A stretch of DNA of 63,636 nucleotides, counting the filler, from Rozella allomycis CSF55 (Eukaryota), in NCBI GenBank assembly GCA_000442015.1. It is 9 parts of 9 records of this genome, joined end to end, with 100 filler letters (N's around TTAATTAATTAA, not from the genome) between each part and the next. Parts side by side here need not be neighbours in the genome. Positions count along the whole stretch, not along the records: positions 24,795 to 51,161 come from KE560569.1; 8 more parts are not named here. One strand, given 5' to 3'. Below, piece after piece: positions 1 to 63,636 of this stretch. Under the pieces are notes generated by a model. The model ran no database searches. It worked only from the letters and a program-made list of their open reading frames with translations, and had not been told where the DNA came from. Each line of letters starts with the position of its first letter. Positions within the stretch are counted from its first letter, which is position 1. The translations under genes and the position numbers were made by a program.

Positions 1-523
1 ATGAAGATAAAAAAATCTCACATAATCAAAGTAACTGGTATAGTATAATTTATTAAAAGACTATTTTCTATTATGTCACTGACATTTTTTGATCACGTTT
101 AATTGATTGCGTAATAAACCCCAGCAAAATATGTCTGAAATGAAAGAAAGTCAAAACATTAACAAATGTGAATCACCTTCGGTGAATGACCAGTACGTTG
201 TTTGTTTAATTTTTGACAAGGCCCATATCGCATCAATTAATTGTTACTTTACCTATGCAAAAAACTTCTACAACTGCAAATACAAATGTACAGTAAAATA
301 GATTCTAAAATGATAACAGTCCTCCGCAAATGAAGTCGTTGGTTGTTACACTCCAATTACCATACTTGTCATCTGATAGTAACGGTAACATTTTACACGT
401 TTCATCAAAGAAACTGAATCGTATTCTTCAAATGACGATTATGACAGTGATACAATTCGCAAAACTAAAAGCACAAAAAAACTTCAAATGAATCTATAAC
501 ATCACAAAACTTAAAAAACTAAA

Positions 524-3500
524 TTGCGTAACCGTTCCGTTCGATTATCTGAACCCACTAATGTATCAAAAACACGAAAAGAACAAAATCGACTTAAAAC
601 TAAACTATCCAGAGATCAAGAATCATTTAACGAAACTCTTATACGTCAGGAAAAAGATCGTCGTCAAACTAAAGTGACCAGAGAACAAGAATCAGCTGAC
701 AAAACCTTAATACGTCAGGAAAAGAATCGGATTCAAACTAAACTAGCTAGGGAACAAGAATCAGCTGACAAAACTTCAATTCGTCAGGACACAAATCGTC
801 TTCGGACACAACACAGGAGAGACGAAGAGTTGACTAGTGATAGATTAGTCCGTTTAGAAAAATTGAGAGTCCACAGTTATAACACACGCTTACAAGAATC
901 GCAAACTGAAAAGGAAACACGATTATTAAAAAATCGTTTACAAACTAACATTGTGCGAAATCAAGAATCCTATAACGATCGATTACGGCGTTTGGGAAAA
1001 AACCGTGTTCAAACATCTCAAGCTAGAGATCACGAATCAGAGTATGAAAAGGCGCGAAGATTAGCCACAAATACAGCATCAACTTACAAAGCAAGAGAGG
1101 AAGAATCGAGTCAAGAAAGAGCCGAACGACTAGAACGAAATCAGCAAAAAACAAACTTAGTACGATCATTGGAGTCTTCAACTCAACGTCTTCAAAAAAA
1201 TTTTAGGCGACGTCAATTGCGATACCAGTCTACCCAAAATGCCCTAGCTTGGAATCAAACCAGAAATGATCGTTTTCACGCCTTTGAGCGAGATCCCACT
1301 GTAGCACTCGCGTTATTTTACAACAATAGTGCGCTATTGGCACATACGGATTACGTTCCAACAAACGAAGACAGACAAAATTCAACTGAAGCTAAAATTC
1401 AAATTGACACGATCATACAAAACGTTGAAGGTAACAACTGTTATTAAAACAATATAGAAATACCTTATTCCAAAAAGAGCAAGTTAATAAACAATTATAT
1501 GGCAAAAGTAAATCCCACAGGCAATATATATGCATGTGCATGCTGCGGAATACGAGATTTTTCTGTTACTCATACATTGTCAAAAGCCGCGTTAAGTCCT
1601 CTGAAATTCACGGAAACACAAGAGCAACAATATATATCCAACAAGCATTACAACGAAGCCCAAAGTGTGTTTTTAGACATATTCAACAATGAACTTTACC
1701 ATTTACACCCAGAGCTAGTTTCAATCACCGATTCAAATGATTTTTAAATAATGGCGTGTCAAGGGTGCTTTGCGTCGTTAACATCTACAAGCAGAAACAA
1801 TGTACCATATCTGTCTATTGCATCAGGTATTGATTACGGTTACTGGAAACGAATTGAACTTTCGAATAATTTAAAACCTCTTACATTATTGGAAAGTATG
1901 TTGATAGCAAAAATTAGATTATTCGGAGCAATAATCAAATTGACTGGTAATGATAGACGATGTATAAAGGGACATATAATTTCTTTTCCTCATGATGGTC
2001 CAGACGCTGTTGCACAGTATAATACAAACGAAAATATCCTACCAAATATCAAAGGTTTACGTAATCTAATATCAGTGGTATTTATATCCCGAGGATCGTC
2101 ACATAATGAAATAGAAAGAATGACGACAGAAGTGTCTCCGTTTTTGAAAGTAGATTTTGACAATGTTACTAACTGGCTGAACACGTTGAAAAATATTCAT
2201 CCACAATATGCTGGAATTCAAATTGATATGTCCTTGTCAATGCAAAATAGTATTCATCAAATAATAAAAGATATAACAACTAATGCTACATTTGACAATT
2301 CTGAAGAATCATCTCATTTAGATCAAACTATTGGAAACGACACTGCAAATGTACGATGGACGTCCGCTGGTGGAGACAACGAATCTTCAAAAGATGATAA
2401 TGCCATATTTAATAGTGTTTTATTAACTGATCCTAATGGAAGTGCTTTTGGATCAAAACAACGTGTCGACGCAATGGAAAATGTTCTTTCCTCTTTTGCA
2501 ACATCTATCAATGATGAGAATCAACGTAATATATATTGTATGTTTTATTAGAATATTTAAACAAACAAACTTTGGTAGGAACCAGTGAACGTACAATTCG
2601 CGTGGTACGCGACAAAACTCCAATTAATGAATTTCGTGATCAGGCAGATCTATTTTATGGTGCTTTTCCTCATCTCTTCCTTTTTGGTAAAGGCTTACCC
2701 AAAGTCGGTCATATATCTGAACGACACAGACGACATCTACTTTTACAATTTCATAATGAACAAGCTAATGACCACAGATTTATATTTACCTTATTTAATC
2801 AAATTCAAAGATGGGAGGCAATCAAATCCGTAAATGCAAGGGTTAAAAATAATAATGAATCATTTCAAAAATTTTCGGAATGGGTTAAAAGTCATGAATT
2901 TCTGAACGAATTGGAAACAGCAATTGACAATCCGAATAGTGCATCTGCAAAATACATTTTCAAGAAAATCCAGCCCCATATACTTGCTACAGGTACATCT
3001 ATAAAAATGTCTAAATGAAGGTAAAAATGTTCCTTATGGTCCAATTCAACGAAAAAATGCAATGTCACAACTCTATGCACTTGTTTTTAGATTTGGTTTA
3101 CCGTCAGTATTTTTTACGTTTGCTCCAGATGATGTTCACAACCCCTTAGCTATAAGATTATGTTTACCTAATAATGACAACTATTCGTTTCCAGCAATTG
3201 ATAAAATTAATGACGAGATATCATTTATGTGTGAATTACGGAAAGGCGCAAAAGAAATTATGCATATTAATGTTTCAGAATACCATTTACAACAATTAAT
3301 ATCTCGAAACCCCGTGGCAACTTCTGAAGTATTTAAGACTATAGTGGAAACTACATTTGCTGAACTTCTTCGACATCCTTTAACTCAAAACATGAAAAAA
3401 ACTGTTTCATTAAATGACCATGATGGAATATTTGGAAAAGTTTCGGCAGCTTATATTGTAATTGAAACAAATACCCGCAAATCACTTCATGCACATTGTG

Positions 3501-6500
3501 CTGTATGGGGAGGATTACCACCAGCATTTCTGCAAAAAATTGCTGCTTACCCAGATATCGTTAATAAAGTATCACTGGCTCTCGACAGTATGTTCTCTGC
3601 ATCTTTGCCCGAAGACATTCATATCGAAGGAGCTTTACGTCGTGCTCTCAATATTCCTCCAACTCGTTTTGCGTACACAAAACCTACACACTTTTGCAAT
3701 AGACATGGTGATATCATACCTGAAGAGTTAGAAAGTTTTAAATCACGTTTCTTTAAATTGCAGGACACACTTAACTGTCACGCACATTCGGCTACCTGCA
3801 GAAAAGGTACTATTGGAATGACACAATGTCGTCTGGCTCGTCCACAACCGCTAAATGAAAACACAGGTCCAGTTATGATACAGCCACAAGGATCGGATAG
3901 GATAATTACAGTACCAGTATCTGAACAAGATTGCAACGTAAACTATGATGATCTATTTAAATCAACTAATGATATAAGACCTATAGCTTGGGAGTTAAAA
4001 CGACCGATTCTTAAAGGTTCCTTCAGAGACTATCTTCATTTAATTTCCCCCGATATAGCAAATCGTCTCAACGAAATTTCAGAAAACAAATACACAATAA
4101 TTGACAACGACTTTAAATCTCGAAATGGCTATATTGTAGAAACCAATGATGTATTAGCGTCTGTTTTAAATTGCAATACTGAAGCATGTCCTCTAGGAGC
4201 TGAAGAACAAGCTAAAACAATTCTTTTTTATCTATTAAAGTATTTAACAAAAGATTCAGTAGAACTTGGATCAACATTAACAGTAATTAGGGACGCTCTT
4301 CTGTACGTAAATAGCAATCCATCTCAAGCAGAAGACACTAACACCGATCCCAACAGGTTTGGAAAATATTTTTTACAAAGATTACAAAATCGTATAACTG
4401 GATTAGTTGAAATATCGGACACTCAAGCTGCTGCATATTTACTAGGGCTGCCTGCTTCATCATGCACGCATTCCTTTACGTATTGTTTTGCACTTTCGGC
4501 AATTCAAAAAGTTTCTGAACAATATCAAAAATACAAACATACTTATGGTACAACATATAATACTTTAATTATAGTTGAATTACACGACATCGATTACGAT
4601 ACAGACCCCAATTCAGGAGAGGACGATAATTTATCGCAAGACAATGACAGCGACGACGAAAATGATGATTACATCAATTTATGTAAATCCCACAATGTTC
4701 CCAGGTAATTAAGTACTGGTACAATATACCGGATCAATGACAACGTCGTTCCTATTAGTCAGGATATCAACTACAGGTTTCGAGGAAACGATCTGAAAAA
4801 TTTCAATCTATATGAATATTGTTCGCTTATAAGAATAATTCAAAAGAAGAATCCAGGTAAACTTCGTGAACACACTTATGGTCGTCAAACTAATGGTACC
4901 TTTCCATTTCATAAGGATCATCCATTATGTACTACACACGAACAACAATTATTATCGAAACATATGGTACCTATCGTTGCTGGCTGTAAAGTACCTACTA
5001 TACATCGTAATTCCAATACAACTGATAAAGCTAAATACGCACTGTTTATGATGACATTATTTAGCCCTTGGAATGATTTAGGAATACCTTCCCACGGCAT
5101 CAATTTCAAAGCATTTAAACAGTTTCTAAATCAACTTGATATTAGACAAAATGACGAAAACTGGAATCTTATCAATCGTTCTAGACTACAAACTATTAAC
5201 AACATTTCAAAAAATTTAAGAGTAGACAAGTCCAAAAAAAACTTCTAGCAATATTTCGGAGTCGCAATGCAACAGTATGGAAAACGGAAACAAACACATT
5301 TACTGGTAGAGGAAACAATTTCTACGACATTGAATCAAATCTACCCGCCGACAAACAAGACGACCTAATGAATGACATTGAAGCAATACGAGATCAATTT
5401 GCTGCAGATTTTAATATCATTCTGGAAGATCAAAGACTCACCTACGCTCAAGACACAGCCTTGAAATTACAAACTTTAACCAATCAGATTGAGCCAATAC
5501 AACAAACAAGATATCGTACTTTTTCTCAAATAGATAATGTATTTTTAAAAGAAATGCTAGATGAAATTATACACGATGAGTTACAAACAGACGAACCTCC
5601 ATTACATAATCCAGAATTTGACGAACGAGAAATACCTACCATGATTCATTTAAACATTGAACAACAACAAATAGTAAAATTATTTATTCCATTTTTTGAA
5701 AAACGAAATGAAAATCCGCCACGAATTCTAATACATGGTGGACCAGGCACAGGAAAATCTTTCGTTGTAACAAATGGCATCATACCCATGGCACGATACT
5801 ATAAACTCAACACTCTAACTTGCGCTTTCACTGGTTCCGCGGCCGTGAACATTCACGGCCACACCATCCACTCTCTCTTAATGTTAAGATGTACTAAAAA
5901 GACTAATGCTTCAACTGAACAATATGTAGCACCACTTTCGACCTCTCAACTAGCAAAATTGCAAGAAAGTATGAAACCAATACATATTCTCATAATTGAT
6001 GAAATTTCAACAGTTGCTTCAGGAATGCTTAATGCCATAAATAAACGATTACAACAAGCGAAACAAAATGAACAACCATTTGGAGGACTCTGTGTAATTC
6101 TTATAGGTGATTTCTTTCAAATGAAGCCTACCACAGGAAGAATGATATATTCGGATGTTGTTAAATTCTATATAAGCAAAGACGAGATAAATACAAAAAA
6201 TATAAATTCTGCTGAAGGAGCAAATCTATTCAAAACCTTTCAACTTATCGAATTAACACAACAAATGAGAGCGGCAGAAGATCCTATTCATGTTGAACGA
6301 ATAAATAGTATTCGATGCTATGATGAAAAAGCCAAATTAACAGAAGAAACTTTAAATTTCATCAGAAATAGTATTCTTAAATCAAATGACTACTTAAAGA
6401 ACCCAAAATGGATAGAAGGACCTATAATTGTTCATGACAACACAGAAAGAATATTCATAAATAACATTCTTGGTGAAGCTTTTGCCAAACAAACTGGAGT

Positions 6501-7233
6501 ACCAATAATTCGCTGGAAAACAAATTTTAAATGTCCATCATTACCTATAACTCAATGGGAATCATTTTATGAAGACAACAAAATTGAATTAACCGAGTCC
6601 TTCATCGCCAATGCAATTATATATGTTTCCGAAAATTTTAGTACTCAAAGAAAAATCGTAAATGGAACCAAAGCCATGATGCATTCTTTAGCTTTTAGTG
6701 ATTCAATTTCGTCGTCACAAATTGAAACAATGCGAAAAGCAATAAATGAAGCACAACCAGGACAAATTGTAATGATACCTATCATTCCATCGTACATTAT
6801 AGTAAAGCTAGAAAATGCTAACAAAGAACAATGGCCAAAACGATTTCATGATAATAACGACATAATTGTACCTATTCCCATAGAACTATTTCCTACCGAC
6901 CCATTAAATATACTATATCAAGGAAAAAAATATAAATGCTACGTAAAAAAACACGCTCTGGATTTAGGATTTTCTTTAACTTACGCTAAAGTACAAGGAA
7001 AAACATTAGATCAAATAATATTAGACCTTAATGCTAGAAAATGTCCTCCTAAACACACATTTGGATCCGTCATTGTTGGACTATCAAGAGTAAAAACATC
7101 AAACAAAATACGAATATTACCACCGCTAAATGCCAAATCATTTCAACACTTACAAACTTATCGCGTACCTAAAGATCTAATAATTTGGAGACGACATTAC
7201 AACGACGAAGGCATATGGCAAGACAACATTTAA
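524..7233 (+). mobile_element. Helentron/Helitron2-type rolling-circle transposon Rep-helicase gene (spliced; probably inactivated)
   Basis: Consecutive ORFs join through GT-AG introns at 1431-1457, 2526-2551, 2993-3020 and probably 4548-4574. Motifs in order: 23-aa N-terminal repeats; DUF6570-like region (PLTLLESMLIA..IKGHIISFPH); PINEF..AFPHLF; Rep motif 1 FGLPSVFFTFAP; HUH motif VIETNTRKSLHAH; YLLKYLTK; PIF1 motifs GGPGTGKS, IIDEIS, FGGLCVILIGDFFQ, LTQQMRA, KVQGKTLD, GLSRV. In-frame TAA at 1745 and 4706 and a frame change near 5240. The true start may lie upstream (ATG at 131). Confidence 0.9.
5368..7233 (+). CDS. PIF1-family (SF1B) DNA helicase domain of the element
   Basis: Walker A IHGGPGTGKS, AFTGSAAVNIHGHTIHSLL, Walker B IIDEIS, GDFFQMKP, VQGKTLD, GLSRVKT. 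Confidence 0.93.
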   Translation: MNDIEAIRDQFAADFNIILEDQRLTYAQDTALKLQTLTNQIEPIQQTRYRTFSQIDNVFLKEMLDEIIHDELQTDEPPLHNPEFDEREIPTMIHLNIEQQQIVKLFIPFFEKRNENPPRILIHGGPGTGKSFVVTNGIIPMARYYKLNTLTCAFTGSAAVNIHGHTIHSLLMLRCTKKTNASTEQYVAPLSTSQLAKLQESMKPIHILIIDEISTVASGMLNAINKRLQQAKQNEQPFGGLCVILIGDFFQMKPTTGRMIYSDVVKFYISKDEINTKNINSAEGANLFKTFQLIELTQQMRAAEDPIHVERINSIRCYDEKAKLTEETLNFIRNSILKSNDYLKNPKWIEGPIIVHDNTERIFINNILGEAFAKQTGVPIIRWKTNFKCPSLPITQWESFYEDNKIELTESFIANAIIYVSENFSTQRKIVNGTKAMMHSLAFSDSISSSQIETMRKAINEAQPGQIVMIPIIPSYIIVKLENANKEQWPKRFHDNNDIIVPIPIELFPTDPLNILYQGKKYKCYVKKHALDLGFSLTYAKVQGKTLDQIILDLNARKCPPKHTFGSVIVGLSRVKTSNKIRILPPLNAKSFQHLQTYRVPKDLIIWRRHYNDEGIWQDNI

Positions 7234-7288
7234 AAAGAGGCATAACGTCAAAAAATAATTTTAAGTTTTACCACATTTATTGACAAAC

Positions 7289-7705
7289 TTACTAATCACA
7301 ATAACCAATATATTTATTGATAACCAAAACCCATGATGAGAAAATCTCTCATAATCAAACTAACTGGTAATAAAAAACATTCTAAACCATAATTAAATAC
7401 GGCCATATAGTTTAATCTTCAAAAATAAATTATTACTAATCACAACTATTGAAAACCAACACCTATGATGAAGATAAAAAAATCTCACATAATCAAACTA
7501 ACTGGTAATAAAAACATTCTAAACCATAACTAAATACGGCCATATAGTTTAATCTTCAATACCAAATTATTACTAATCACAACTTTTTGAAAACCAACAC
7601 CTATGATGAAGATAAAAAAATCTCGCATAATCAAACTAACTGGTAATGAAAACCTTCTAAAACATAATTAAATACGGCTATATAGTTTAATCTTCAATAC
7701 CAAAT
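7289..7705 (+). repeat. Three tandem copies of a ~138-bp unit downstream of the helicase
   Basis: GGC(C/T)ATATAGTTTAATCTTCAA recurs at 7401, 7538 and 7676; TTACTAATCACAA at 7289, 7433 and 7570. Positions 1-40 match 7468-7507. Confidence 0.92.
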
Positions 7706-7740
7706 TTTCATTGTCTTTACAAACGGGATACAAAAAAAGC

Positions 7741-7770
7741 AATAAATAGATAAATAAATAAATAAATAAA
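7741..7770 (+). repeat. (TAAA)n microsatellite at contig end
   Basis: aataaatagataaataaataaataaataaa. Confidence 0.85.
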
Positions 7771-7870
7771 NNNNNNNNNNNNNNNNNNNNNNNNNNNNNN
7801 NNNNNNNNNNNNNNTTAATTAATTAANNNNNNNNNNNNNNNNNNNNNNNNNNNNNNNNNNNNNNNNNNNN
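7771..7870. other. Artificial contig linker (N44-TTAATTAATTAA-N44); also at 14222-14321, 24695-24794, 51162-51261, 54061-54160, 57053-57152, 58490-58589, 62217-62316
   Basis: The same 100-nt spacer with stops in all six frames occurs eight times. Confidence 0.98.
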
Positions 7871-9149
7871 GTCATTGTCTGGTAAAGTTCAATGAGGTAT
7901 TTCAATGATTTAATAACATTTAACGAAGAGTCTGTAGTTTGATCTTTAATGTCACGCAAGAAATTCAATGCATTCAATTCAAAGCTAGCAACAAGAGATT
8001 TCTTTAACTCTTCTGGCCTCATTGATTGTAATTCAAAAGTTTCTACGGCATCTGCAAAAAAGTAGAATGTTCTATTATTAATAGCTTTTTATAAAATTAA
8101 TTATTTTAATACCAGTGGATGCATTTAACGCCTTTTCTTTTAATTGTTTAAAACACAAAATCCACTTTTTATTCACAACATCATTTAATTGGCTTTCACA
8201 AAGCTCTAACACAAATTTGGTTAAATTAAGTCTCAATAAATTAATTTCTGATTTTATTTGCAAGATTGATTGAAAATTTAACTGGGAAGATACAAAACGC
8301 TCCACCTTTTCTTTAACTGCCTTTGTAAACGAATCCATCCACACGTCCATTTTAAAATCATGCAAATTGATTTTAAATTGTTTTAAATTTCTCGAAACTT
8401 CGTGGTATATTTCATCCATTTCTAACAGATTGATCATTTCCTGCAATGNGATCATTTCCTGCAGAGTGACAATTTGTTGGTTCTTAATGTTCTCTATTTT
8501 ATGGCTTAGGCAACTCTCTAGATAATTTGTCTCATTCAAATTTAAAAAAGCAAAAATAGCCTCAGAGTACACCTTTCATTAAAGCGTTATTCTAACATTA
8601 CATTCGAAGTAACTTTTTCTTCTAGAAGATATATTTCAGCTTCTTCCAATAAAGCAATTTTCAAATTCTCTTCATTTTCATACAATAGCTTTATTTCATA
8701 GTCATCTGTTTGATCAAGACACGATTTCAGAACAGGAATCATCAATGTAGCCTTTTCAAACTCATTCGCATCTAAAAGTCTATAAAACTAGAATTTAACA
8801 ATAGCATTTAATACTTTTGTTATCTCATCCAAAATATCTGCCTGCTGAGATTCCACAGCACCTCCAGATTCATACGGTACAATTACATCTTTTCCAAAAG
8901 AATCCATCACATGCCGTTCATTATTACAAATTTCAATCAAACTGTTCATACTAGCTGCTATATCAGCAATCAGGTCTGATAGATGCATAATATCTTGATA
9001 CTTGTCCCTTTATAATCCACACGAGTCGACTACCCTATTGCCTGTTGAATATCTCTTCTTCTTGATTCTTTCTGTGTCTTCTTTTTATTTATTATTTTTG
9101 ACACTTGGTGGATATCGTGTCTTTTGAATAATTCTTGAACATTCATCAT
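7871..9149 (-). CDS. COG1/Vps51-like Golgi tethering subunit (multi-exon, 3' truncated by contig end)
   Basis: Spliced N-terminus MMNVQELFKRH...DIQQAIG|DKYQDIMHLSDLI resembles the COG1 motif LR..VG.RYRDLI.AAD; helical remainder. Confidence 0.5.
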
Positions 9150-9447
9150 CAATTAGCGAGCAAGCCACATAGACTGCAGTAACTACAATTTCACAATAAT
9201 TACTACTAAACAACTTATATTATTTTATTGATCGCCCATAAAATGCCTTTCTGAAGAAAAAGACATCGCTTTAGTGCCCTGGCACTTGGCAGGCTGGACT
9301 TTGAATGAATGCAGATCTGGTCAAAACACATGTCAATGTTGCATGTAGTATCATTTTATCATCTATCGTATCTATGCTTCAAAAAGTTGTTGTATCTAAT
9401 GATAAATTGCAATACTAATTCACCTCCAAAAGTCAGTGGCGTAGCAC

Positions 9448-10218
9448 ATGAAAAACGATATTTTCCAGCCTCTCATAATATCCTACGACAATACATCATT
9501 CCACACCAGTTTCATAAAAAAGGACGAGATCAAGGAGAACACGTTGTTTCTGATCCTCCCACCTCCGATAATATCATACTCGATGGTGAAAAAGATTAGC
9601 AAAGCGTTTGGCCAATTAAAGAGTGTTGTTGTGAACGGCAAGAAAGATCTAGATGGTACGATATTATTAATTTTGTGAATGCAGAGATGGATGGCGATTA
9701 TAGCTGTGGGTACTCTGGTACGCTGCATTTGGAGTTTAAGAAGCTGGAGATGCCTGCGGAGGGGGATATTAAGATTGTGAAGATGAAGAGTCCTGTGTTT
9801 GATGGATGCGGGATTTGGATGCAAGAGTATATGAGGGAGAGGAAGAGCACGTTGTTGAAGGATGCGAATGATTTCTTGTTGGCGTATGATGAGGAGCAGG
9901 CTTATGTAAGAGTATTGGTGGTTGGTGAGTTAGAAAGAAGAAGAGTATAAGAAGAGTTATAACCAGCCGGATGAAGATGGGTTTATCAAGGTTATGCCAA
10001 AGAAGAGGAGGATTAGAAGAGAGGAAGAGGTGGAAAGGCCCAAGCCAAAAGATTATACACGGGAAAAGTTTTATAGATTTCAAGTTAGGGAACAAAAGAA
10101 AAACAGTAATGGAAATGAATCAATTAAACTAGGGTTAAATGATTTAAGAGAGAAATTTGAGAAAGATAAAAGCAGAATTCAAAAGATGAAAGAGCAAAGA
10201 ATGTTTAAACCATTTTAA
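9448..10218 (+). CDS. RRP7: Ribosomal RNA-processing protein 7
   Basis: QPDEDGFIKV, FYRFQVRE, LREKFEKDKSRIQKMKEQRMFKPF C-terminus; three short introns. Confidence 0.9.
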
Positions 10219-10277
10219 GAGAATTGTGAATAAAGCAATATTAAATATTTAGCAAAAAAATTTCATTTATTGATAGT

Positions 10278-13120
10278 TTAAATTCTTTCGTTGACAATTT
10301 GCATAAATTTTTGATGCTTTTCGGAATCCCAATCCGATATTAGAAAACTAAGTTCATCAATGATGTGAACAGGTAAGCCTTTATGCTTATGAGAATGCTA
10401 AATTAAACAGATGGAAATAGTTTTACGTTAATGAATAAACAATAGGCGTCATCAAGCCTGTTATACTTTAAAAGGATAGAAAGACAATCTAAAGGTTGTT
10501 TTTGAGGAATAAGCCAGGGTGGAATAACGAACGTAGAATTTAAAGATAAAAGATTTTCAATGCAAGATAGATAAAGATTGTTTGAATTAACTTTTTCTAA
10601 ATATTTTTTCAAATCTAATAAATATTTTTCATTTGTTGCAACTTTTTTTGTGATTTGATTAAAGAAAATTTCTAAATTTATTTCTTCCAACTGCGCCACA
10701 TTCAAAGCAATCTCAAAAAGATCTGCGTTACAAAGAAGAATAATTAAATCTTCACAAGATGATTGATTTAATTCTGGAAACTTTTGATTTAAATAGAGAA
10801 GAGATAAATTTTGATAATAAAGTTTTTTAATGTCGATTATTTCAAAAAAGGAATCTTTGAAGATTAAATATTTTTCTTTTGAAAGAGAAAGAGATTGAAG
10901 ACAAGCTAGAAATGCTTTTGTTTTTTCTACACGATCTATACCATCCATTAAAGCTAAATTTAGCATTGAAAGAGAAGCATTTTGAAAATCAAATCTTTTA
11001 GTAAAAATTCCAAATAAAAGTTTATAATAAATTCCAATTTGACTTGATCCTTTTTTCCAAAGAAAATTTACAACTTCTTCATCTAGATCACCAAAATTTA
11101 AATTAATTAAATATTCAGTTTGTTTTGTTTCAATTAAGAAATTTACAAACATTCTAACAGCTTCTTTTCTTGTTTCTTCTTGTTCTAAATTCATCATTGC
11201 TTCAAATGCTCTTTCAACATTCTTTGATTCCAATTCATAAATAAAAACAAGATATTTTTCATTAATTATTCTACCAAAAAATGCTGCAATCTCAAAATAC
11301 CCAAAATATGCAAAATTCTTCATCGCTTCTTGATTAAAATCATCAAATTTCAAATATTCACAAATCATTGATTTTTCTTTTTCATTAAATGATAAAAATA
11401 AATCTTTAGCTTTGAATTCATAACCAATTTGAATAAATGATAATCCCAAAAAGTAATTTTGAATGCAATTTGGTTCAACCAATTTTGTTAAATTCTCAAC
11501 AATAAATTCTGGAAAATTTCTAAAATGAAAATTGAGAAATTTCGCAAATAAAAATTCTTCTTTTCCAAATAATTCATCAATTAACTCTAATGAATTAAAA
11601 CTACCACTCAATGGATCTAAAGATAAATAATAATCTTTAAACAAATCATTTTGTATTATTTGTGAAATAAATTCATAAATTGAATATTCTTTGTAAACTT
11701 TATAAATCAATTCTTGCCAATTCTCAATAGCGCTTACAATTTGTAGTTCAACAGCTTTATCTAGAATCAATTTTTGCTTCTTCTTTTCTTCAAACATCAA
11801 ATTGCAAATATTTTGAATGCACAATATTTGAATATCCACAGGCATTCCACTGACAAGTTTTATTTCAAATGTTTTATCTTGCCATTCAATTTCATTCAAC
11901 GCTACAAAAGATGAATCAACAGCCATTGAATCTACTTGAATTAAATCTGTCATTGTTTCTTGCTCATCAAAACAAAGATATTCAATAGAATGTTTACTAA
12001 TCGCTAACAAATGTTCTGCATCCAATTGCACAATTTGACAAAAATATGACATTGACTCTTCATAAATTTGATTCAAATATTCTCTAAATTCAATCTTTTC
12101 TTTCTTGGCCGCCTCAAGCAAATGATACAGCGAATCATTCGATACTTCAATACCCCGGTTGACTGCAATCGCCTTCATTATCGCATCTGGAAAAGTTCCC
12201 AATTCTTTTATAATTTCAAATTCATTTTCAAATGTTTTAAAATTTATTCTTGCAGTCTTTGAATCTTTTATTTCATTGAAATTATCAAATTCAAACAAAT
12301 AAAACTCATTCAAATCACTCAGCATTAACACTCTCCAACTTCCATCTAAATTCAACTTGACATCCATCTTTATCAACTCAAATTCCAATGGTATTTCCTT
12401 TATCACTCTCAAATTCAATTCTGCATCAATCTGAAATAAAATTAACTCATTCGAAAATGGATTGTAAACCAATAACAACCCTTCACCGGCACTAACAGCT
12501 CTTATATATCCTCCAAACGTTATCTTTGCATTTCCTTCACCTTCAAGCTTAAAGCTGCTATATTTCTGCTCATTGAACATCCTAATCTGCATATCACTTG
12601 TTATACACGCAAATGTATCCCTTCCATTAAACATAAACCCACAAACAGACAACACATACCACTTTTCATCCTTGAACCAGTTCTTCCATGAACTTGATTG
12701 CGTCTTCAATAGCCTAACATCACTTCTATTCACAAGATATATCTGACTCTCCACAATCAGCAACCCACTGTATCCATCAACTGGATAATACACAGCATTT
12801 TCAGCAACCCTCAAATTCAATTCGTAACGCTGCTCCTGGCCATTCTCATAAACAATAAACTCATCTACTTTCCCTTAATCTATACTCTTACAGATATCAC
12901 GGTTTTTCGTTAAATAGTTAAACACTTCCATACTCTTATGCTCAAACACCCGAAACTCTATAATAGGAACAATCGGCAGTCCACACAAATTCAGCGCAGT
13001 GTCCGTTCCTCCAGTCAGGTCCATCTTTATAAACTGGTTATCAGACAGCTGGTAAAAATTCTTTTTTGAATAATAAGAATAACAGTTTCTTAGCAAGGAT
13101 GAATCTGGCGCAAACAGCAT
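10278..13120 (-). CDS. NUP160: Nucleoporin Nup160/Nup120-like
   Basis: Beta-rich N-terminus then helical region; YYKLLFGIFTKRFDFQNASLSM, IPPWL..LLKYNRLDDA, final exon GLPVHIIDEL. Confidence 0.7.
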
Positions 13121-13247
13121 TTCAGCAACAGTCGAACAAGGGTCGTCTCAATGGGTCAATTACCTACCTGTTCATCNAAAAGCAGTGTTTATTTTATATC
13201 CACATCAAAATTGCGCTTGGCAACAGCAGCAATTTATAAACACACAG

Positions 13248-14221
13248 ATGGGTTGCAACCTGTCCAAAAACGTTACCGAGCCGGCCAAAAAAACACAAGC
13301 ATTTCAAACCTCCCAGCCAGCATGTAAGCAAATTACACACATGTCAATAAAGCGACATCTATAGCCCAGCCGAAACCGACATCGATCCAGGAGAACAAAT
13401 TGTTGTCTACGGACCAAATCACAATGAGCGCCGGTCGATCGTCCAATTCCAATGATGACCAGCAGGTCGAAAAACGGACTGTGCATTCCAACGAGTTGCC
13501 CGCCATTTCCATGTCGAGCAGCAGGCAGGCGCTGCCGGGAAGCAGGTCGATTGTTGAAGATGCTGCGTCGACAAAGGTGTCCAGCGACAGAGATAACATG
13601 TCGCAGGGCGTGCTGTCCATGCCGGCGATGACAAAGGATGAGAGCCCGCAAATGATGATACAGGAGACGGTTGCGTCGCAATCCAATTTACTTGCACAGG
13701 GGTTAGTGTAATTTTATTGATTTAAATTTATAGATCTAATTGGATTGAGAATCCTTCAAATTTGGCTAATGTCATGTCTACGCCGACCATAACAATCAAT
13801 GAAAGTGATGAAGGGCAAAATAGTATGATTGAATTTATTGCTGAAAATAGATAAGAAGGCATACCACTCACTTGGTAATGTTGAGGTTAAGGAAGATAGT
13901 CAAGGCGAACAAAAGCAAGGAGATGATGACTATAATAAAGACAACAAACTTGACAATAATGCTGAAGAAACTGAAGAAAAAGAATCTAAAAATATTGACG
14001 ATCTTAAAAACTCGAGCTCCATGGATAATCCTTTAGACATCATTGACAAAATAGCTGAAAGTGTCCACTCACAGAGTGATCTGTTGATTGAAAAAGAGTT
14101 AATTGAGCAGCAACGAATAGAGGAAATCAAAAAATCAAAGTCTGAAGATTTAGAGCAAAATCAAGAAGTACTGTTGAACACTGAAGCGGAGAAAATTCCT
14201 GAAACTGAAAACAATCAGACA
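13248..14221 (+). CDS. Unknown acidic low-complexity protein with N-terminal MGCxxS acylation motif (3' truncated)
   Basis: ATG at 13248 gives MGCNLSKNVTEP; short introns link the ORFs at 13400 and 13829. Confidence 0.6.
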
Positions 14222-14454
14222 NNNNNNNNNNNNNNNNNNNNNNNNNNNNNNNNNNNNNNNNNNNNTTAATTAATTAANNNNNNNNNNNNNNNNNNNNNNN
14301 NNNNNNNNNNNNNNNNNNNNNTCGTCTAGGTCTAATACCGGTGCATGTCAAAAATATTAAATTTGTTGCCAATTAATCTAATTAACTAAATGGAAATTTA
14401 CTTATTAATTTATCACTCATATATATACTCAGCATAAATTCAATAAAGTACCTN

Positions 14455-14871
14455 ACAAATACGAAAACGGAGAACTTTTAAGTGTGAGTTGCAATTCGGA
14501 GGACATTGTGGCTGACATATTTACGAAAGGATTTTACAAGGCGTCATTTGAGAAACATAGATACACATTGGAAATTAAAAATGTGTCTAATTTAGAGGAC
14601 GTATTATTACGGGAGGATGTTGGATTTAATGATAAGTCAGGAAATTAGTGACGAAGTCTCTAGGGACCAATTTGAAATATCGTAAAAAAATGTTTCTTTA
14701 CTCTGGTGATTCCAGTGCTGTGTCTTTATTTTAACATTGGAGAAGAGAATGATCGTAGATCGCGTTCTGGGTGCATTTTTATGTCTGCTGGTTGTGCTGT
14801 TAGCTGGATGTCAAAGAAACAGCTCTTAGTAGTACTGAAGCCGAATATATTGCTTTAGTTGAATGTATTAG
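14455..14871 (+). mobile_element. Ty1/Copia LTR retrotransposon remnants (RNase H end, PPT, 3' LTR, second RNase H fragment)
   Basis: EDIVADIFTKG..FEKHR, then purine tract GGGAGGA and TGTTGG...TTAACA (14618-14736); then DRRSRSG..AVSWMSKKQ..LSSTEAEYIAL. Confidence 0.85.
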
Positions 14872-14961
14872 NGATCATAACAAATTATGACAATATATTT
14901 TTTATTTTATATTAACTATTTTTTTAAAAGATAGTGAGCTAGTGCATGGCCGGTGACTGGC

Positions 14962-15189
14962 GATTGGAGGTTGCTAATGGGATTAAATGAGGAGCTTGAC
15001 ATTCACTCAAGGAATGAAATATTGAAATTTTTCATACTGCATCAATGTAGAAGTCCTTTATACTTGAATGATCACTGGAGATTGGAGGTTGCTAATGGGA
15101 TTAAATGAGGAGCTTGACATTCACTCAAGGAATGAAATATTGAAATTTTTCATACTGCATCAATGTAGAAGTCCTTTATACTTGAATGA
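14962..15189 (+). repeat. Direct tandem duplication, ~118-bp period
   Basis: gattggaggttgctaatgg...tacttgaatga at 14962 and 15080. Confidence 0.9.
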
Positions 15190-15339
15190 CCAAGATATTC
15201 ACAATTCCAAAAAGGTTAATAAATCAAAAATACGCGTATTGGAAAACATAAATTTTATCTTAAATGATAGGGTAAAAATTTCTGAAGGGCGCAACTTGAT
15301 CTCTTTGGAGCTGGCATTGGAAATTGGAATCCAGAATTG

Positions 15340-15700
15340 ATTTGGCTCAAAGATCATTATTTAAAAAGCATAAACGCGATTTTCCATTTCTTCCACTCTT
15401 TTAATGAAGGAGATAAAGAAAATAATGAATTAAAGGAACAAATTCTCAAGAAGCAACGATGGATTGCCAAACATAATATGATTTAACAACTACGTAAAAA
15501 TCCAGGTCATATTTTCGGCAATGTCCCAAATGATTTTCTGGGAAAAATGTAGACCAACTTCCTTTTGAAAAAGATTCGCAATCGAACAACCTATGGAACA
15601 CTGTTTCTTCTTTAACTTGACATTTTGAACACATTGAAGAAACATCAGTAAACCTTGCGAATCTAAAGTCCTGGAAATCCCAAATAGAAAAATGAAATTG
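15340..15700 (-). mobile_element. Non-LTR (L1/Tx1-like) retrotransposon C-terminal zinc-binding remnant
   Basis: CSKCQVKEETVFHRLFDC (zf-RVT-like CxxC..ET..H.L..C). Confidence 0.65.
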
Positions 15701-15849
15701 AGAGGTGACTACAGAATCATTAGATCCATTACAGTCAAAGAAAATGATATTATTCAGTTGAGCACTCCAACATAAAAATGAACAAATGAGGTAGTACAGG
15801 TCATACCGTCAATGACAGACTGGAGGAAAGACAAAAAAATCATGAAACA

Positions 15850-16643
15850 CTACAGAAGCTTAGAACGCGGTTCAGGACCTGCGGTAGAATCATCATTTGG
15901 GAAGATTTCAGAACCTATCTGAAAGTCTGGCGAAGTAGAAATGGGTCCACTTTCTCTCCGTTTTCTAGTGTCTTTGATCCTCTTAATGATAATTGAAAGT
16001 AACTTCAAACGCTTTTCATATTCATTTCCTATTGGGCCAAACATTTCAGTTCTTAAGTATCGAGACTTTTTGCGATATTGTAGATAATGGAAGAACCTTG
16101 TCAGGGTACATAGTTTTTAGGGCGGTATGGATTTGAAAGGAGTTCATGTGTGCTTGCACAAACGCTCGTAAAGATTGTTGAATATCAAATACTTCAAAGT
16201 TAACGTCCTTTGATGGAGGATGATTATGTTCAAAAACATGGGAGCCAATAACCCAACCGTTTTGAGTACAATTTATACGCACATTAGCAGGACAATTAGG
16301 ATAACGTGTCTTGCTACATGCCAGTTGTATTTTGTCCTTTCCTGCTGATNACCGTTTTGAGTACAATTTATACGCACGTTTGAAGGACAATAAGATAACG
16401 TGTCTTGCTACACGCAAGTTGTATTTTGTCCTGACCTGATCTGGCGACACCAAGTGCGTATCCGAAAAGCTTAGATTCGGCTAAAATTCGCTCCTTTAAA
16501 ACCGAACCATGTAGACTCATATCTTTTAAACTTGCGACAAAACATATCATATGTGCGCTATTCTCAGTCAAACTGTCCATAAAGTTTGGCGCTGACATGT
16601 TATTAGTCAGGGGCGGACTATTTAAGGTAATATGGGAGTTCAA
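15850..16643 (-). pseudogene. FAR1/WRKY-GCM1-like DNA-binding domain protein (MULE transposase-derived)
   Basis: LACSKTRYPNCPANVRI...WVI..FEHNHP; broken by an n-duplication at 16350. Confidence 0.6.
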
Positions 16644-18122
16644 TAATATTATGCCGCATGTATTTTAGACAAATGGTTTCCATATTTGGATGTCGACTTC
16701 TGGCTAAATAAAGTCGGAGATTTACAAGGTTAAAAATTCATAAAGTACATCACATGTATTGTATATTCAAAGATAAAGTTACAAAGAGTATTAGACAAGG
16801 CCATGGACTTCTTATTGATGCTAAATTTAATACAGTGTATCAAGATTTTGATTTTAAATGTTGATGACAAATGTGATTTTTGAGAAATATTCTAAGTAGA
16901 AAGATATATTTAGACTAAACGCTAAGCCTCTCAAATGCACATAAAATATGACGTGACATGTGACATTTTGGCGCAGCCCAGCATCCCCCAATCATACTTC
17001 TNGTTGATGCTCTATATGATTCAAGGATTGAAACACTAGATCTTTCAAATCAAGATATGGTTTGCAGNTATTTTCCATAGTTGCTTACTCACTAAATAAG
17101 CTCTTGCGTATATTCATCAATAACTTTCTGACTTATCATTAAATCCAACATCCAAAACTAGCGTCTGCGGATCCTTCCGGTTGTAACTCCGAATTTTCAG
17201 AGTCAAAGATAGTTTTGTTATCGTGTCCAGGAGAAACCCTGTTTTAGAAGAGACCATAATCAAAAGTTTTTCGCAAGTAATAGAAAATACGTAGNAAATC
17301 ATTTCGTTTCATACTCACTTTCAATCTAAGAGCTTCTAAAATTAAAGCTTCTTTTTTAATAAGTTAAGAACTCAAAAAGAACCAAATTTCATTTTACTAC
17401 CATACTATAAAATTCTGTTTGTCGACTATTCGAATTAGAGAATGGAGCGGTATTCGTTAAGAATTTGAAATTAACAGTCGCGATCTATTCAATTTTTCAG
17501 TTTTCATACGAGTAAGCTAACGAAATACCCTCTAGGCTCATATGACTTTTATGTGACTGATAAATTGAAATTTTCCTTTTAGGGCCATATTTTGGATCTC
17601 GCATATGAAACCAAGTTCTTTCAACTTTTCCTTTTGTATGNTATGTAAGATAACTTCATTAACCAAAATTTATATTGAGTAAGTTGAGAATGATTTAAGA
17701 AATTTTGTTCATTGTTTAGGATAAAAATCAACATGATAATATTCTAAAACTTTCTTTGTTTCAANTTGCACAAAAACAAGACTTGCGATATTGCCATTTG
17801 ATGTGGAACAAAACATTTACAGTTATTTGTCTGGCTCTGATATAGATAATCTATTTTATTCTGCGCCATATTATTCTTTCTACCGTAGTAAATTGACTCT
17901 ACTATTGTCCTGCTCACCAAGCACANGGGTGTAACCCTTTGATCATTTCTCTTAGTTCTATTTTTAATAAATGCAGCGTAAACAATAGCATAAGGTTCAT
18001 ATTGCCAGATACTAGAAGACATTGGTTTTAAAGTTTGAATATTTCTTTCAGCTAATCCGTTGGAGGTGATGGATTAAAATGTATAGGAGGACATCTATTT
18101 TCACACCTTTCAAGAAAAGATT

Positions 18123-19727
18123 TTGATACTAGATACCTNCACTGGCACAAAAACAAGACTTGCAATATTGCCATTCGATGTGGAACAAAACATTTACCGT
18201 TATTTATCTGGCTCAGACATAGATTATCTATTCTATTCTGCGCCGTACTATTCTTTTTACCGTAGTAAATTGACTTTACTATTGTCCTGCTCACCAAGCA
18301 CAAGTCTTTCTAATTCAAAAGATTCGCATTCGTATCATATTAAATTTTTAGCAGCTGAAACATCAATAAAATGTCTTGAGAAAGTTGCCGATGATGCGAT
18401 GGTTTTGTTCACCATTCTCAAGATTAATGTAGACTTTCGCAATGTAAGGGAATACAAAAAATTTCTATCAACAAAATTTATTCACAAAATAACAGGTACG
18501 CTTTATATAACGAGTCGTGACGATCAACTAAAGGAAGTGGGAGATTTGAAATCGTTAATAGGAATTCAAACGTTGAGTATTGATGACTTAAATGATGAAT
18601 ATGTTGATGACTTGGCAAGGCTAGTGAATTCATCGGAAAAACTTGAAGAAATTGACTTGTCAAATTGTAATCTACTTGGAATTCCCAAACAGAAGATGAT
18701 AAACCTTTTCAAAAGCTTTAGTCGCATACTCTGGCTTTCATTTTCTGGTGCGCATATAGATCACTACCATTTGAGATACTTGGCTGAATATGTGCTTGTT
18801 CATGGCAGGTTAAAGTACTTAAACTTATCGAGAACATTCCACCTTGGAGTAGGACAGAGTTCGATTGAGTCTTATAAAATTTTTGCAAGAAGAATCAAAA
18901 CCTTACGGACTTTAATGCTTGGTTTTAATGATATTTCAGGAGAATTCATAAACGATATAGTTTCGGTATTAAAGGATAGCTCATTGAAACATCTTAGTTT
19001 GGAATGGATAACATTTCACTCTTACAGAAATGGAAGCATTTCAAAATTGGCTGGTAGTCTTAAGAACATGGATACCCTTAATCTCTCAGGTCAAAGTGCC
19101 CATCGAGAAGAATGGCTATCTCTATTCCAAAATATACCATCATCAAAAGTGAAAAGACTTTCTGTGTCTTACATATTGATTAAGGAAAGCAATAACAGCG
19201 CCATTGACATTGATGAAGAACTAGCAAATGTCATATCCCGTAGCTACAATTATCTCCATTGCCTAGATATTTCGATGGTAAGATTTCAACCAGCGTTATT
19301 TCATTCCCTTGTTGCAAGAGTAAAAGAATCTCAATTGAAAGAACTTAATTTGTCCGGGTTAATGGAGAGCTCAGAGGCATCAAATGCTGTCGACTGGCGA
19401 TATGTCGCTAAACAACTAATTGGAGTGAAATCTGTTAAATTATCTTTCAATTACATTTCAAGATATTCTATATATGAAATATTTGATTCTCTCGATAATT
19501 CAAAGATTGAAACGCTCGATCTTTCAAGTCAAATGTTAACTGGTCCTAGCACCAAGAGATCAATTAAGTTGTTATATCGATCTGATATGAAATATTTAGC
19601 TCAGGCTATGATTAAATCAAATATCAAAAACATCGATCTTCGGTTTTCCGGATATCTTGTTGAAGAGATTGCTTGCCTTGCCAATATGGTCTCAGCAAAA
19701 ATTAATTTGGTGCATGAGTATAATTAA
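18123..19727 (+). CDS. F-box-like + leucine-rich repeat (RI-like) protein
   Basis: LAILPFDVEQNIYRYL; LRRs LEEIDLSNCNL, LKYLNLS, LRTLMLGFNDI, LKELNLS, IETLDLS; intronless; 5' end obscured by n at 18139. Confidence 0.75.
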   Translation: MILDTXTGTKTRLAILPFDVEQNIYRYLSGSDIDYLFYSAPYYSFYRSKLTLLLSCSPSTSLSNSKDSHSYHIKFLAAETSIKCLEKVADDAMVLFTILKINVDFRNVREYKKFLSTKFIHKITGTLYITSRDDQLKEVGDLKSLIGIQTLSIDDLNDEYVDDLARLVNSSEKLEEIDLSNCNLLGIPKQKMINLFKSFSRILWLSFSGAHIDHYHLRYLAEYVLVHGRLKYLNLSRTFHLGVGQSSIESYKIFARRIKTLRTLMLGFNDISGEFINDIVSVLKDSSLKHLSLEWITFHSYRNGSISKLAGSLKNMDTLNLSGQSAHREEWLSLFQNIPSSKVKRLSVSYILIKESNNSAIDIDEELANVISRSYNYLHCLDISMVRFQPALFHSLVARVKESQLKELNLSGLMESSEASNAVDWRYVAKQLIGVKSVKLSFNYISRYSIYEIFDSLDNSKIETLDLSSQMLTGPSTKRSIKLLYRSDMKYLAQAMIKSNIKNIDLRFSGYLVEEIACLANMVSAKINLVHEYN

Positions 19728-19806
19728 GTTCAACAATAAATAACGTTTTTATATCCGTTGGTAAAACATTCTTATATGTATTCGTCTCCATGGTTGCTAT
19801 TTGCTA

Positions 19807-20715
19807 ATGACAACATTTCATTTTTCACTGCTTCCAGATGAGATTATTTTGCGAATAATATATTTCAGTCAAGACCACACAAGACACAAACTTAATAGTT
19901 TGGGATGTATTCGAATTAGTAAATTGTGTCAAGATCATAGTTTGATTGATACATGGGTGTTTAATGATCCAATAGGCAAATCATTTCCAACAAAGGTAAA
20001 AATATGTGGTATTGAAAAACTCCAAAAAAATATTTTATGTGACTTGTCAATGGTGTTGCACTTTCCAAAAATTGCAATCTTAGATATATCCAACTGCCGG
20101 CAAGTTGACAATGAGGTTATACGATATATCGCTACTACAATGAAAAATTTAAGATATTTGAAAGTTGATATGTTCTTTACTAACAAATCCTGTTCTAAAT
20201 TAGATGATAATGCTTTAGATAGTCTAAAAAGCCTGATAAAGTTGAAGAAACTTAGTATTTCACATTCAGGACGTATTTTCTCTGTTTTGAAACTTGAAAA
20301 TTTTGTTAATTATTCTAATTCGATTATTGAAGTTATTGGTTATCACAGTAAAGCGGTGTCAGGTTTAAGGAAAATTTCAAAACATATCAGCGAAAATCAG
20401 TATAAAACGACTACAAATAAAATAATCACATTAAAATGTTACTTTTATTGTCGATTTTCAGCCCATAATGTTTTAACGCACCAGTGTCCGTGTAAGTATT
20501 TCTGGGGAACTTTTGTAGTTACACCAGGTTTGTGTAATAAGGATTCATATCTTATTGGGTCATATTCAACGCATTCAATTGTTTCATTTTTTTGTTTATG
20601 TGTCTCATCTTCAGAAAAATGTGGTACTATTCCGCAACCAATTGCTGCATTTTCGTCTACATCGCATAATTCATTTTCTTCAGGTTCAGACTCATGCGTT
20701 TCACATTTATTATAG
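19807..20715 (+). CDS. F-box/LRR (FBXL-like) protein; 3' end uncertain
   Basis: FSLLPDEIILRIIYF; LDISNCRQVDNEVI, LRYLKV, LKKLSIS; the 3' part overlaps an opposite-strand gene. Confidence 0.65.
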   Translation: MTTFHFSLLPDEIILRIIYFSQDHTRHKLNSLGCIRISKLCQDHSLIDTWVFNDPIGKSFPTKVKICGIEKLQKNILCDLSMVLHFPKIAILDISNCRQVDNEVIRYIATTMKNLRYLKVDMFFTNKSCSKLDDNALDSLKSLIKLKKLSISHSGRIFSVLKLENFVNYSNSIIEVIGYHSKAVSGLRKISKHISENQYKTTTNKIITLKCYFYCRFSAHNVLTHQCPCKYFWGTFVVTPGLCNKDSYLIGSYSTHSIVSFFCLCVSSSEKCGTIPQPIAAFSSTSHNSFSSGSDSCVSHLL

Positions 20716-22182
20716 CTGAATTCAAAATATGTTTTTTTAGTGCTTTGATTTTCATCTACATCATCGCTTTTCGCTTCCTGAGGATTTTCGCGGTTTTGAT
20801 TTTTTATCGAGGTTATTGTTTTCTGTGATATTTTCACGTAATAATCTTTGTAATGTTTAGCGGTACTTGTTAATTGGCTTAGGTTTTTAAGAAAGGCGGT
20901 CATTTTCAAGTTATGACGCTTTTCTGTTTTCTCTTGTTGGGCGATAGTCTTGGAGTCTCTATTAAGTATTCCTATGGTCATTTCAAGAGAAGGAAGGGTA
21001 GGAATATTTATTTTGTCTTCCTTTTTCCTCATCGAAAAGGTAGAAATAGTGTTCCTTTTAGGTGCAATGTCTGGAACACCGTCTTCTTTTGCTTGGTGTG
21101 GCAGTTGTGCCTTAAAAAGTGTAGACTTTTGCTTAATTTTAAAATCTGTCGGATTCACTGTTTTTTGCGTTACACTTTCTTGAAGTTTTAACTTTACCTT
21201 TTTTCCAATTCTCTCCAATTGTTTTCTCTTCTTTATTATTTCTTGGTTTCTTTCATCAACGCATTGTTGCTTCTTTCGTTGTAATAATTTCGATTTCTGT
21301 TCTAACACTTCCAATCTCTTTTTTGATTCCACCAGTTTTTCTTCTAGCATNAGTTTCTAGTTTTTGTTTATGAGGCTCATCTTCATCAAGCCGAGATAAG
21401 TGTGGAACTATTTCGCAACCAATTGCTGCATTTTCGGCTACATCGCATAATTCATTTTCTTCAGGCTCAGACTCATGCGTTTCACATTTATTATATCTGA
21501 ATTCAAAATCTGTTTTTTCAATGCCTTGATTTTCATCTACATCAGTGCTTTTCGCTACCTGAGGATTTTCGCGGTTTTGATCTTTCATCGAGGTTATTGT
21601 TTTCTGTGATATTTTCACGTAGTAATCTTTGTAATGTTTAGCGGTACTTGTTAATTGGCTTAGGTTTTTAAGAAAGGCGGTCATTTTCAAGTTATGACGC
21701 TTTTCTGTTTTCTCTTGTTGGGCGATAGTCTTGGAGTCTCTATTAAGTATTCCTATGGTCATTTCAAGAGAAGGAAGGGTAGGAATATTTATTTTGTCTT
21801 CCTTTTTCCTCATCGAAAAGGTAGAAATAGTGTTCCTTTTAGCAGCAATGTCTGGAACACCTTTTTCTTTTGTTTCGTGTGACAATTGTGCCTTAAAAAG
21901 TGTAGACTTTTGCTTAATTTTAATATCTGTCGGATTCACTGTTTTTTGCGTTACACTTTCTTGAAGTTTTAACTTTACCTTTTTTCCAATTCTCTCCAAT
22001 TGTTTTCTCTTCTTTATTATTTCTTGGTTTCNAATTTCTTTGTTTCTTTCCTCGACGCATTGTTGCTTCTTTCGTTGCAATAATTTCGATTTCAGCTCTA
22101 ACACTTCCAATCTCTTTTTTGATTCCACCAGTTTTTCTTCTAGCATTTGATGCTTTTGCTCTTTATATTTCTGTCTTTGCAA
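20445..22182 (-). CDS. Unknown Lys/Glu-rich coiled-coil protein, assembled twice as near-identical copies
   Basis: ORFs 20445-21350 and 21256-22182 are nearly identical and are joined at an n (21351). Confidence 0.55.
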
Positions 22183-23243
22183 CTCTAAATATGAAATAAT
22201 AACGTCAACTTTCTATCTTTTTTGATCAAGAATTTTACTCTGTTCTGTTCTTTATCAGTTGATATTGACATTGGCGGTGGAAGCCATTTCATTTTCAAAT
22301 ATTCACTTGAGTTCTTACATTTGCTCAATCTTACAAAAGGTTGGGCCTTCAATATAGTAATCAAGTGACTGTACCTTCTCCTTGTCCTTCATTGTAGTCA
22401 TTCGGAATCGTCACCAGGAAACCGTAAAAAAATTGGGTTGTCATAACTTGTGTAGGTTACGGCTATGATAATATTTTTAGAGCTTAACTTCTACGAAAGT
22501 TACTTCCAACATTAACAGGGGTTGGTCAAATGCCAATGCATTCTAACTAGCAATTGAAAAAGTTAATTGAATAACTTGAGAGCGTTTTCTCTTTCCAATT
22601 CTTCTGTGCTCTTATTATATAGATCTCAAGTGTCAAGATAGACGAACGATCTATAGGCAATATAACTCTAAAGACTAAAGATATCCTTAAGAATTTTGGA
22701 GTGATTGTTTGAGTTAAAAATTATGAGATTAAATCCATTGTAAAGAAAAAAGATGACGAACTTGAAATTTATTCTTTCATGAAATTGTAACAGCCTTTCC
22801 TTTTGCGGCTCTTTCTGCCTTTGGGAAGCATACACAAAGGACCCCGTTTTCAAATTTCGCTTCGCATCCTTTATTAAAGTCAGCAAGAGGGAGATGCACA
22901 GTCCTTTGCATCTTTCCAAAATGTCTTTCAAAAATCTTTCTTTNAGTTGTCATAACTTGTAGGTTACGGCTATGATAATATTTGTAGAGCTAACATTCTA
23001 ACTAGCAATGTAAAAAGTTAATATGAATAATTTGAGAGCCTTTTCTCTTTCCAAATTTTTCGGAATCGAAGGAGCTGATTCTTCTGTGCTCTTATTATAT
23101 AGATCTCAAGTCTCAAGATAGATGAACGATAACTCTAAAGACTAAAGATATCCTTAAGAATTTTGGAGTGATTGTTTGAGTTAAAAATTATGAGATTAAA
23201 TCCATTGTAAAGAAAAAAGATGACGAACTTGAAATTTATTCTT

Positions 23244-23771
23244 TCATGAAATTGTAACAGCCTTTCCTTTTGCGGCTCGTTCTGCCTTTGGGAAGCATAC
23301 ACAAAGGACCCCGTTTTCGAATTTCGCTTCGCATCCTTTATTAAAGTCAGCAAGTGGGACATGCACAGTCCTTTGCATCTTTCCAAAATGTCTTTCAAAA
23401 ATCTTTCTTTCCTCGTCCTCGTGTTCTTTCTCATATTTCCTCTCTGCTTCAATGCTTAGAGTTTTGTTCTCTTCATCGGTAGACACTTTGATGTCTTTCT
23501 AATGAGGAAAATGTTTTATACCTTCTTTCTTAATTCCGGGCATGTCGGCTTTCAATAGTACTTTGTCTGGTGTTTCACTAATGTCCAGTCTTATTCCACT
23601 TGTTCCTAGACCTAATGTTGGGACTTGTCGCGGCATTAACTGGCCCGAGCCATATTCTGGAGGCGTTAAAAGCCTGCTCGGAGACATTGAAGGAAACCAG
23701 CCCGCTGTTGTCTCGTTGAACAGATCTTCAACTTGCTTCCTAAAAGTTTCAAAGGGATCACTGAGAACCAT
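23244..23771 (-). CDS. Small heat-shock protein (HSP20/alpha-crystallin)
   Basis: RLDISETPDKVLLKADMPGIKKE|DIKV..ERHFGKMQR..AKFENGVL; 27-nt intron 23495-23521; partial duplicate at ~22440-22944. Confidence 0.93.
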
Positions 23772-24794
23772 TTGGTCTAGCTTTTTGGGAACGACTATAT
23801 ATATCATTAAGATGATCAGATAAGATACCCAGAAGCTAAACGTTATTAATTGATAGAATTGCTGATACTTCTATATATAATCTTCAAACTTTGTTTGCCA
23901 CTATCTTTGTATTCCAAATGTAAAAAATATATGAATTCTATATGTTATAAAATCAAATGATATTTCTTCCTTAGGATAGTACGATTGACCGTATTACCAT
24001 TCTCATTGGTGATTCCATTTATGTGTCAGGTGTCTGATATATTAACCTAATTTTTGAATAATTTAAAAAGATCTATTTAATGATTAAATTGTTCTTCAAA
24101 TTTAAAAAATGGAGATATCTTCAAATGCTGGATCATTCGGGGACTTCGTTAGTCCATTGTAATTCAGTAACTATTATTTAATCTCATTATTTAATATGTT
24201 TAACCTATATAAAGGGAACCAGTTAATTTCTTATTTAACCATTAATTTGATGACGGTAGAACTTTATTGTATTAGTTTCAAATTTTAATATATCATTTAT
24301 CAATAGAACATATTTTGTTTCATACTTTCCGATAACAGTTTAATCAAAATTGATTTGTTTGTTTATCAAATAATGATGGCCTCAATATTCACTCGTGATA
24401 AGAAAAACATTGGGTCGAAAAAGACCAATAATGTTTACAAAAAGCAATCTCTGCCAAGAACCCTCGCATCATTGAATCTTCCAACAGCCAATGGATTTGA
24501 TATTTTGCGTGAACCTAGAAACGGAGTTAACTTGTCTGTTCAAACACAGAAATATGAAGACAAAGTGTTTAATTATACAAAAAACTCTCCAATAGCGTAC
24601 CGAAACAATAATTTATCATTCTTTAGTGGATATTCTTTTGCCAAGGTCAACGCCCTTAATTTAGCGAGAGAAAAAGACCTCAAGTAAATATCTGNNNNNN
24701 NNNNNNNNNNNNNNNNNNNNNNNNNNNNNNNNNNNNNNTTAATTAATTAANNNNNNNNNNNNNNNNNNNNNNNNNNNNNNNNNNNNNNNNNNNN

Positions 24795-25025
24795 ATTTTG
24801 CAAAGCTATTGAACCCATATCGTGGCCCATTGTAACATCCATGGCCAGTGACTTTCTTGCGTACCGACGATTGCCATCCATAATAAATGCCACATGCCTG
24901 GGCATCGGGCCTAAAAGAAGAGCATCAAGGCATAATTTTTGAAAATGTTTCCGAAGCAAATCGCAAATCGGCATATCGAAGAGCATATTGCAAGGGTATT
25001 TATAAAACCTTAACAGCGCTTGCAT
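24795..25025 (-). CDS. RER2: cis-prenyltransferase (DHDDS/RER2), N-terminal part
   Basis: [20 protein letters not shown]...GH..G; truncated by contig end. Confidence 0.9.
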
Positions 25026-25075
25026 GCAAGATCTATTGATTAAATTAATTTAATCCTATAAATTTATTTCTAAAG

Positions 25076-25744
25076 CTATGAAGAATTGATTTTGGACATG
25101 GATAAATTGGACGCCGCCACAGTTGACGATGAGGATAAACGGTGTGCAAATGAATTATTCCCCTTTGCTACCTTCTTGTTAATCAACATGTTCATAATAT
25201 CAGAAATATTAAGCAGGTCACTCTCAATTGTTTGAAATCTGTCTACTATTTCTTCAAGCTCTTGAGATTGCATTTCGTCGGTTCTTTGCAATTTTTTTAT
25301 ATCGTCTCGCAGAATCATAATGCTTTTTAAAATTTCCTCGTTCTTATATAATTAATCGAACGAATATACCTCGTGCCTTAATATCGATTGTGCGACTTTT
25401 ACTTCATCGATATAATCTATGCATTGATAAACAAATAATTTGATTTACTAGCTAAAGATTTAAAACTGGAACCGCGAAAAATAATATATGAAAGTCCCTC
25501 AACTATGATGGACTCATTTTCTGTGTAAGCAGTTTCCTATTTCAAAGCTAAATTGAGTTTACCAGATGCTCAATAAATTGTTTCAAAGCCAGAGGAGAAA
25601 ATTCTTTGAGTAATGCGACTACAGGCGGTGTTGTCGATTGCAAAACTCTATTAGCATCAATAGAATATTACTAGATATCGGAGTGTCCACAAACAAAATT
25701 TTACAGGGTTTTAATATTGTTTTTGTTAAAAACTCTATCATCAT
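25076..25744 (-). CDS. Hypothetical multi-exon protein with C-terminal coiled coil
   Basis: ORF pieces 25619-25807 and 25076-25318 separated by intron-like GT..AG segments. Confidence 0.4.
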
Positions 25745-25887
25745 GACAATAGTGCCACTTCTCTTCGAAAGAATCGATATAGACGACAAACGTAAACATT
25801 CAATCAAAAACTAACGACAGTTTTCAAAAATATTCTTTTTTAAATTTATAAATAAATTCTTTAACTTATTAAAAAAATAATTTTATT

Positions 25888-26729
25888 TTAAAATCCTCGC
25901 ATCTCGAGCAATGCTTTTGTTCTTTGCTTGACTCGCTCGTCAAAAATTTTATGCAAAGATTTACACCCCTCCAACCCAACTTCAATTAAACTATCGACAT
26001 TTGCAACGTGTATCTTTTTCTCAAGTTGAAAAAGTACGATACTTTGATCTCTTGGTTGAATAGCAATAGTTAATACAGGTGTATCTGAAGACTCTTCAAT
26101 TGCATTCATGTCTAAAAATGGTGTATTTTTTATGTAGCCAATTGTAGAGGCAGTTATATAATCGGTCATAGGGATCCCCGCGTCAATTAAGGCTAGGGTC
26201 ACTGCATTCACGCATGCCGACAACAGACCTTTTACCGATAAAGAAAATATTTACCGCCATCTACTTGAATAACTTGAATGTAAATGTCAATTTGCGATCT
26301 GGGAAACAGTTGAATTTTAACCACAGATTCCATGGTTTGTTTAATAAATATAGACATCTCCATAAGTCTTTTATCGACCCTAGCTTTTCTCCTGTCTGTT
26401 TTTGTAAAAGTTGACATTGATATTTCAGTTGTAATTATAGCCTTGTCGTGCTGTAACTGATGTCGTTTTTCAACCTTTGAAAATATGCAATAACAAGTAC
26501 CTCCCGAGGACCATAAACACATGCTAAAAGTTTTGTGTTTCCTTGTTCCAAATAACATGATCCATCTGCCTGTTGAAAAACAGACATCCTCGAACGAATA
26601 GACCTTAACTCATGGGGCCTTCTACCGTCTATTCTGAGACCTGAATTAATTTTATAGTATTAAAAAACCTTCGGGTAGCAATAGCTCGCGTCTAGAAGAC
26701 TAAAAACACCAAGAAAATAATTTTACCAT
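25888..26729 (-). CDS. RRP41: Exosome subunit Rrp41/Ski6 (RNase PH family)
   Basis: GLRIDGRRPHELR, ADGSCYLEQGNTK, VYGPRE, PRSQIDIYIQVIQVDGG, NAVTLALIDAGIPM. Confidence 0.95.
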
Positions 26730-26789
26730 TTGATAAATTTCGGAAAGTGGTAAATCGAAGAAAATGTATAATCTAGTTTATTAGAGATA

Positions 26790-27776
26790 TTAAGCTTGGC
26801 TGACAAACCAATTTTTTCGTTATTTCTCCAAATTCAAAGATTTGCTTATTTTGACTGTCAATTGCGACCAAACTCCTAAACATGTCACCCTCGTGGCCAG
26901 AGTTCACCTAGAGAAATGTGGTAACAATTTGATTACAGTGAAAACTATATCGTCAATTGTTAATTCAATGTCTCCATTATCAAAAAATCTAAAGTTTCCT
27001 ATAGTTCCATCTTTGAGTTTAGATGGAGTCCAGTTGGAACAATTTTCAAGCTCGGATATGGAAGGCAGAACTGGAGGTAGTTGGAAAAGAAATAATCCAT
27101 CTTCATTTAATATTGGTTCATCATCCTGTTTAAAGATAAGCCAAAATACTTACAAGTGATTTTAAGTAAGCTAAATCACATGCAGCTCCAACTAGCTTGT
27201 TTTTATGGTCAATTTGAGTAACTGATTCTGTGCTATTATCTTCTTTTTTGACAACATCCATGGCAGATTCGAGATCAAAATCTTCCTCCTTGAGAGCTAC
27301 CTTTTCGTCATTCATGATTAAAACCGGAGCATCTCCGGAATTACCATCGCCAATATCATTTAAACTGATAACGTTATCCGATATCTGATCACTGATATTG
27401 GCCAATTGTTTCTGAGTGGCTGCTGATTCTGTTCTAGAGGAGCCAAATAAGCTTGCAAATGTAGCTTTTCTAGTCTTTTGAATTCCTATCATTCTAACGT
27501 AAAGACATTACCGTCCATAGAAGGCCCTTGAGCAAAAAGGCCACCGGTGACTTCCTGGGTGATATTCTGTTTAAAATCCTTTTTATCCATTTTTGCTTTT
27601 CCCTTTGGTTTTCTCTCTTTTGATTTTGTAGCATCTAGGAGAGCAGCACCTTCAGATCTTTTAATAACGGGCGAGAAAAGTTACTTTTTTGCAGCCTTTA
27701 CATTTGGTTTGAATTTCATTTTTTTAGCACCACCTAATGTGGTATCTTTATCTTTTATGGAATCAAGACGTTCCAT
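26790..27776 (-). CDS. RPC53: RNA polymerase III subunit C53/RPC4
   Basis: MERLDSIKDKDTTLGGAKKMKFKP, GLFAQGP, LFLFQLPPVLP, GTIGNF..NG.IEL. Confidence 0.8.
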
Positions 27777-27817
27777 ATTTTAGTCGAGTGACAAGCCACT
27801 ATAGTGAAAGTGAGCAA

Positions 27818-28430
27818 ATGAATATAGAAGACGAGGATGTAATCGAGTATTTGACTCAGGTTATTTTGACTGAAGAAAATTGTCTTGATTTCGTAAAAGA
27901 ATATTTAGAGGATTATTTTCAAGTAAACTCAAAGATTACTAGAGAGATAGAAAGACATTGAAGAGTCAGAAATTATATCATTTATAAATAAAGTACAGAA
28001 AAAAACAAGTGAAAATAGTGAAAATGTAAAAGAAGAAAGAAGTTTAGAAACATCATTGACTGCAGAGAAAATATTGGATGGATTTGTACTAAAGGAGATC
28101 AAGGAAGAGAATGTAAATTTAGATAAAAAAGAATGGCAAGTTAAACAAAAAATTCTTGAAAAGTATTCAATAGACCGGGGTGATGAGTATGTGGAAAATG
28201 CCAAAGGAGAACTAGAGGTGATATATAAGAGTGCAGATGAATCGTCTAAAACATTTCAAGTTGTGGAAAATGAAAATAGAACTAGGGTTAAAGATGAAGA
28301 AAGGATGGTGAGGGAGACACAGAGAATTGAGCATTTGAAGAAAAAGGAGAGAGAGAAGGAGTTGCTTGAGAAACAAAGGTTGAAAGAGGTTAAAAAGAAG
28401 ACTCAAAAGCAAGAAAGAAGAAGAATGTAA
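27818..28430 (+). CDS. CCDC43: Coiled-coil domain-containing protein 43-like
   Basis: IEYLTQVI N-terminus, KQKILEKY, ENENRTRV, KKKTQKQERRR C-terminus; one intron. Confidence 0.75.
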
Positions 28431-28451
28431 TAATAAAAGTATTTTTGACAT

Positions 28452-30763
28452 TTATTCATTTAATTCAATACGATCAGAGGGCAAATCTTTTCTTGAGAGG
28501 ATTGGCTTCATTGTTCTTTCAAAGTAAGGAGGAACAGCAGGGGGATTATTTCTTACAATTTTATCAAAGTAATGACGATAAATATCTCCATCAAATCTTC
28601 CCAGCGGTGAATTTAAAACGTAGTCAGATAAGCCAAAGGAGTCAACTAGAGGAACGGCTTCATTTCTAATCTCAGAGCAAAGTTCTAGAACTTTATTCTG
28701 GATCATTTCAATCTGGTTAGATGAGAAAACATTAAATTGAAGGAACGAACCAGCATTTTCTTGAATGGTAAACAAAGAATACAACAAGCAAAGTTTTTCA
28801 AGAATTAATTTTGCATCCATAGGTGCCTTTTGGATCGCATCTTTAAATTTCTTAAATAGATAAGAAAAACTGTGCATTTTTGCTGCTTGGAATCTTTGAG
28901 TTGCACAACCTTCAAGTCCCGCATCTTCATTAGCACCCCTGGCTAAGATTTCATTGAATTTATCAAAAGATTTCTTCACAAAGTTTGCACAAACAACGTC
29001 AAACGCTTTTTCAATATTTTCAAATTTTGTTGGATCTCCTTCACATCTTTGAACCAGGATTTCGGGTAATCTATTTAGATAAGCCACACCTTTTGGTAGA
29101 TCTTTTCCATTCAATTTTTCTTTATAGCAAGAAATCAAATATCTTCCCAGCTGAAGTGTCAGCACTGTGTTATCTCCTTCCCACGTACATTGAACAGCAA
29201 AGTCTTGATAAAGAGACGCTAAGCCAGCGTATGAACTGTAGCCATGGCCGCCAAGCGCTTGCCTGCTTTGCTCAATTATATTCAGAGTCGTCCATCTACT
29301 TAAATCTTTTACTGTTCATTACGTGCAAAATGCTTTCAAACCAGCAGCAGTTGCATGGGTCTCTTTTAGCGAGTCTAGAACTTTGCCTATTTTAGGGTCA
29401 GATGGCTTAATGGAATCCAATTTAGCAACCAAAGAATCATAAATTTTTGTCACTTCCAATCCAGCGAAATTCATAGCAAACGTTGTGGCTAAAAGTGGCA
29501 TCAATCTGTACTGATGCGTCGCGTAATCAAGAATCTTCTTTTCAATCTCCCCTGGCTGCAATGCGAATTGTCTTCTAATTGCTGAATATCTTATTGCTAT
29601 TGTTAAAGCCTTCTTGGCTATGTCTGCTGAATCCATAATCATCGTAACCCGCCCTAAAATTAACGCGCCATATGCCAATTGTTGTAATGGTGGCTCAGTA
29701 ACAACCCCCTGTCGTTTTGCTAAAAGTATTTTACCTCTCTTGATACTTTGGTATGCTTCATTAACATATTAGATCTGGGAATCCTCACGTGCGTGAATCT
29801 TATCCATCCATTATCAATTGCATTTCGTCCCTATCATTAACAAAATCATCTGTTACCATCTTGGGGCCTAAATCTCCAATACTTATTCCAGGAAGTAAAG
29901 AAAAGTCACTGGGATCTCTCAATGGCACAATAAACGACTTGACTCCATAGCACTTTCCTTTTACAATCATCCTCGCAAATACAGCACTTTTAATCCCTCT
30001 AATATTTATTACGAATGTGTTGCAGATTGTCCAGCACCACCAATCCAGAATTTGGTGGCAGTCAAAGTTGGCGTATGAATCACAAATTCATCATTTTCTT
30101 CATCAAATACAGCTAGGGTCTCAAGTCCAGCCACATTCGATCCATGCCTATCAAATATAATTAAATAAATCACCCCAATTCCGTCATTGCAAAACATCCA
30201 ATCATTCCATTCAATGTAAATGCACCTTTGCCCATCCAATAGGCGATTTGTTCAGGTGTACCCTGACCTGTCAAAGCACCCAAGAATAACCCAAAATGAA
30301 CACCCATTCTAGTCATGAATCCTGGATCAACCAGTGATATCACTCCAAAACGCATCCGTGCTTGCTCCACACTTTCACTTTGAATTGCTGCTAAAACGCT
30401 CTTGACTCTTTTCATCACAGCTTCTCTAATCTCATCCTTTGTCATATCTATCATCAAACATTGATCACGAATAAAATATCTCCGAGCCCACAAAATTTCT
30501 CTTCCCAGCCCACATGGANATTGATCACCATACCATGAATACGCGACAAATCAAATGTAGGATCTCTCTCCATTTCCAACATAAACTGTTCCTTTAACTA
30601 GATTAAGAGAAAAATTTGTAACTGACGTGTGTAAAAGCTTCCGATCCATCCAACAAATACGTCATTTTGCGAACATCAAATGACGCCTTTTGACGTTCCT
30701 GATTCAAGTCATTCGTTCCACTATTCTTTGACTAGTTATGTATAATTACGATTGCGGAACCAT
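28452..30763 (-). CDS. POX1: Peroxisomal acyl-CoA oxidase
   Basis: [75 protein letters not shown]; several short introns. Confidence 0.95.
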
Positions 30764-30831
30764 TGGATTGAATTGATTAGCCAATGCTACCAGTCGATCA
30801 GCTGCAGTCATTCTGAAATTTACTCGTTCAA

Positions 30832-33800
30832 ATGAATGAGATTTTACAAAGATTGTATTCACCCACAGTCCTAGTACAAACGTTATCAGATTTCAAAGAA
30901 TATAATATTCTAAATACCCTGAGCGATTTCCGCTCCTTTCCTAAACCACTCTCAAATTTGAGATTTGTAGAGGAATTTAACGAAAAGGAAACTAGTTTTA
31001 AACCCAGTTTGAAAAGTTTAAAGGCTTATAAGAATAATTTCGAGTGGTTTGACGATCAAGTTTGTGCAATGCTAAAGGAATGTTCGGATAGATGTTTGGA
31101 ATACGATACAATGTCACATCCAGTGGCTGCTTTATTGTTTGTATCTAGTGATGAAATAAATCCAATTGAATTAATCACTAAAGCCAAAGTTCCGTTGCTG
31201 TCGTTTATGGATCCTGGTCTTTTGAAATGCTACGTATTAGTTCCCGAAGGGTAATGAATTTAATTTAACATGAAAGAAATGAAGATCATTTAAAAATTCT
31301 AGAGAAAATGAACAAATCTTTGGGAACCAATTGTTTTATTTTCGACAAACAAGATCCCAGAAAGTTTGTAATGGAATTCTGTATGCGCTGTTTGCTTCCA
31401 TTTATGAAAAAAGAAATTGATTTTATTAACGAGCAAGTAGAAGTTAGCGATAAAAATTATTTTAGATTGCAAGTTCACGCAAAGGATTTACTGGAAGGTT
31501 ATTTACGGTTGGCAAAAAGTACTTTGCAAGGTCAGCGACAACTTCAACGNTTTAGTGATAAAAATTTTAGATTGCAAGTTCACGCAAAGGTTTTACTGGA
31601 AGGCTATTTACGGTTGGCAAAAAGTACTTTGCAAGGTCAGCGACAACTTCAACGTCTTCACTAGTTGGGAATATAATTTCGTAATAAATTAATAATTGAG
31701 ACAAAAGGTATAATTCAAGCAGCCCTGAATTTCAAATGCGTCGCTTGGCTGATTATTCATTCTTTCTTGGTGACTATAGAATGGCTCAATCAACGTATGA
31801 CAGTGTTAAAAGAGATTATCAGACTGATAAGAATTGGACATTTTATGCATCAGCGCTTGTAATAAATTGTTGTGAACTTAAAAGGAAATGATTGGGATTT
31901 GTTGTATTTTATTAAAAGAAAAGGATCCTAAATATTTGGATAGTGCAGCGATGCATTACATGACAAAATGCAATGACATGCAAAAGGCCCTGTGTACATC
32001 AATGCTGCAGGCTAACAGTCTTTGCATGTACAATCAATTCAAGGATGCGGCTGTTGTCTATTTAAGAATGGCGAATGAATTTAAGGGTAAAGAATATTGT
32101 TTGACGGCGTTGATGTATGAACAAGCTAGTCAATGTTATTCAAACATGGGTTGGAAGAGGAAGCAAAGTTTTTATTTGTATTTAGCTGGCAAGTGTTTCG
32201 ATATTTTCGGATTGGTAATTAATAAAGTTTTAACTTCCCAAGAAAGAATACTCAACCAACTGCTGTTTTAATGCGTCAAAGACGATTACAGACAAGGGAT
32301 GGACTGTGGCTGAAGATTTGATAAACTTTGGATTAAAATCATCAAATAATGATTCACTGATAAAACTTTTGAGAAAGAGTAGAATTAATCCAGCGCTCCA
32401 GCAAAGTTACCTTGATGAATTCTTATCCAAGGCAGTAATAAATCTTCTTATGATTTCCAGGATGAAGGATTATCCTTTAATACAAAGGAGTTGAAGGTTT
32501 TAAAAGTAATCAATGAAAGTGCTACATTTTCACAACGGCATTTAATAGAAAAACAAATCCCATCAGAGTTATCGACTGATTTTACTGATTTAGAAGCTCA
32601 GCGTGTTAGATTTGAAGAATGGAAGAGGGATGGATTGATTGATCCCAACACAATGTTTAACCCCAGTGATTTGAAAGCGTTTTGTAGCGTGGAAGGTAAT
32701 TGAAGTCAATAAAAGTTATTAAAGAATTAGTGACGGTTGAAATTGGGATTGAAAACAATTTGAATGTTCCAATTTTCTGTTCAAACGTTTATTTGATTTG
32801 TGAATTTTCGGAAAATAGAGTTGAATGGAAAAGAGGAGAAAATTATGAGGAAATTGTTGTTGAAAGAATTGAAATTGAGCCAGAACAAATAATGATATTT
32901 AAAGGACAGATAAAGGTGTTGAAGAAGGGGTATTATAGAGTAGTTGGATTGAGTATGAAATTTATGAATAAAGTTGAATTGAATCATTGTATAGAAAAGA
33001 AAGGGAAGCGATTGAATTCAACAAAGGAAGAGAGAATGAAAGTTTTGTATTCACAAGACAAAAGTTTAGAAATTCTTTCGCTTGATTCGCTTCCATTAAT
33101 TTCAGCATTTTTTCATGAAATTCCAGAAGAGATTTATTTTGGCCAAGTAGTGAAATCAACCCTTGAAATAACCAACATTAGTAAATTTCCAATTTCATCT
33201 TTAAAATTTAAAACAAATCTTCCACATTGCATTCAGATTGGATCTTTTAATAAATTTGATTCATCTTTTTATTCAGCCACAGAAGAAAATGAAGAAACGT
33301 TTCTCACTTCAAATGGATTGGTTGAAAAGAAAGAATTTGACATTCCTCTGCCTGCTTATTCTATGGGAAATCTTTTAGATTCAAATGAATCTTTTTTATA
33401 CCCTGGTAGAACAGCATTAATCCCCGTGTGGCTTAGAGGGGAGTGGCATGGTTCGTCAAATCTAAAAATAGCCTTTAAATATGAATGTGAAATTAAAAGT
33501 CCTTTTCTAATCTTTAGAACGTTTGGATGGTCAAAGGAAATTAAAGTTCTTCCAACAATAAAAGCAAACGCTTTCACTAAATCTGGATTAACGTGCAATC
33601 AAAACACAATAGGAATTGAAATTGAAAATTTAAATGAATTAGATTTGGAAATTTCACAAATCTCTTGTCTAAGCCCCATTTGGAAACTAAAAAAGATTGA
33701 CGAGGCTGAAATCAAATGGACAATTTCTTCACACAGAATTTTCTATTTTTCTCTAGAAAGAAATTTAGATCCAATCTATGAAATAGAAAAAGAAATGGCA

Positions 33801-34708
33801 CTCGTTGTAGATGACTATCTCTCTTCAAACTCAAAGGGCCTTTCATTCAAAGATTCAAATCTTTCTCTTTTAATCTCTTCAATCAAAAATAATCAATCTG
33901 AAATTAATCTAAATTCTCCTTTTCTGAAAAACTTTTTAAATCTTTCAAGGCAGAATTGGAGATTAGAAAATTTAAAAAATACTTTTCCACATTTTTCTGT
34001 TTCAGAATTTACTAGATTATTTCCAAAATATTTTTCAGATGAATTAGATTTAATCATCTTTTGGAACGCTGGAAATGTTAAGGCTCATCACATCATTCAA
34101 GGTAAAATATTTTCAATCTTTTTTTCAAGGGATCTATCTTGGATCTCATGCGCCACTATATCTACCCAAACTGTCGGATTCAAATTATGTAAAGAAAATT
34201 ACAAATTCTCTCTACATGGAAACTAAAAAGAAGAAGATGGACATATTAAATTCAATAAAAGCCCAAAATAATCCAAATCAAGTAATTTGACTCAAATTCT
34301 TCAATAGGCGTTTGTTAAACTAAGAATTAATCATAAAACAGAGTTGGATTTCAATCTTGAAGAGTAAAACAATTCTTTATCTAAAAATAGAACTGTGGCT
34401 GAGGTTGGGTATACAATCTACAATACATCTTGGAGAAGTGAAATCACTTTTAATCTTGAATTAATAAAGTAAAACAAAAAATACTATTTAAAAGTGGCGA
34501 AATGTCCAAAGGCGAATGTTTCTCATGGATTGGACCTCAAATACTTACTGGGCGTTTAAAGCCTGAAGAGTCAATCAATCTTCAATCTGAAATAGAGTTT
34601 TACCAGCAAGGAGTTTACAACGTTGCAAAATGGAAGTTGGAAATAAAATCATCAGACGGATCCACAATTCAAATGCCTAATTATTCATCCTTTGTAATCA
34701 TTAAATAA
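30832..34708 (+). CDS. TRS85: TRAPP III subunit Trs85/TRAPPC8
   Basis: HPVAALLFVSS, SPEFQMRRLADYSFFLGDY..YDSVKRDYQTDK.W..ASALEM, KGKRLNSTKEER, FSWIG..GVYNVAKW; multi-exon. Confidence 0.88.
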
Positions 34709-34736
34709 AATGGAGTTAAGTTAAGCAAATTTATTC

Positions 34737-37299
34737 TTAAATGAAATAAACGTTTAATTCCGAGAGTGAAATTGGTTTCTGAATTTTCAAATCTTTCTTT
34801 TCATTTGGCGCCAAATGGAAACAATTCTCCATTAATTCAATTTCACAATTACTCATGTTGAAAACAATACTAACAAAATATAATGCATTTTCCGTTGTAT
34901 TTTGAATAGTTATTGATTCATTGTTTACTTTAACCAATGGTGCAACTTTGTTTCTTGATGTAATCTCTGCAAAGTCCTCCTCAGCTAGAATATTTCCATC
35001 TTTATGCCTAAATTTTGCTCTTAAGAAGCTTTGATTGAAATAATTCATTTCAACAATTTTCTTGCCCCTTCTGGCATCCATTTTCACCTCCAGTATCGTC
35101 TTTTCAACTGTCATACCATAAATTTCAATCTCCACAACACCATCAATGATTTTATCAGTATCATTTATCATCCAAACAACCAACTTATTCCCAACTTTGT
35201 GCATCGTTATTCTAATTGGTTCAAACGCTCTCTTTATGAAATAATGAGATAACTTGCAGTCACCATTCTCTGTTAAAGTTGACCATGAAGGACATGTCCA
35301 CACATCATTTAACTGCCAGTACAAGGCACCCATACAATTCCCCTCAAATTGTAGTCTTCTATAATGATCAATCTGACTTTGAAGCATCCATCCCTGTACA
35401 ATTTGACTCGAATAAACCTGAAATTCAAATTCATCGCATTCACTGATAAATGGAAAGACTTTTTGCATTAAATTCATCATTTGGGTTTGACCATTCAAGT
35501 GATGATTTCTTTGGATCATGAAATCTGAAAAGAAATTTAAATCATCGGTGCATTCAACTACTTTTCTTAAATCGTGATAATTTGGCATTGATTGATAGCC
35601 AAATTCAGATGCGAAATTGGTTATTGGCAACTTGGACGTATCTCGTGCATCATCTTCGTAGTTATAGTAGTGAGTATCTCCAGTGTATGGAAGTTGAGCA
35701 AATCTTTCGCGACGAGGATCATTCAGAAAACAGCCATTTGAAGGGGAACTGGAGACGTAGGGTCCAACATACCCTGTTGATCTCAATGAATCTAGAATGC
35801 AATTATTTAAGATATAATAATCAATCGAATACAAAAAGGGATTTCGTTTAACTGGCTCAAACCACCCCTTCACTAGAATCTCTTCATTCTCATTGTTTCC
35901 GCTCCACAGCACTATGCATGCAAATCTACCTAGTCGGTTGCTTTGATATTCGATTTCCCTTTCAACGTTTTCAAGAAACTCTGAATTGGTTGGGTACATT
36001 GCACATGCTATTTAACAACGTGTAAATGACGTTACCAAACATACATTCTTGCCAAACCATTATTCCGTATTCATCACATAATTCATAAAAGAAATCTGGA
36101 AGATACGTACCACCTCCCCAAACTCGAATACAATTCATATTCGCAGCTACACATTTTCGAATTATCTTTTCCAAACGCTCTTTGTTCACTTTAGTTTCAT
36201 CAAGATCAATTGGTACAATATTTGCTCCTTTGCAAAATATCTTCCTGCCGTTCACGCTTATCACAAACTTTCTCTCCATGTCCAACTCTGAATAGCGAAA
36301 TCCAATGGAAATTGTTTTAGAGAAAACACGCATGTGCATTTCGACATCATAAACATCAATTTTCAGATTATACAATTTTGATTTTCCATAGCCTATTGGG
36401 TACCAAAGCTCTACCATATTTCTTGGTATTGTAAAAGTAAACTCAATATTAAATGGACCTCTGGCCAATTCACCATGATCAAACTCGAATTCAATCTCAT
36501 CAATCTTGCAAACTACTGAAATGGATTTGAACTTTAAGGCTAGCCCCGCAAATCCCACGAGCTTTATATGTGCGGCAAATTCATCAGCATTAAAAAGATT
36601 GACTCTCACATAGCATTCGCTCACGACATCTGAGTAGCCTTTTGTTTCGGTTAAGTAGATCTCTTCCCCGATTCCTATAGGTATAATGCACGGACCCCTA
36701 TTCATTTCAAGAAAATCGACATACCAATCCCATCCAAATGAACTCTGGTTTATCCTTAGAAAGTTTCTAAATCGTTCTCCATTTAAAACTTCCACGTATC
36801 CATCGGGCAATTCATATGGGTAGAGGGCTGATTGTTGTTGAGCATATTTACAAGGTGATTGAAATGTCAATTTCAATATGTTCTGTTGAGATGACAAGAG
36901 ATATTTCAACGGAATAAAAAATGTGTATTTTAGAAAAGAGTTGTTACATGATCCTATCTTATAGTCATTGATAAAAACATCGCAAACTAATTCAACCTTG
37001 TTCATAACTAGAATAAAAGTGTCATCCGAATTAATATCGGCAGTAGAGTCAAAGTCAGGTACACTGAATTCATTTTCAAAAGTCCAATCACAATGAAATA
37101 TATCTCTATATTTTGTATCGTTAGTCTCCTTTGTCAAGTTGGGAAGCACACCGTTTGATTCAAGGATACTGTGCACAAGGCCCGGAACACATGCATTGAA
37201 CTTTTGATTTTTTGATATTAATAGTCTCTGGACATTATTATGACTCAAATATATGTCGTGGTTAGGATAAATAGTCCATTCATTCGATAGGAAATTCAT
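34737..37299 (-). CDS. GH2 beta-mannosidase
   Basis: VPGLVH, FGWDW|GP, WYPIGYG..LY, FCKGAN, NCIRVWGGG, WQECMF|ACAMYP, LWSGNNE, GDTHYY, FASEFGYQS, GALYWQLND. Confidence 0.93.
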
Positions 37300-37446
37300 T
37301 GACGTTTTGATAAAGTTTGATCTTGATTTAAAATGACAAGTAGATATTAGTGGTTTAATCTTGATATATCGTTAAAGAAACATGTGATTTTTGATACATC
37401 TTTGGTCATAATATTCGTAACTTTAGAATTTAATTGGATTTATTAA

Positions 37447-38257
37447 TTAAACTGGAATTGGCTCCGTAATCCGTTCTTCTTGTTTGACTGTATTATTAAA
37501 CTCTAATGGATCAGTTGAAAGATCATCAGTAAAATAGACGTGAAGCACTGGCATCAATTCATCAGAATCTAGACCGAATTTTTGATACAGTTCGGTTTCA
37601 TCAGGAATATCATTCTCTTGCAGAGACTTAGACATATCCACTAAATGGCCTAGTCTTTTCCAAACATATGCTTTGGCGTGACAATTAAATTTCAAGTATC
37701 GGTCTTGTATAGCAAAAAAATTCTCTTCAGAACAAACCTTTGCCTAAATTTATAATAATTTACTTCCAGAATTGTTTCCTGTGACGTTAAAACATTTAGT
37801 ACTTTTATTTTACGCATTTTCGCCGTCAATTTGCCAATGTAATATTTATCTGCTTCCTTCCACCATGGTTTGGATTCGCGCTTCGTGCAGTAGTCAGTTG
37901 TTGGATAATCAGGCGGAAGGTCAATTACTTTTCCAAAAGGGGTTGTTTTGACTCTAGAGCCTAATTCACGATGTATATGCGATTTTAACTAAATTCAGCT
38001 GAAGCCACAAATATTACTTCTCCAGATTTTTCATCAAACCAATGAGATATATCTTGCCCGGCAGCTTGGAGAATAGGGATAATTGAAACTTCGTCTAGTT
38101 TAAGCAGTTATCTTTCTCTACCTCTGTGCTTTTCAATCAATGGAGTCAAGTTATAGACATTTCCTAGCCAAGAGACCCAGCAATCATGAGCAGCATTATG
38201 TTCTTTGACCTCATTCGTGGTGTAATATACAACTTCACGATATTTGTGAGGAGTCAT
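37447..38257 (-). CDS. CYB5D1: Cytochrome b5 domain-containing protein 1 (flagellar FAP198-like)
   Basis: YYTTNEVKEHN..DCWVSWLGNVYNLTPL, AAGQDISHWF, KPWW, FNCHAKAYVWK, LHVYFTDDL. Confidence 0.85.
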
Positions 38258-38299
38258 TGTATCCAACGAGATCCTCCGATATCCAAGCCACTCAAATTT

Positions 38300-38925
38300 A
38301 TGAGTAATCCGTGGATTCATTCCAGTTTCAACAAGGTAAACACAAATTTTATATATTATAGAACACTAAAAATTTTGCGTAACGTTAAACTGTTGGTTAT
38401 AATAGGTTTAAATGCGATAACTGTAATTTGAGTTTTGTATCAAGAAATATGTATCATAAACATTTATCACAACATGTTAATTGTAAGTTTTGCCAGTTTA
38501 GCGCCATTTTCAAAGTGACAAAGGCCCACCAATTCAATTTCCATCAAGATGAGCTTTCACATATATCCCGAACAGCAAATCTAAATAATAAAACTGAAAG
38601 TGAAGAAGACGTTCAAAAATATATCTTGGAAAGAAAAAGGAAATATCCATGCGAAGCAAATCGTTTACGCAATGTAAGAGCTTGTTTGTTGCGCGAATAG
38701 GAAATTGAAAAGATTGAATCAAGCGATCCTTTATGTTTAATTTCCGAAAACTATGAATCTGAAGAAGATAAAACAACCTTAGAAACAAAGAAAAAGCCTA
38801 AGCGGGACAGACGAAAGGGGAATGGAAAACCACTTAAAATACCAATCGGTTTGGCATTATTAGAAAAAGAAGTAGAAGAGAAGCATGTGTATATTTTAGA
38901 AGCTTTTAATTTTCTCTTTAAGTAA
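38300..38925 (+). CDS. NUFIP1: NUFIP1/Rsa1-like snoRNP assembly factor
   Basis: Spliced CDNC..HKHLSQH and CKFC..H zinc fingers; ESEEDVQKYILERKRKYP (PEP motif); LLEKE..ILEAFNFL. Confidence 0.75.
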
Positions 38926-39104
38926 GTATTTGGAGTGAGAGGCCATTCATGTTATATGATAAGTTGATAACTAAATTTGCAATTTGAATTATAATAAATT
39001 TAAATAATGGACTCCATTAAATGTTAAATTTTCTTTTATTTTTTTAATGTATCAACCGAATAAACGGGATTTGTTATAACGAAATTTCCTTGTTTACTTT
39101 AAAG

Positions 39105-41100
39105 ATGGCCACTGAATTTGAAATGAAGGAGATCAAAAGTGGTGACCCAGAAGCAGCAAGACATTCTTCCATGGCTGCACCACAAAAGAGTGTTACAGTC
39201 AAATTTGAAAACCTGAATTATTCTGTTTCAATCAAGGCCAAAAAGACAGTCACTGAAAAAGTCATATTAAATAATGTTTCTGGAATGTTTAAACCAGGAA
39301 AATTTACTGCAATAATGGGAAACAGTGGATCTGGAAAGACAAGCTTACTTAACGTCCTGGTAAAAATGGCTTATTGCATTGAACCAGGCTGGCGCAGTGA
39401 AAGGAGGAAAGATTTCAGGTGATTTAATAATAAACGGAGAAAAAATGGATACAAAGTTTATGAAGAAAATGTCTGCTTTTGTTATGCAAGATGATGTTAT
39501 ACTTGGGACAATGACAGTTAGAGAAGCTATCACAATGTCTGCTCTCTTACGATTACCTCCTGAAATACCGAAATCGGAAAAACTAGACCGAGTTGACGAA
39601 ATAATTTCAATGTTACGATTGGATAAAGCGCAAAACACCGTCATTGGTTCGACTAGAGTTAAGGGTGTCTCTGGTGGAGAAAGGAAACGAACAGGTAATT
39701 TAATCATTTTTAAAATACCAGCAATGGCTATGGAAATGGTTACGAACCCAAGTATAATTTTATTAGATGAGCCAACATCTGGTTTAGACTCTTTCACTGC
39801 TTATTCCGTTTGCACAACTTTATCTGATTTAGCGGAGCAGGGTCGTACAGTAGTTGCTACTATCCATCAGCCATCATCAGATATATTTCTTATTTTTGAT
39901 GATCTTCTTTTGCTATCGGAAGGGCGAGTTGCTTACTATGGACCTTCATCTGCAGTCATTGATTATTTTACGAAAATTGACTACCCATTTCCCGATTATG
40001 TAAACCCCGCGGATTTCATTTTCATGCACATTTTAAATAACTCAGAGGAAGCCAAACAGGCTGATAAAAAGAAAGATGCTTTAAATAAAGTCCTTCTTGA
40101 ATGGGATAATAGCGAGAATAAGAAGGTGATGCTCAACACCCCTGCCACCCAGAAAGGTCTACCTGCAGATGTGATGAAAGTCAACGCATCATTTTATGAA
40201 CAATTCAGATTTCTACTTACCCGTGCTGGTAAAAATGTATGGAGGAACGCTCTGATGGTTCGTGCTAGACTTGGGCAAGCCGTTTTCCTGGGTATTTTAT
40301 TGGGGCTTGTTTATCGTGATGTATCTTCCAGACCTCTCAAGTCTCAAACACAAGTAACCCCCTATAATAGCATTTAAAGGATCGAAGCGGTTCTCTATTT
40401 TTTATTTGTATGAATTTAACAATGTCTTCGATGATTGGCATCCTTTCTATATTTTCTGATGAAAAAGCTGTTTTCATTCGTGAGTTCGGCGCTGGATATT
40501 ATGGACTTCCTGCTTATTACTTTAGCAAATTGTTAGTTGAGGTATTCCATTTATATTGTAATGTTAAAAGTTACCATTTTTTATTATTCCACCGATAAGC
40601 ATGATCTCTATAATGTACTGGCTTGTGGGGTACCAAAACATAGCAGTAAAATATGTCATTTTGGCGATCATTGGAATTTTGGCCGCCAATTCTGGAACAG
40701 TATGAATTTAATAATATCATAATAGGCACTTGGTATCTTTTTAGCTTCGGTGTTTGAAGACGTTCAGGTGGCGTTATTTTTGGCACCAATGCTAATCATG
40801 CCAATGATGGTTTTTAGTGGATTTCTTATTAACAATAATAATATACCGGTATACTTCAATTGGATTAAGTACCTTTCACCAATTAAATATGGATTCACAG
40901 CAGCCGCGAAAAATGAGTTCCAGGGTTTAGTGATGACAGATCAATTTGGTTCGCTTACAGGAGAAAAAGTATTAGATGATCTTGCATTCACAGATGAGCT
41001 ACCAGTTGATCAAAACTTGTACGTCCTTTTATCCATGTTTATCATTTTAATTGGCATGGCATATATGGCTCTCTGGAGAGCCACAAAAAAGGTCGTTTAA
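39105..41100 (+). CDS. ABCG half-transporter (White-like)
   Basis: GNSGSGKT, VSGGERKR, LLDEPTSGLD, TIHQPSS, NPADF, C-terminal TMD (EKAVFIRE, WIKYLSPIKY). Confidence 0.95.
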
Positions 41101-41143
41101 TAAAAATGTCTTTACAAATGGATTATTTAATTTTTATTTAAAA

Positions 41144-42271
41144 TTAATCAAATGGCAAAAGTTCTGGACGTGCAGCAATCGCACTTGGAACTTTCATGAC
41201 ACAACAGCTAGGAAGTTCACCTGGCAATCTATGGTCGCATTCTTCTTCATGTGATTTTTCATATACATAAGGATACACTTTATCACTGACGATTGATATC
41301 TCAAAACGTAAAAATGAGCCAAACAGAAAATGTTGCATGATAGGAAATTTCGACAATATTTCAGCGTCAAGCATTTTGAAGAGACCTTCATTGATCTTTT
41401 TCCAGGATTTGGCAGCACTTATATCATCCAGCATCGGTGAATGCCATCTAAGAGATGCAGTTTTAACCTTTGCTGATGCACTGAATTCCATACCTTATTT
41501 ACAAACTCAATACAAGATAGGTAAAAATAATGTTTTGCATATCCTTCAATTACTTCAGGATCGTGTATAGATTTAGGTTTTATATATGGATGATCTTTGA
41601 ATCATTGAATAGCCATTTTTACCAATTAATTGAGCGGAGCCAAATAGAAATGGAAGAAAATGGTAGTCATCTAAGCCCCAGACGCCATGAGATCCAGCAG
41701 GCTCCAGAAGATATGTGAATTGTAACTTTCTCATTAATCGCAAGTACCTTATATTGATGTCTTGTAGATTGTACCTGTCGAAAACTCGTAATACAATACC
41801 GGGAAAGTCGTTATCCTTAACAATACCAAGATGATACAGACAGTATATAAAGCAAACAAAATTCATTTCATTTCCAGTACCATAGTCAATTCTCTGTCTA
41901 TGCCCAAATGACGACATTAAATAGGGTTTTGTTTCCACTAAAGATTCCTCGGGTATTCCAAGAGAAAAGATATAAGGGTTGATTTCTTGCGTAATATGAT
42001 CCAACCATTGTTGAAACATTGGACTACCAAATCTACTCATTTGTTTTTCGGGTGGAAATAGTGCTATGCTTTCAGTTAAGAATTCAAATAATTGAACTAG
42101 TTTTCTAATTGCCTCGGATTCTTCGACGCTATCACAAAGCGATTTTTTTACCACAGAGTTATTTAGGGCAACCAGAAATTGAATTAACTCTTTCTTCGTT
42201 TCTGATAAGTTAAATCTTTCAAGATCATCTTTGCATAGAATTTGTCTACTAGGCTTAAGAAATTCATGCAT
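41144..42271 (-). CDS. PTPA: PP2A activator PTPA (Rrd1/Rrd2)
   Basis: SRFG, RIDYGTG, YLLEPAGSHGVWGLDDYHFLPFLFGSAQL, HSPML, KFPIMQHF. Confidence 0.95.
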
Positions 42272-42293
42272 TTCGTATATTGGAAATTTCGCA

Positions 42294-43019
42294 ATGGGCT
42301 CTGATCAATCGAAACGAGCATTGGCAAAATTGGCCAGTTTCACTTCTTCTGTAAGCGGCGCTGATAAGTTTTACAGGATCTCCCAATATGCATTTAAAAT
42401 TATAATCCATTTTCTTTCAAAGAATCCTAATAACAAACAATATATTGAAAAAATCAATAATTTTACATCTCCTTTAGCAGATACTAGAATGATATTGCGA
42501 TTCTTTGGGCTTCTTTCAACTATTGATGGATTAAAGCATCCCTATGAAACAGAAAAGTTGTACCGGCAAATTGAAATTGCCCAAGGACTATCGATGATGG
42601 TCTATTATCCATGTGAGCATGTATATTGGCTTGGAATTCATAAAATATTAGATTTGAAAGATGTCGACTCTTGGTCGAGATGGTCATGCCAGGCATGGGC
42701 TATTTACATTATCCTAGATATATTTGTAATCATTTCGAAGCTTTCTAATACTATTAAAAAGATGGGTTCAATCAAAATTAAAATAAAATCTGCGAAAAAA
42801 GATGAAGATTTTATCAAATTGAAAAAGTACCAAGAAGAAATCAAGGTGTGTGAAAATCAAAAGAATGACTTCTACCTAAGATTGATCGGCTATGTTGGAG
42901 ACTTGCCACTTGCCATTCATTGGTCTTTGAAGAATCCAATATTATCACCTATTGGAGTTGGAATCCTCGGGACAATATCGTCAATTGCAGGCATAAGCAT
43001 GAAATGGAAATACACATGA
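42294..43019 (+). CDS. PEX11: Peroxin Pex11 family protein
   Basis: GADKFYRISQY, LADTRMILRFFG, YYPCEHVYWLG, WSCQAW, DLPLAIHW. Confidence 0.85.
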   Translation: MGSDQSKRALAKLASFTSSVSGADKFYRISQYAFKIIIHFLSKNPNNKQYIEKINNFTSPLADTRMILRFFGLLSTIDGLKHPYETEKLYRQIEIAQGLSMMVYYPCEHVYWLGIHKILDLKDVDSWSRWSCQAWAIYIILDIFVIISKLSNTIKKMGSIKIKIKSAKKDEDFIKLKKYQEEIKVCENQKNDFYLRLIGYVGDLPLAIHWSLKNPILSPIGVGILGTISSIAGISMKWKYT

Positions 43020-43225
43020 CCTTGAATAAAATACAATAAAGATGATAAATTGATAATGATACATTTACATTCATCGCATACATAAATCTTTAGTGTTAAT
43101 CTATCACGTGGAACGGTAATTACACAAAATCGAGATTCTGGAAATTTCCAAGGCAGCCACATTGACCCCTGTAAAGTTCCAAGGTTCCTATTTCGTAAGA
43201 CGATAAAATAATATGAACTCTTAGA

Positions 43226-44013
43226 ATGGCCGAAAAGAGAATGCCCAAAAAAGATACTTCGCCAACTCGCAGTCAACGTGAGCCATCCCCTGCTCGTAGC
43301 ACACATAGCGCGCAAAGTGCTTCTGACAAGGAAGGCCGTAAGATATTTGTTGGCAATTTGGACTTCCAAACTACCAATATTGAGCTTAAAGAATTTTTCG
43401 CTACTGAAGGAAAAGTGTAAGTTTGATTTAGCCGCTTTAGTATAGTTTAAAAGCACACATCATAACTAGAGGAACTCTTTCAAGAGGTTATGGCTTTGTC
43501 ACATTCGAAAAGGCTGAAGAAGCTGAACGGGCGGTTGAAAAACTTAATCAAACTGAGTTGAATGGACGCAAAATAAATTGTGAGATTGCTATTCCAAGAG
43601 AACATCATAATGAAAGCAATGCCCGTGGTAGAGGTCGTCTTGGAAGACGTGGTCGCGGACGTGGTCGTGGACGTGGAGGATTCCGTGGTGGCCGTCGTTT
43701 CAGCAAACGCAGAATTGCTCAAGGTGAACCATCAACTGATATGGTCTTTGTCACCAACATTCCATACAGCGTCGACGAAGATGAATTGACCAACCACTTT
43801 AAGGGATTGAGTGTTTCTGAAGTCACTATTCCCCGCAATTCTCACAATCAACGTTCTAGAGGATTCGCTTTTGTTACCTTTTCAAAAGCTGAAGATCAAA
43901 AGAAGGCTGTGGAGAAATTCGATCAAACTGAAATTGAAGGCCGTTCCCTAAAGGTCAGAATCGCTAAAGAGAGACCAAAAGAAGATTCCAAAACCGGTGA
44001 GGCGGATGAATAA
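43226..44013 (+). CDS. RRM-RGG-RRM nucleic acid binding protein (Sbp1-like architecture)
   Basis: IFVGNL, RGYGFVTF, RG/RGG-rich linker, VFVTNI, RGFAFVTF; one intron. Confidence 0.85.
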
Positions 44014-44053
44014 AATAAATTATTCCATTCATTAAAGTAATTTTAATGTTCGT

Positions 44054-45582
44054 TTATTTGGCTGGAGAGTTTGGAACTTGAAGAACCGACATGTCTGAAA
44101 TTTCCTTTTCCAATGCCTTAATCACTTCCTGATCTTGAGCAAGTTCCTTGTTCAACTTTTCCCTTTCATTTATTAACAATGTTAAGAAAAAAAATAATTC
44201 TTACTCTCTGTTCCCATGATTTGAAGCGCACTTCATGTTGCTTTACTTGGTCAGCAAACTTTTGCTTCAATTCTTCTTCGGTTGTTTCATTAGTTTCCAA
44301 TCTTTTACATTACATTTATGGTTTTACAAATCCTTTGATTTATTCAGCTTATATCCCTCTTTCAATGCTCTTTCCCGAAAATTTTCATAATGCAGTTCAC
44401 TTGTTGTTTGAATTAAATCAAGCATGTGCATCCTAACCAAAAGATTTCTCAATTTTTTGAAATCACAATATTCATCATTTTCAACTAGTTCAAAATAATC
44501 CTTTAAATATACCTTCTGCTGTACCCCAAGAATATTGGCGGGCTTTGACCCGATGCCCTTCCTTGTTTATACAGTCAATCTCTGAAGTTATAATAGCAAA
44601 AGGCATTGAATTCTGTATCGTTAAACAATTTGTATTACCAAAATACTTAAATTCATATTCGTAGTTTGCTCATCGTCGCTCTCTGCAGCAAATTGAAAAA
44701 CATTTATTTTGTTGGCTTCAAGGCAGTCTATAATCATTTGAAATTTCTATAATCCCCTTACCTTTTGCTTGAAAGATGTAAGCTCTCGTTTAGTTAGCAT
44801 ATCCGCCCTTGCAATGACTGGAATCAAATTGACGTGATCGCATAGATTTTTCATAGTATCAATATCTATTTGACGCAATCTGGGAGATAAAACTGTGGAT
44901 TTTACGTTGTTCCAAGGGGTGGGATAAAGTATAGGCAAGCGTGGACCCTAGAGTCCTTGTATTTTCTTACATTCTCTTGACTATCTTGATTTAAATAGTC
45001 CATATAGCTATCGTTGATATAAGAAAGAATTGGTTTCCAGCTATAAATAGAAANTCTGGAATCTTTGTATTTCCTTACATTCTCTTGATTATCTTGATTT
45101 AAATAGTCTAAATAGCTATCGTTGATATAAGAAAGAATTGGTTTCCAGCTATAAATAAAAACCCTGATCTCCTTACCAATTTTCATTATTGATGTAGTCC
45201 CCAAATCCAGGAGTATCAATTACTGACAACCGAATTTCAAATCCTTTTTCCACAAAAGCAAATATAAATTAAATGTGTTCAATTACTATTCACATGGACC
45301 TGAATTCTAGTTGTTTTGTGTTCTTGTTGGAGACTTTCTTGCGAAAATCTACAATAGTCATCTTCATGCTTATAAACTGTGGTATTTAATAAAGAATTAA
45401 TAAAAGTTGATTTGCCTAGCCCACTATCGCCTATGAATTCCGGCAAATTATAGTGTTATACCAACAAGAAGTATATTAAAGTCGATTCCTTTCTTTGATA
45501 CTATTCTGTGCCTTTGATTAGGCAAATTCGCTATTCCAACGTTAGTAGCAATATCAGGTTTGGGCAGAAAGCCTAATGGCAT
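44054..45582 (-). CDS. Septin
   Basis: [73 protein letters not shown], coiled-coil tail. Confidence 0.93.
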
Positions 45583-45604
45583 CGCAATATATCAAAATTC
45601 GAAA

Positions 45605-46773
45605 ATGAAAATAATACCAGTTACCGTCTTTACAGGATTTCTTGGCGCTGGTAAAACAACAATAATTTTAGATATCTTGTCAAAATGTGATCCAGCTTAT
45701 AAAGTCGCTGTTTTGAAAAATGAATTTGGCGATGTTCAAGGTAATACCTTGTTGATCTCTTATAGTACAAGTGGACAGTCAATTAATGAATCAACAGAAA
45801 GATATGATTGTCGAAGAGATATCTAACGGGTGCTTATGTTGCGTTCTTGTAGGGCAAATAGAAAATGCCCTATTGGACATGAAAAGTATAATTTGATTAT
45901 TCTTTGGCATTAGATAATTATGAGATTGATAGAATAATAGTTNCAAGAGATATCTAACGGGTGCTTATGCTGCGTTCTTGTAGGGCAAATGGAAAATGCC
46001 CTATTGGACATGAAAAGTATAATTGATTATTCTTTGGCATTAGAAAATTATGAGATTGATAGAATAATAATAGAAACATCAGGATCTGCATTTCCAGCTC
46101 CAATCGCATGGCAAATTAGACAGTTAAAGGAACATTTTGCGTTAGATAGCATTATAACAGTGATAGATTGTGTCAATTTTACTGGATATGAAGATACAAG
46201 CTATACTGCTAAACTCCAGGCTCAAGTAATGAAATCTTTAAGCTTGAACAGTACACTGATTTGATTGTATTGAATAAACATGAGTTGGTTTCAGAGAGGC
46301 AATTAGACATTGTGATAGACCATGTAGCCAATTTGAACGACAGTACTCCACGAATAAAGTATAATAAGAGCTCTGGATTATCTACAAACTTGGTTTTTGG
46401 ATTAGACACAAAGTTATTTTCAATGGTTGATCCCTTGAATGTTTGTGACGACGATCATAACAAGGAAGTTGAGTTGTTAACTTTAAAATCTAATGGATTG
46501 TTTATAAATAATTCTTCAAAGACTGAACAAGAATGTTTTACTGATTGGTTAAATACTTTGTCAAAGGAGGATGTGTTTAGAGTGAAAGGATTTGTCAAAT
46601 TGGATGGAAAGTGGCTCATTGTGAATCATGCCTTTGGGAGACCGAACTATTTAGAATTAAATGACGAGAAAGATTTGACCCTTTCAATTGTCGTAATGGG
46701 TCAGAATTTGAACATTTTGAAGAGTCGTTTGAATTCGCATTTTATTAACATTGAAACTGAATACATGAATTAA
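45605..46773 (+). CDS. CobW/COG0523 (G3E) metal-chaperone GTPase
   Basis: IPVTVFTGFLGAGKTT, NEFG, NGCLCC, IETSG, LNK, CobW_C FRVKG. Confidence 0.92.
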
Positions 46774-46841
46774 AAAGAGATTCTTTAATACACTACCCTT
46801 TGATTAAAAACTAGAAATAAATTTTTTTGGAATGTGTTTTA

Positions 46842-49800
46842 TTAGTTTTTGGATGTAAATGACATTTTCCCACTTGTCATGACTTTTGATGATTGCTGCA
46901 ATCTCATTTTAGAGTCACCGATCTTTGATCCAGTAGATTCTTCAACCATAGTCTTTTTTCTATTTTTGGCTTCAGGATCAGTTAAGCATTTGTAAATTTT
47001 GAAGCCGGCTAAAGATATTGTAGTTAGAAAGTGGGGCAGCAACAGGGAGAAAGAAGTGACAATGTAAGCAATATCAGCGGAAGTGACAGTCCATTGAGCC
47101 AAAACGCTAATTAAAGTACCGAATACAACCCAGTTGTAGGTGGCAAAGCCGATTAACTTTGCCTCGTTAAAATCAGATGGAACATTTCTAATAGTGTAGG
47201 CGAGAACGGCAGCAATTAAAGTAATGAAAAGACGGATTCCAACGATACCTGCACTCCAAGTGGAAGTCGAGCAACGATCAGCAGAAATTGTATTGTCGAC
47301 CATCAATGTTTCTGTAGGGACAGGAGCTGAAAGGAACGTCCAAGTAATGAGATATGAGCACATTAAAATAACAGACAAGCCAATGTATCTCATCAAGTAT
47401 GTATCTTTTAGATTTAGATTTCGTTTAACGTGATTGAAAATTCTATCGATTCGATACATTTTAGCCAACAAAGCTGCAAACACAAGAGTAAATCCAATAT
47501 TTTCGAACCAGGCACCAAGAATGCAACTTGCGAAGTAATTCTTTGCTTGAATAGCCAGAGATATAAAAGATAAAATAGATCCAACGATGGTCACAGAAAC
47601 TAAAATATAACTATTTGCTTTAACAACGTGATATTCTCTGAAATGGAATAATAACGCCACGGTCACAATACAGACAATTATCATTATTACAGCGATTGCA
47701 GCAAACCCAATTCTGATACCTGAATTGATGGGTATTACAGGAAGACACTTGGAGAATGAAGAAGAATATCTTTCTGTCAGTGGATTGCATTCGTTGAAAA
47801 CAATTTGAACATACGGATCTTCAGTGGCTGAAGGAAGTGGAACCAAGTTCCCGGGTAACGCAGATATGACGATTCGATATCTTCCAGGCTCATTATTGGC
47901 AAATCTAAGGTTAGTGAAATTGACGATTCCTGTTGATACATCAAGAATTGCTTTCATAGATTCTCCCAAGAACGTCTTGTTATGAATGGCCTCAGTCAAT
48001 TTGACAATCACTGGAGCTTGTAGATTAACAATGCTTGGATTTCCAAAATAATCNCAAATCTAAGGTTAGTGAAATTGACGATTCCTGTTGACACATCAAG
48101 AATTGCTTTCATAGATTCTCCCAGGAATGTCTTGTTATGAATGGCCTCAGTCAATTTAACAATCACTGGAGCTTGTAGATTAACAATGCTTGGATTTCCA
48201 AAATAATCCAATGAATTTACCAGAATGTCTGGAATGCCTTGAGCTAAGTTCATTACAATTCCATCACCAAATGCGTCTGCATTCACAATATTCAACGTTG
48301 ACGCCAATCCTACAAATGTATTTTGTGGAAACGTTTGTAGCAAAGAACTTGTGAGAATCGACTGCGCTGTAGTGGCATATAGAACATACACATTTCCTTG
48401 CACGACATTTCCTTCGCTTGTGGTTGATCCCAAAATGAATCCTTGATTGTCTTTGCCTAAATACGCTAAACCGCTGGATGGATTTAAAGCCGCGGTATTT
48501 CCTTGAATAACCAAATTGGCTCCAGAAATTGTAATATTATTTGTTGTGTCCATATAAATCCCTCCACCTTGTGCTATTGCGTGATTATTCATGATGGTAA
48601 CGTTTGGTCCAATCGACGCTGATGATCCTCCAGTAAAATGTAACGCTCCTCCTCTGTACGCTTGATTTCCAACAAACCTCGCGCCGCTTGTAATATTCAA
48701 AAAAACATCGTCTTGGACAACTAATGCTCCTCCAATATTGCTTACCGAATTTCTTGCCATCGAACACCTTCCAATCAGCCCACTAGAGCCTGCCAGAAAT
48801 GCTATAGCCCCACCAGAACCTCCATTTGTTGTATCGCTGATCTCAGAGTCTCCATCACACACCAACTTTGAATTTGTATTTGATATTGTAATTGGACTTC
48901 CAATAGTCTCTAAGATTTTACTTCCTTGAAGAATGTTAAAATTACATGCACCATAGACAAAGGCCACTGCATTAGCACATCCATTGCATTTGCTTTTAGC
49001 AACAATTGTATTGTACAGATTAAACGTGATAGATGTTTGAACAACAAACGCGCCCCCGGTACTGGGGCTGAAACATGAAGTAAAATTGGAATCCCTAATA
49101 TTTATCAATCCATGGGAAAACGCATAAATGCATCCAGCCTGGTTGGACGCAGAACTATTGTACACTCGCACATTTGTCAAATTGGCCGTCATGTCATTAT
49201 TAAAGAATCCAAATCCACCTGCTGTAGAAGTTAAACCAATAGCATCGAAATCATTCAATATCAAGTTGCAAGAAGCATCGAACATAAAACAAGCACCCCA
49301 GTTCACAGCCGTTGCTCCATAGCAACCACCCCCTGTGGCTATAACTGTAATAGAATTTGTTCCGTAAATAAAACCACCATTATTCCTCGTATATGCATTT
49401 CTTGATACACAATTATTACAAATCAATGTTCTACTACTCGCTATATACATGTCAGCACCATTCAATGCATTGTTTCCTATAAATGTTACATTAGTGAAAT
49501 AATCAGGAACAGTTGAAGAAGAGGCAAAGAACACCCCAGAACCAGCACCATTTACATATAAATTCTGGAATACAACATTGGTAAGATTTAGATTGTAATT
49601 GTTTTGGACGAATATCGCACCTCCATTGGGACCCCAATTAGCACCATAGTTGTTGTTTTTGAACGTAACATTGTTAAGCACTGCATCGCCTCCGAGAATT
49701 AGATAAGGGCAGTTTTCATAAACACAATTTGATAGGGATAATAGACCGGATGATATATATGGCCCGTCAGCAAATGTGCAAAGTTTATAGCCTGTTGGAC

Positions 49801-49864
49801 ATGAAACGAAAGATATTGCACTTCTTATGAAGCTCACAACGAATAGTAATATGGTTAGCATCAT
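46842..49864 (-). CDS. Class C (GABA-B-like 7tm_3) GPCR with Pmp/pectin-lyase-like beta-helix ectodomain; ~955 aa after removing a 155-bp assembly duplication
   Basis: Signal peptide; repeated FxxN...GGA(I/L/F) motifs; seven hydrophobic helices with C..W..IGFTLVF..LAKMYRI.RIF and VPSDFNEAKLIGFATYN; ORFs 48008-49864 and 46842-48011 overlap by an identical peptide around the n at 48054. Confidence 0.88.
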
Positions 49865-50017
49865 TTCGCCGAATTTCCAGCAGCTTGGATACAGATTTTA
49901 GTTAACACACACAATTTACATGACCTAATATATTGTGTAACAAAAACATGCATATGTCTACCTTTTATATCTGTAATAAAAATCTGTGCAACCCTTGCAT
50001 AGCATTCTGATTTTCTG

Positions 50018-51067
50018 ATGAGTTTAAAGCACATTGAGCAATTTCTCAAAGGAACAAATTTGGATAAATGCGTTGCTGTTGTCGTTGGTGGAACTTCAGG
50101 AATAGGACAGGGTATTGCTATTAAGCTAGCATCCCTCAATGCAAAGGTGATAATTGCTGGAAGAAATGCTGAGGCACTAGCGCCAATGAATGATAAGATA
50201 GATGAATTTTACCCAAAAGCTCCGAAAATTGAATTTAAAAAGGTAGATTTGCTGGAATTTGCAGATATTAACCGTTTTACATCAGATCTAAACAATTCCC
50301 TGCCTAAAATTGATTATTTGATCCTCACTGCCGGTATTATGAGAATGGGTGGAAGACAAGATACTTTAAGTGGATTAGACGATAAAATGACTGTCCATTA
50401 TTATTCCAAAGTTGTAGTTATTAAAAATCTAATACCCCTCTTGCAAAGGAGCTTCGGCGCTGGTAATCAACCAAAAGTATTGAGTGTCTTTGCTGCTGGG
50501 TTGGGAAGAATGGTTGATAAAAACGACTTGGATCNAAGTTGCAGTTATTAAAAATCTCATACCCCTCTTGCAAAGGAGCTTCGGCGCTGGTAATCATCCA
50601 AAAGTATTGAGTGTCTTTGCTGCTGGGTTGGGAAGAATGGTTGATAAAAACGACTTGGATCTTAAGCACTGTTACAGTCTTAAAAATGCGGCCGACGCAT
50701 GCTCATTGTACAACGATCTGATGGTACAAGTAAGAGTATAGACGCAGATTTACGTTAGGAATTAGCAAAAGAATACGAAAATGTTTCATTTATTCACGCT
50801 AGGCCTGGTGTGATTGATACACCGTTAATCCTTAAAGGCATGCCGTGGTACATTAAACCAACCTATTATTTATTGAAACCCTTTATGAGATCTCCCGATA
50901 ATTGTGCAAGCTTCATGGTTCATGGAATGCTGAATGCCAAATTTCCTGGATGGCAGCTTCTGAATGAACATGGAGAGCAAATTGAAAAGTGCAAGGATCA
51001 TACCGACGAAAATTCATCACTAGTTTGGAATCATACATGTCAGATTTTAGGTGAAAAACTAAAATAA
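50018..51067 (+). CDS. Short-chain dehydrogenase/reductase
   Basis: VVVGGTSGIG, VIIAGRN, IDYLILTAG, HARPGVIDT; n-duplication at 50536; one intron. Confidence 0.9.
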
Positions 51068-51304
51068 AGGGAGTTTTTCACGCGATTAACGTCTAACGAA
51101 TTGTCCTTTCAATTTTCTTGTGCTTGTATAATCAACGTCAATAATAACTATAAAGTCAATCNNNNNNNNNNNNNNNNNNNNNNNNNNNNNNNNNNNNNNN
51201 NNNNNTTAATTAATTAANNNNNNNNNNNNNNNNNNNNNNNNNNNNNNNNNNNNNNNNNNNNTCTAAGTTATTTTAAAAAAATTACTAAATCTAAACAGGA
51301 AAAA

Positions 51305-54060
51305 GTGGAAGACTTGATCGAAATTGTCTGGGATGGAAACAACTCTCAAGAGAAGTCCCCATCACCAGAACCTCTTGAAGATTCNAACATTAACCATCAT
51401 ATGGACTACTTCAAGTCCACATTTGGTTCTGCTCCAATGGGAAACTATATGGAAGAAATAAATATTGATGTTGAAAGCGATGAAGTTGTTGTTGTTAATG
51501 AAAATTTATTAAGTGATGTTGTTAATCTAAATAATGATAATGAAAGTATCTTACTTGAGGAACCATCTTCCATTCCTTCTTTTAATTCTATTAATATCAG
51601 GCAATCTAATGCGAATCATGAAATTTCTAACTTGCCAGACTCTAATCTTTATTCTTCTTCTTCGTCGCCGTCGGATCCTGGTGAGGTGATGTTGATTGAT
51701 CTTCAATGTCCATCTTCTATTTCTAATCCTCTATCCATATCTAATTTAAATATAATCAAAAATCAAACATTACCTTACCAAGTCGATGCTTCAACTAATG
51801 TTAATCGTGAAATTTCTAACTTACCAGCTTCCCACTCACCAATTCTCTGTTCTTCATCTCCACCTTCATCGGATCTTGGTGAGGTGATGTTGATTGATCT
51901 TCCATGTTCCTCATCTATTTCCAATTCTAATCCTAATTCTATTTCTAATTCTTATTCCAATTCTGATCCTAATTCGAATTCTACCTCTATTATAAATCAA
52001 TCTAAATATCAATCATTACCTTGCCAAGTCGATGCATTAACCTATAATGAGCACCTTACATCTATGTCTAATTCTGTTTTACATCCGGTCTCTTATCCAA
52101 ATTCTAAATTATCTATGGTTGATGTATCTATGAATCAATCATTACCTTGCCAAAACGATACTTCAAGAACAACGGAAATTCACGATTGTTTTTCCCCTGT
52201 GGTTGGCAGAAAGTCTTTCAATTTTAGCGAAACATTTAGAGAAAATTCATTCTTACTCAATTCTTGTGGTCCAAAGGGCTCGGCTTTCACAAACGATTCT
52301 CTTACTTTTGTCTACCCAACAAAAATCTCAAAAGGTCCTAACTCTTCTAATACTTCCCTAATAACTTCGTTTAATGATATTTCCAGGCCGGCGTATCGAA
52401 AGAATTCACTCTTAAACGTTTCATGTTCTTCAAACAACTTCAGTTTGGAAGTCTCTTCATCAAAGCTGGAACATCCGAGTTCTAAAATGGCAACCTTATC
52501 AAACCCATCAATAACTATTGGATCTAAATCTGTGAATAAGTTGAAAATACCTCCTTTTCTATTTTCCTCATGTCCTTCCACCTTGATCCCTGGAGACATC
52601 AAAAATGCTGGTCTCGAGCTGCAAGAAGTTTCATGTTCTCTAAATTCTAAGTTGATACATATTGAACCTAAATTAAAGGATGGAAAAGTGTTACTTCAAT
52701 CTTCTCTTAATCATGACAACCAAAACAAATGGCTCAGCCAGTTTCCTTTTGAACTCAACATGACAGGGAAAGGAAATAAAATGAACTTCGAACAAATACA
52801 TTTATTAAAACATAAAAAATATTCGATGCAAACTGAAAGGGATGGAAACGGATATCATATTTCTTCTGGAGGTGATATTGCTGGAGAGAAGGTTTCTGGC
52901 AACGAAATACAAGATAATTCATTTAATTCAAAGAGCGAAAAAGAGAATACTTCCAAAAATTTCATAATTGACAATCATTCCTGCCCTCCAGATCCTAGTT
53001 CTAACTTAATGAAGAAAGATAATCGAATTACCGCTTCCAGACAATTACATGAGAAACACGAGAAGCATTTCCATACTCCAGATGGAATGCAATCTGACAT
53101 TCAAACGATATTAATTTCATCGCCAAAACAAGAACCCACATCAATTTTAGAAACATCTGTACAAACTAGAATGATTTGTAGTCATCAACAGGGAGAACAT
53201 CCTATAAATACAACGGTTAAACCTAAGTTAAAAATGAATGAATACTTACCAATCAATGCAGAGGATTGTTCTCAGAATTTCTATTCAGAGAATTCCCTTC
53301 TATCTAATACTTCTTCTAATTCCCGTTTTAAAAATGCATTTCAGCTTAGTTTGCCTTCTGGAAACTCTCCAAAGACTACTTCTCTAAAAGTTTCTCCCAA
53401 GGATACTTCTATTTCAAATGTCCCATCTAAAGCCAGGACTTCCTCACCGAATGGAAATGGAAGAAACCTGGTTAAAATATCTAAGATTAAAAAAAGAAGT
53501 ATCTTACCCAGAAAAGAAAAGAACATGCTGGAAACTAAGAGAACGAAATTTCCAGAATTGTCTACACTTACTAAACATGTCTTTAAACGTAAAAACAACA
53601 ATTCTAATAGTATTTTAAAATATTTTAAAGTCGAAAGCGATCTTGAGTGCGAAGAGGGAGGCGAAAAGCCCCACGACGTAATGAGAAGTGGTGAGGGTGG
53701 GGAACCAAATATATTTAAGAGAAATAGAGCAGATATAGACATAGATATAGATGTTTCATCAAATAAAGAAGAACAATTCAGAAGAGATAACGGAAAAATA
53801 GTTGTAAATGGAGAAAGTGAAGGGGAAGAAATACTGAGACCTCATGAACAAGAACAAGAAATCCCAATTCAAGAAGGAGTAGAGATATTAGATGATGATG
53901 AGGGAGGAGTAAAGGAGAAAGGAGATGTAGTCGAGAGGCATAAATTCAACTCGGATAAAGTGATATTAGAAGATGATGAGGGGGGAGTAGATGTACTGAT
54001 GGGCACGGAATTTGATCGATTCGAAACAGAAGTAGAAAAGGGAGGAGTAAAGGAACAGGG
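51305..54060 (+). CDS. Long intronless Ser/Asn-rich low-complexity ORF of unknown function (open at 3' end)
   Basis: >900 uninterrupted codons in AT-rich DNA; internal repeat EISNLP..PSD.GEVMLIDL.C.SSISN; acidic C-terminus. Confidence 0.5.
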
Positions 54061-54287
54061 NNNNNNNNNNNNNNNNNNNNNNNNNNNNNNNNNNNNNNNN
54101 NNNNTTAATTAATTAANNNNNNNNNNNNNNNNNNNNNNNNNNNNNNNNNNNNNNNNNNNNATGCTGGTTTGAGGCTGTGCGAGTGGGAGTATAAAGATAT
54201 TCAAGTATCCATTGGAACTCAAAGCGGAAGGCAAAGAAGGTAAATAACTGTAAGGTGAAATAAAAAAGGTAAAGCGATGCACAATAA

Positions 54288-54359
54288 GACGCTTTGGCAT
54301 GATGGCTAATGCCATGTCCTGTGTCTGCGTGGTCTTGGGTTCGATCCCTCGTAACGTAC
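54288..54359 (+). pseudogene. Degenerate tRNA-His(GTG)-like sequence (pseudo-tRNA or SINE head)
   Basis: A-box TGGCATGATGG, D-stem GCA/TGC, loop CTGTGTC, B-box GGTTCGATCCC, T-run after; acceptor and T stems are mismatched. Confidence 0.45.
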
Positions 54360-54997
54360 TTTGTCGTTCCTTTTTTCCCTCCTTTCTTGGGCTTAAAAAC
54401 GCAAAAAGTATGGGCTGCAAACTTAAAAAGTTTACGCGANAAAAGTATGGGCTGCAAACTTAAAAAGTTTACGCGAGGTCAAAAGTGGGCTTATGAGAGT
54501 AAATCGATGGGCTGGGAAAATATGTGACCCAAAATCTTCAATCCCCATAATCCTATCAATATTCTCATCATGTATCAACAGCACCTCCTCAAACAATAAT
54601 TACCTCATATCCCAGTTTAATAAAAGGTTCCTAACCAGGTGACAGGGGCAGGCAAACCACTGGTTCTAAAAGAAATACTATCATTAATTTGGTTTTGGAA
54701 AAATTGAATCAATGCTACTTCAGAAACATTGTTGCAAAATAATAATAATGCATTTACTAAACCGTTTGAGTATTAAGAATCATATAATAATGCTTCAAAT
54801 ATAGCTAAAATGAGAGATGGAAAACAAAGAGCTCAAGGGGAACAATTTGATTATGAAGCTTCAATGTTTTATACATTATTCATGGATAATCCAAATAATG
54901 CTTCAACTAGTGATAAAAATGTGTTAAATGAATCCAAATCTCATTTTGGCGCTTCTAGGGGTGAAGCGTCGCTGTCATGTTGATATATTTGTATCAA

Positions 54998-56634
54998 CAT
55001 CTTTCGCGAGCTTGAATGTTCGTGTTCTTAAAAATTTTAATGATCTCAATTTTTTAGAATTTTTTTACAGAATTCTCAAAAAATGAAATTCAAATTTTAT
55101 GTGTACAAGATCATCATTTTATTGATGATTTTTCGAATGACAGTTTTCCAAACAGCGTTTGGACTTCAGCCACCACTAGTCATCATGGTGGTGTAGCAAT
55201 AATTTCTTTTAATCCTGCAGTAAGCTTTAAAATTATAGATAGAGACCATAATTATATTTTAGTGGAAATTTTAAATGTAATGACTGAAAAATTATATTTA
55301 TTAAATATTTATGGTCCACCTCAAAAAACTCTTACATCTGCTTTTGTTGACACTTTACCAATTATAAGGCAAATTACAAACTTGATTGTTATGGGCGACT
55401 TTAATTGTACTAGTAATATTTCTGACAGAATGCCACAATCCGGTATTGATATGGGTATTGGAAATTTTGGAATAAGTGGCTAGACAATATGGTTGACGTG
55501 TTTGAGATTTGTGGACAACAAAATTCTAAATTTACTTATATAAATGCGTCAAGAGAAAATTCAAGGAGTAGAATTGATAAAATATTTATTCGTAATAATC
55601 CTTAACAATAAAAGGCGAGTTTCCATGGTAAAGATAAACAATAACAATTTCAAGAGTTCGCGCAAAAGGCATTAATGTACGTTATTAGATCTTCACTCAT
55701 ATATGATCACAATCAGTTAACAATACTCATCTATGAAAATAACATGTGACGATGAGATCTACGATTCTTCATTCTACCAAAACCCTAAACCCACGTGACC
55801 GCGTCAATGAGATATCGCAAATCCAACCACAAGTTTGAGACATAAATGCTTTAAATTAATTAAAGTGTCACTCAAATATCACTGTCATTATTTATTGATG
55901 AAAAATATCCTGTGAGCTACGAAAGGCATTAGATAATTACCCACAAAGGGATACACATAAATGAACATATGCTAATGATTATTAATAATTAAAATTAAAA
56001 AAAACGATCAAAGCGAGCTCAACAGCTAGTTTGAGAAATTTTTTAAATAAACCATTAAAAGGAATTTTCTATCCACGGTCTGACCATATGATCATAACCT
56101 GTACAATAGGTGACACCAGATAAAAGATGATGGTCCAGATTTCTGGAAATTAAATAATTCCATTTTGAATGACATGGAATTCCAAATAGATTTAAATCGA
56201 TATATATTTGACTTTAAAACAAGATCCGCAAATTGGATTAATGACTGGGATACCTTTAAGGATGGTATAAAAATTATGAGCATTGAATTTGCAAATAGAA
56301 AACATCAGGCCAATGATGCTTATTATAAAAAAAATTAAATGAACTCTCAAAATATTTATCTCTTTTTAATACAAACAAAATGTTAATTGAGTATCTAAAA
56401 ATTGAATTTAGTAATTATATATTTAAAAATTTTAACGAGCAACGAATACGATCAAACAAGCAAAATTTGGAACAAAATGAACAATCAACGAAATATTTTT
56501 ATTTTATGTTGAAACAAAAGGAAAGGAAATTATTTATTGAGGGTTTATTGATAGTGAAGGTAATACACTCGAAACAACCAGTGAAAAACTTCGCGCATGT
56601 CATAAATTTTATTCGGAATAATAAACTATTTTAA
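54998..56634 (+). mobile_element. Decayed L1/Tx1-like LINE ORF2 (APE endonuclease and linker)
   Basis: FASLNVR, GGVAII, NIYGP, IVMGDFN, FTY, SRIDKIFI, SDH, WKLNNSIL, WDTFK, EQSTKYF; frameshifts and stops. Confidence 0.88.
55599..56029 (+). mobile_element. 431-bp non-autonomous Helitron
   Basis: Begins TC, ends CTAG, lies between A and T with no target-site duplication; removing it restores the LINE reading frame. Confidence 0.85.
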
Positions 56635-56699
56635 ATATAAAAAAATTGATAGTTGGAAATTGGTTCAAGACGCTAAAAGTCATAAGCTTCTGGGGCCTT

Positions 56700-56999
56700 C
56701 AATTGTTCATAAAATGCGGATCAAATCCGTTAATCAGCATATTCCTCAAAATACCATAGGCTTGCTCAGTCATCATAGGTACTGACGAAATGGTGCCAAA
56801 GCGTTTCAATTTAGAGCAAGTCACAATTAAAGTAAATTTAAATCATCAGAAGAGAGGCGACGTTGAGTTTTATTTATCCACCCCATTTAAAACTGTAGCT
56901 CAACTTTCGACCCGAAGGCAGAATGATAATTCAGCAGAGGGACTTTCAGATTGGACATTTGCTACTGATGCGATTGTAGCAGGTTGCGCTTATCCTTAA
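56700..56999 (+). pseudogene. Kexin/proprotein convertase P-domain fragment
   Basis: LEQVTIKVNLNHQKRGDVEFYLSTP...RRQND..GLSDWTF; no catalytic domain nearby. Confidence 0.7.
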
Positions 57000-58902
57000 G
57001 CTCCTGTAGCTTTGACATTAATAGGTGATGTTGCTCGGTAGTGACGTTAACTNNNNNNNNNNNNNNNNNNNNNNNNNNNNNNNNNNNNNNNNNNNNTTAA
57101 TTAATTAANNNNNNNNNNNNNNNNNNNNNNNNNNNNNNNNNNNNNNNNNNNNCTGGATATCTCCCAAATTTCGTTTGTGTACTCTTCCTTCAATGATAAA
57201 AATTTAAAAATTTGTAAATTACATTTATTTTTTGAAAAGGATGCAAACTTCATGTTCAAATGCAAGCCATTGAAGGAGACGAAGCGTCATTACAAAATGT
57301 GGTGATCAAAAGGAAAGATGAACACTTGTAAACCAATTACCGTCAATGTTTGCCATGGTGTATTAGACAAGTTTATCAAAATTCTAAAAGATCATTTACA
57401 AGTTGATACTACGTCAATTTCACCCAGGTATGCATTACGGCTCATTCTAATAGCAATTCATTATTTAAAAAGGCGTATTATTAGATTGTGGGTTGTGGTC
57501 CTAAGATGTACCCTTCCGACTAGATTTTGATTCATTGGAAAAGCCCCGATGAATATCGATGAAGTTTTTCCAGTTCTACATATTCTAAGGACATCTTTAT
57601 CTAATGAGTGGCAAAACAAGTTTTATGAAAATATCTACTCATTTTAAGAGTCAAGGATGCACTCCTTCGAAGGAACAATAAAAGTTTTTTTGCATCATGA
57701 TTTTTGCGATATTATATGAGAAATGTTGTCCCTGTGATCTTCATTCTTTCTTTTAAAGTCTTAAGCGACATCTTTAAAAACCTATTCAAAGTGGCAAATG
57801 AATATCATTTAAATAGGGAAGATCTCATTAATTTACCTCTTTCGCTATATTTCACTCCGAATAATAGNATTATAAAAGATTAATTAAAATGTAAGAATTA
57901 TTAAGAATGTAAGAAAGCATGGGTTTATTTCTATGGATTTGTTGACAAAAATGATAGTGATATATCGTTTCCATCAAGAAGAAAGATATACCAGACCATA
58001 AAGAAACTGTCTTTCTTCATGTTCTATACAGGAATAAATATCTAATATTCTTCTCAATGTGTTATCAAAACCAAATCATGATCAAATCAATTTAAAATCT
58101 AATAGTTTTAATTGTATTAAATTTAACAATGTTGATTTAAAAGTTTTTAATGTCAAAAATGGTAGATCTGTGTATATGGAGAGTAAAGGATTAATAGATA
58201 CTTTACGAATTGTAAATTTACCATTAATTATCTGTTTAATAGATTTATATGAAAGTTTGAATCGACAATCGAGAAGAACATTAGCAATGGGCACCGGCAA
58301 ATGCAGATTTAACAGCGGACAAATGTATCAACAAGAGACAAATACATCAATAATCCACAAATACAGAATCAACGATGGATAAATGCATCAACAACAGAAA
58401 ATCATAATTGTGTATACGTTATAAGACATGACTTTAATGTAAGCAAATATCATTGGTACAAAGTCGTTTCACTCAAAATGTTCACAAAGNNNNNNNNNNN
58501 NNNNNNNNNNNNNNNNNNNNNNNNNNNNNNNNNTTAATTAATTAANNNNNNNNNNNNNNNNNNNNNNNNNNNNNNNNNNNNNNNNNNNNATAGAACAAAC
58601 CGAGTTAAAAGGCTCGGAGATATTAAATACATAATCCGTTCTCATACGACTTTCGTCTATTCTTAACTAATTTACTTTCTATTTCATTCATTTAGATCTA
58701 TAAAGCCGTAATGGTGAGTCTCATTACGACAATAAGCATTCATAATAGAAAATACTACATTATACCGATGAAAAATGAGAATAGATTATCTCGGATTGTG
58801 CATTGCGTTTTTTTATCAGAATATAGATCCATCAGTATAGAGATCCTTCAAATGGCAACCAATTACCATGGCAACCACGCTTTTACTTTTTAGTATTACA
58901 GA

Positions 58903-61900
58903 CTAACGGTTGTGCTCGCTTTGCTCGCATTGTACCATTCTTAGCAAAAAACATATTTCATTAAAACAATTAACAAATCTATTTACATGGGTCACAACTG
59001 TAAAGTGCAGGAGCGAAAGATATATTAATTGACATGTGCAATTAACTTTCCGGATAGTGGGGTGTGGTGGATTTGCAGGACTGAGATGTCGTTCATAAAT
59101 CTTGCATGCGATAAAGGCACCTACAGTTGTCCATGAGTAAACACAGGACCTGATAAAACGATGCCTACCTTTTTCAACGTCTGACCCTGCGCTTTGTTTA
59201 TGGTCATGGCAAAGCACAATCCGACAGGAAATTGCTTTCTTCGTAATACAAATGGTAAGGGTTGAGGGGCTTAAAACAATGCGGGATAAACACTCTTTGG
59301 CCTTTAAATTTTTCTAGCGCGATTTCAGCATCGATATGATTGGCACCCAGGCCACGAACTATTAACCGGGTGTTATTACGTAACCCTTGGTACGGATCTA
59401 AATTTCGTAACAAACTATTGGCACGCCTATGTTAAGAACCAATTTGTGGGCGGGTAATCCATTGACAATAAGCGAGTTTTAATATTCAGTGGAAAACAAT
59501 CTGGCTTCTTCTGCATCTTCGACGCTATCAGCACTATCATATGTCTTAGAAAACCCTTGAATTGACTCCCGGATTTGATCGTTTATGAAATCAACATCCG
59601 AGTTTTGTGGCGTTAAAATCGCACTTTGCAAGATATTCTGTATTCGAACGATGTTGATGCAAGTCGGGAAACACAGTGTTGATGAATGTGTCCATGTTAT
59701 TGGTCTCAATGACAATATCTCGTGGTAGCATCATTAGATTCTCGGCATTGTTAGAACGCCTTCCTGCTCCGATTTCTATGGGGCAGTTTGCAAAGTCATT
59801 ATGCATAGCCCTATTGTTAGATGTTAGATGAAATCGATTTAATTGTGGCCAAATATATGAGTGTCGCAATGCTTCCGCTACAATATCGTGTCTGCCATCA
59901 GTTATCACGTAGCACGACTTTGACAAAAATCTCACCCCACAAAGAACAGGCACGCGGCCAAACAATTCATTGCAATTGCGCACATCTCGTAAACTACGCT
60001 CGCCGGGCTCAATGGCATATCGATGAACATAGGTATTTCGTCCCAGATCTCAACATGTCCGCTAACCGGCCTTGTACTGGTATGTTGCATGTACGGTGAC
60101 CATCTAATGTTAAAGGAACGTTAAATTTATAATGAGCTGTGCGTCCCCTTGCAACAAATATGCGCCGATATAGCTGGATGCCACAGCTAGAACGATCTTA
60201 CCCTTACTTCTATGCTACGCCAGAAAGACCGTGTAGAGGAATGTCTTGTCAGAGCCACCTGGCTATCCACAAAACAACTCACCTGATTGCCACCGTTAAG
60301 CACTACGTTAGTTACATGGTCAAACTGCATCTATTGTGTCTGCAGAATAATTCAATTTATCGGCGATCAAGTCATTGTCATTAAAACATTTACTGTATTT
60401 GCATCGGCATGATCGTCATATATTTGTGGGAGACCTGGATTGGTATGATAAAGTTCACCTTGAAAACTTAGTAGTTCACGAATAGCTATGGTTACGTTGN
60501 ACTATCATGGGGAGACGGTTCCGGAGTTCATCGAAAGATTCCAAGATCTTTTGGCGGAAAAAGTTCACCTTGAAAACTTAGTAGTTCACGAATAGCTATG
60601 GTTACGTTGTTGTACCTTTCATTGTCCGGCAAGTGGTCAAAATCTTCTGAAAGGGCATGCTTATGTGCGTTCCATAATTCGGATATATTTTGCGGTGCAC
60701 CAAGCGTCAGTATGGTAACAAAAAGCTGTCGCAGCATAGTGTGTGGCATCTTCCAAACATTGGTTATATTCTCTGTTGTCATCAATTAATCTCCGGGCTG
60801 CCGCTGCTCCTTTGAAATGTTCGCAAGAAAGAAAATGACGTCGCACCTTNCAGCATAGTGTGTGGCCTCTTCCAAACATTGGTTATATTCTCTGTTGTCA
60901 TTAATTAATCCCCGGGCAGCCGCTGCTCCTTTGAAATGTTCGCAAGAAAGAAAATGACGTCACACCTTTGACCGTTTGTATTAACATTGGCACATGACAT
61001 CGTACACACAGACGGCGAGACAGAGTAAAGTCTATGTATAACATTCTGAGATCGTTGTCTACGGCGCCATAAATTTTTCATCCACACATGTGACTTGTAC
61101 ACATATGTGTTCAAATACTTTACGGACTTTACGGATGAACATATCGCAATGTTTGTATGGCATTGAAATTTCATAACAAACAAATGGTTGCACGGTAGAA
61201 TCCATTAATTTTTAATGCTCACCGCCCGGCGGTTTATAACCTTCTTAATCTCACGATGGTTTGGCGACGTCGATACATTGGGTAGCCATTAGTGTGGATC
61301 AGTTTGACTCATGTATGGAGATTGGGGGTTAATGGGTTACATAAACACATCTGGCTTTCCAAACTCACGTACGATTGACATTGAATCCTGGTATATTTAC
61401 AGCATAGCTCTAGGACATGCGGTAAAGCTTGATGGTAAAACGATTCGTCGTCCGACACGTTTATTATTATTTGCAAAAGCATCTTGAAGGCCTTGGTAAA
61501 GTTCAGATCTTATTTTTCGCTAATGAGTTCTAAAATAGTTAAATCGCCCTGTTTAATTTTTGGAGTATTGATCCACAATAAATTGTTAAAAAAGTTTTCC
61601 GCCTAAATGAATTGGATGATTTTGGGGTCATCAGTACGAAGCTGTAAATAAAACGATGTCTATTGGAGTTGAGTTATACGTCGGCCTCTTGTATTCATAA
61701 AATTGGGTGTCCATCCTGACTCACCATGCGGAAACAAAAGTGGATATTGTAAAGGGTCGTAGTGCCTGCTCAACTCCGAAATTGTTTTCAAACTATTATC
61801 ACGATGTCTCAAAATAAATTCACGCTTGTTTTTTTCATTCTCATTATCAATTATTAAAACGGAAACATCGTCAGCAGTAGGTAAATTATGTCTTCGTAAA

Positions 61901-62216
61901 TCCATTGGGCTATTTGCTTTTAATTGCAAACAAATTTCCGGCGCTTGAATTTTTCTTAAATGTTGAAATAGCATAACATATGGATTGATTCGATGTAATA
62001 GGTCACCAATCGTATTGTACACAAACGGATCCAAAGTCGGAAAGATCTGTAAACGTCTTTCATTTTGGGCTTGGCTGTCATAAAAAAATATTTGAGCAAA
62101 CTTGGCTGGGTCGTCATTCATTGGAGATCACGAACCGATTTGATGATACAATTGGCCTTTTATTCTAAATGTGAAGTTCCATGGTTATTATTTGCTAATT
62201 GGGTATCCACATTTAC
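58903..62216 (-). mobile_element. Decayed canonical Helitron (Rep-helicase), 3' terminus at 58903
   Basis: [104 protein letters not shown]; many frameshifts; ends ...CCGTTAG|T. Confidence 0.92.
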
Positions 62217-62316
62217 NNNNNNNNNNNNNNNNNNNNNNNNNNNNNNNNNNNNNNNNNNNNTTAATTAATTAANNNNNNNNNNNNNNNNNNNNNNNNNNNN
62301 NNNNNNNNNNNNNNNN

Positions 62317-63636
62317 TTTAGGCTCATTCGATGCATCTTTGACATAATTAATATTTCGATACCGAAGAATAGCTTTTTTCTCTTAGAAAGCTCGAGAATG
62401 TTAGCGGGCGGGACCCCAAAAATTTCCATTATGCAAATTAGCTGCTCATGCTCATTTTCACCGGGGAAAATTGGATGGCCGGAATGAAGCTCTGCTAAAA
62501 TACATCCTAAACTCCACATGTCAATTCCCATAGTATATGGGATGCCAAGAATGATTTCGGGCGATCTGTAAAACCGACTTTGAATGTATGTATAAACTGG
62601 CAATCTTTGTTAAAGTTTCTTACTTTTTTGGTCATCAAAACAGCTACTTCCGAAATCTATTACTTTAATTGCTGATTTTGTCTTGCTTTTTAGCAGCAAG
62701 TTTTCGGGCTGAATTGAAGATAAATGACCGCTTTACTTTCAAATCACAATGTATTATTCGGTTTTGTTGCAGAAGTATCAAGGCTTGTAAAATTTGCTTG
62801 CAAAACCTTGGTAAAGACTCATAAACCATTGTACTTTCTGACAAGACTCACTGAAACACCATAAAAGTTGTTAAGTTTTATAAATTCGTATAGATTTATA
62901 CTGAGCAATTCAAATGATATACATAAATGATTTCTAAAATAGAAATGCCCATTCATATGAATGACATTCGCCTGATCTTGGATATCCTGAAAAAAAATGC
63001 AGTTTTTGTTACCTTTTCACGTAAAGTTTGCAAAATTTTGACTTCAACGAGTGCTTGTTGGTGAAATCTCTTTTTATTTCTGATCGTTTTGACCGCTACA
63101 AACATTTTGTGTTTATGATCAAAGGCTTTAACAACTTGACCAAAGGAACCTTTTCCTAGTAATTCAAAAACTTCGAAGCGATAAGCAAAATGGTCATTTA
63201 AAACTATTCTATAGTCCCCACGCTCGTCATCAAAGCCAAAATTGTTTAGAGAATCTTTACAATCGATCTTCTTTATTTCATTTTTTCCAATGAAATATAT
63301 ATTTTTATACGCATGTATTTCGGACTTTTCATATTCGGTCAATTGATCGTCGTATTTTTTCAACGCATCTTGGGAGTTCATAGGGAACATATCTTGAGTT
63401 TGCTGGCTAATTTTTACAGATATAATTATCGTACTCGATATTTGAGGAAATTAAGTCTTTAGTTACTTCTCCTACGCCGTTACCACCAACTTTATTAACT
63501 AGTTGCTTTTGCACCAGGTGCTGAGATGTATTATTTTTGTCTTTCTTCAATGCATGAATTGGTTGCTTTACAATAATCGGACTAAAAACTATAGTCCAGA
63601 TATTTACTTGAGGTCTTTTTCTCTCGCTAAATTAAG
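62317..63636 (-). CDS. DYRK (class 2, DYRK2-like) protein kinase, partial
   Basis: [71 protein letters not shown]. Confidence 0.93.

Follow-up and report, generated by a model that had tools for sequence, protein, structure and literature searches.

An intact, intronless class C receptor gene of Rozella allomycis with a predicted beta-helix ectodomain in place of the Venus flytrap

We describe an intact and intronless gene of the cryptomycotan parasite Rozella allomycis CSF55 that encodes a class C seven-transmembrane (7TM) receptor, the large extracellular part of which is predicted to be a right-handed parallel beta-helix. In textbooks, class C receptors work as Venus flytraps, and the reading that we favor, with moderate confidence, is that in this protein the beta-helix replaces the flytrap as the ligand-binding module and signals through the 7TM domain and a G protein. 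To our knowledge, no ligand is known for any beta-helix class C receptor. The architecture as such was published in 2016 for anaerobic gut fungi (PMC5168858); the Rozella receptor adds a member to a known kind and does not found a new one.

The gene and its assembly

The gene lies on the minus strand of a stretch of 63,636 nucleotides, filler included, that was joined from nine parts of the genome and is referred to here as the window. As assembled, the window sequence holds two ORFs at this place, 46842-47957 and 48008-49864, with an n between them, and could be taken to contain two separate genes, or a broken gene or pseudogene. That reading is already refuted at the DNA level, and we leave it virtually no chance, given several observations that stand against it. 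A repeat search finds that the single n at 48054 is flanked by a direct repeat of two 154-nt copies (47900-48053 and 48055-48208; 97% identity, spacing 155), and because both copies encode the same 51 residues, all four mismatches between them (47937/48092, 47969/48124, 47973/48128 and 48003/48158) are synonymous. The joint that skips 155 nt, from 48003 to 48159, is found in contigs of three DNA runs (X1, X2 and X3) from three studies, with 222-255 letters on its shorter side, and a single 8218-nt contig of run X1 spans 46700-50000, differing by the 155-nt skip and 5 substitutions only. Additionally, P0003, a partial protein of 861 aa that comes from an independent assembly and that its source names Rozella allomycis CSF55, contains the repeat only once where it passes the junction and aligns to the joined ORF without gaps and with 7 differences in 861 residues. 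Similar duplicates are present at 4 of the 26 single-N sites of the window.

The 154-nt direct repeat around n48054 is thus a scaffold-join artefact. When 155 nt are removed, 2868 nt remain, i.e. 955 codons plus a stop with zero internal stops, whichever copy is retained. The segment 46842-49864 is one uninterrupted, intronless ORF of 955 aa and an intact gene, as had been claimed from the sequence alone; contigs of the three DNA runs, which are without the 155 nt, rejoin the ORF from reads, and P0003 and the uninterrupted frame agree with them. The absence of introns is real, and it is unusual against the density of 2.5 introns per kb of coding sequence given for Rozella (PMC8476143).

Foreign origin of the gene was considered and rejected; its GC content is 0.384 (window 0.345, neighboring ORFs 0.325-0.371), and ordinary eukaryotic genes lie 68 nt and 153 nt away. 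Contigs of one RNA run (X11, a metatranscriptome with the same species label) include none on the gene, which speaks neither for nor against its expression. Apart from the missing introns, no sign of retroposition was seen for the receptor gene.

Layout of the receptor

The protein is a membrane receptor of type-I orientation (Table 1). It starts with a likely signal peptide and a predicted right-handed parallel beta-helix that has a Cys cap; a beta-rich linker domain and a Cys hairpin of the disulfide type lead on to the class C 7TM domain, behind which comes a short cytoplasmic tail.

Table 1. Parts of the receptor gene and of the encoded protein, in window positions
Feature	Residues	Positions	Strand	Basis or remark
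Whole gene		46842..49864	-	3023 nt as assembled; true CDS 2868 nt / 955 aa after subtraction of the 155-nt duplicate; P0003 colinear
Artefactual segment		48054..48208	.	single n and the later of the two 154-nt repeat copies (the earlier at 47900-48053)
Hydrophobic N-terminus, likely signal peptide	1-20	49805..49864	-	Kyte-Doolittle peak 2.21 at residues 2-20; low-confidence model helix 2-20
Cys-rich N-terminal cap (C22, C29, C47, C52) and predicted right-handed parallel beta-helix of ~16-17 rungs	22-480	48425..49801	-	AF2, VIA-align, GG motifs
Helix end: two short alpha-helices (497-505, 508-511) and more strands	481-546	48227..48424	-	DSSP of models
Conserved beta-rich linker domain (DYFGNP...PVIV...GE..KAILD...F..L...PG.Y)	547-620	47850..48226 (span includes artefactual 48054-48208)	-	model strands, conserved columns
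Cys-pair hairpin stalk (C641, C655) immediately before TM1	633-657	47739..47813	-	strands 633-638, 646-649, 654-657
Class C 7TM domain	661-896	47022..47729	-	Pfam 7tm_3, PDB sequence matches, Foldseek, VIA
TM7 end (KIYKCLTDPE) and cytoplasmic tail	897-955 + stop	46842..47021	-	translation; mGluR6 alignment through ...PKtYviLfhPE

The signal peptide was called from hydropathy only, and in that form, as a hydrophobic stretch at the N-terminus, it agrees with the sequence-only reading. The residues ahead of the 7TM domain are probably extracellular, judging from the N-x-S/T sequons, all 11 of which fall within residues 65-597 (9 of them on residues 22-480). An NCBIfam scan of the protein gave nothing meaningful (best E 0.28).

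Between the helix and the membrane, the linker and the small Cys pair that had been pointed out from the sequence are both conserved in the family. The linker has model strands at 547-553, 568-573, 585-587, 595-598, 601-603 and 609-617, and an HMM made for it matches 20 of 276 stored proteins; a search of the ESM Atlas with residues 1-108 of P0002 found no family, its best scores (0.79-0.82) lying in the range of shuffled sequences. We take the D.FGNP motif of the linker to resemble bacterial Ig-like domains, which is an impression. The two cysteines of the hairpin (C89 and C103 in P0002 numbering) are shared without exception by the 11 aligned family sequences.

The seven-transmembrane domain

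The assignment of the C-terminal part as a class C 7TM domain is firm. Pfam 7tm_3 (PF00003), the match that the earlier claim of a class C receptor called for, is found with an E-value of 5.8e-35 and 121.6 bits (cutoff 33.5) over profile positions 3-243 of 251, and hydropathy gives seven hydrophobic segments at residues 669-898 besides the N-terminal one. A sequence search of the PDB returned 65 distinct sequences at E<=0.001, and every one of the 60 listed is a class C receptor. Among those listed, the best single-sequence match is mGluR6 (E 5e-13), followed by GPR158 (E 1.9e-11); the family profile, when run against the PDB, places GABA-B2 first (E 5.1e-31, 110.6 bits) and gives GPR158 83 bits. 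The description of the 7TM domain as GABA-B-like therefore stands for the family profile but not for the single sequence, which is nearest to mGluR6.

In the mGluR6 alignment, LLAKMYRIDRIF stands opposite LLtKtnRIyRIF and VPSDFNEAKLIGF opposite vPetFNEAKpIGF; two cysteines, one topping TM3 and one in extracellular loop 2 (ECL2), are kept as well. The TM3 K..RI..IF and TM6 FNEAK motifs have a role in mGluR activation. Across the family, residues C177, R201, I202, F206, N296, E297 and K299 of P0002 are invariant (11 of 11 sequences), and C261 is nearly so. Structural comparison agrees: a Foldseek search with the model puts class C GPCRs on top for the 7TM part, with 7ewl_A (GPR158) the best at 2.2e-6, and VIA-align gives residues 660-847 a Z of 17.4 to mGlu2 (7mtr_A). 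Since P0003 ends before TM7, the modelled bundle has six helices, and the evidence for TM7 comes from the Pfam alignment and from hydropathy.

The modules that precede the bundle in many class C receptors were sought with Pfam. No ANF_receptor (Venus flytrap) match was obtained in the protein at E<=1, and no match to the nine-cysteine NCD3G domain; the only cysteines between linker and TM1 are C641 and C655. A self-association prediction for two copies of P0002 residues 1-365 gave no answer (score 0.00, no controls) and counts neither for nor against dimerization.

The ectodomain

Residues 22-480 are confidently predicted to form a right-handed parallel beta-helix instead of a Venus flytrap. 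The AlphaFold2 (AF2) model of the ectodomain, which was built on 14 aligned sequences only, has a pLDDT of 86.6 and a pTM of 0.84, and its strand pattern gives ∼16-17 rungs of roughly 27 residues each. In a wide VIA-align search of 48,161 chains, 167 reached Z>=8, and the best 50 of these 167 are all right-handed beta-helix proteins; Vag8 leads (7akv_G, Z 31.3, rmsd 2.6 Å over 399 residues), with 7eea_A (Z 28.0), 8egr_A (Z 28.0) and pertactin (2iou_H, Z 26.3) further down. A model of the whole protein likewise matches 8egr_A, at Z 29.0, again as a beta-helix. Foldseek found no match of the ectodomain model in the PDB at E<=0.001 (best 9.8e-3), and the fold call therefore rests on VIA-align.

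What do sequence profiles say of this region? A Pfam scan of the Rozella ectodomain found no significant match, with Chlam_PMP (PF02415) staying at 11.6 bits (E 0.37) where 20.6 are required, and the Rozella protein has no Pfam match to Beta_helix (PF13229). Among its relatives, Beta_helix is matched in two (P0018, 4.5e-13; P0023, 7.6e-6), and Chlam_PMP reaches 16.5-18.8 bits at most, again with a cutoff of 20.6. A search with the family profile returned 921 proteins at E<=1e-5, and PF02415 and/or PF13229 is present on 107 of the best 120 listed; this search scored only the 8000 candidates that share most words, and for that reason long repeat proteins rank above true family members.

The repeats themselves had been described as about 12 of the type FxxN..GG(A/F/G)(I/L/F), and this description holds in part. 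The motif GG[AFGILV][ILFVMAY] is enriched, with 8 matches at 7 sites where 1.5 are expected, a count reached in 0 of 2000 shuffles, but there are not 12 such repeats, and FxxN is not enriched (5 observed, 3.7 expected; reached in 620 of 2000 shuffles). The larger claim of a Pmp/pectin-lyase-like beta-helix ectodomain is upheld by the AF2 model, the VIA-align match to Vag8 and the profile-level relation to Pmp and Beta_helix proteins.

Relatives and copy number

The relatives named in our searches belong to Chytriomyces, Siphonaria, Obelidium, Rhizoclosmatium, Chytridiales sp. and Polychytrium; of 14 relatives of the full-length type, 10 carry 7tm_3, and the 4 that lack it are truncated or partial records. 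Relatives from chytrids (Chytriomyces hyalinus HDU78_008272, i.e. P0004, and Polychytrium P0021 and P0045) and from Capsaspora (CAOG_02154, i.e. P0162) are colinear with the Rozella protein over its whole length, at 24-36% identity, and have in common with it the N-terminal Cys cap, the beta-helix repeats, the D.FGNP linker, the Cys pair and 7tm_3. For Capsaspora CAOG_02154, one BLASTP segment of 912 columns (E 1e-24) runs from helix through linker and Cys pair to 7TM; this protein has 1465 aa and a helix much longer than that of Rozella, and a Pfam scan at E<=0.001 finds 7tm_3 and not Beta_helix in it, PF13229 being given in a precomputed list. In a quick tree, the Rozella protein falls within the fungal group (SH-aLRT 99), with a weakly supported position inside it (82-83).

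These alignments show a receptor family whose conservation in Chytridiomycota extends from end to end, with the same layout in Capsaspora as well. With full-length relatives in Chytridiales and Polychytrium, and with a Capsaspora protein laid out alike, the receptor is not an invention of Rozella and predates its parasitism. Several Chytridiales and Polychytrium are free-living saprotrophs.

An expanded family, which the sequence-only reading had suspected, gains no support from these searches. No paralogue is present in the window, where tblastn with P0001, P0002 and P0004 finds the gene itself only, and the sole Rozella protein among the named relatives is the product of this gene. When the 7TM part of P0003 (residues 640-861) was used as the query of a word-indexed search, P0003 alone came back, a result that is uninformative on paralogues.

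Comparison with known receptors

The closest described systems, by architecture, are the class C GPCRs with a pectin-lyase-fold ectodomain of the anaerobic gut fungi Neocallimastix, Anaeromyces and Piromyces (Seppala et al. 2016, PMC5168858), which the sequence-only reading had named correctly and for which carbohydrate was proposed as ligand. Shared with the Rozella protein are the class C 7TM domain, a large extracellular beta-helix (IPR011050/IPR012334, with repeats of the parallel beta-helix type) where an ANF/Venus-flytrap domain would be, and the lack of the nine-cysteine NCD3G (PMC5168858). The organisms differ, as those receptors are from rumen fungi and Rozella is a cryptomycotan parasite, and whereas the linker and Cys hairpin are seen in the Rozella family, the available text of PMC5168858 carries no mention of them for the gut-fungal receptors. 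No Neocallimastigomycota are among the named relatives.

In the literature on Rozella GPCRs and G proteins, on Cryptomycota GPCRs, and on class C GPCRs or beta-helices in chytrids and zoospores, we found such a receptor described nowhere outside the gut fungi. In glutamate-family receptors, >90% of N-terminal domains are periplasmic-binding-protein-like (Krishnan et al. 2012, PMC3251606), and neither "pectin" nor "beta helix" occurs in the text of that study. A survey published in eLife in 2025 covered the Rozella proteome (PMC12716839).

With metazoan class C receptors (mGluR, GABA-B, GPR158/179 and GPR156), the Rozella protein has in common the 7TM fold, the conserved motifs and the TM3-ECL2 cysteines. 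It is like GABA-B in being without NCD3G, which mGluR, CaSR and T1R carry, and it differs from the metazoan receptors in the beta-rich linker domain ahead of the stalk and in the ectodomain, a predicted beta-helix in Rozella as opposed to a Venus flytrap in mGluR and GABA-B and a Cache domain in GPR158. The likeness to Pmp and autotransporter passengers (PF02415; Vag8, pertactin, Ag43) lies in the predicted fold, as measured by the Z-scores to Vag8 and pertactin, in the enriched GGA(I/L/F)-type turns, and in the profile-level relation to PF02415/PF13229 proteins. Unlike these passengers, the Rozella protein has no autotransporter barrel and is anchored by a eukaryotic 7TM domain; unlike the Pmp family, it stays below the Chlam_PMP cutoff and shows no enrichment of FxxN.

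Proposed working and alternative readings

In the working that we propose, the rigid beta-helix would serve as the ligand-binding module in the Venus flytrap's place, and an extended ligand, i.e. a polysaccharide, a glycoprotein or a cell surface, would probably be bound along its flank. The Cys hairpin would rest on extracellular loop 2 and, together with the stiff linker, would relay occupancy to the 7TM bundle, which would act on a heterotrimeric G protein like other class C receptors. Plausibly, the receptor senses a polymer or surface ligand. Binding along the flank would resemble that of beta-helix adhesins and glycan-binding proteins. That the helix binds without catalysis is an assumption, because its structural neighbors include many glycan lyases and hydrolases besides adhesins.

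Could the helix instead be an active polysaccharide lyase, hydrolase or epimerase that is merely tethered to a 7TM anchor? Many of the listed structural neighbors are PL6 lyases, alginate epimerases, chondroitinase B, polygalacturonases and tailspike depolymerases, but identity to those enzymes is 5-13%, the Pfam scan finds no CAZyme family, and the sequence relatives are Pmp/Beta_helix repeat proteins, which leaves this reading improbable. Better placed, although still doubtful, is an adhesin or scaffold, in which the beta-helix would serve cell-substrate adhesion and the 7TM domain, free of classical G-protein coupling, would either anchor the protein in the membrane or act as an RGS-type scaffold, in the manner of the orphan class C receptors GPR158/179. 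GPR158 is the second PDB sequence match and the top Foldseek match, and the ectodomain has its best structural neighbors among adhesins and autotransporter passengers, namely Vag8, pertactin and PfbA; on the other hand, the TM3 K..RI..IF and TM6 FNEAK motifs are conserved family-wide, and the family profile scores GABA-B2 well above GPR158.

Slightly more probable than the adhesin, and unlikely nonetheless, is a host-recognition receptor by which Rozella zoospores would sense the wall or surface of Allomyces, leading to attachment and encystment. As an obligate parasite, Rozella depends on zoospores that find a host, which counts in favor of this role, and the predicted architecture would suit a surface sensor. 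The sensing of chemical cues by chytrid zoospores is described as poorly understood (PMC12115818), which leaves room for such a receptor. Against it stand the full-length relatives in Chytriomyces, Rhizoclosmatium, Siphonaria, Obelidium and Polychytrium, besides the Capsaspora protein of like layout, and host recognition by zoospores, as put forward in the sequence-only reading, gains no support from a receptor family that is shared with them. We keep to the broader reading of a beta-helix class C receptor for a polymer or surface ligand.

Outlook

The work turns a draft scaffold into a clean full-length receptor sequence, places it in a family that is conserved across Rozella, Chytridiales, Polychytrium and Capsaspora, with linker and stalk fixed, and offers a defined construct, the ectodomain of residues 21-620, for glycan-binding and structural work. 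How the zoospores of early-diverging fungi sense chemicals and surfaces is described as poorly understood (PMC12115818). It is tempting to go further, into what we regard as a long shot: an opisthokont invention older than the split between fungi and holozoans may have given class C receptors a second, non-flytrap gating by polymeric or surface-bound ligands, and Rozella, with its reduced genome, may have kept it so that its wall-less, host-seeking stages could sense the wall of Allomyces. If this were true, the receptor would be the first candidate host-sensing receptor in the Cryptomycota-Microsporidia lineage.

Gene integrity

The receptor gene appears in the window as two minus-strand ORFs with a single n between them, and around that n lies the only direct repeat family that a repeat search returned (start-to-start spacing 155). 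Both copies encode the same 51 residues (DYFGNPS...NLRF), so the four differences between them are synonymous. When 155 nt are dropped, 2868 nt remain, i.e. 955 codons plus a stop, with 0 internal stops whichever copy is kept; the sequence-only reading, which had claimed one ORF of ~955 aa on removal of the duplicate, had its arithmetic right. The joint 48003->48159, which skips these 155 nt, is present in Logan contigs of X1, X2 and X3 (DNA runs from three studies), with 222-255 letters on its shorter side, and a single 8218-nt X1 contig covers 46700-50000 with the 155-nt skip and five substitutions as its only deviations. Additionally, P0003, an 861-aa partial protein from another assembly (source name Rozella allomycis CSF55), aligns with the joined ORF without gaps, differs at 7 of 861 residues, and has the 51 residues once where it reads across the junction. 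The 155-nt duplicate at 48054 is an assembly artefact, and the Rozella receptor gene is real and intact; with two ORFs in the window and a single joined sequence in the contigs, two genes or a pseudogene would be an exceedingly improbable reading.

What, then, caused the duplicate? The likeliest explanation is that the scaffolder butted together two slightly different haplotype ends, because direct duplicates flank four of the window's 26 single Ns and because, in the X2 and X3 contigs, numerous positions of the receptor gene (46700-50000; 48 rows) show alternative letters, frequently with between one third and one half of the summed depth. These letters point to either a pair of haplotypes or strain differences within the material sequenced. 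Other genes, too, are probably broken by scaffold joins of this kind.

Features of the window in and around the receptor gene
Feature	Position	Strand	Details
cobW nucleotide-binding domain ORF	45989-46264	+	158 nt from the CobW_C ORF, in a different frame
CobW_C domain ORF	46423-46773	+	
Receptor ORF, C-terminal part	46842-47957	-	371 aa
Receptor ORF, N-terminal part	48008-49864	-	618 aa
Direct repeat, copy 1	47900-48053		154 nt, 97% identity to copy 2
Direct repeat, copy 2	48055-48208		154 nt
Single N with duplicate	48054		154 nt, 97.4%
Short-chain dehydrogenase ORF	50018-50551		runs into the single N at 50535
Single N with duplicate	50535		126 nt, 97.6%
ORF without a Pfam match at E<=0.001	51401-54112	+	903 aa; N runs just before it and near its end
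Single N with duplicate	54440		36 nt, 100%
Single N with duplicate	60850		118 nt, 95.8%

Genomic context and introns

The source organism is supported by a named protein, 99% identical, from Rozella allomycis, and the genes around the receptor are of ordinary eukaryotic kinds: a CobW-family GTPase in two ORFs, ending 68 nt from the receptor stop codon, a short-chain dehydrogenase starting 153 nt from the start codon, and, further away, PEX11 and PTPA. The two CobW ORFs are probably one gene with an intron, in contrast to the adjoining intronless receptor. The GC content of the receptor gene is 0.384 versus 0.345 for the window. Its ORF runs without interruption and stays colinear with those of its relatives; since Rozella is put at 2.53 introns per coding kb (PMC8476143), ~7 introns would be expected on average in 2.87 kb, and their lack is notable. 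From this lack an expanded or retro-derived family had been proposed. The uninterrupted ORF stands, but we found no further sign of retroposition, no sign of family expansion, and no paralogue within the window.

A class C transmembrane domain

The C-terminal half of the receptor (P0002, window 46842-48053, minus strand) matches Pfam 7tm_3 at E 5.8e-35 over profile positions 3-243 of 251. Against PDB sequences it has 65 distinct matches at E<=0.001, the best 60 of which are all class C receptors, led by mGluR6 (5e-13), GPR158 (1.9e-11) and mGluR4. A profile of the receptor family instead places GABA-B2 first (5.1e-31, 110.6 bits), with GPR158 and mGluRs behind at ~82 bits, and all of its PDB matches, among the 60 listed, fall at profile position 633 or beyond. 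In other words, the earlier description of the 7TM region as GABA-B-like is borne out by the family profile but not by the single sequence. Aligned with mGluR6, the receptor retains the TM3 (LLAKMYRIDRIF) and TM6 (VPSDFNEAKLIGF) motifs, two cysteines (one topping TM3, one in ECL2) and, past TM7, K.Y...PE; across an 11-sequence family alignment that includes Capsaspora, nearly all class C hallmarks kept versus mGluR6 are invariant, and the ECL2 Cys is nearly so. Hydropathy places seven segments within residues 669-898. The AlphaFold2 model of P0003 (pLDDT 82.5, pTM 0.65) has helices at 663-689, 694-721, 727-758, 769-794 and 817-840, followed by a sixth that the end of the record cuts off after its start. 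Foldseek puts class C receptors at the top of the PDB matches to this model (7ewl_A, 2.2e-6; 123 matches at E<=0.001), and in VIA-align residues 660-847 score Z 17.4 against mGlu2 and Z 17.0 against a GABA-B chain.

A beta-helix ectodomain on a conserved linker

Residues 1-603 alone (P0001) returned only Chlam_PMP from Pfam, sub-threshold at E 0.37. When 1.84 billion representatives were searched exhaustively with HMMER, E<=0.001 was reached by 255 proteins, 1e-10 by 23 and 1e-30 by 6; those with a single aligned stretch extending through residue ~600 make up a small family, and the rest are multi-stretch repeat matches. The AlphaFold2 ectodomain model, built from 14 family sequences (pLDDT 86.6, pTM 0.84), has a regular pattern of short strands from residue ~40 to ~470, which we read as a predicted 16-17 rungs of ~27 residues each. 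Foldseek gave no PDB match to this model at E<=0.001, its top rows being PL6 lyases, Ag43 and tailspikes. In VIA-align, a search independent of Foldseek, 167 of 48,161 chains reached Z>=8, the best being Vag8 (7akv_G, Z 31.3, rmsd 2.6 A, 399 residues), followed by a cyanophage tailspike (28.0), a phage Andhra tail protein (28.0) and pertactin (26.3); the best 50 of the 167 are all right-handed parallel beta-helices, and the whole-protein model gives the same picture. The beta-helix proposed from sequence is what structure prediction returns. At the sequence level, the family profile finds 921 proteins at E<=1e-5, with PF02415 and/or PF13229 in 107 of 120 listed, and two family members pass Pfam Beta_helix. 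As for the proposed repeats, the turn motif GG[AFGILV][ILFVMAY] has 8 matches at 7 sites versus 1.5 expected (0 of 2000 shuffles reach 8), and FxxN is not enriched in the receptor protein in the shuffle comparison.

In the P0003 model, two short alpha-helices (497-511) follow the beta-helix, and next come a beta-rich linker domain (strands within 547-617; conserved DYFGNP...PVIV...GE..KAILD...PG.Y) and, immediately before TM1, a hairpin (633-657) with the invariant pair C641/C655. A linker HMM matches 20 of the 276 proteins collected, all of them members of the receptor family or fragments of them, Capsaspora included. We found no earlier description of this linker-hairpin family in the literature.

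Family and distribution

7tm_3 is present in 10 of 14 full-length-type relatives, the other four being truncated or partial records. Source names are Chytriomyces hyalinus, Chytriomyces spp., Siphonaria sp., Obelidium, Chytridiales sp. JEL 0842, Rhizoclosmatium spp. and Polychytrium. Two chytrid gene models, P0011 (Chytriomyces sp. MP71, 2415 aa) and P0158 (Siphonaria sp., 1347 aa), carry unrelated parts, in which a CLU/eIF3_p135/TPR or CTU2 domain is joined to the receptor; these are probably merged neighbouring gene models, not real fusions. Between Capsaspora CAOG_02154 (1465 aa, 7tm_3 at 5e-52) and the Rozella receptor, one alignment segment of 912 columns (E 1e-24) starts in the helix, passes the linker and Cys pair and reaches into the 7TM. 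In a quick ML tree of 17 proteins with long branches, fungal sequences fall together (SH-aLRT 99), with Capsaspora and two unnamed sequences outside; Rozella lies outside a well-supported Chytriomyces/Siphonaria/Obelidium/Rhizoclosmatium clade (99), its position inside the fungal group being weakly supported (82-83).

The family also occurs in uncultured organisms: its linker is found in the unnamed environmental proteins P0017 (541 aa, on a 1776-nt metagenome contig), P0023 (816 aa) and P0027 (1141 aa), the latter two also with a 7TM, and P0027 joins Polychytrium in the quick ML tree (SH-aLRT 100). Two further unnamed proteins, P0131 (1041 aa) and P0173 (1629 aa), have Pmp-type repeats as well as a class C 7TM and, by the linker HMM, lack the linker; in that tree they cluster with Capsaspora on long branches and may represent a second, separate version of the architecture.

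Mechanism and outlook

We are highly confident of the order beta-helix, linker, Cys hairpin and class C 7TM. The modelled ectodomain would be a rod, long and rigid, which could be glycosylated, all 11 sequons lying at residues 65-597. Beta-helix rods of adhesins, tailspikes and glycan-active enzymes bind extended ligands along their flanks, and such binding is consistent with the VIA-align neighbours found here. Beyond the architecture and topology, which are established, we infer that the rod would take the place of the Venus flytrap as sensor and that its occupancy would be relayed by the linker and Cys hairpin to the 7TM via ECL2, a proposal that we hold at slightly better than an even chance. 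Would the rod serve host recognition specific to Rozella? We consider this unlikely; the same arrangement extends to chytrids and Capsaspora. An adhesin or scaffold without classical coupling would share its fold with Vag8 and pertactin, and the protein keeps the class C hallmarks; we regard this as improbable. PL6 lyases among the Foldseek top rows bring to mind a tethered enzyme, which we think very improbable.

According to Seppala et al. 2016, three anaerobic gut fungi carry ~100 class C GPCRs, ~30% of them with a pectin-lyase fold or parallel beta-helix repeats instead of an ANF domain and, by that account, none with the nine-cysteine domain; the authors suggest carbohydrate binding (PMC5168858). 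Glutamate-family receptors are described in chytrids, Allomyces and Capsaspora by Krishnan et al. 2012, who give >90% of the family's N-termini as periplasmic-binding-protein-like (PMC3251606), and a 2025 eLife survey describes larger N-terminal domain diversity in filasterean and holomycotan glutamate receptors (PMC12716839). We found no earlier description of the Rozella receptor in the literature, and the lists of the eLife survey may already include the protein. The receptor is of moderate interest, chiefly because it offers a tractable way into how class C receptors would be gated without a flytrap and into sensing by zoospores.
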